A stretch of 32,000 bases of DNA, taken from positions 30,001 through 62,000 of the forward strand of contig CAZPUN010000021.1 in NCBI GenBank assembly GCA_964589775.1, read 5' to 3'. The notes beneath the pieces are model-generated. The model was not told the DNA's origin. It was given only the letters and a program-made list of their open reading frames with translations, and did not search any database. This stretch comes from an uncultured archaeon. GTDB taxonomy: Archaea > Asgardarchaeota > Thorarchaeia > Thorarchaeales > CAZPUN01. Both the position numbers and the translations under genes were made by a program. This document shows, one piece after another, positions 1 through 32,000 of the stretch. The first letter of the stretch is position 1; each line of letters begins with the position of its first letter.

Positions 1-577
1 AAATATGTGTTGAAAGAATTATTATAGACCCTTGGTCGCGCATACCTTTCAAAATTGTTTTAATCGTGTTTGCGCCTTTCGGATCTATTCCAGTGAATAA
101 TTCATCAACAACAAGAATTTTTGGCTTGTGAAGAATTGCTGCGATTATGGCTAATTTTTTACGCATACCCCTTGAGAAAGATTCTATCAAATCGTCTATG
201 GCATCATTAAGGTCCAACAAGTCAAATAATTCATATAATCGCTTTTCTCGTTCTTCATCACGAGGGATCGCTCGTAGATCTGCAATATAATTTACGAATT
301 CCCACGCCGTAAGACGTTCTGGTAAGATAGGATCATCCGGTACATAGCCCATAATGCGTTTCGCGCGTTCGCGTTCTTTAATAACATCAATTTCATTAGC
401 GTAAATTTCACCCCATGTGGGTTTTAAAAGTCCTAGTATCATTCGCATTGTAGTACTTTTTCCGCTTCCATTAGGTCCAAGCAGTCCAAATATTTCGCCT
501 TCCTTAGCTTCAAAAGATATTGAATTTACTGCTAAAAAATCTCCAAAATACTTTGTAAGCTTTATTACTCGCAGCAT
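1..577 (-). CDS. ABC transporter ATP-binding subunit (ABC-2 exporter type), 3'-truncated at window edge
   Basis: Not in the ORF track. Manual translation from ATG at 577 gives MLRVIKLTKYFGDFLAVNSISFEAKEGEIFGLLGPNGSGKSTT (Walker A), then FSRGMRKK (signature), ILVVDE (Walker B) and STH (H-loop). Purine-rich GAAGAGGA lies upstream. Confidence 0.93.
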   Translation of the reverse strand, partial: MLRVIKLTKYFGDFLAVNSISFEAKEGEIFGLLGPNGSGKSTTMRMILGLLKPTWGEIYANEIDVIKERERAKRIMGYVPDDPILPERLTAWEFVNYIADLRAIPRDEEREKRLYELFDLLDLNDAIDDLIESFSRGMRKKLAIIAAILHKPKILVVDELFTGIDPKGANTIKTILKGMRDQGSIIILSTHI

Positions 578-703
578 TCCTCTTCAACTCAGTTTTATAT
601 TTATATAATTTGTTTTTGAAAGTTTGGTTTTATTTATATATATCTACGTAATTGATTTTGACTTAAATAAATTATAAAATGAGCAATTGAGGCGATAAAT
701 CCT

Positions 704-1765
704 TTGATCAATATATCTGTGCCCGGTAGAATCGCATTGTTTGGTGAACATTCTGACTATATTGGTCTAAGTGTCTTACCAATCGGAATTAGTTTGCGTA
801 TTTATCTTCATGCCGAGTCACGTAATGATGATTTGATAAAAATAAATTGTATGGACATTGATGAACACGATTCTTTTTCATTAGGCAAAGCGATAAATTA
901 TAGAAATTCTCGTGACTATATAAGAAGTGCATTTAATGTTATGCGAAGGCACGGTTATTCACTTGAACATGGGTACGATATTAAAATTCATGGAGATCTA
1001 CCTCAAGCTTCCGGGTTGTCTTCTTCAACAGCGCTAACAACTGCAATTGTGAAATTTATTGCTCATGTATGTGAAGTAGATATTTCACCCAAGCAGCTTG
1101 CAGAATTGGCATTTGAAGCCGAAGTTAAAGAATTTGGTGAGTCTGGAGGACTCATGGATCATTTTGCTGTAGCATATGGTAATGTTTTGCATGTTAGATT
1201 TAATCCTAAACTAGAAATCTCCGAGCTTCCCGGTAGATTTTCAGGATTAATTATTGGTGATTCTCTAGAACCAAAAGAAAATACTGTAAAAGCAATTGCT
1301 TATTTGAAATCTACAATTCTTCAAGGATATAATGCGCTCAGAAAATATTTTCCAGAATTCAAGCAATATTCTACGTCTATTGAGGATGTTATGCCGTATT
1401 TGAAATATTTGCCTAAAGATACCGCGCGACTTGTTCTTACAACATTGATGAATCGTGATTTAACTGAAAAAGCGAAGGAATTGTTATCTAAGAAGGATAT
1501 AGATTATCATAAGCTAGGAGAACTGATTTATATGCATCATAAGTATTTACGAGATGGGTTGAGGAGATCTACACCAAAAATAGAGCGTCTAATCGCAGCA
1601 TCTTTTAAAGCTGGGGCACTGGGTGCAAAACTGAACGGGTCCGGTGGCGGTGGTACTATGATGGCATTTGCACCCGGGCATGAATTAGAAGTTGCAAAAG
1701 CAATAGAAAAAGAGGGAGGCCGAGCATATATTGTCAAGATCGATTCTGGCGCTCGGATCGATTAA
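704..1765 (+). CDS. GHMP-family kinase (galactokinase-like sugar kinase)
   Basis: PGRIALFGEHSDY, PQASGLSSS ATP-binding loop, C-terminal GAKLNGSGGGG. Confidence 0.88.
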   Translation: MINISVPGRIALFGEHSDYIGLSVLPIGISLRIYLHAESRNDDLIKINCMDIDEHDSFSLGKAINYRNSRDYIRSAFNVMRRHGYSLEHGYDIKIHGDLPQASGLSSSTALTTAIVKFIAHVCEVDISPKQLAELAFEAEVKEFGESGGLMDHFAVAYGNVLHVRFNPKLEISELPGRFSGLIIGDSLEPKENTVKAIAYLKSTILQGYNALRKYFPEFKQYSTSIEDVMPYLKYLPKDTARLVLTTLMNRDLTEKAKELLSKKDIDYHKLGELIYMHHKYLRDGLRRSTPKIERLIAASFKAGALGAKLNGSGGGGTMMAFAPGHELEVAKAIEKEGGRAYIVKIDSGARID

Positions 1766-2988
1766 GAAAATGATGTAAGCGCGAGTGCTCTAATATACAT
1801 TTTGAATATTCTTCCAATTAGTTTGTATTGTTCTAAGGCTAATCCTATAATGGTGCCAATACTATGATGTCCCTGTATTATTTCGTTAATTGATCTTGCA
1901 TCTATGTTTCCTAGAACATCATCAACAATGTCATAAACATCATAGACGCGTGCAAATTCGAGTACAGCATCCATGCCTTTTCCTGTATTTTGAATACTGT
2001 GTGCTTCTGGTGTTTTTCGGTAGGTTTTTTCATATTCCATTAGTCTCTTACGTGAATAATCGCCATCTTCTAATGCTCCAACTAATGCTCTCGATAGTAC
2101 AATTCCCGCATGTAGCGATGTAGCCACCCCACCACCGACCATGGCACTTACCTGACCCGCCGCATTTCCTGCAAGGACCACCCCTGAATCTACAAATCTT
2201 GGAATGAGACCAAATAGCGGTACAATTCCTCCGTTTCTGTTAGTTATCTTGGCATTTTCAAATCCGGGTGTTGTCTTCATGTATTTTCGTACGACTTCGT
2301 TCTGTGTTGGTAATTTGCTCAGGTAGCTCTTTGTCATAGGTACTCTTCCAATACCCAAATTCACTTCAGTCTCACTACGCGGATACATCCACAAATAGCC
2401 TACGCCTATATCCCTGCCAACATAAAAATATGCAATATCGGGATCTACCTTTACATTTGATAATTTCAGTCTGAATCCGTAACTGGTTGCATACTTACCC
2501 AATGGGATTCCTGCAGTTCTTGCAATTCTGCTATAACTTCCATCTGCGCCGACTACTATTTTTGACCTATATTTTTCATCACGAGTTTTTACTCCTACAA
2601 CATACCCATTTTCTTTAATGACGCTCCTTACATTTTTTCTGAACAAGAATTCTGCGCCGTAGGATTCAGCTTTCTCCTTAAGTAGTGTTTGAACAGCATC
2701 TTCGTCCAGCAAAAATGACTCATTTAACATTGTTCGATCTACTGTTATTTCAGTACCCGTATCCAAATTTACTGCTTTTATTTGTTTAAATTGATTTGCA
2801 ACTTGCTCTGCATGCTTATTTATCTCTAAAAATCGTAATACTTTCTGGGTAACTAATTCTCCCATTAATGATACATTCTCATTGGGATGTCGCTCAAGTA
2901 ATTTTACTTTTACTCCACTTCTTGCTAATCTATATGCGCTCATTAATCCTGCTGGTCCCGCACCTACAACAACTACATCATCAACCAT
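1762..2988 (-). CDS. Geranylgeranyl reductase family FAD-dependent oxidoreductase
   Basis: VVVGAGPAG dinucleotide fold, VGADG, GYLWMYP (GYxWxFP), LAGNAAG...GGG. Confidence 0.85.
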   Translation of the reverse strand: MVDDVVVVGAGPAGLMSAYRLARSGVKVKLLERHPNENVSLMGELVTQKVLRFLEINKHAEQVANQFKQIKAVNLDTGTEITVDRTMLNESFLLDEDAVQTLLKEKAESYGAEFLFRKNVRSVIKENGYVVGVKTRDEKYRSKIVVGADGSYSRIARTAGIPLGKYATSYGFRLKLSNVKVDPDIAYFYVGRDIGVGYLWMYPRSETEVNLGIGRVPMTKSYLSKLPTQNEVVRKYMKTTPGFENAKITNRNGGIVPLFGLIPRFVDSGVVLAGNAAGQVSAMVGGGVATSLHAGIVLSRALVGALEDGDYSRKRLMEYEKTYRKTPEAHSIQNTGKGMDAVLEFARVYDVYDIVDDVLGNIDARSINEIIQGHHSIGTIIGLALEQYKLIGRIFKMYIRALALTSFS

Positions 2989-3233
2989 ATTAAATACCTC
3001 ATAATTCGAAATCTTATTTCTTTTTTACACTTTCTTATCGAACTTGTATTTAAAGTTTTTAAAAATTCAAATATTTATCCACTTTTATGTCTTACTTTCC
3101 AACATTGATTATCATAAACTTTTTATTATGCGTTTTTTACATGATAAATTCGTCATTCGTCGATTACTACATATGTGTAGATTAATATAGGATTGTTACA
3201 GTTTACAAATTACAATATTCCGGAGAATCTAGA

Positions 3234-4016
3234 ATGACTCACAGTCTCGTGCGTATAGCATTAATGCCGATATCACTAATAGTTGATATTACAATTAGTG
3301 CCGTTCCGGTATTATTCCTTGCGAAGCAGGTGTATGAAGCGTTGCCTCTGGATTTGTTCTTAATAGTTGTTGTTCCACTTGCACTTTCGTTATATCCATT
3401 ATTTCTTGCATTATTGATGGGTACACTTGCGTTGAGTCAAGGACTATTTCCAGTTCTTGAAGATGGTGTGTATGAACAAACGAACCATGTCATTCTAATG
3501 TATGAATTGCGACAATTGTATTACGTCATCTTTGGTTATTTCATGTGGTTATATGGAATCTTTCTGAACGTTCGATTAAGGCATATCGCATTTGGCACTC
3601 AGATCGGTGAAGGCACTATTATGGGACATGCATTGTTATTTAATCCGGAACGAACAATAATCGGGAAGAATTGCTTCTTTGGATACAATGCAATTATCAC
3701 TGGACATGTTTATGAGAATGGAAAATTAATCTTACAAAAGGTAAAAATCGGTGATAATTGTACAATTGGTGCAAATGTTGTAATATTTCCAGGTGTTGAA
3801 ATCGGTGATAATGTTATAATTGGCGCAAATACAGTAATTCCAAAGGGTAGAAAGATTCCTCCAAATACAACATGGGTTGGCGGTTCGCTACGTCAAGTTG
3901 GAATTCCTAAGCGCGAGGAAATCAAGATTAATTCTCGGAAAGTATCATTAATTACTGAAGATAATCCTTTGTTTGTTTCACGAGAAAAGGCTGAATTAAA
4001 AGAATCAGGGTCGTAA
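3234..4016 (+). CDS. Membrane-anchored hexapeptide-repeat (left-handed beta-helix) acyltransferase-like protein
   Basis: Hydrophobic N-terminal helices followed by IGEGT/IGKNC/IGDNCTIGAN/IGDNVIIGAN repeats. Confidence 0.75.
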   Translation: MTHSLVRIALMPISLIVDITISAVPVLFLAKQVYEALPLDLFLIVVVPLALSLYPLFLALLMGTLALSQGLFPVLEDGVYEQTNHVILMYELRQLYYVIFGYFMWLYGIFLNVRLRHIAFGTQIGEGTIMGHALLFNPERTIIGKNCFFGYNAIITGHVYENGKLILQKVKIGDNCTIGANVVIFPGVEIGDNVIIGANTVIPKGRKIPPNTTWVGGSLRQVGIPKREEIKINSRKVSLITEDNPLFVSREKAELKESGS

Positions 4017-4022
4017 TTGGCC

Positions 4023-4544
4023 CTAAAATACTTCTTTACTTATTATTCGTCCCATTGCAGATACAACTGCCTGAATTAGTGATTCTTGGCGTGTTAATGC
4101 ACCTTTGGTTATTGCACCCATAATGCCTTGCTTTTTCGCCAGATTTTCAATTCCAAAAAATGAATCTACACTTTGTTTAGACTTGTCGTCTATTTTCGGA
4201 TCAATAATTTCGATTAATGCATTAGGTATAGGTACTGCAGGTGAGGCACCTATTCCTACAATTATGCCATCTGTAGCTGCGCCCCACGCCTTAATGAAAC
4301 ATCCCCATTCATAGCAATGATATCCACCTTCGAGTCCTATTCCAATATCTGCATTGGCTCTGATTTTACTTTCTTTTGCACGATGAACTGCGCCATGAAC
4401 CATTTCCGAATCCGATGTTGGAAATGCGCTCACAATTGTCTTCACATCTACTGAAACCAAATCAAAATCTCCAAAAATCTTTTGCATAGCTAATCGTGTC
4501 GCCTCTATTTTCACCGGATTTGTACTACCTATAGCGATTTTCAA
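4023..4544 (-). CDS. yjjX: Inosine/xanthosine triphosphatase (YjjX family non-canonical purine NTPase)
   Basis: GSTNPVKIEA N-terminus, GAVHRA, IGLEGG, QGIMGAITKGALTR. Confidence 0.85.
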   Translation of the reverse strand: MKIAIGSTNPVKIEATRLAMQKIFGDFDLVSVDVKTIVSAFPTSDSEMVHGAVHRAKESKIRANADIGIGLEGGYHCYEWGCFIKAWGAATDGIIVGIGASPAVPIPNALIEIIDPKIDDKSKQSVDSFFGIENLAKKQGIMGAITKGALTRQESLIQAVVSAMGRIISKEVF

Positions 4545-4655
4545 CTTTTGTTCACTCTCATAATTTGACTTTTTGGTAACCTTGATATAGTTTTATACTC
4601 TAGATTTGTTTAGTTTAAATATTCTTTATGATGTAGCATTGTATGAGAGATCCTT

Positions 4656-6077
4656 ATGAATTCGACAAGAATTGTTCTTCGTGATTATCAACAAAAGATT
4701 ATCGATATACTAAAGAGCCATGAGAATGAAAATGTACTCATTGAACTAGACTGTGGTTTGGGAAAGCGAATCATTACTTATTATTTAGTGAATATGATTT
4801 ACCCGGACAAGCGAATTATAATAGTGGTTCATTCGACCGCATCTCTAAACGAAACTGTACATTATATGCTGAATGAATATGGTGGTGTTTCTGGGCTGGA
4901 AGTAATTTCATCACGTACTGCGTCAAATAAGCGAAGAATGTTATTGAAAAATGCACGTGTTATTGTTACAACACCTCAAATTTTAGAATCGATTTTGCGG
5001 GATTATGATAAACTCACTGGGTTTGATATTGTGATCATCAATGAAGTTGATACATTGATTCGTAGGAGTAGCCGTAATGTTGTGCTTAAGAATCCATGGT
5101 ATTCATTGTTGCCAAAGTTAGAAGATGTTTGGATAATTGGCATGAGCGGAACATTACGTGACGATCATTATGTGGTTGATGAAATGCAAATTAAAATCGT
5201 GTCTGAACTTAAGACGCTTAAGCGGTTCATAAAAGATTCATATGTCATAACAATGTCCGAGCTTATGAAGACGGATATCAGAAAGTATGTGAAGCCTACA
5301 CGAATTTTTATACAACTTGTAGATGACCCCGGGACTGTAGAACTTCTAAAGGCAATAGATACGCGTGTTAATTTAATAAGAAAGCAAATCGGTATTGAAT
5401 TGCGCTCTGAAGGGTTTGAAGATAGCTTAAATCAGGTTCATTTTATTATTGAACAACTTCCAGTTGATGAAGACCTTAAGAGCGAGTATATGAAGCTGCT
5501 AATGTTACGTAAATATATTAACGCGCTATCATACAAAGATTACAAAAAGTATTTGCACGCAACATTTGGTAAAAATCCTTTTGACCTTCTTAATATTTCA
5601 ACAATTCCTCCACGGCTATCGCCAAAGTTATTTTACATTTTATCTATCGTTAACTCTCATAAGAAATCTGTAGTGATCGGTTCATATCTCAGAGCACTTT
5701 ATGATTTACGTGATATCCTTGAAAAGCGAAAAATCCCATCCTATATTATTACAGGTAAAATTCGTGAAAAAAGTGAGATCATAACTCAGTTTAAGAATGC
5801 AAAAGGGACTGCAGTTCTTCTTATGTCTCCGGTGGGCGAACGAGACCTAGATATTCCTGATGCTGATGTTTTGATAATGATTGATGTTATTAATACTGTA
5901 AAGACAATGTATCAGAAACTCAAGCGAACTCGTGGCGGGACTGTTATTTTAGTGGGATACAAAGATACTTCGGAAGAGAAAAAGATCAAAAGGCTAGTTT
6001 CAAATATAATTGACCGTTATCCTTGGTCTACAATTGAGGAAACTGGTGAGGTCCCAGGTACAGTTTCATGGGATTAG
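4656..6077 (+). CDS. SF2 helicase-like protein (Hef/ERCC4-helicase-like) with degenerate ATPase motifs
   Basis: Q-motif LRDYQ; motif I DCGLGKR; VTTPQ; motif II INEVD; motif III SGT; motif V SPVGERDLDIP; motif VI QKLKRTRGG. Confidence 0.75.
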   Translation: MNSTRIVLRDYQQKIIDILKSHENENVLIELDCGLGKRIITYYLVNMIYPDKRIIIVVHSTASLNETVHYMLNEYGGVSGLEVISSRTASNKRRMLLKNARVIVTTPQILESILRDYDKLTGFDIVIINEVDTLIRRSSRNVVLKNPWYSLLPKLEDVWIIGMSGTLRDDHYVVDEMQIKIVSELKTLKRFIKDSYVITMSELMKTDIRKYVKPTRIFIQLVDDPGTVELLKAIDTRVNLIRKQIGIELRSEGFEDSLNQVHFIIEQLPVDEDLKSEYMKLLMLRKYINALSYKDYKKYLHATFGKNPFDLLNISTIPPRLSPKLFYILSIVNSHKKSVVIGSYLRALYDLRDILEKRKIPSYIITGKIREKSEIITQFKNAKGTAVLLMSPVGERDLDIPDADVLIMIDVINTVKTMYQKLKRTRGGTVILVGYKDTSEEKKIKRLVSNIIDRYPWSTIEETGEVPGTVSWD

Positions 6078-7372
6078 GCTGAAATGGGTTCGATTCTTGC
6101 TCTTGGTGTTGTACGCTTTATTTTTCCAATTAATTTTTCATCTGCGATTACCTTCATAATTATTTCATTTTGTTTATACTCGTGGGATATTACTTCTGAA
6201 TTGTCGAAAATATTTGATACGATGCTCATATATTCTGCTGAATTTGGTAAAGTTATTTTCCATGATGGTAGTTCTGGTAGGATTTCATTGATCTTCTTAA
6301 TTAAATCATCAATTCCTTGTTGTGTCTTTGCTGAAATTAGGACTGGATTCTTTAGTACATCTTTTAATGCTTCAAATTTTCTTTGAATTTCATCATCTGT
6401 CAGTTTATCGATTTTGTTTAAGGCCATAATTATTGGAACGTTGTTTATTGATAATTCTTTGAATGTCTCCATACATACATCTAATTTATGTTTGATTTCC
6501 TCTATTGGGTCTGAAAAATCAACTACTAAGATAATAAGGTCTGAAAGGACAATTTCTTCAAGGGTTGACATAAATGCTTCTACAAGGCTATGAGGCAGAT
6601 CACTGATGAATCCTACACTATCTGTCAGAACTGCTTTCCTACCCTTCAATTTTATTTCTTTAGTGACTGTTGATAGTGTAGTAAACACTTCATCCATAAC
6701 TTCAACATTTGAACCTGTTAAAACTCTATGCAATGAACTTTTCCCTGCGTTTGTATATCCTGCCAGCGAAATTACAGTAAAACCCCTGATCTTTCTGATT
6801 CTTCGCCATTGCGCTGTTTGTTCTCTAATTTCTTCCAGTTTACGATTTATTAATGCAATTCGCCGTCGTAGTTCCATTTGTGCAACGTTTATCTTGTGTT
6901 CTCCAACACCATGTTCTCCTGATGCACCTGGCGGTCCTGTTTTTTCATGTTGTAGCGCATAATTCATCTGATATCTTAAGAATGGTAACTCATGTTCGAG
7001 CCTTGCTTTTTCAATTTGCAGCTTTGCTTGAGCTGTACCAGCTCGCTTTTCGAAAATTTCCAATATTATTTGGAATCTATCTTTTACTTCAACATTCCAT
7101 TCTTGCATTAATTCAAACATTTGTTTGCTTTTTAATTCGCCATGAAATATGACAAGGTCCGGTTCATGAATTTCAATTGCTTCTTTAATCTCTTCAACTT
7201 TTCCAATCGTTAGGTTATATTTTGTCTTGGGTTTTGCAACAATGTCAAAAGTCGCTACTACTTCATATCCTGCCGTTTCTGCAAGAGCTTTAAATTCGTC
7301 GATTCGTGCTGGTTGATCGTATGTTCTTCGTCTGACGAGTATTGCTTTAGGACGATATTCTGTTTCGTTCAT
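6074..7372 (-). CDS. hflX: GTPase HflX
   Basis: DRFQIILEIFEKRA, AKLQIEKARL, GYTNAGKSS, FTTL, DSVGFI, NKID. Confidence 0.95.
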   Translation of the reverse strand: MNETEYRPKAILVRRRTYDQPARIDEFKALAETAGYEVVATFDIVAKPKTKYNLTIGKVEEIKEAIEIHEPDLVIFHGELKSKQMFELMQEWNVEVKDRFQIILEIFEKRAGTAQAKLQIEKARLEHELPFLRYQMNYALQHEKTGPPGASGEHGVGEHKINVAQMELRRRIALINRKLEEIREQTAQWRRIRKIRGFTVISLAGYTNAGKSSLHRVLTGSNVEVMDEVFTTLSTVTKEIKLKGRKAVLTDSVGFISDLPHSLVEAFMSTLEEIVLSDLIILVVDFSDPIEEIKHKLDVCMETFKELSINNVPIIMALNKIDKLTDDEIQRKFEALKDVLKNPVLISAKTQQGIDDLIKKINEILPELPSWKITLPNSAEYMSIVSNIFDNSEVISHEYKQNEIIMKVIADEKLIGKIKRTTPRARIEPISA

Positions 7373-7522
7373 TGACCTCTTTCATCTCGATTGTATATTG
7401 TTTTTTCATTTAATCCAATTTTAGTATCAATAGAAACGTGTTTAAACTTTTGTTTTAGAAAAAATTTGCGCTATAAAAATGGTTTTAAATTAATTAACAT
7501 ATGTTAATATAAACTATAGGAT

Positions 7523-8350
7523 GTGATGAAAATGTCACAATCGCCAATTACATTAAAGCTTGATCTTAATAAGAAACCATTAGAAAAGGTAAAGCACAAA
7601 ATTGTGGTTGCATCCGGAAAAGGTGGTGTTGGAAAATCAACTACTGCTGTAAATCTTGCAACTGCACTTGCCATGCAAGGTCTTAAAGTTGGAATTATGG
7701 ATATTGACATTCACGGGCCAAATGTTCCGCTCATGCTTGGGCTTGAAGGTGAGCATCCTCTTGCGGAAGAGAACAAGATCTATCCTGTTGAAGGACCTCT
7801 TGGAATTAAAGTTATGAGTATGGCATTTCTGTTAAAGACTTCAGATACACCGATTATCTGGCGTGGACCCTTAAAAATGAAAGCAATTGAACAGTTCATA
7901 AAGGATGTTGCTTGGGGCGAGTTAGACTATCTTGTTATTGATTCGCCTCCCGGAACTGGTGATGAACTACTTAGCATCCTTCAGCAGATTCCCGATGTTG
8001 ATGGTGTCGTAATTGTAACTACACCCCAAGATGTCTCAGTATTAGACTCCTCGAAAGCAGTCAATATGGCTAAACAAATGAACAAGAAAGTTCTTGGAAT
8101 TATTGAAAATATGTCTGGATTTATCTGTCCCCATTGTGGAAAAATTACATATATCTTCGGTAGAGGCGGTGGTGCGAATGCTGCAAAAACTTTAGGCGTT
8201 CCATTTCTTGGCGAAGTACCCTTAGAAGTCTCGGTTCGCGAACTTTCCGATAAAGGTGAGCCATTCATTGCTGTAAATCCTGATAGTGCATCCGCAAAGG
8301 CATTTCAAGAAATCGTAACTAAGATACGAAATGAGGTTGAAAAAGAGTAA
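7523..8350 (+). CDS. mrp: Mrp/NBP35 (ApbC) Fe-S cluster carrier ATPase
   Basis: SGKGGVGKST, DIDIHGPN, IWRGP, DSPPGTGD, VTTPQ, ENMSGFICPHC. Confidence 0.95.
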   Translation: MMKMSQSPITLKLDLNKKPLEKVKHKIVVASGKGGVGKSTTAVNLATALAMQGLKVGIMDIDIHGPNVPLMLGLEGEHPLAEENKIYPVEGPLGIKVMSMAFLLKTSDTPIIWRGPLKMKAIEQFIKDVAWGELDYLVIDSPPGTGDELLSILQQIPDVDGVVIVTTPQDVSVLDSSKAVNMAKQMNKKVLGIIENMSGFICPHCGKITYIFGRGGGANAAKTLGVPFLGEVPLEVSVRELSDKGEPFIAVNPDSASAKAFQEIVTKIRNEVEKE

Positions 8351-8357
8351 AAGCCAC

Positions 8358-8372
8358 TCTTTTTTTCCTTTT
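8358..8372 (+). terminator. Probable archaeal oligo-T terminator after mrp
   Basis: TCTTTTTTTCCTTTT pyrimidine tract just after the mrp stop codon. Confidence 0.5.
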
Positions 8373-8449
8373 AATAAGCTTCTTATATGAGAAATGTATA
8401 TGTTATTATAAGAGAATTATATGTAACGAAATGGCAAGGAGTAAGCTTC

Positions 8450-8989
8450 ATGTCCCAGAAACACGAATATAAAATGAAGATAGTCATGCTTGGTGATGGT
8501 GCAGTAGGAAAAACTGCGCTCACTGTGAGATTTTCAACTGGAATGTTTAAAGAAGATTATTCTACTACTATTGGTACCGATTTCTCTGTGAAAAAGCTTG
8601 AAATACCTGAATTAAATGCAATTGCTACTTTAGTAATTTATGACCTTGCAGGACAACCAAGATTTGCAGCTGTTCGTCCAAGTTTTTATGTGGGTGCAAA
8701 AGGTGGGCTTTTAGTTTTTGATGTCACTCGCCGGTCATCTTTCTTGAATCTAGAAAACTGGGTGAATGAAGCATACAATTCAATTGGTCATCCGATTCCC
8801 ATGCTTGTAGTTGCAAATAAAATTGATCTACCCGATCGTGTTGTTCCTACCCATGAAGGTATTGCTTTTGCTAAATCGCATGGTTTTCTCTATGTGGAAT
8901 CCAGTGCAAAAACTGGCGAAAATGTGGAGACTGCATATCGTGAAATTGTAAAAGATATAATTTTAAAATCTAAAAATAACTCGCTATAA
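8450..8989 (+). CDS. Rab-like small GTPase (Ras superfamily), no C-terminal prenylation cysteines
   Basis: G1 GDGAVGKT, G2/RabF1-like TTIGTDF, G3 DLAGQ, FYVGA, LVFDVT, G4 NKID, G5 SAK. ATG 8450 is preferred over the ORF-track start 8387 because AGGAG lies upstream and the domain begins there. Confidence 0.93.
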   Translation: MSQKHEYKMKIVMLGDGAVGKTALTVRFSTGMFKEDYSTTIGTDFSVKKLEIPELNAIATLVIYDLAGQPRFAAVRPSFYVGAKGGLLVFDVTRRSSFLNLENWVNEAYNSIGHPIPMLVVANKIDLPDRVVPTHEGIAFAKSHGFLYVESSAKTGENVETAYREIVKDIILKSKNNSL

Positions 8990-9053
8990 AAAAACTGTTA
9001 TATATAACGAACAACATATTATATCAATAATTTTATTGGAGGCCATATTTAAA

Positions 9054-9446
9054 ATGAGTGATAAACCCCGGTACCAGCACATATATGAAATACTATCTGA
9101 TATGAATGAAGAGGGAAACTTCAGTGCTAGTGTATTAGCGACTGGTAGGGGTCTTGAAGTTTCTTCCGCCGTTAGAATCGAATCTGCAAGTAATGCAGTA
9201 GCTGCAATGATTAGTTATATTCATCATGCAGTAATTAAAGTAAAAGAAGAATTAAATCTAGGTAAGTTAAAATATGTTGTACTTAAGACTTCTGACGGTT
9301 CTCTTATATTAACATCTCTTGGTATTTACACCGATTTTGAAGAAGATATGATTCTTGGTGTTTTAATACCCAAGGGTGTTCGATACTTCAGTAGAACTAT
9401 TGCAAAAGCGGTTAGGAAGTTAAGAGAAGCTTTATTATCTGAATAA
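9054..9446 (+). CDS. Roadblock/LC7 (MglB-like) domain protein
   Basis: About 130 aa with the pattern SVLATGRGLEVSS...AVAAMISYI...EELNLGKLKYVVLKTSDGSLIL. ATG 9054 is preceded by GGAGG (ORF track starts at 9036). Confidence 0.8.
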   Translation: MSDKPRYQHIYEILSDMNEEGNFSASVLATGRGLEVSSAVRIESASNAVAAMISYIHHAVIKVKEELNLGKLKYVVLKTSDGSLILTSLGIYTDFEEDMILGVLIPKGVRYFSRTIAKAVRKLREALLSE

Positions 9447-9522
9447 GGCAAATAATTATTAAGAAAAATATATTAATATCTGTAAACAAAATTTCAATAA
9501 GACCAAATAGAGTGGATCTCAA

Positions 9523-9855
9523 TTGGGGAACTTTAACGTTAGTAATTACGATATTCATACAGATGATGAGAATAGTGAGGAGAAAATAAAAATACTATTC
9601 TTTAAATCAGATCATTGTGCATTTTGTCCAGCTGCATTAGAACGAGTTAGGCGAACAATTCAACAATTTGGTGAAGATGCTATTGAATTAGAAATTATTG
9701 ATGTTGAAAAGGACCCAGATATGGCCCAAAAGTATGGTGTCCTTGCATTACCTACAATAATTATTGGTGACAAAAGTGTTGCTGGTGTACCTGACACAGA
9801 AAAATTACTTAGTATGATTTTAACTGCAAGACTCACCTATGGAGATGATTATTAA
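9523..9855 (+). CDS. Thioredoxin-fold protein (CxxC), KaiB-like C-terminal half
   Basis: CAFCP motif; LEIIDVEKDPDMAQKYGVLALPTIII cis-Pro segment; stop codon directly abuts the next ATG. Confidence 0.85.
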   Translation: MGNFNVSNYDIHTDDENSEEKIKILFFKSDHCAFCPAALERVRRTIQQFGEDAIELEIIDVEKDPDMAQKYGVLALPTIIIGDKSVAGVPDTEKLLSMILTARLTYGDDY

Positions 9856-17360: not shown

Positions 17361-19445
17361 TTAAAAAACATATCTATATCTTTCAACAAATTCTTGTCTT
17401 TTATGTGGGTTCCAATTCTCAATATTCTGCAAGTATGTTGAAATTCTAGAAACTATTTCTGTTGATTCTGATTTGCATTTTGGACAAGTTCCAAAAATTT
17501 TGCCTTTTTCGAATGTGATTTCTACAGGTGATGATAACTTGCATTTAGAGCAATATAAGCTATCTACAGTAAATGCAAAATTTCCGATATTAAGCTCAAT
17601 TGCATTTTGGAGAATATTTCCAACGTGTTCTGGATTTGCATATCCTCTGATAAATATCTGTGATGGTGCACCGCTAAAGACAAGTTTGCTCATATCTGCT
17701 TCGAATTGCAATCTTTTGTCTATGTCGATTTCTATATCTTCCGGAGCTCCAATTGCTGGTGTATAATATGGTGCATGCTCAACTCCTCTGATATATTTTC
17801 GCATACCTGGGAACCTCATATAATCCTTCATGGCTAATTGACCGCCTACAAGTTCTCCAGGGCTTCTTGTTAATGCAATTCGTACATCTAAATCTTCAGC
17901 AAACTCATTTGCTCGTTTTGCTGTATATTCTATGACTTTTCTAGCAAAAGCATTTCCTTCTTTTTCATAAATTCGGCTCTCTGTAATTATTTTACATGTT
18001 GTATCCAGTCCAATTATGCCAATCAGAAAGTTTTTGTCTACACCTTGAATTAATGGTTTTCCATCTAATAATTTCTGATTATAAAATGGAATTATTTTCT
18101 TTTTGATTATCTTTTGGAGGATCTCTTTGCGTGTTGCAAATGCTTGTTTTGTCAGATCTAAATATTTGTCCAGAATTTCAAAAAATCGCCTTTCGTCATT
18201 TCGTCCATGCCATGCTGCACGCGCATAGTTTGGTGTTATAGTACTTGATGAGCCAAAAATATACGTCCCATTCTTGAAAGATTCAATTTTCTCCGGGTCT
18301 GAATTCGTATATATGAAATCTGCACTTATTATTGAACCCGCAATGATGTTATTTGGTTTAAAATTAATAAATTGAGGTGTTCCAAATTTGGAGGACAGGT
18401 CGGTGATCTTTTCTAATGATTCTTTGTATTTTTTCTCATTGAGCATGTCTGTTATGATTTCAATTTTTGGAAATTTGAAAGGTCTTCCCTTAGCATCTCC
18501 TCTACTTAGGACATCTATTATTGCATTGAAAAATGCATTTGTTTCTTCTTCGAAATCTGCGTATGTATCTGTAGATTGAACGCCTCCCGGAAGTATAGCC
18601 GGAACATCTCTAAGTATATCTGGAACACCTGGCGTTAAACTGATAGAACTGAAGATCACCTGTCCTCCTCTTGAAACATATTGTTGAGACATTGTATAGA
18701 CAAATTGTTGTGCTCTTTGTATAATCTCTTTTTGCGTGAGTCCTTTCAAATATGGTGCTAGGAGAGTGTTGAAATAAAAGAATCCCTGGCTGCCTGCAAA
18801 ATTATTTTGTGCAGATGTTAACCATGTAGACGCATGACTAAGTGCAACATCAATATGTTTTGCAGGAGCCGCGGAATTCGAATGTATACCACCCATCCCA
18901 TCTGGTTCAAGCCCGTGTTTCAGGACCATTCGTAAGTCCCAATAATACTCTTCATCACGGGTCGTAAAATATTGAATATTTCCGATATAGATTTCTCCTT
19001 TCATATGAGCATCTGCGATATATGTCGGGATAGTAAGGAACGTGTGTTGCTCCATAACTTCATCATGGATCACTTTTGCAACACTTTCTGGATTATGTGC
19101 GAGATGTGCGTTTGATGCATGAATTGATGGATTTGCAATTATTTTATTTAGGTCATATAGTGGAACTCCAACTCGTGTGTATTTTTTGCGTGCTTCTTCA
19201 AGTCCCATTTCCGCCAGGACGCTGTTGCACATTTCTCTAATAAGAGGCCCAGACAGAAATTCTATTCCTGAATGATAAATTCTCTGAACTACTTGCCATG
19301 CAATTTTGATGGCTGTTTTGCGAGGTACTTCCGCTTCAACAATTAGACTTTCAATAATTCTATCCGGGTCAAACGGAAATAGATCTTTTGAGCTAGTACG
19401 TACATACGGCAGACTTTTTGACCATGCTTTCACTTCATCATACAT
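17361..19445 (-). CDS. Class III (anaerobic) ribonucleoside-triphosphate reductase homologue with ATP-cone; predicted catalytically inactive
   Basis: ATP-cone (VRTS...FDPDRI...LSGPLIRE), RGGQVIFSS, GDAKGRPFKFP, Zn ribbon CSKC/CPKC, C-terminal SRISTY...WNPHKRQE. ATG 19445 is preferred; the ORF track extends to TTG 19553. Confidence 0.85.
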   Translation of the reverse strand: MYDEVKAWSKSLPYVRTSSKDLFPFDPDRIIESLIVEAEVPRKTAIKIAWQVVQRIYHSGIEFLSGPLIREMCNSVLAEMGLEEARKKYTRVGVPLYDLNKIIANPSIHASNAHLAHNPESVAKVIHDEVMEQHTFLTIPTYIADAHMKGEIYIGNIQYFTTRDEEYYWDLRMVLKHGLEPDGMGGIHSNSAAPAKHIDVALSHASTWLTSAQNNFAGSQGFFYFNTLLAPYLKGLTQKEIIQRAQQFVYTMSQQYVSRGGQVIFSSISLTPGVPDILRDVPAILPGGVQSTDTYADFEEETNAFFNAIIDVLSRGDAKGRPFKFPKIEIITDMLNEKKYKESLEKITDLSSKFGTPQFINFKPNNIIAGSIISADFIYTNSDPEKIESFKNGTYIFGSSSTITPNYARAAWHGRNDERRFFEILDKYLDLTKQAFATRKEILQKIIKKKIIPFYNQKLLDGKPLIQGVDKNFLIGIIGLDTTCKIITESRIYEKEGNAFARKVIEYTAKRANEFAEDLDVRIALTRSPGELVGGQLAMKDYMRFPGMRKYIRGVEHAPYYTPAIGAPEDIEIDIDKRLQFEADMSKLVFSGAPSQIFIRGYANPEHVGNILQNAIELNIGNFAFTVDSLYCSKCKLSSPVEITFEKGKIFGTCPKCKSESTEIVSRISTYLQNIENWNPHKRQEFVERYRYVF

Positions 19446-19502
19446 GTTTTCAATGTTCCTTCTATCCTCTGACACATATCGCACCTTCTCGGAGAAATTA
19501 TA

Positions 19503-19541
19503 AAGGCAAAGGAACCTCTCTCCTTTTTGCTCCTTTACCTT
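19503..19541 (-). promoter_or_regulatory. 13-bp hairpin in the putative 5' leader of the nrdD-like gene
   Basis: On the minus strand AAGGUAAAGGAGC pairs with GUUCCUUUGCCUU; both deviations from complementarity are G-U wobbles on this strand. Confidence 0.5.
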
Positions 19542-19758
19542 GGATGAGACCAAACACCATAAGTGGCCTTCCCGGCAGTATTATTAAATCTTAAATTATG
19601 ATATATAACCTTTGGGAATATCCCTGTATTTTCTGCGTATGACATAATATGCTAGGCGCTAATTAATTTATGTAAATCCTTATTAAGCATTTCAAAAGTT
19701 TGTGTTACATAGATTTAAACGGACTTTTTCAGATAAATAATCAGAAAATGAGTCCGGA

Positions 19759-20103
19759 GTGTACTTGATGAGTGAAGAAATATCTAATGAACTCGATAAA
19801 ATAATACGGATGCGAGAATCATTAGCATTTAAAATATTAGAACTATTATCAGTATCATATAAACCACTTAGACCTGTGGAACTGTCTGAAATATTAGGCG
19901 CAAGCCAAAAAGATATTACAGCTACTTTAATACGATTAAATAAAAAAGGTCTTGTAGTAAAGGTACCTAATGATAGTATGTCTCTCTGGACTTCTCATAT
20001 TTCATTATTGAAATACATATCAAATATTTGGAATCGCATAAAATCCTTGGAGTCTAAGTATGAAGATCTTGAAAAAATTGTTAAAGATTTACTAGGTGAA
20101 TAA
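19759..20103 (+). CDS. Winged-helix DNA-binding protein with C-terminal coiled coil
   Basis: KILELL...PLRPVELSEILG.SQKDITATLIRLNKKGLV wHTH pattern; heptad tail RIKSLESKYEDLEKIV. ATG 19768 is an alternative start. Confidence 0.75.
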   Translation: MYLMSEEISNELDKIIRMRESLAFKILELLSVSYKPLRPVELSEILGASQKDITATLIRLNKKGLVVKVPNDSMSLWTSHISLLKYISNIWNRIKSLESKYEDLEKIVKDLLGE

Positions 20104-20105
20104 TA

Positions 20106-20486
20106 ATGAATGAACAAAATCTTAATGAATCTGATTTGGTCGAATCATTAAAATTAATTGAAGATGTATTTCCACGACTTACAAATCCTAGAAATATTAA
20201 AAGTCTTCAAATATTAAATGTACTTTTATCTTCTATAACTGGGGACCCTATTCGTCCATCTGCAATACAGAAAATAATTGAAAATGCATCATCGGCCCCT
20301 ACATCGAAACAATCTATTACAAATGCCGCAAAAAGACTAGATGCATCTAAATTAATCGAAAGAAATAAAGATGGCTATGCTGTTCGGTATGGCTTTCTAA
20401 TCGCTGTATTACTTCAAACTGTAATCTCATTATACCGTCGAATCGAAGATCTCGAAGATAAAATTGATGAGTTATCTAATAAATAG
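20106..20486 (+). CDS. Winged-helix protein with C-terminal coiled coil (paralogue of upstream gene)
   Basis: QILNVLL...PIRPSAI...SKQSITNAAKRLDASKLIER; tail RRIEDLEDKIDEL; starts 2 nt after the upstream stop. Confidence 0.7.
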   Translation: MNEQNLNESDLVESLKLIEDVFPRLTNPRNIKSLQILNVLLSSITGDPIRPSAIQKIIENASSAPTSKQSITNAAKRLDASKLIERNKDGYAVRYGFLIAVLLQTVISLYRRIEDLEDKIDELSNK

Positions 20487-20488
20487 AA

Positions 20489-21625
20489 TTATTCCGATAA
20501 ATCTTTGATGAACTCATCAAGATCTTCATAAGTTATGTGCGGCATGATTATGATTCGTAAAGATTTTGGAAATGGCGATACTGCAATTACCCATCCCTTG
20601 TCTCGGAGTTGCTTTGCCGTTCTATCTACATTTTCAGTCTTAATTGCTACTATGTTCATTTGTGGTTCTATTACTGTATCTACATTTTCAATCTGTTCAA
20701 TCTTTTCTACAAGATATTTTGTCTTGTCCATACAATCCTTAATAAGCGCCCTAAATCCTTCCCTCCCCAAATAGTTTATCGTAGCCCATGTAGCTATTAC
20801 TGGTGCAGCAGATCTAGTTCCTGTAATCCCATACTGTATGGACCCTTTTCCTTGAATGTATGGAATTTCAAAAGCGATGTGCTCAAGAAGACTTTCATTT
20901 CGTGTTAAAAACATTCCTGCAGGAATAGGTACGAGCGCCATTTTATGAGGGTCTATCGTAATTGAGGTGACTCGCTCAATAATAAAATCGAAATTTGGGA
21001 CATTATATCCTAATTCCTTTAGAAATGGTATAACAAATCCCCCAAATGCTGCATCAACATGAAGTGGTAGATCATAAGTTTCTGCAATCTTTGCAATGTC
21101 CTCAATAGGATCTACAATTCCCAGATATGTTGTACCTGCAGTTGCAACAATTCCTGCAGTATTATCATTAATATTTTCGAGCATTTTGTAAGGATCTGCC
21201 TTAAACTCCTCATCAACATCTATCAACACTGGTTTCAATCCTAATAATTTGCAGGCTTTTAACATAGACACGTGGGCAGTCTTTGGAATTATCACTTCTT
21301 TTTTCCCTGTTTTATTTCGCATTAGTTCTAGTCCTAAAATGTTTGATTCAGTCCCTCCAGTTGTCATGATGCCTGCTGCATGCTCATTGTTCAATAAGTC
21401 ACCAATTTCCATAATTAGTTCTTGTTCTAATTCCCATGAACCCGCAAAAGCATCCGGACGCCCTAAATTTCTCTCCAAATTCTCAGCAAATATCCTTTTT
21501 GCAAAGTCCAAAGGACTTGACGACATAAATGAAAGGATTCGCCCACTATTAAAATCAATATCTGATGATAACTTATCTTCTAAGATATTCCTTATTTCGT
21601 ACTCATCAAGTCTATGTTCTTTCAT
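20489..21625 (-). CDS. mfnA: PLP-dependent L-tyrosine/L-aspartate decarboxylase MfnA
   Basis: SGRILSFM, TTGGTESN, AGTTYLG, HVDAAFGG, DPHK (PLP lysine), GTRS. Confidence 0.9.
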   Translation of the reverse strand: MKEHRLDEYEIRNILEDKLSSDIDFNSGRILSFMSSSPLDFAKRIFAENLERNLGRPDAFAGSWELEQELIMEIGDLLNNEHAAGIMTTGGTESNILGLELMRNKTGKKEVIIPKTAHVSMLKACKLLGLKPVLIDVDEEFKADPYKMLENINDNTAGIVATAGTTYLGIVDPIEDIAKIAETYDLPLHVDAAFGGFVIPFLKELGYNVPNFDFIIERVTSITIDPHKMALVPIPAGMFLTRNESLLEHIAFEIPYIQGKGSIQYGITGTRSAAPVIATWATINYLGREGFRALIKDCMDKTKYLVEKIEQIENVDTVIEPQMNIVAIKTENVDRTAKQLRDKGWVIAVSPFPKSLRIIIMPHITYEDLDEFIKDLSE

Positions 21626-21697
21626 TTGTATGCCTCAATTAATCTTCAAAATCACTATCTTAAAACAATTCCGAATATCCTAATTATTAATGACCAT

Positions 21698-21714
21698 TCG
21701 ATAAAGTTTAAAAA
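21698..21714 (+). promoter_or_regulatory. BRE/TATA promoter of tRNA-His
   Basis: TCGATAAAGTTTAAAAA; the 11-mer TCGATAAAGTT recurs at 22310-22320 upstream of tRNA-Leu. Confidence 0.6.
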
Positions 21715-21744
21715 TATCCTTTGCATGAATTATTCATAACTTGT

Positions 21745-21844
21745 GGCCCGGTTGGGCTAGAGGCATGCTAGGGGACTGTGGATCCCTTGACCCGGGTTCG
21801 ATTGTGATGTATGAACATCACCGAAAATCCCGGACCGGGCCCCA
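21745..21844 (+). tRNA. tRNA-His(GTG) with 25-nt non-canonical intron in the T-loop (position 59/60; 21803-21827)
   Basis: Acceptor stem GCCCGGT/ACCGGGC, encoded G-1:C73 and CCA; anticodon arm GGGGA-CTGTGGA-TCCCT; T-arm CCGGG-TTCGAT^T-CCCGG interrupted by a perfect bulge-helix-bulge. Confidence 0.95.
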
Positions 21845-21970
21845 TCTTATACTAATTCTTCACGTTCATAAAAAATAAATAAACTCACTTTTGGATATGT
21901 TTTGTAGAGATCACGCAAAAATCTTCATAAATGCAAAATGTAAATCCTTGTTAGAAAAATAATTATATAT

Positions 21971-22025
21971 CAAGGGGCCCCGTTCCCCCAAACGGGACCC
22001 CTCCTTTGCGACCGAGTGCCCCTTG
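21971..22025 (-). ncRNA. Candidate structured ncRNA (GC-rich island between two tRNAs)
   Basis: 12-bp stem AGGGGUCCCGUU/AACGGGGCCCCU on the minus strand, plus an alternative pairing CAAGGGGC/GCCCCUUG, in very AT-rich surroundings. Confidence 0.4.
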
Positions 22026-22309
22026 GATAGTCCCTAGCAATTAGTCTCTGTATAATTATTAAGAAAAAAATAATTAATATCTTTTTTCAATTTCATAATC
22101 GAATTTGTCTTAAATATTACTTTCTCTTATTGTAGTTTTACTATGGAATTTTTTGATTTTTCTCAATAATTTTAATATTACTCATTTTTGAGTATGCTGT
22201 ATTTTCGGTATTGCATGAGTTTTTCTGAATATAACAAAGTTTAGTTTGATACCATTATTAATTAAAAAATTTGTATTTTGTAAAATTTGGTATCAAAAAT
22301 TATGAAGCA

Positions 22310-22327
22310 TCGATAAAGTTAAATTTT
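22310..22327 (+). promoter_or_regulatory. BRE/TATA promoter of tRNA-Leu
   Basis: TCGATAAAGTTAAATTTT; motif shared with the tRNA-His upstream region. Confidence 0.6.
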
Positions 22328-22350
22328 CAAGATGAATTAAACCATCTTGA

Positions 22351-22438
22351 GCGGAGGTTGCCAAGTCTGGTCAAAGGCGCAAGGCTCAGGACCTTGTCCA
22401 GTAGTGGTTCGCGAGTTCAAATCTCGCCCTCCGCACCA
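22351..22438 (+). tRNA. tRNA-Leu(CAG)
   Basis: GCGGAGG/CCTCCGC acceptor stem, A discriminator plus CCA, anticodon arm CAAGG-CTCAGGA-CCTTG, long variable arm, GCGAG-TTCAAAT-CTCGC T-arm. Confidence 0.97.
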
Positions 22439-22480
22439 TGATTTTGATATAATGTGGACAATAAAAAGAAGAAAGTGTAA

Positions 22481-22918
22481 TTATGTTTCTTTTAAGATAA
22501 ATGAAACATCTATTTTCTCGATGCCCTCTATTTTCTCTATTTTATTTGATAGTAGTTTGTAAAACTCGTTCATATTCTTTGATTTTACGATAGCTACGAT
22601 TGTTGCTTGACCTGTGGTTTCCCAGATCTTTAGAACTTCTTCGACTTTTTGTAATTCATTCCAGATATTTTGTGATGTTCCTAGTTTAACTTGAATAAAT
22701 AACATAGCTTGTACATCGAATCCTAATTTTCGCCAATCAACTTCAGTGATGAATCTTCTAATGACTTTAATTTTCTTTAGTTTATTCATTCTATTTCTGA
22801 CAGTACTCGAACTAACATCTACTTCTTGTGCGATATCTGTAAGGCTAGCTCGTGCATCACGTAAAATTATATCGAGGATTTTTTTGTCCACACTATCGAT
22901 TTTTTCAGATTCAGACAC
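22481..22918 (-). CDS. Lrp/AsnC family transcriptional regulator
   Basis: DSVDKKILDIILRDARASLTDIAQEVDVSSSTVRNRMNKL HTH; KLGF linker; C-terminal RAM domain (ETTG). Confidence 0.93.
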   Translation of the reverse strand: MSESEKIDSVDKKILDIILRDARASLTDIAQEVDVSSSTVRNRMNKLKKIKVIRRFITEVDWRKLGFDVQAMLFIQVKLGTSQNIWNELQKVEEVLKIWETTGQATIVAIVKSKNMNEFYKLLSNKIEKIEGIEKIDVSFILKET

Positions 22919-23112
22919 CTATTTCACTTCCCGTCCAGAGATGACTTATTTTCATATGGTGCAAATCCCTTATTTTATTAATTATAAAAACTAATATAAA
23001 AGGAATTTGATAAACTTTATTATTATTTCACCATTATTTTCATAATTTGTAAGTATTTTGATTCAAAATAATCAAAATGATGCCGGTCGTTCAATCGACC
23101 AGCATAGATTTT

Positions 23113-23508
23113 TTATCTCACACGCATAATTATTGGTTTACCCATTACAACCCAGTATTCTACATTTACACCAGGTTCGATTTTACTCTTTACTTCTTCA
23201 TCTTCAGGCTGTTCGACTTCAAATGTTTCATATGTTTCCGAATCCATGATCTGAACTGTTGTTGGTGTTAGTGAAATAACTTGTGCGTTCTTTTTCTCAA
23301 TGACTGGTGTTTCAACCTTTCTGTTTACTGGCATTACTACATTTCGTTTTCTTCCATCAAAGAAACCAATAGCGACAATATTTGCTTTAGCAGAACCATG
23401 TTTTCCTGGTTTTGACTTTTCAATAGAGACCACTTTGCATGGTTCTCCATCGATCAGAAAATAGTTTCCTGGTTTTAACAATCTTACTTCTGTTATACGG
23501 GTACTCAT
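23113..23508 (-). CDS. eif5a: Translation factor aIF5A (eIF5A)
   Basis: Hypusine motif SKPGKHGSAK. ATG 23508 is preceded by GGTGAG (ORF track starts at 23520). Confidence 0.97.
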   Translation of the reverse strand: MSTRITEVRLLKPGNYFLIDGEPCKVVSIEKSKPGKHGSAKANIVAIGFFDGRKRNVVMPVNRKVETPVIEKKNAQVISLTPTTVQIMDSETYETFEVEQPEDEEVKSKIEPGVNVEYWVVMGKPIIMRVR

Positions 23509-23738
23509 CAAACTCACCATTAATATTGTAATAGATTATATTAAATAATCTATACGTTCTCTTATTAATTTTAATACAGTATGTGTTAATTATTGTTTTA
23601 CTTTATATTTCTTATTGTATTGCATTTTCATAAAAATACATAATTTTTTAAATTCCTTGCAATTATAGTTTTTGTTGAATACGATTAATTAAAATGTTAT
23701 ATATCCTTTGAAACTATAATCGGGTTAAGTGACCTAAT

Positions 23739-24599
23739 TTGACAGATGCAAAAATACCTTTTAAGTCGGCGCTTATCGTTTGCCGTCCGGGTCCCAGAAT
23801 CGGTGATTATGCGCGGCGAATTGCAAATTTTCTAATTGACCGAAAAATTGAGGTTTATGCGACTCCTGATTCATGTCCTGCTCTCTCAGAATTTATTATT
23901 GAATCTCAAATTCATGAATTAGAGCCTGATTTTGTCGTTACGGTTGGTGGTGATGGGACTGTATTGTATACCCTATCAAAGTTAAAGCGTCGCGATATTC
24001 CTCTTTTCTGCATTAATCGTGGCTCTTTTGGATTTATGACTGAAACTGATCTTGATAATGCAATACCAGTTCTTGAAAAAGTTCTATCCGGAAATTATTG
24101 GATTGATGAAGCAATGAATTTATCTTCCGGTTTCGGAGATCAAATTTTTGCTGATGCGCAGAATGAAGTAATGGTACATTCTGCTAAACCGGGGAAAATA
24201 ATGACGTTCGATATTTTTCTTGATTCCGTATTGATCGAACGTGGGCGAGCAGATGGTGTTATTATTTCTACCCCCACTGGCTCCACTGCTTATGCGCTTT
24301 CTGCAGGCGGTTCAATTCTTGATCCTCGTTTGAATGCAATAATTGTTGTACCCATATGTTCTCCATTACTAGAGTTACGCCCCATTGTTGTCCCTGGAGA
24401 TAGCTCCATTGAAATAAAGATTACAAAGCCTCATGGCGAGGGCTTAGTTGTGATTGATGGGCAGGTTTCATATAATATACCTCCTTTATCTACTGTTTGG
24501 ATTAAAAAATCAAAGATTAAGACCCGTTTTATTCGGAGTGTAACAACATTTTATGATCGCTTTAGAACCAAAATAACTCGGGAAGACGATAATTTATGA
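23739..24599 (+). CDS. nadK: NAD(+) kinase
   Basis: GGDGT, NE motif, DGVIISTPTGSTAYALSAGG. Confidence 0.95.
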   Translation: MTDAKIPFKSALIVCRPGPRIGDYARRIANFLIDRKIEVYATPDSCPALSEFIIESQIHELEPDFVVTVGGDGTVLYTLSKLKRRDIPLFCINRGSFGFMTETDLDNAIPVLEKVLSGNYWIDEAMNLSSGFGDQIFADAQNEVMVHSAKPGKIMTFDIFLDSVLIERGRADGVIISTPTGSTAYALSAGGSILDPRLNAIIVVPICSPLLELRPIVVPGDSSIEIKITKPHGEGLVVIDGQVSYNIPPLSTVWIKKSKIKTRFIRSVTTFYDRFRTKITREDDNL

Positions 24600-25102
24600 A
24601 GTGTGTTGTACTAGACAGTGGTGCGATATTTAAAATTGATATTTCCGTTTTGCCATTTTCTTTTTTCACAACGCAATCTGTACTTTCTGAAATTAAAAAT
24701 AGACGTACTGTGTCCCGAATAGACTTCGCCATATCCGCTGGTCGCTTGAGTATTCAGAATCCTAATAATAATTCGATTGAAAAAATACAGGAAGTAGCAA
24801 CTAAAACTGGGGACATCGCTGTATTATCCCATGTAGATATTGATGTATTGGCGCTTGCTTATGAGTTAAAAGGGTCGAATGAAGATGTTGAACTATGGTC
24901 TAATGATTTTGCAGTTCAGAATGTTGCGAGTATTTTGAATATTTCGTGGCGTTCTCCCGAGTATAGAATAAAATCTGTATTGATCTGGGAATTTAAATGC
25001 CCGGGTTGTGGAAAGAGGTTTAAGAAGTTGACTCATGATGGTCTTTGTGATGTGTGTGGTACGCCCCTACGCAGACACAGAAAAAAACGAGTTATGCGCT
25101 AA
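24596..25102 (+). CDS. nob1: Nob1 rRNA-processing endonuclease (PIN domain + Zn ribbon)
   Basis: VLDSGA, TGDIAVLSHVDIDVLALA, SNDFAVQNVA, CPGCG...CDVCG. Confidence 0.9.
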   Translation: MKCVVLDSGAIFKIDISVLPFSFFTTQSVLSEIKNRRTVSRIDFAISAGRLSIQNPNNNSIEKIQEVATKTGDIAVLSHVDIDVLALAYELKGSNEDVELWSNDFAVQNVASILNISWRSPEYRIKSVLIWEFKCPGCGKRFKKLTHDGLCDVCGTPLRRHRKKRVMR

Positions 25103-25181
25103 CCTTTTAAAGGTAAATAATACGTGTGTAATACTAATATAAAATAATTAATTTTACGCGTGATATTTTGAGGCGAGGTAT

Positions 25182-25418
25182 ATGGTAAAACAAAACGAAA
25201 TTTTACTTATTGACCGTGATATTGAATCATTACGTATGGAAGTACGAAGAGAAATTGAATTAGTGAAAAAGTTCTTTGATGATTTTAATCCTACGGATAT
25301 TCCGTCTCAAGTTGTTATCTCGGCTCAAGACTTTGTTGGATTTGGGAAATCTGTATCTAAGAATCAAATAGTTGCCGACTCACAATTAAGAGAAAATTTG
25401 AAAGAACTAAACTTGTAA
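25182..25418 (+). CDS. Hypothetical small protein (78 aa)
   Basis: ATG with upstream GAGGCGAGG; fills the gap between nob1 and the convergent gene; no motif recognised. Confidence 0.6.
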   Translation: MVKQNEILLIDRDIESLRMEVRREIELVKKFFDDFNPTDIPSQVVISAQDFVGFGKSVSKNQIVADSQLRENLKELNL

Positions 25419-27209
25419 TAGAGTTCTTCTTCGTCTTTTATTTTGTTTTGGCTTCAGGTATTTTGCAAGTTCTTCAGCTTTTTCTTTTAGAATGTCTTCG
25501 TTCTCTTGCACAGTTATTAGTGCTGATATCTTGTCTTGATTCAGTATCTTTTGTAGTATTTCTGCTAGTTCAACAATCTCTTGGTCGGTCGAATTCATTT
25601 CCAATGCTGAAAGTAGCTTATTAAGGTGGTCTGATGGTAATTTTCTGTTAGTTTTTAGATATATTAACAATGCTGAATATAGGTCCTCTAATGCTTCTGA
25701 ATAACCTTCGATATTCATGAGCTCTTTTGCAGAATGTAAAAATAGATCATATGCTTTGTTCAATGCTTCGGGTTTGTTTAATTTTGATAATTCACGAGCT
25801 GCATTTCGTATCCATATTGAAGCACACTCTGCACCGCACAATTTTTCATATGCTTTTGCTGCTTTCATAGCTAAATCTGCTGCAGTTTTTCGTAAATGTT
25901 CTGCACTTGGTTCTACGTTGATTTCTTCACTTGTATCAGCGGCTTTTGAACACATGGTTGCAGCTTCTTCAAAATTTTCAGTAATCATATTTTCTTGCAT
26001 AAGTCCGAGATACAAATCTCTTGCCATTTCCAAATAATGCTGGAAATCCTCTCCCATGATTTTTGATACTTTGGCCGCGCGTTCATAATTTAGTGCAGCT
26101 TCCGAAAAGTCTCCTTCATCTTCACTTGATTCAGCTCTTACTAAATATTTGTTTAGTAACTCATCAAGGATCTGTCTTCCTTCGTTTTCCATTCTACTTC
26201 TTAGCATACATGTGGCAGCTGTAATCTTATATTCATCGATTAGGTCTTCTTGATTGCTATCTGCTTTTGCTGCGAGAGTAAGAAATAATTCCGCTGCATG
26301 TCTATATGCCCATCTAGCTTTCATGACTTTGTTTAGGCGTTCGAAAATTTCTGCAGCACGTAGAGCTAATGTTGCTTGTTTTTCAGGGACTTCATCAACC
26401 TTTTGAAATTCTAAAGCTGCTTTTTCAAGAAATATTTGTGCTTGTTGAATTTGCCTATTTCGATCCAGTAATTCCGCCAAAAATTCGTAAACGCTTCCTG
26501 CTTTTGAATGCATGGACATGTGGGAATAGTATTCTGCAGCTCTTTGGAATTCTTTTGCGGCACGCATATCTTGGTCTAGTTTCAACAATATTGTTCCTGC
26601 ATCTATTAATGCAGATGCGCCCTCGTCGTATTTGCCTCGAGATACTGCAATATCTGCCTTTTGATAAAGTAATTTTATAGTGCTTTTCCATACCTTATTT
26701 GCTTGTATATAATCTTTAAGTTCCTCATATTTTTCTGCAAGTTTCTTTAGAAGTTTAATCGCATCATCAAGTCTTCCATTATCTATGTGTTGTTGAATGA
26801 CTTCTTCCATAAGTTCAATTATTTTCTTATTTATATGAATTAGTTCAACATCGTCTTGAATAAGATCCGATGCATTTTTGAAGAAGGATAGTGCTTCGTT
26901 TGGTTTATTATATCTTCTAGCGATTCTCCCTGCTGTTAAGAAAATCTGTGAGACTACATCAGAGGTCTCTTCAGGTTCGCCTATTCGTGAATATGCTACT
27001 GCAGCTTTCTTATAGCATTTCAAGCACTTGTCGATTTTTTCTGCTTTTTCATACAAGTCTGCCGCAATTTGATATATCTCTGATGCTAATTCGTTATCTC
27101 CATTATGTTCAGCATGGGCTGCGGTATTCTCTGCTAGCACTGCAGCTGCATTATATTTCTCCTCATTTTTCAGATTCTCGATTTTTTCAAGCATCTGTTT
27201 TATATCCAA
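25407..27209 (-). CDS. Alpha-solenoid (TPR/alpha-SNAP-like repeat) protein
   Basis: Recurrent Ala/aromatic helical units, e.g. AADLYEKA, CYKKAAVAY, AAKEFQRAAEYY, AALNYERAA; basic C-terminus KRRRR. Confidence 0.75.
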   Translation of the reverse strand: MDIKQMLEKIENLKNEEKYNAAAVLAENTAAHAEHNGDNELASEIYQIAADLYEKAEKIDKCLKCYKKAAVAYSRIGEPEETSDVVSQIFLTAGRIARRYNKPNEALSFFKNASDLIQDDVELIHINKKIIELMEEVIQQHIDNGRLDDAIKLLKKLAEKYEELKDYIQANKVWKSTIKLLYQKADIAVSRGKYDEGASALIDAGTILLKLDQDMRAAKEFQRAAEYYSHMSMHSKAGSVYEFLAELLDRNRQIQQAQIFLEKAALEFQKVDEVPEKQATLALRAAEIFERLNKVMKARWAYRHAAELFLTLAAKADSNQEDLIDEYKITAATCMLRSRMENEGRQILDELLNKYLVRAESSEDEGDFSEAALNYERAAKVSKIMGEDFQHYLEMARDLYLGLMQENMITENFEEAATMCSKAADTSEEINVEPSAEHLRKTAADLAMKAAKAYEKLCGAECASIWIRNAARELSKLNKPEALNKAYDLFLHSAKELMNIEGYSEALEDLYSALLIYLKTNRKLPSDHLNKLLSALEMNSTDQEIVELAEILQKILNQDKISALITVQENEDILKEKAEELAKYLKPKQNKRRRRTLLQV

Positions 27210-27215
27210 TACTTT

Positions 27216-28316
27216 TCACACCCTGTTAATTAGAATTGGTTTTTGTTCATGCGAAGACTTGTATGCCATATCAACGACCAGATGAGCTTTTGCTGCATCA
27301 TCAAATCCAGGATATGGTACTTTATCTTCCAGAATTGATTTAATATATATATAGTCCTGAATTGCATATCTTTCAGAACCAATGTTTATGAGTGCATCAA
27401 TTTGCTCACTGTTGAGTGAGTCGTATTCAAATCCGATTTTCTCTAATAATCTCCTACTCGCGCTCTCATATGAAATTGCTGTTGGCTCTCCATCAGCTTC
27501 ATGTATTATTAATGTTTTCTTTTCTTCCAATATTATTTTGATATACGCTTTTTCAAAAAACACTTCAATTTCTCTATTCGAGGGGCGATCGACTTTATGC
27601 CATATTGAATCTATGCTTGTTGTCATTCCATTCTTATGTGTCATGATCAATGAAGCATGATCATCCAATTCTTTTTGTGTATAATAATTAATTTGTGCGT
27701 ATACACTTCTAATATTTCCAAATAACCACATTAATAAGTCTACATCATGTATTGAGTGCTCTAGGAGTGTTCCTCCACCTGCTATTTCCTTATTTCCACG
27801 CCATGCAGAATAATTACCCCAGTTAATCGGAATGTGTTGGTCGTCTCTGATATGTGCCACCATTGGATGTCCCAAATTATGCTCGCTAATATAATCACGT
27901 ACGTAATTTAAAAATGGATCAAATCGCAGAACTAATCCAACTTGCCCCTTTAAACCTGATTTGTTCATAATATTTCGCATTTCATTCGCTACAGAATAAT
28001 TATGTGCGAGAGGCTTTTCGCAAAACACATGTTTTCTTTTCTCGATTGCAAGTTCTAAAATTTCTTTGTGCCATTTCGTCGGTACCAGTATGAATACTGC
28101 ATCAACGTTAGGATCCTTTATCAAGTCTTTGTAATTCATAAAAGATTTTTTTGCATCGAACAATTCTGTAGTTTCAACTAGTGTTTCCTTATCTATGTCT
28201 GCAATTGCATATATCTCTGCATCCAGAAGATTTGCTTCTATCAGTGCAGCTATTGACATCAAATGCATTTTGCCAATATTTCCAGCTCCTATGAACCCTA
28301 ACTTAAGTCTAGTCAT
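27216..28316 (-). CDS. Gfo/Idh/MocA family NAD(P)-dependent oxidoreductase
   Basis: GFIGAGNIG, HVFCEKP, GGGTLLEHSIHDVD. Confidence 0.92.
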   Translation of the reverse strand: MTRLKLGFIGAGNIGKMHLMSIAALIEANLLDAEIYAIADIDKETLVETTELFDAKKSFMNYKDLIKDPNVDAVFILVPTKWHKEILELAIEKRKHVFCEKPLAHNYSVANEMRNIMNKSGLKGQVGLVLRFDPFLNYVRDYISEHNLGHPMVAHIRDDQHIPINWGNYSAWRGNKEIAGGGTLLEHSIHDVDLLMWLFGNIRSVYAQINYYTQKELDDHASLIMTHKNGMTTSIDSIWHKVDRPSNREIEVFFEKAYIKIILEEKKTLIIHEADGEPTAISYESASRRLLEKIGFEYDSLNSEQIDALINIGSERYAIQDYIYIKSILEDKVPYPGFDDAAKAHLVVDMAYKSSHEQKPILINRV

Positions 28317-28336
28317 CTTTAGTCATCACTTGTTCT

Positions 28337-28756
28337 TTATTCGCCCTGTACTTGTACAATGATTCTTCTGTTTCGTGGGCGGTTATCAAAATCTACAAAA
28401 ACAATCTGTTGCCATGTTCCCAAGGCAAGTTCCCCATTTATTATTGGAACAACAATTCCCGGACCCATGAGGGATGCGCGTACATGTGAATGACCATTAC
28501 CATCATGCCATCTTTTATGATGTTCGTATTCAATATTTTTCGGCGCTATACGTTCCATAAGAGCTGGAAAGTCCTCTAGCAGTCCAGGTTCATACTCAAT
28601 TGTTGTGATCGACGCTGTTGAACCGGGTACAAAAATCAAAACCATTCCATTTTTTATATTACTCTTATTTACGATACTTTCAACCTTTGAAGTTATATCC
28701 TTAATATCAGTATTTCCTCGAGTACTTAGAGTAATATAATCTGTGTATACTGTCAT
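28337..28756 (-). CDS. yjbQ: YjbQ/UPF0047 family protein (secondary thiamine-phosphate synthase-like)
   Basis: GSTASITTIEYEPGL, DGNGHSHVRASL, LGTWQQIVFVDFD. ATG 28756 follows GAGGGTG (ORF track starts at 28783). Confidence 0.9.
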   Translation of the reverse strand: MTVYTDYITLSTRGNTDIKDITSKVESIVNKSNIKNGMVLIFVPGSTASITTIEYEPGLLEDFPALMERIAPKNIEYEHHKRWHDGNGHSHVRASLMGPGIVVPIINGELALGTWQQIVFVDFDNRPRNRRIIVQVQGE

Positions 28757-28838
28757 TTGACACACCCTCGCACAAATATACAACTTTACATGGTCTAATC
28801 AGTACTTAAAATTTTAGTTTTCAAAAATTAGTGATTTC

Positions 28839-28956
28839 GGAAGCACAAGGCTAAAAATAGACTTGAGAGGAACGCGGGTGACTAGGCTTAGGCAAATAAA
28901 TAGCCCTGTGCTTCCAAATGGTAGCAATCTTGAAGGCTAGGTTTTCATTATGCTAC
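28839..28956 (-). other. Intergenic inverted repeats (15-bp stem around 47 nt, plus adjacent hairpin)
   Basis: GGAAGCACAAGGCTA (28839-28853) / TAGCCCTGTGCTTCC (28901-28915); GTAGCA (28921-28926) / TGCTAC (28951-28956). Confidence 0.6.
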
Positions 28957-29031
28957 GATTATAATAATACCACGACTCTATTTAAACTTTATGATACTAT
29001 ATGCACGTATCGATACCATCTGTACGTATAT

Positions 29032-30384
29032 TCATAGCATCATACTCATCATATCTATTTGTGAATACAGTTCCTTGATAAGGTTGAAAGATGAAACAAG
29101 GACTCTTTCTTTTGCAATTACTGTTAGATTAATATTGATCTCTTTATTTTTTGAGATGATTTCTAGATTTATTAGTGGTGCAATATTTTTTAGATTGTCT
29201 TGTATTAAATAACTACTCGATAATCGTTCAATTACTTTTTCGTTTGTTCCCTGCCACTGAAAGATCTTTTTTATTTCCATTGATGATATATATGTTGATT
29301 CAGGTAACTCTGAAAGTTGAACACATTTGATTATAAATTCTGGAATATTAGACACTATACCTTTCGCAGTTGCTATAATTTGTGAATTATCCATTTTGAA
29401 TGTAATTGTTCTTAAGGCTCCAAAATCGGTGCTAAAAATAATTTCATCGTAATTTGATTCATCGGGCCTTAGTAGAACTTTGCCATATATCTTTATTGAA
29501 AAGATCTCATCATTTATGTTTGGTATTTCTGAAAATCTTGTATATTGTAATTTTTTCGGTTCTTGATATTTCTGAGTTTTTTGTTTTTGTTCAACAGATT
29601 CTTTCGTATCTTTTTGATGGGTTGAAATCTCTTGTGTATATTCTATGTTTTGTTTTTTGGCTGATGTTTTTGTTTCTTCTGAACTTGGTGTAGCTGGTAA
29701 AATCACACCGCGTTCTTTCAATAATTTTTCATAACTTTCTGACAATGACCGTGATATTCCTTCTATTAATCTTTCTACTGAAAACATATATTTTCGGTTG
29801 AATTCTGCTTTAAAATACACTTTTGTTTCATTTGATCGTACATTTATTATTATATGTCTAAATTCATTTGTGGAGCTAAGTACAAAATCAATCATGCCAT
29901 AGTTAATAGATTCTAAAAATTCTTTACAAGATGACTTTACTTTTAATGTGTCTGAACTTTGTATATTCATTTCATATTTGTAAAATTTGCGCGGTGGATC
30001 TTCGTATCGTTTATCATATATGTTCAAAGATATTTCACTTGAATTGCATACAGGCAAATATTTCTTCATCATTCTATGAAAACTATTTGTCGTTGTAATA
30101 TTTACTATACCGAATGAACCATCTATGAATAAGAGTCCAGACTTTATTGTTTTACTATATTTAGGTACAAACTCGTACGCATTTGCCTTATTTTTCTTAA
30201 TTGAACCTCCCCATTCTCTAAAATATTCTTTTATTATCTCCTCAGAACTATTCATATTTGTGATGGGACCACTATCTTCAATTAATTTCTTTCGGACAAA
30301 TCCAAAACCTACCAATAAACCTGCAATTATTAAATTCACATCAAAACATAGTACAATCATTTCCCGCACCATACCATTACCCAT
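29032..30384 (-). CDS. Hypothetical membrane-anchored protein
   Basis: 450-aa ORF with an N-terminal hydrophobic helix followed by RKK and a central polar linker; no family recognised. Confidence 0.7.
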   Translation of the reverse strand: MGNGMVREMIVLCFDVNLIIAGLLVGFGFVRKKLIEDSGPITNMNSSEEIIKEYFREWGGSIKKNKANAYEFVPKYSKTIKSGLLFIDGSFGIVNITTTNSFHRMMKKYLPVCNSSEISLNIYDKRYEDPPRKFYKYEMNIQSSDTLKVKSSCKEFLESINYGMIDFVLSSTNEFRHIIINVRSNETKVYFKAEFNRKYMFSVERLIEGISRSLSESYEKLLKERGVILPATPSSEETKTSAKKQNIEYTQEISTHQKDTKESVEQKQKTQKYQEPKKLQYTRFSEIPNINDEIFSIKIYGKVLLRPDESNYDEIIFSTDFGALRTITFKMDNSQIIATAKGIVSNIPEFIIKCVQLSELPESTYISSMEIKKIFQWQGTNEKVIERLSSSYLIQDNLKNIAPLINLEIISKNKEININLTVIAKERVLVSSFNLIKELYSQIDMMSMML

Positions 30385-30546
30385 ATATTCGTAAATTTCC
30401 TTATAAGGAATCTTATTTTTGAGTCGTTTTCCGTTATCCTAATTCAAATTGTTACTTTTGCCCTCAATATCATAGATAAAACATTATATTAATATTAAAA
30501 AGTCCACAAATTTTGTAATAACGAATGAGTAGATTGGTGAAGTTAG

Positions 30547-31902
30547 TTGCCAAAATTTGAAAAGGTATCAGTAATCGGGTCTGGAGCTGGTGGTCTATTA
30601 ACCGCATTAGGTCTAGCGAATCGAAATATCAAAACTGATATTTATGAAATGGCTTCACATATTGGTGGTAGATTTTACAGTTATTATGTTGATGGATATT
30701 GGGTTGATGAAGGGTTACATGTTATTACTCGAATAAATTCTGGTCCTTTCATTCGTTTTCTGCGTAATAATTTGAAGAGCATTCCAAAATTTGTGCCTCA
30801 TGAAGGTTGGTATTTTAGAGTTTATGATCGTGAAGACACTGTGCCGAGTAGTGTTTTCAAGGCATTAAAATGGAAGCTAGTTGATTTTTCCGGGCGTATC
30901 CAATTACTGAAAATTGGTGCAAAGATCAAAACAATGACTCATGAGAAAATGTTGCATGAAAAAGATAAGACATTCGCTCAATATTTGGATGAGCATAATA
31001 TTACTCATAAAGTACTTCGCGATATTCTTGAAAGTGGATTATATCTCGCTACGGGAGTTCCGATAACTGAAGCCTCAGCTTATGAATCTTTAATGACTTT
31101 GAAAGATACTGATAAAAATGAGCCAAAATTAAAGGCAATCAAGAAAATACTCTTCGGAACCAACGATTATGATGAAGGTTATGTAATTGGTGGTATGGGT
31201 GGCTTATTAGAACGAATTGTTGATGGAATTCATGGGGAAATAAAAACACAGTCAAAAGTAACCCAAATCGATGTTGAAGACAATCAGGTTGTAGGTATTC
31301 ATGTCAATGGTGAATATATTCCTACAAATTATGTTGTCAGTAATGTACCATTATGGAGCCTATATAAGCTTCTTCATGGTGTTGATTCCGAGACCATGAA
31401 CTGGTTCAAATCCTATAGTCATATGCGACCTACTTATGGGCTTACTATATGGTTTGGATTGAAGAAGAAAGTATTGAATGATCGAAAATCCCGTGTTATT
31501 GTGTATCCTCGTCCAAGTGCATGGATTGTCTCAACGAGTGCATACGATCCCAGTAGAGCTCCTGAGGGAAAGGAATTGGTCGCCGTTGCGACTATATTAC
31601 AGAAAGGCGAAAATCCCAAAAAGAAAGCCGAACTGTTGAAAGAAGAAGTATTAGAAAAATATCATCCGGAAATTTTGAAATATGCGGAGATGGAACATAT
31701 ACAACATTCCTATGCTACGCGAGCCGCTCTGATTCTTGGACAGACTTCTCTAGACCGCCCTGGACCTAGAACGCCAATCAAAGGCCTATATATCGTCGGT
31801 ACAGATACCGCAGGAAAAGGTGTGGGATTACAGCATGCAGCAAATTCTGCTCTGGGCGCAATTGACGCAATTACAAAAGATATGGAGATGCAAAATCAAT
31901 GA
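30547..31902 (+). CDS. FAD-dependent oxidoreductase, phytoene desaturase/amine oxidase superfamily
   Basis: VIGSGAGGL, IGGR, VDEGLH, GGMGGL, DPSRAPEGK, TPIKGLYIVGT. Confidence 0.85.
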   Translation: MPKFEKVSVIGSGAGGLLTALGLANRNIKTDIYEMASHIGGRFYSYYVDGYWVDEGLHVITRINSGPFIRFLRNNLKSIPKFVPHEGWYFRVYDREDTVPSSVFKALKWKLVDFSGRIQLLKIGAKIKTMTHEKMLHEKDKTFAQYLDEHNITHKVLRDILESGLYLATGVPITEASAYESLMTLKDTDKNEPKLKAIKKILFGTNDYDEGYVIGGMGGLLERIVDGIHGEIKTQSKVTQIDVEDNQVVGIHVNGEYIPTNYVVSNVPLWSLYKLLHGVDSETMNWFKSYSHMRPTYGLTIWFGLKKKVLNDRKSRVIVYPRPSAWIVSTSAYDPSRAPEGKELVAVATILQKGENPKKKAELLKEEVLEKYHPEILKYAEMEHIQHSYATRAALILGQTSLDRPGPRTPIKGLYIVGTDTAGKGVGLQHAANSALGAIDAITKDMEMQNQ

Positions 31903-32000
31903 AGCCTATGGAATTTTGGATTGTAAGTGGAACTGGAATAAGCAAAACTCATATGTTAAATGCATTTGATAATGCGCTAAAAGAGTGCGGCTTGATAAAC
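31899..32000 (+). CDS. pdaD: Pyruvoyl-dependent arginine decarboxylase (N-terminal fragment at window edge)
   Basis: Not in the ORF track. Translation MKPMEFWIVSGTGISKTHMLNAFDNALKECGLIN matches the G.G.S....L.AFD.AL...G...N pattern; ATGA overlap with the upstream stop. Confidence 0.7.
   Translation, partial: MKPMEFWIVSGTGISKTHMLNAFDNALKECGLIN

What the first reader, a model, noticed from the sequence alone, without database searches (positions are those of the whole stretch)
17361..19445. Intact but apparently catalytically dead class III ribonucleotide reductase (pseudo-NrdD)
Seen: an uninterrupted ORF of about 695 aa whose glycyl-radical loop reads RISTY (Thr codon at 17436-17438) instead of R-x-x-G-Y. 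The segments expected to hold catalytic cysteines read YFTTRDEEYYWD (about 18930-18975) and NNIIAGSIISADF (about 18308-18356). The only Cys residues are one in the ATP-cone, one in TTCK and four in the Zn ribbon. No nrdG activase gene is adjacent. Established: NrdD needs the radical Gly and a finger-loop thiyl Cys; ATP-cones sense ATP/dATP. Inference: loss of all radical chemistry without frameshifts suggests a retained non-catalytic role, such as a (d)NTP sensor, a regulatory subunit in a heterodimer with an active NrdD, or a scaffold.
Basis: partly seen in the sequence, partly recalled or inferred. Interest (0 to 1): 0.78.

Follow-up and report, generated by a model that had tools for sequence, protein, structure and literature searches.

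The report
Selected, catalytically dead anaerobic ribonucleotide reductase
This uncultured Asgard (Thorarchaeota-like) archaeon keeps an intact copy of its ancestral oxygen-sensitive DNA-precursor enzyme that has lost every residue needed for its radical chemistry. Another, imported enzyme does the work, so the old copy has most likely been kept for a non-enzymatic role that is still unknown.

Summary
Window 17361-19475 (minus strand; probable GTG start at 19475, 704 aa) encodes a full-length NrdD fold. The radical Gly is Thr (RISTY). The thiyl Cys is Ala, the beta-1 Cys is Glu and two further finger-loop Cys are Ser. The triphosphate motif YIKDR reads YIGNI and the NxN flap reads NAH. The Zn ribbon, loop 2, N406, E531 and Y671 are kept.

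It is neither an assembly error nor a fresh pseudogene. Three further assemblies of a sister lineage (83-84% identical) share all the losses and have no indel or stop. The protein diverges at the pace of a neighbouring GTPase (85%). Its first 154 residues are invariant, although that segment is among the more variable in active relatives.

All closer relatives (44-47% identical, Thorarchaeota) are canonical. The genome holds a second, Bathyarchaeia-like, split NrdD plus one NrdG, and no class I or II RNR was found. The ancestral enzyme was therefore functionally replaced and then retained.

Its role is unknown. I favour a regulatory or scaffold function, but I found no partner, no DNA box and no proven nucleotide site.

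Dead NrdD lineages arose repeatedly (at least 8 times in my sample). Some are fused to wHTH and ATP-cone domains; this scan has met those fusions before on other genomes. I found no paper describing any of them.

The parts
17361..19475 (-). psi-nrdD coding sequence, stop codon included. Probable GTG start at 19475 (704 aa). An in-frame ATG at 19445 gives the 694-aa form (P0001) whose numbering is used here.
18984..19445 (-). Residues 1-154: cone-like N-terminal domain, linker, flap and start of the first core helix. Identical in the window copy and in the sister-lineage copies.
   Evidence: 0 of 150 differences, against a mean of 20.5% (minimum 6%) in 754 canonical pairs of equal overall identity
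19176..19406 (-). Degenerate ATP-cone-like domain (residues 14-90).
   Evidence: PF03477 scores 21.5 bits, below the 25.8 cut-off. AF2 gives a beta-hairpin plus four helices.
19104..19112 (-). Remnant of the NxN flap, reading N112-A113-H114. The second Asn, which contacts the substrate base in P. copri NrdD, is lost.
18975..18989 (-). Triphosphate-binding motif position. Y-I-K-D-R in canonical Thorarchaeota NrdD (Y112-R116 in T. maritima) reads Y-I-G-N-I here and Y-I-D-N-I in the sister lineage.
18948..18950 (-). Beta-1 catalytic Cys position (T. maritima C125, P. copri C171), which is Glu166 here.
18642..18680 (-). Loop 2 (YVSRGGQVIFSSI), retained with R259, Q262 and F265.
   Evidence: Invariant columns; mapped to P. 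copri and T. maritima loop 2
18315..18341 (-). Finger-loop motif. Canonical A-G-C-S-S-C-C-S-H reads A-G-S-I-I-S-A-D-F. The thiyl-radical Cys position (T4 C290 in MGCR, T. maritima SCCR) is Ala375 at 18321-18323, and Gly in the sister lineage.
17496..17795 (-). Residues 551-650, the last barrel strands that pack against the radical loop. This is the fastest-evolving part.
   Evidence: 40% different between the two lineages, against a mean of 22.5% (maximum 33%) in canonical pairs. Only 20-24% identical to the canonical consensus.
17475..17552 (-). Zn ribbon, with all four Cys kept (C632, C635, C654, C657).
17430..17450 (-). Former glycyl-radical loop, S-R-I-S-T-Y-L. The Thr670 codon ACA lies at 17436-17438.
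17351..17360 (-). T-run (TTTTTTTCTT) directly after the stop codon, which looks like an archaeal terminator. A TATA-like box follows, before the next gene, so the gene is probably transcribed alone (inference).
19497..19504 (-). TTTATAAT, a TATA-like box about 25 nt upstream of the GTG at 19475. It may be the promoter of a leaderless transcript (inference only).

Best explanation
This is the vertically inherited, Thorarchaeota-type class III ribonucleotide reductase of this lineage, turned into a pseudoenzyme.

Shown: it keeps the whole NrdD fold but cannot carry out radical ribonucleotide reduction. The radical Gly, the thiyl Cys, the beta-1 Cys, the extra finger-loop Cys, the triphosphate-binding motif and half of the NxN flap have all been replaced.

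Shown: dNTP synthesis in this genome can be assigned to a second NrdD of Bathyarchaeia type. That enzyme is split into a body and a 66-aa glycyl-radical subunit, and the genome has one NrdG. No class I or II RNR was found.

Inferred from comparative data: the loss predates the split of two lineages, and since then the gene has been kept by purifying selection. Constraint has moved away from the catalytic half of the barrel. It now falls on the N-terminal cone-like domain with its linker and flap. Conserved blocks also remain around loop 2, the strand carrying N406, the E531 loop and the C-terminal Zn-ribbon/radical domain.

Inferred, weakest step: these are the elements that couple cone, flap, loop 2 and C-terminal domain in active NrdD. 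The protein therefore most likely acts as a non-catalytic binding or switching module, regulatory or scaffold. Other dead NrdD lineages that are fused to DNA-binding and ATP-cone domains suggest the same kind of use. Its ligand and its partner are unknown.

The confidence given (0.72) is for 'catalytically dead NrdD kept by selection for a non-enzymatic role'. For the narrower claim that the role is regulatory switching, my confidence is about 0.35.
For: Fold and family:
- Pfam and NCBIfam give full-length matches.
- The AF2 model has pLDDT 91.5 and pTM 0.90. Foldseek's top hits are all NrdD structures: 8p2s, 9dca, 4coj and 1h79.

Loss of chemistry:
-, mapped to the published catalytic residues in PMC11226230 and PMC4493059.

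Not an artefact:
- Source-run contigs are identical.
- P0002, P0121 and P0122 come from other assemblies and share RISTY and the same six Cys.

Selection:
- The four copies have no indel or stop at 16.4% divergence.
- Simulated unconstrained substitution leaves both lineages stop-free in about 8 of 10,000 cases.
- Differences are enriched in columns that vary among active enzymes (8.5% at invariant columns against 21-29% at variable ones; Mann-Whitney p = 3e-6).
- The neighbouring EF-2-like GTPase shows the same divergence pattern: 85% to the sister lineage and 45-48% to Thorarchaeota. This protein shows 84% and 44-47%.
- Constraint has shifted. The N-terminal 150 residues show 0 differences, against 20.5% in 754 canonical pairs. 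Residues 551-650 show 40%, against 22.5%.

Replacement scenario:
- 33 of 40 same-order genomes carry one canonical NrdD of this type, and none carries the C7 type.
- The C7 NrdD is 66-70% identical to Bathyarchaeia NrdD and has every catalytic motif.
- The only NrdG is 30-38% identical to the relatives' NrdG, like the C7 NrdD (33-36%). Vertically inherited genes are 43-48% identical.
- No class I or II RNR was found.

Recurrent reuse of dead NrdD:
- 31 of 80 aligned sequences (71 representatives plus 9 references) lack at least one of Gly670, Cys166 and Cys375. The tree needs at least 8-9 changes of state.
- Six 50%-identity clusters are wHTH + ATP-cone + dead NrdD.
Against: - No function was shown. 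No partner, ligand or DNA site was identified.
- No DNA of the sister lineage could be fetched, so dN/dS was not computed. The invariant N-terminus could also reflect recombination between the two lineages.
- The clade is small: two lineages and four assemblies.
- The cone-like domain falls below the Pfam threshold and lacks the hairpin Lys-Arg pair (my manual alignment to the C7 cone), so nucleotide sensing is unproven.
- Gene neighbours are not informative. One neighbouring wHTH gene is a core gene of 38 of 40 related genomes, and in those whose contigs hold both genes it lies far from nrdD.
- The gene shares no upstream DNA word of 8 bases or more with two or more of the working RNR genes.
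- I cannot prove that the sister-lineage proteins used as yardsticks (P0125, P0258) come from the same genomes as P0121 and P0122.
Confidence: 0.72

Rival explanations
1. Slowly decaying relic. After the imported NrdD took over, the old gene became neutral and has simply not yet been hit by a stop or a frameshift.
For: - The catalytic half evolves fast: 40% divergence in residues 551-650, beyond any canonical pair.
- The thiyl position itself varies (Ala or Gly).
- The stem branch is long (0.99 substitutions per site).
- The distribution is narrow.
- No function or partner was found.
Against: - Four assemblies have no stop or indel. The chance of that from substitutions alone is about 8e-4.
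- Overall divergence equals that of a functional neighbour.
- Differences avoid the columns that are conserved in active enzymes.
- 154 consecutive N-terminal residues are invariant.
- The Zn ribbon and the C-terminal domain are as conserved as in active enzymes (18% against a mean of 27%).
Confidence: 0.13
2. Still a radical enzyme. NrdG would install a threonyl C-alpha radical, as in the threonyl radical enzymes of the PFL superfamily, and the protein would do new chemistry without the usual Cys relay.
For: - Gly-to-Thr is the substitution of the experimentally validated threonyl radical enzymes (PMC11528403).
- The radical loop, Tyr671 and the Zn ribbon are conserved.
- An NrdG is present in the genome.
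Against: - The aminoacyl radical enzymes keep the catalytic Cys and sit next to an activase. Here no Cys is left in the finger loop or on beta-1.
- The only non-ribbon Cys are C73 in the cone and C484, and C484 also occurs in some canonical relatives.
- The substrate-binding motifs are lost.
- The strands around the loop are the least constrained part.
- The only activase looks like the partner of the imported NrdD.
Confidence: 0.05
3. Working RNR completed in trans. The stand-alone glycyl-radical peptides of this genome (the 66-aa subunit on contig 7 and the orphan on contig 48) would supply the radical to this barrel.
For: The genome encodes two free glycyl-radical domains, so trans-acting radical domains exist here.
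Against: - The barrel keeps its own C-terminal domain in place (AF2).
- It has no thiyl Cys to receive a radical and no triphosphate-binding motif.
- The free peptides match the C7 NrdD family (CE[VI]YSRVVGYLRP), not this one.
Confidence: 0.02
4. Assembly, binning or sequencing artefact.
For: The genome is a metagenome-assembled genome, and depth in the probable source run is only about 8x.
Against: - Contigs of the run are identical to the window across the gene.
- Three other assemblies share every substitution.
- The gene lies on a 178-kb contig among genes with the same pattern of relatedness to Thorarchaeota.
- About 38 conserved positions are changed, not just one.
Confidence: 0.01

Closest known systems
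Class III (anaerobic) ribonucleotide reductase NrdD, Thorarchaeota-type clade (canonical relatives P0003-P0070)
   Same: The fold, the length, the cone-like N-terminal domain, the Zn ribbon, loop 2, N406, E531 and Y671 are shared. Identity is 44-47%, and the protein nests inside this clade in the trees.
   Different: It has no radical Gly, no thiyl Cys, no beta-1 Cys and no triphosphate-binding motif. The NxN flap is half lost. Selective constraint has moved from the catalytic half to the N-terminus.
Aminoacyl (threonyl) radical enzymes of the PFL superfamily (Fu et al., JACS 2024, PMC11528403)
   Same: Thr stands at the position of the radical Gly, two nucleotide changes from Gly, in an otherwise intact glycyl-radical-enzyme fold.
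   Different: Those enzymes keep the catalytic Cys and have an adjacent activase, and they belong to the PFL family. Their authors searched class III RNRs (IPR012833) and found only Gly.
wHTH + ATP-cone + dead NrdD fusion proteins of archaea (for example P0434, P0481 and P0483, Promethearchaeota). I found no paper on them; this scan has met them on other genomes.
   Same: They are full-length NrdD barrels that have lost Gly, the Cys residues, NxN and PAE, and they are mislabelled as active reductases.
   Different: They carry an ArsR-like wHTH (DUF7347) and an ATP-cone that passes the threshold. They form a separate, older clade at 27-31% identity. The window protein has neither domain and arose independently inside an active clade.
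NrdR (bacterial RNR repressor: Zn ribbon + ATP-cone; PMC9110341)
   Same: It shows that a nucleotide-sensing module from the RNR world can be reused for regulation. It also combines a Zn ribbon with a cone-type domain.
   Different: NrdR is a small DNA-binding protein with a working ATP-cone and no reductase barrel. There is no evidence that the window protein binds DNA or nucleotides.
Known RNR-derived pseudoenzymes of class I: betaherpesvirus R1 homologues (M45/UL45) and yeast Rnr4 (from my own knowledge, not checked here)
   Same: These are full-length RNR subunits that lost catalytic residues and were kept for another role: interference with host signalling, or help in assembling the partner's cofactor.
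   Different: They belong to a different RNR class, use different chemistry and come from different organisms. Their roles cannot be transferred to this protein.

Membership tests
Active class III RNR (NrdD) | NrdD alpha/beta-barrel fold and family HMM | tested here: met
   PF13597 scores 335 bits over the full length and TIGR02487 scores 341 bits against a cut-off of 326. AF2 model plus Foldseek hits to NrdD structures.
Active class III RNR (NrdD) | Radical glycine in the C-terminal R-[IV]-x-G-[YF] loop | tested here: not met
   R-I-S-T-Y, with Thr670.
Active class III RNR (NrdD) | Thiyl-radical Cys of the finger-loop motif (T4 C290, MGCR/SCCR) | tested here: not met
   Canonical S-C-C reads I-S-A here and I-S-G in the sister lineage.
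Active class III RNR (NrdD) | Beta-1 Cys conserved in all RNRs (T. maritima C125) | tested here: not met
   Glu166.
Active class III RNR (NrdD) | Triphosphate-binding motif [HY]-x-[HK]-D and the NxN flap | tested here: not met
   Y-I-G-N and N-A-H.
Active class III RNR (NrdD) | Structural Zn site (four Cys) before the radical loop | tested here: met
   C632, C635, C654 and C657 are invariant.
Active class III RNR (NrdD) | Cognate activase NrdG in the genome | tested here: inconclusive
   One NrdG is present (TIGR02495, 210 bits, contig 7). It is 30-38% identical to the relatives' NrdG, like the imported NrdD, which suggests that it serves that enzyme.
Aminoacyl/threonyl radical enzymes (AARE/TRE) | Ala, Ser or Thr at the radical position | tested here: met
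   Thr670.
Aminoacyl/threonyl radical enzymes (AARE/TRE) | Conserved catalytic Cys next to the radical residue | tested here: not met
   No Cys in the finger loop. The criterion is taken from PMC11528403.
Aminoacyl/threonyl radical enzymes (AARE/TRE) | Adjacent radical-SAM activase | tested here: not met
   None lies in the window; the nearest weak radical-SAM hit is about 63 kb away on the same contig.
Aminoacyl/threonyl radical enzymes (AARE/TRE) | Stable C-alpha radical after activation | not testable with these tools
   Needs EPR on activated protein.
wHTH + ATP-cone + dead-NrdD regulators | N-terminal ArsR-like wHTH (DUF7347) | tested here: not met
   P0001 has no such domain. A profile of the fusions' wHTH does not hit the neighbouring small wHTH genes.
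wHTH + ATP-cone + dead-NrdD regulators | ATP-cone passing the Pfam threshold | tested here: not met
   21.5 bits against a cut-off of 25.8.
wHTH + ATP-cone + dead-NrdD regulators | Common descent with that clade | tested here: not met
   P0001 and P0002 nest with canonical Thorarchaeota-type NrdD (support 100). The fusion clade lies elsewhere in the tree (FastTree, so only indicative).
Unitary pseudogene | Frameshifts, stops or truncation; neutral pattern of change | tested here: not met
   Intact in four assemblies, with a non-uniform, conservation-aware pattern of change. dN/dS was not computable.

The most novel reading that the evidence does not exclude
This may be a young, still HTH-less stage of a path that archaea have taken repeatedly, from active anaerobic reductase to signalling protein. 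The invariant cone-like domain and flap would bind a ligand or a partner. That partner could be the NrdG activase, or the free glycyl-radical subunits of the split enzyme. The coupling between cone, flap, loop 2 and C-terminal domain, inherited from the enzyme, would turn that binding into a switch that tunes dNTP supply. If so, comparing this protein with its 46%-identical active cousins would show which changes turn an enzyme into a sensor.
Probability: 0.15. Interest if true: 0.8.

Novelty: new variant of a known kind. Interest (0 to 1): 0.58.

Why it matters
Pseudoenzymes derived from ribonucleotide reductase are known for class I, but I found no paper describing one for the glycyl-radical class III enzyme. 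The one published survey that looked for non-Gly class III RNRs reported none.

This case comes with unusually clear context:
- active cousins at 46% identity;
- an imported replacement enzyme in the same genome;
- a measurable shift of constraint from the catalytic half to the N-terminal domain.

That makes it a convenient natural experiment on how a radical enzyme is repurposed. There is also a practical point: annotation models (TIGR02487, Pfam) label this protein and many other dead NrdD homologues as working reductases. That can mislead metabolic reconstructions of anaerobic archaea.

Tried and rejected
Neighbour comparison and dN/dS were therefore impossible.
- Scans of genome contigs and metagenome contigs with P0122 returned no DNA of that clade.
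- Sequencing runs: no RNA holder was listed. Three other DNA runs hold only short pieces, and only X2 has two near-identical 150-base contigs inside the gene. Two SNPs in all is too few for pN/pS.
- Complex prediction of the protein with the two neighbouring wHTH proteins gave no verdict (score 0.00, controls not run).
- Synteny: the 1.5-kb flanks of the canonical nrdD in 29 related loci hold no homologue of the window's neighbours.
- Shared regulatory box: no word of 8 bases or more is shared by three or more of the four upstream regions of psi-nrdD, the working nrdD, nrdG and the orphan radical peptide.
- Rosetta-stone link: a profile of the fusions' wHTH does not match the neighbouring wHTH genes. 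One of these genes is a core gene of 38 of 40 relatives, and in those whose contigs hold both genes it lies far from nrdD; the other was found only here.
- 'Relocated Cys' idea: C484 also occurs in some canonical relatives (E-M-C), so it is not a new catalytic residue.
- I first read the long stem branch as specific acceleration. The EF-2-like neighbour shows the same 85%/47% pattern, so much of that branch reflects the depth or speed of the lineage.
- Rfam found nothing overlapping the gene.
Full report
**What is there.** The minus strand of window 17361-19553 is one open frame. From the ATG at 19445 it gives 694 aa (P0001). The three sister-lineage proteins begin MSEDRR., which matches an in-frame GTG at 19475 preceded by GAAGGTG, so 704 aa is the likelier product. 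Pfam NRDD matches model positions 2-562 of 562 at 335 bits. NCBIfam TIGR02487 scores 341 bits, just above its 326-bit cut-off, whereas the subfamily equivalogs fall far below theirs. An AlphaFold2 model built on 48 homologues is confident (pLDDT 91.5, pTM 0.90). Its best structural matches are the NrdD structures of P. copri, S. thermophilus, T. maritima and phage T4. A T-run follows the stop codon directly, and the next gene has its own TATA-like box, so the gene probably stands alone.

**The catalytic residues are gone.**
- HMMER alignments to solved NrdDs put RISTYL opposite RITGYL (8p23) and RIVGYL (4coi). The Thr codon is ACA at 17436-17438.
- I compared the protein with 27 canonical relatives. 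Of 156 columns that are at least 85% conserved, 118 are kept and 38 are changed.
- The changed columns include the beta-1 Cys (E166; T. maritima C125, P. copri C171). They also include the finger-loop motif, where canonical G-C-S-S-C-C reads G-S-I-I-S-A. Position 375 corresponds to the thiyl Cys of the T4 MGCR and T. maritima SCCR motifs (PMC4493059).
- Also changed: the second Asn of the NxN flap (H114; PMC11226230). The triphosphate motif is lost as well: Y-I-K-D-R in the active cousins, Y112-R116 in T. maritima, reads Y-I-G-N-I here.
- Kept: the four Zn-ribbon Cys, loop 2 (R259, Q262, F265), N406, the Glu that bridges substrate and flap in P. copri (E531), and the Tyr after the radical position (Y671).
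- The protein therefore cannot generate or relay the radical, and it has probably lost its grip on the NTP substrate as well.

**It is real and it is shared.**
- Logan contigs of the probable source run (a hydrothermal vent metagenome) cover 17000-19800 without a difference.
- In a search of 5.8 billion proteins, only P0002 (84% identical) shares RISTY. Every other listed hit that reaches the C-terminal radical loop keeps the radical Gly, and nearly all read R-[IV]-T-G-Y.
- The P0002 cluster holds two more proteins from NCBI assemblies.
- All four copies have the same length, the same six Cys and RISTY, and no indel.

**Retained, not decaying.** I could not get DNA of the sister lineage, so the argument rests on proteins.
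- (a) When the window gene is mutated at random until 57 residues differ, it keeps an open frame in 2.9% of trials. Both lineages staying open has a probability of about 8e-4, before counting indels.
- (b) Differences between the two lineages fall at 8.5% of the columns that are invariant among active enzymes, and at 21-29% of the variable ones (p = 3e-6).
- (c) The neighbouring EF-2-like GTPase is 85% identical to its sister-lineage copy and 45-48% identical to Thorarchaeota. This protein shows the same pattern, 84% and 44-47%. In addition, 7 of 10 window proteins have no cluster mate at 90% identity or above. The dead reductase therefore evolves like an ordinary working protein. The imported, working NrdD is more conserved (96%).
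- (d) The constraint has moved. Residues 1-154 are identical in the two lineages, apart from one change in one assembly. In 754 pairs of active Thorarchaeota NrdDs of the same overall identity, that segment differs by 20.5% on average and never by less than 6%. Residues 551-650 differ by 40%, against a mean of 22.5% and a maximum of 33%. The C-terminal domain differs by 18%, against 27%.
- Measured against the canonical consensus, the N-terminus has diverged no more than in an active sister clade, whereas residues 351-650 have diverged much more.
- Recombination could mimic the invariant N-terminus. Only DNA can tell.

**How it came about.**
- The genome (2.16 Mb, 96.75% complete) is the only member of its family among the species representatives searched.
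- Of 40 genomes of the same order, 33 carry one canonical NrdD of this type, and none carries the second type.
- The second NrdD, on contig 7, has every catalytic motif. It is 66-70% identical to Bathyarchaeia enzymes but only 33-36% identical to the Thorarchaeota ones.
- It ends after the third Zn ligand, and its radical domain is a separate 66-aa ORF 16 nt downstream. The same split occurs in 10 of its 120 closest homologues.
- The only NrdG is likewise 30-38% identical to the relatives' NrdG, whereas vertically inherited genes are 43-48% identical.
- No class I or II RNR was detected.
- The simplest history is this: an imported nrdD-nrdG system took over, the ancestral activase was lost, and the ancestral NrdD lost its chemistry but was kept.

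**What it may do.** I found no direct evidence.
- The N-terminal domain has ATP-cone topology, but it scores below the Pfam threshold. By my manual alignment to the C7 cone, it has Thr-Ser where the hairpin Lys-Arg pair (K7 and R8 in P. copri) binds phosphate. It does keep a basic C-terminal helix (ARKKYTR). Nucleotide binding is therefore open.
- The conserved blocks are the flap, loop 2, the N406 strand, the E531 loop and the C-terminal domain. These are the elements that the P. copri work describes as one coupled network linking cone, substrate site and radical domain. A switch-like, non-catalytic role is a reasonable inference from that.
- A search of 1.84 billion cluster representatives supports reuse of such scaffolds. 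Of 80 aligned sequences (71 representatives plus 9 references), 31 lack at least one of the three key residues and 20 lack all three. A FastTree tree needs at least 8-9 changes of state.
- One such clade is wHTH + ATP-cone + dead NrdD, and one of its members comes from Promethearchaeota. Another clade has two ATP-cones and no radical domain.
- This scan has reported the fusion family several times on other genomes. I found no paper on it.
- The window protein is not a member of that family. It arose separately, inside an active clade, and has no wHTH.
- Attempts to tie it to the two small wHTH genes next door all failed or gave no answer. No shared upstream DNA word links it to the working RNR genes.

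**Threonine.** Gly-to-Thr is the substitution found in the threonyl radical enzymes of the PFL superfamily, which do form a stable radical (PMC11528403). The authors report that the same search in class III RNRs found only Gly. This is therefore, to my knowledge, the first Thr at that position in an NrdD. Those enzymes keep the catalytic Cys and an adjacent activase, and here both are missing. I give the radical reading about 5%.

**Verdict.** Its core inference, retention for a non-catalytic role, is supported by comparative evidence. The specific roles it named are not supported. I rate the finding as a new variant of a known kind, an RNR-derived pseudoenzyme in the glycyl-radical class. It is of moderate to good interest, limited by the narrow distribution and the unknown function.

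Noticed in passing
Own genome contig 7, 30814-33082 (locus L001/L046), outside the window: The working NrdD is split. A 693-aa body ends after CPIH...CPIC plus a low-complexity tail. A 66-aa ORF 16 nt downstream, with its own GAGGTGA, carries the fourth Zn ligand and the RVVGYL radical loop. The same split is seen in 10 of its 120 closest homologues and in the sister lineage (P0125). A fused relative (P0128) has an insertion at that very point.
   Followed up: partly
Own genome contig 48, about 24614-24775 (locus L004), outside the window: A stand-alone mini-ORF encodes only a glycyl-radical loop (CEIYSRVVGYLRPIDQWNEGK) of the contig-7 NrdD type. It may be a spare radical subunit. The scan has already noted it.
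   Followed up: no
Proteins P0399, P0402, P0408, P0414, P0424, P0425, P0441, P0117 (metagenomes): A clade of NrdD homologues, mostly 690-730 aa, several with two ATP-cone matches. Most keep the HxHD triphosphate motif but lack the NxN flap, the finger-loop Cys and PAE. Most also lack the Zn ribbon and radical domain; P0424 keeps a degenerate tail. Source databases label them as ribonucleoside-triphosphate reductase.
   Followed up: partly
Proteins P0434, P0467, P0478, P0481, P0483, P0519 (metagenomes; P0483 from Promethearchaeota): These are ArsR-like wHTH (DUF7347) + ATP-cone + full-length NrdD proteins. Their tail looks like a radical domain but has no Gly at the radical position, and the finger-loop motif is degenerate (one aligned Cys survives in two members). 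The architecture is that of a transcription factor. The same family has been reported several times by this scan on other genomes.
   Followed up: partly
Proteins P0404 (KITDYY), P0493 (RITRYY, Deltaproteobacteria MAG), P0517 (RVTDAY): These are further single lineages of NrdD homologues, with Asp or Arg at the radical Gly position and no catalytic Cys. Each sits next to canonical sequences in the tree.
   Followed up: no
window 19759-20103 (+) and 20106-20486 (+): Two small wHTH-like genes are transcribed divergently from psi-nrdD. The second is a single-copy core gene in 38 of 40 same-order genomes (35-45% identical) and, where the contigs allow a check, is not near nrdD there. The first was found only in this genome, plus one weak hit. 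Neither has a paralogue in the genome.
   Followed up: partly
window 11325-13421 (-): A 698-aa EF-2-like GTPase, labelled 'GTP-binding protein' or 'elongation factor 2' in Thorarchaeota. I used it as a divergence yardstick: 85% identical to the sister lineage and 45-48% to Thorarchaeota.
   Followed up: partly
window 16756-17304 (-): A 182-aa membrane protein just downstream of psi-nrdD resembles an ECF-transporter S component only weakly (24.6 bits, cut-off 30.7). It has its own TATA-like box. HypB follows at 16004-16672.
   Followed up: no
Relatives' NrdD genes (e.g. G024:C20 and G021:C63; proteins P0068, P0099, P0102, P0105): Many canonical archaeal NrdDs of this clade are interrupted by inteins (PF14528/PF14890), giving open frames of 1100-1250 aa.
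   Followed up: no
window 17511 and 17720: Two single-base variants appear in public-run contigs. G>A at 17511 falls on a third codon position, in another study's run. C>T at 17720 falls on a first codon position, in a minor contig of the source run.
   Followed up: no
window 22351-22435 (+): A tRNA gene (Rfam RF00005, 54.7 bits).
   Followed up: no
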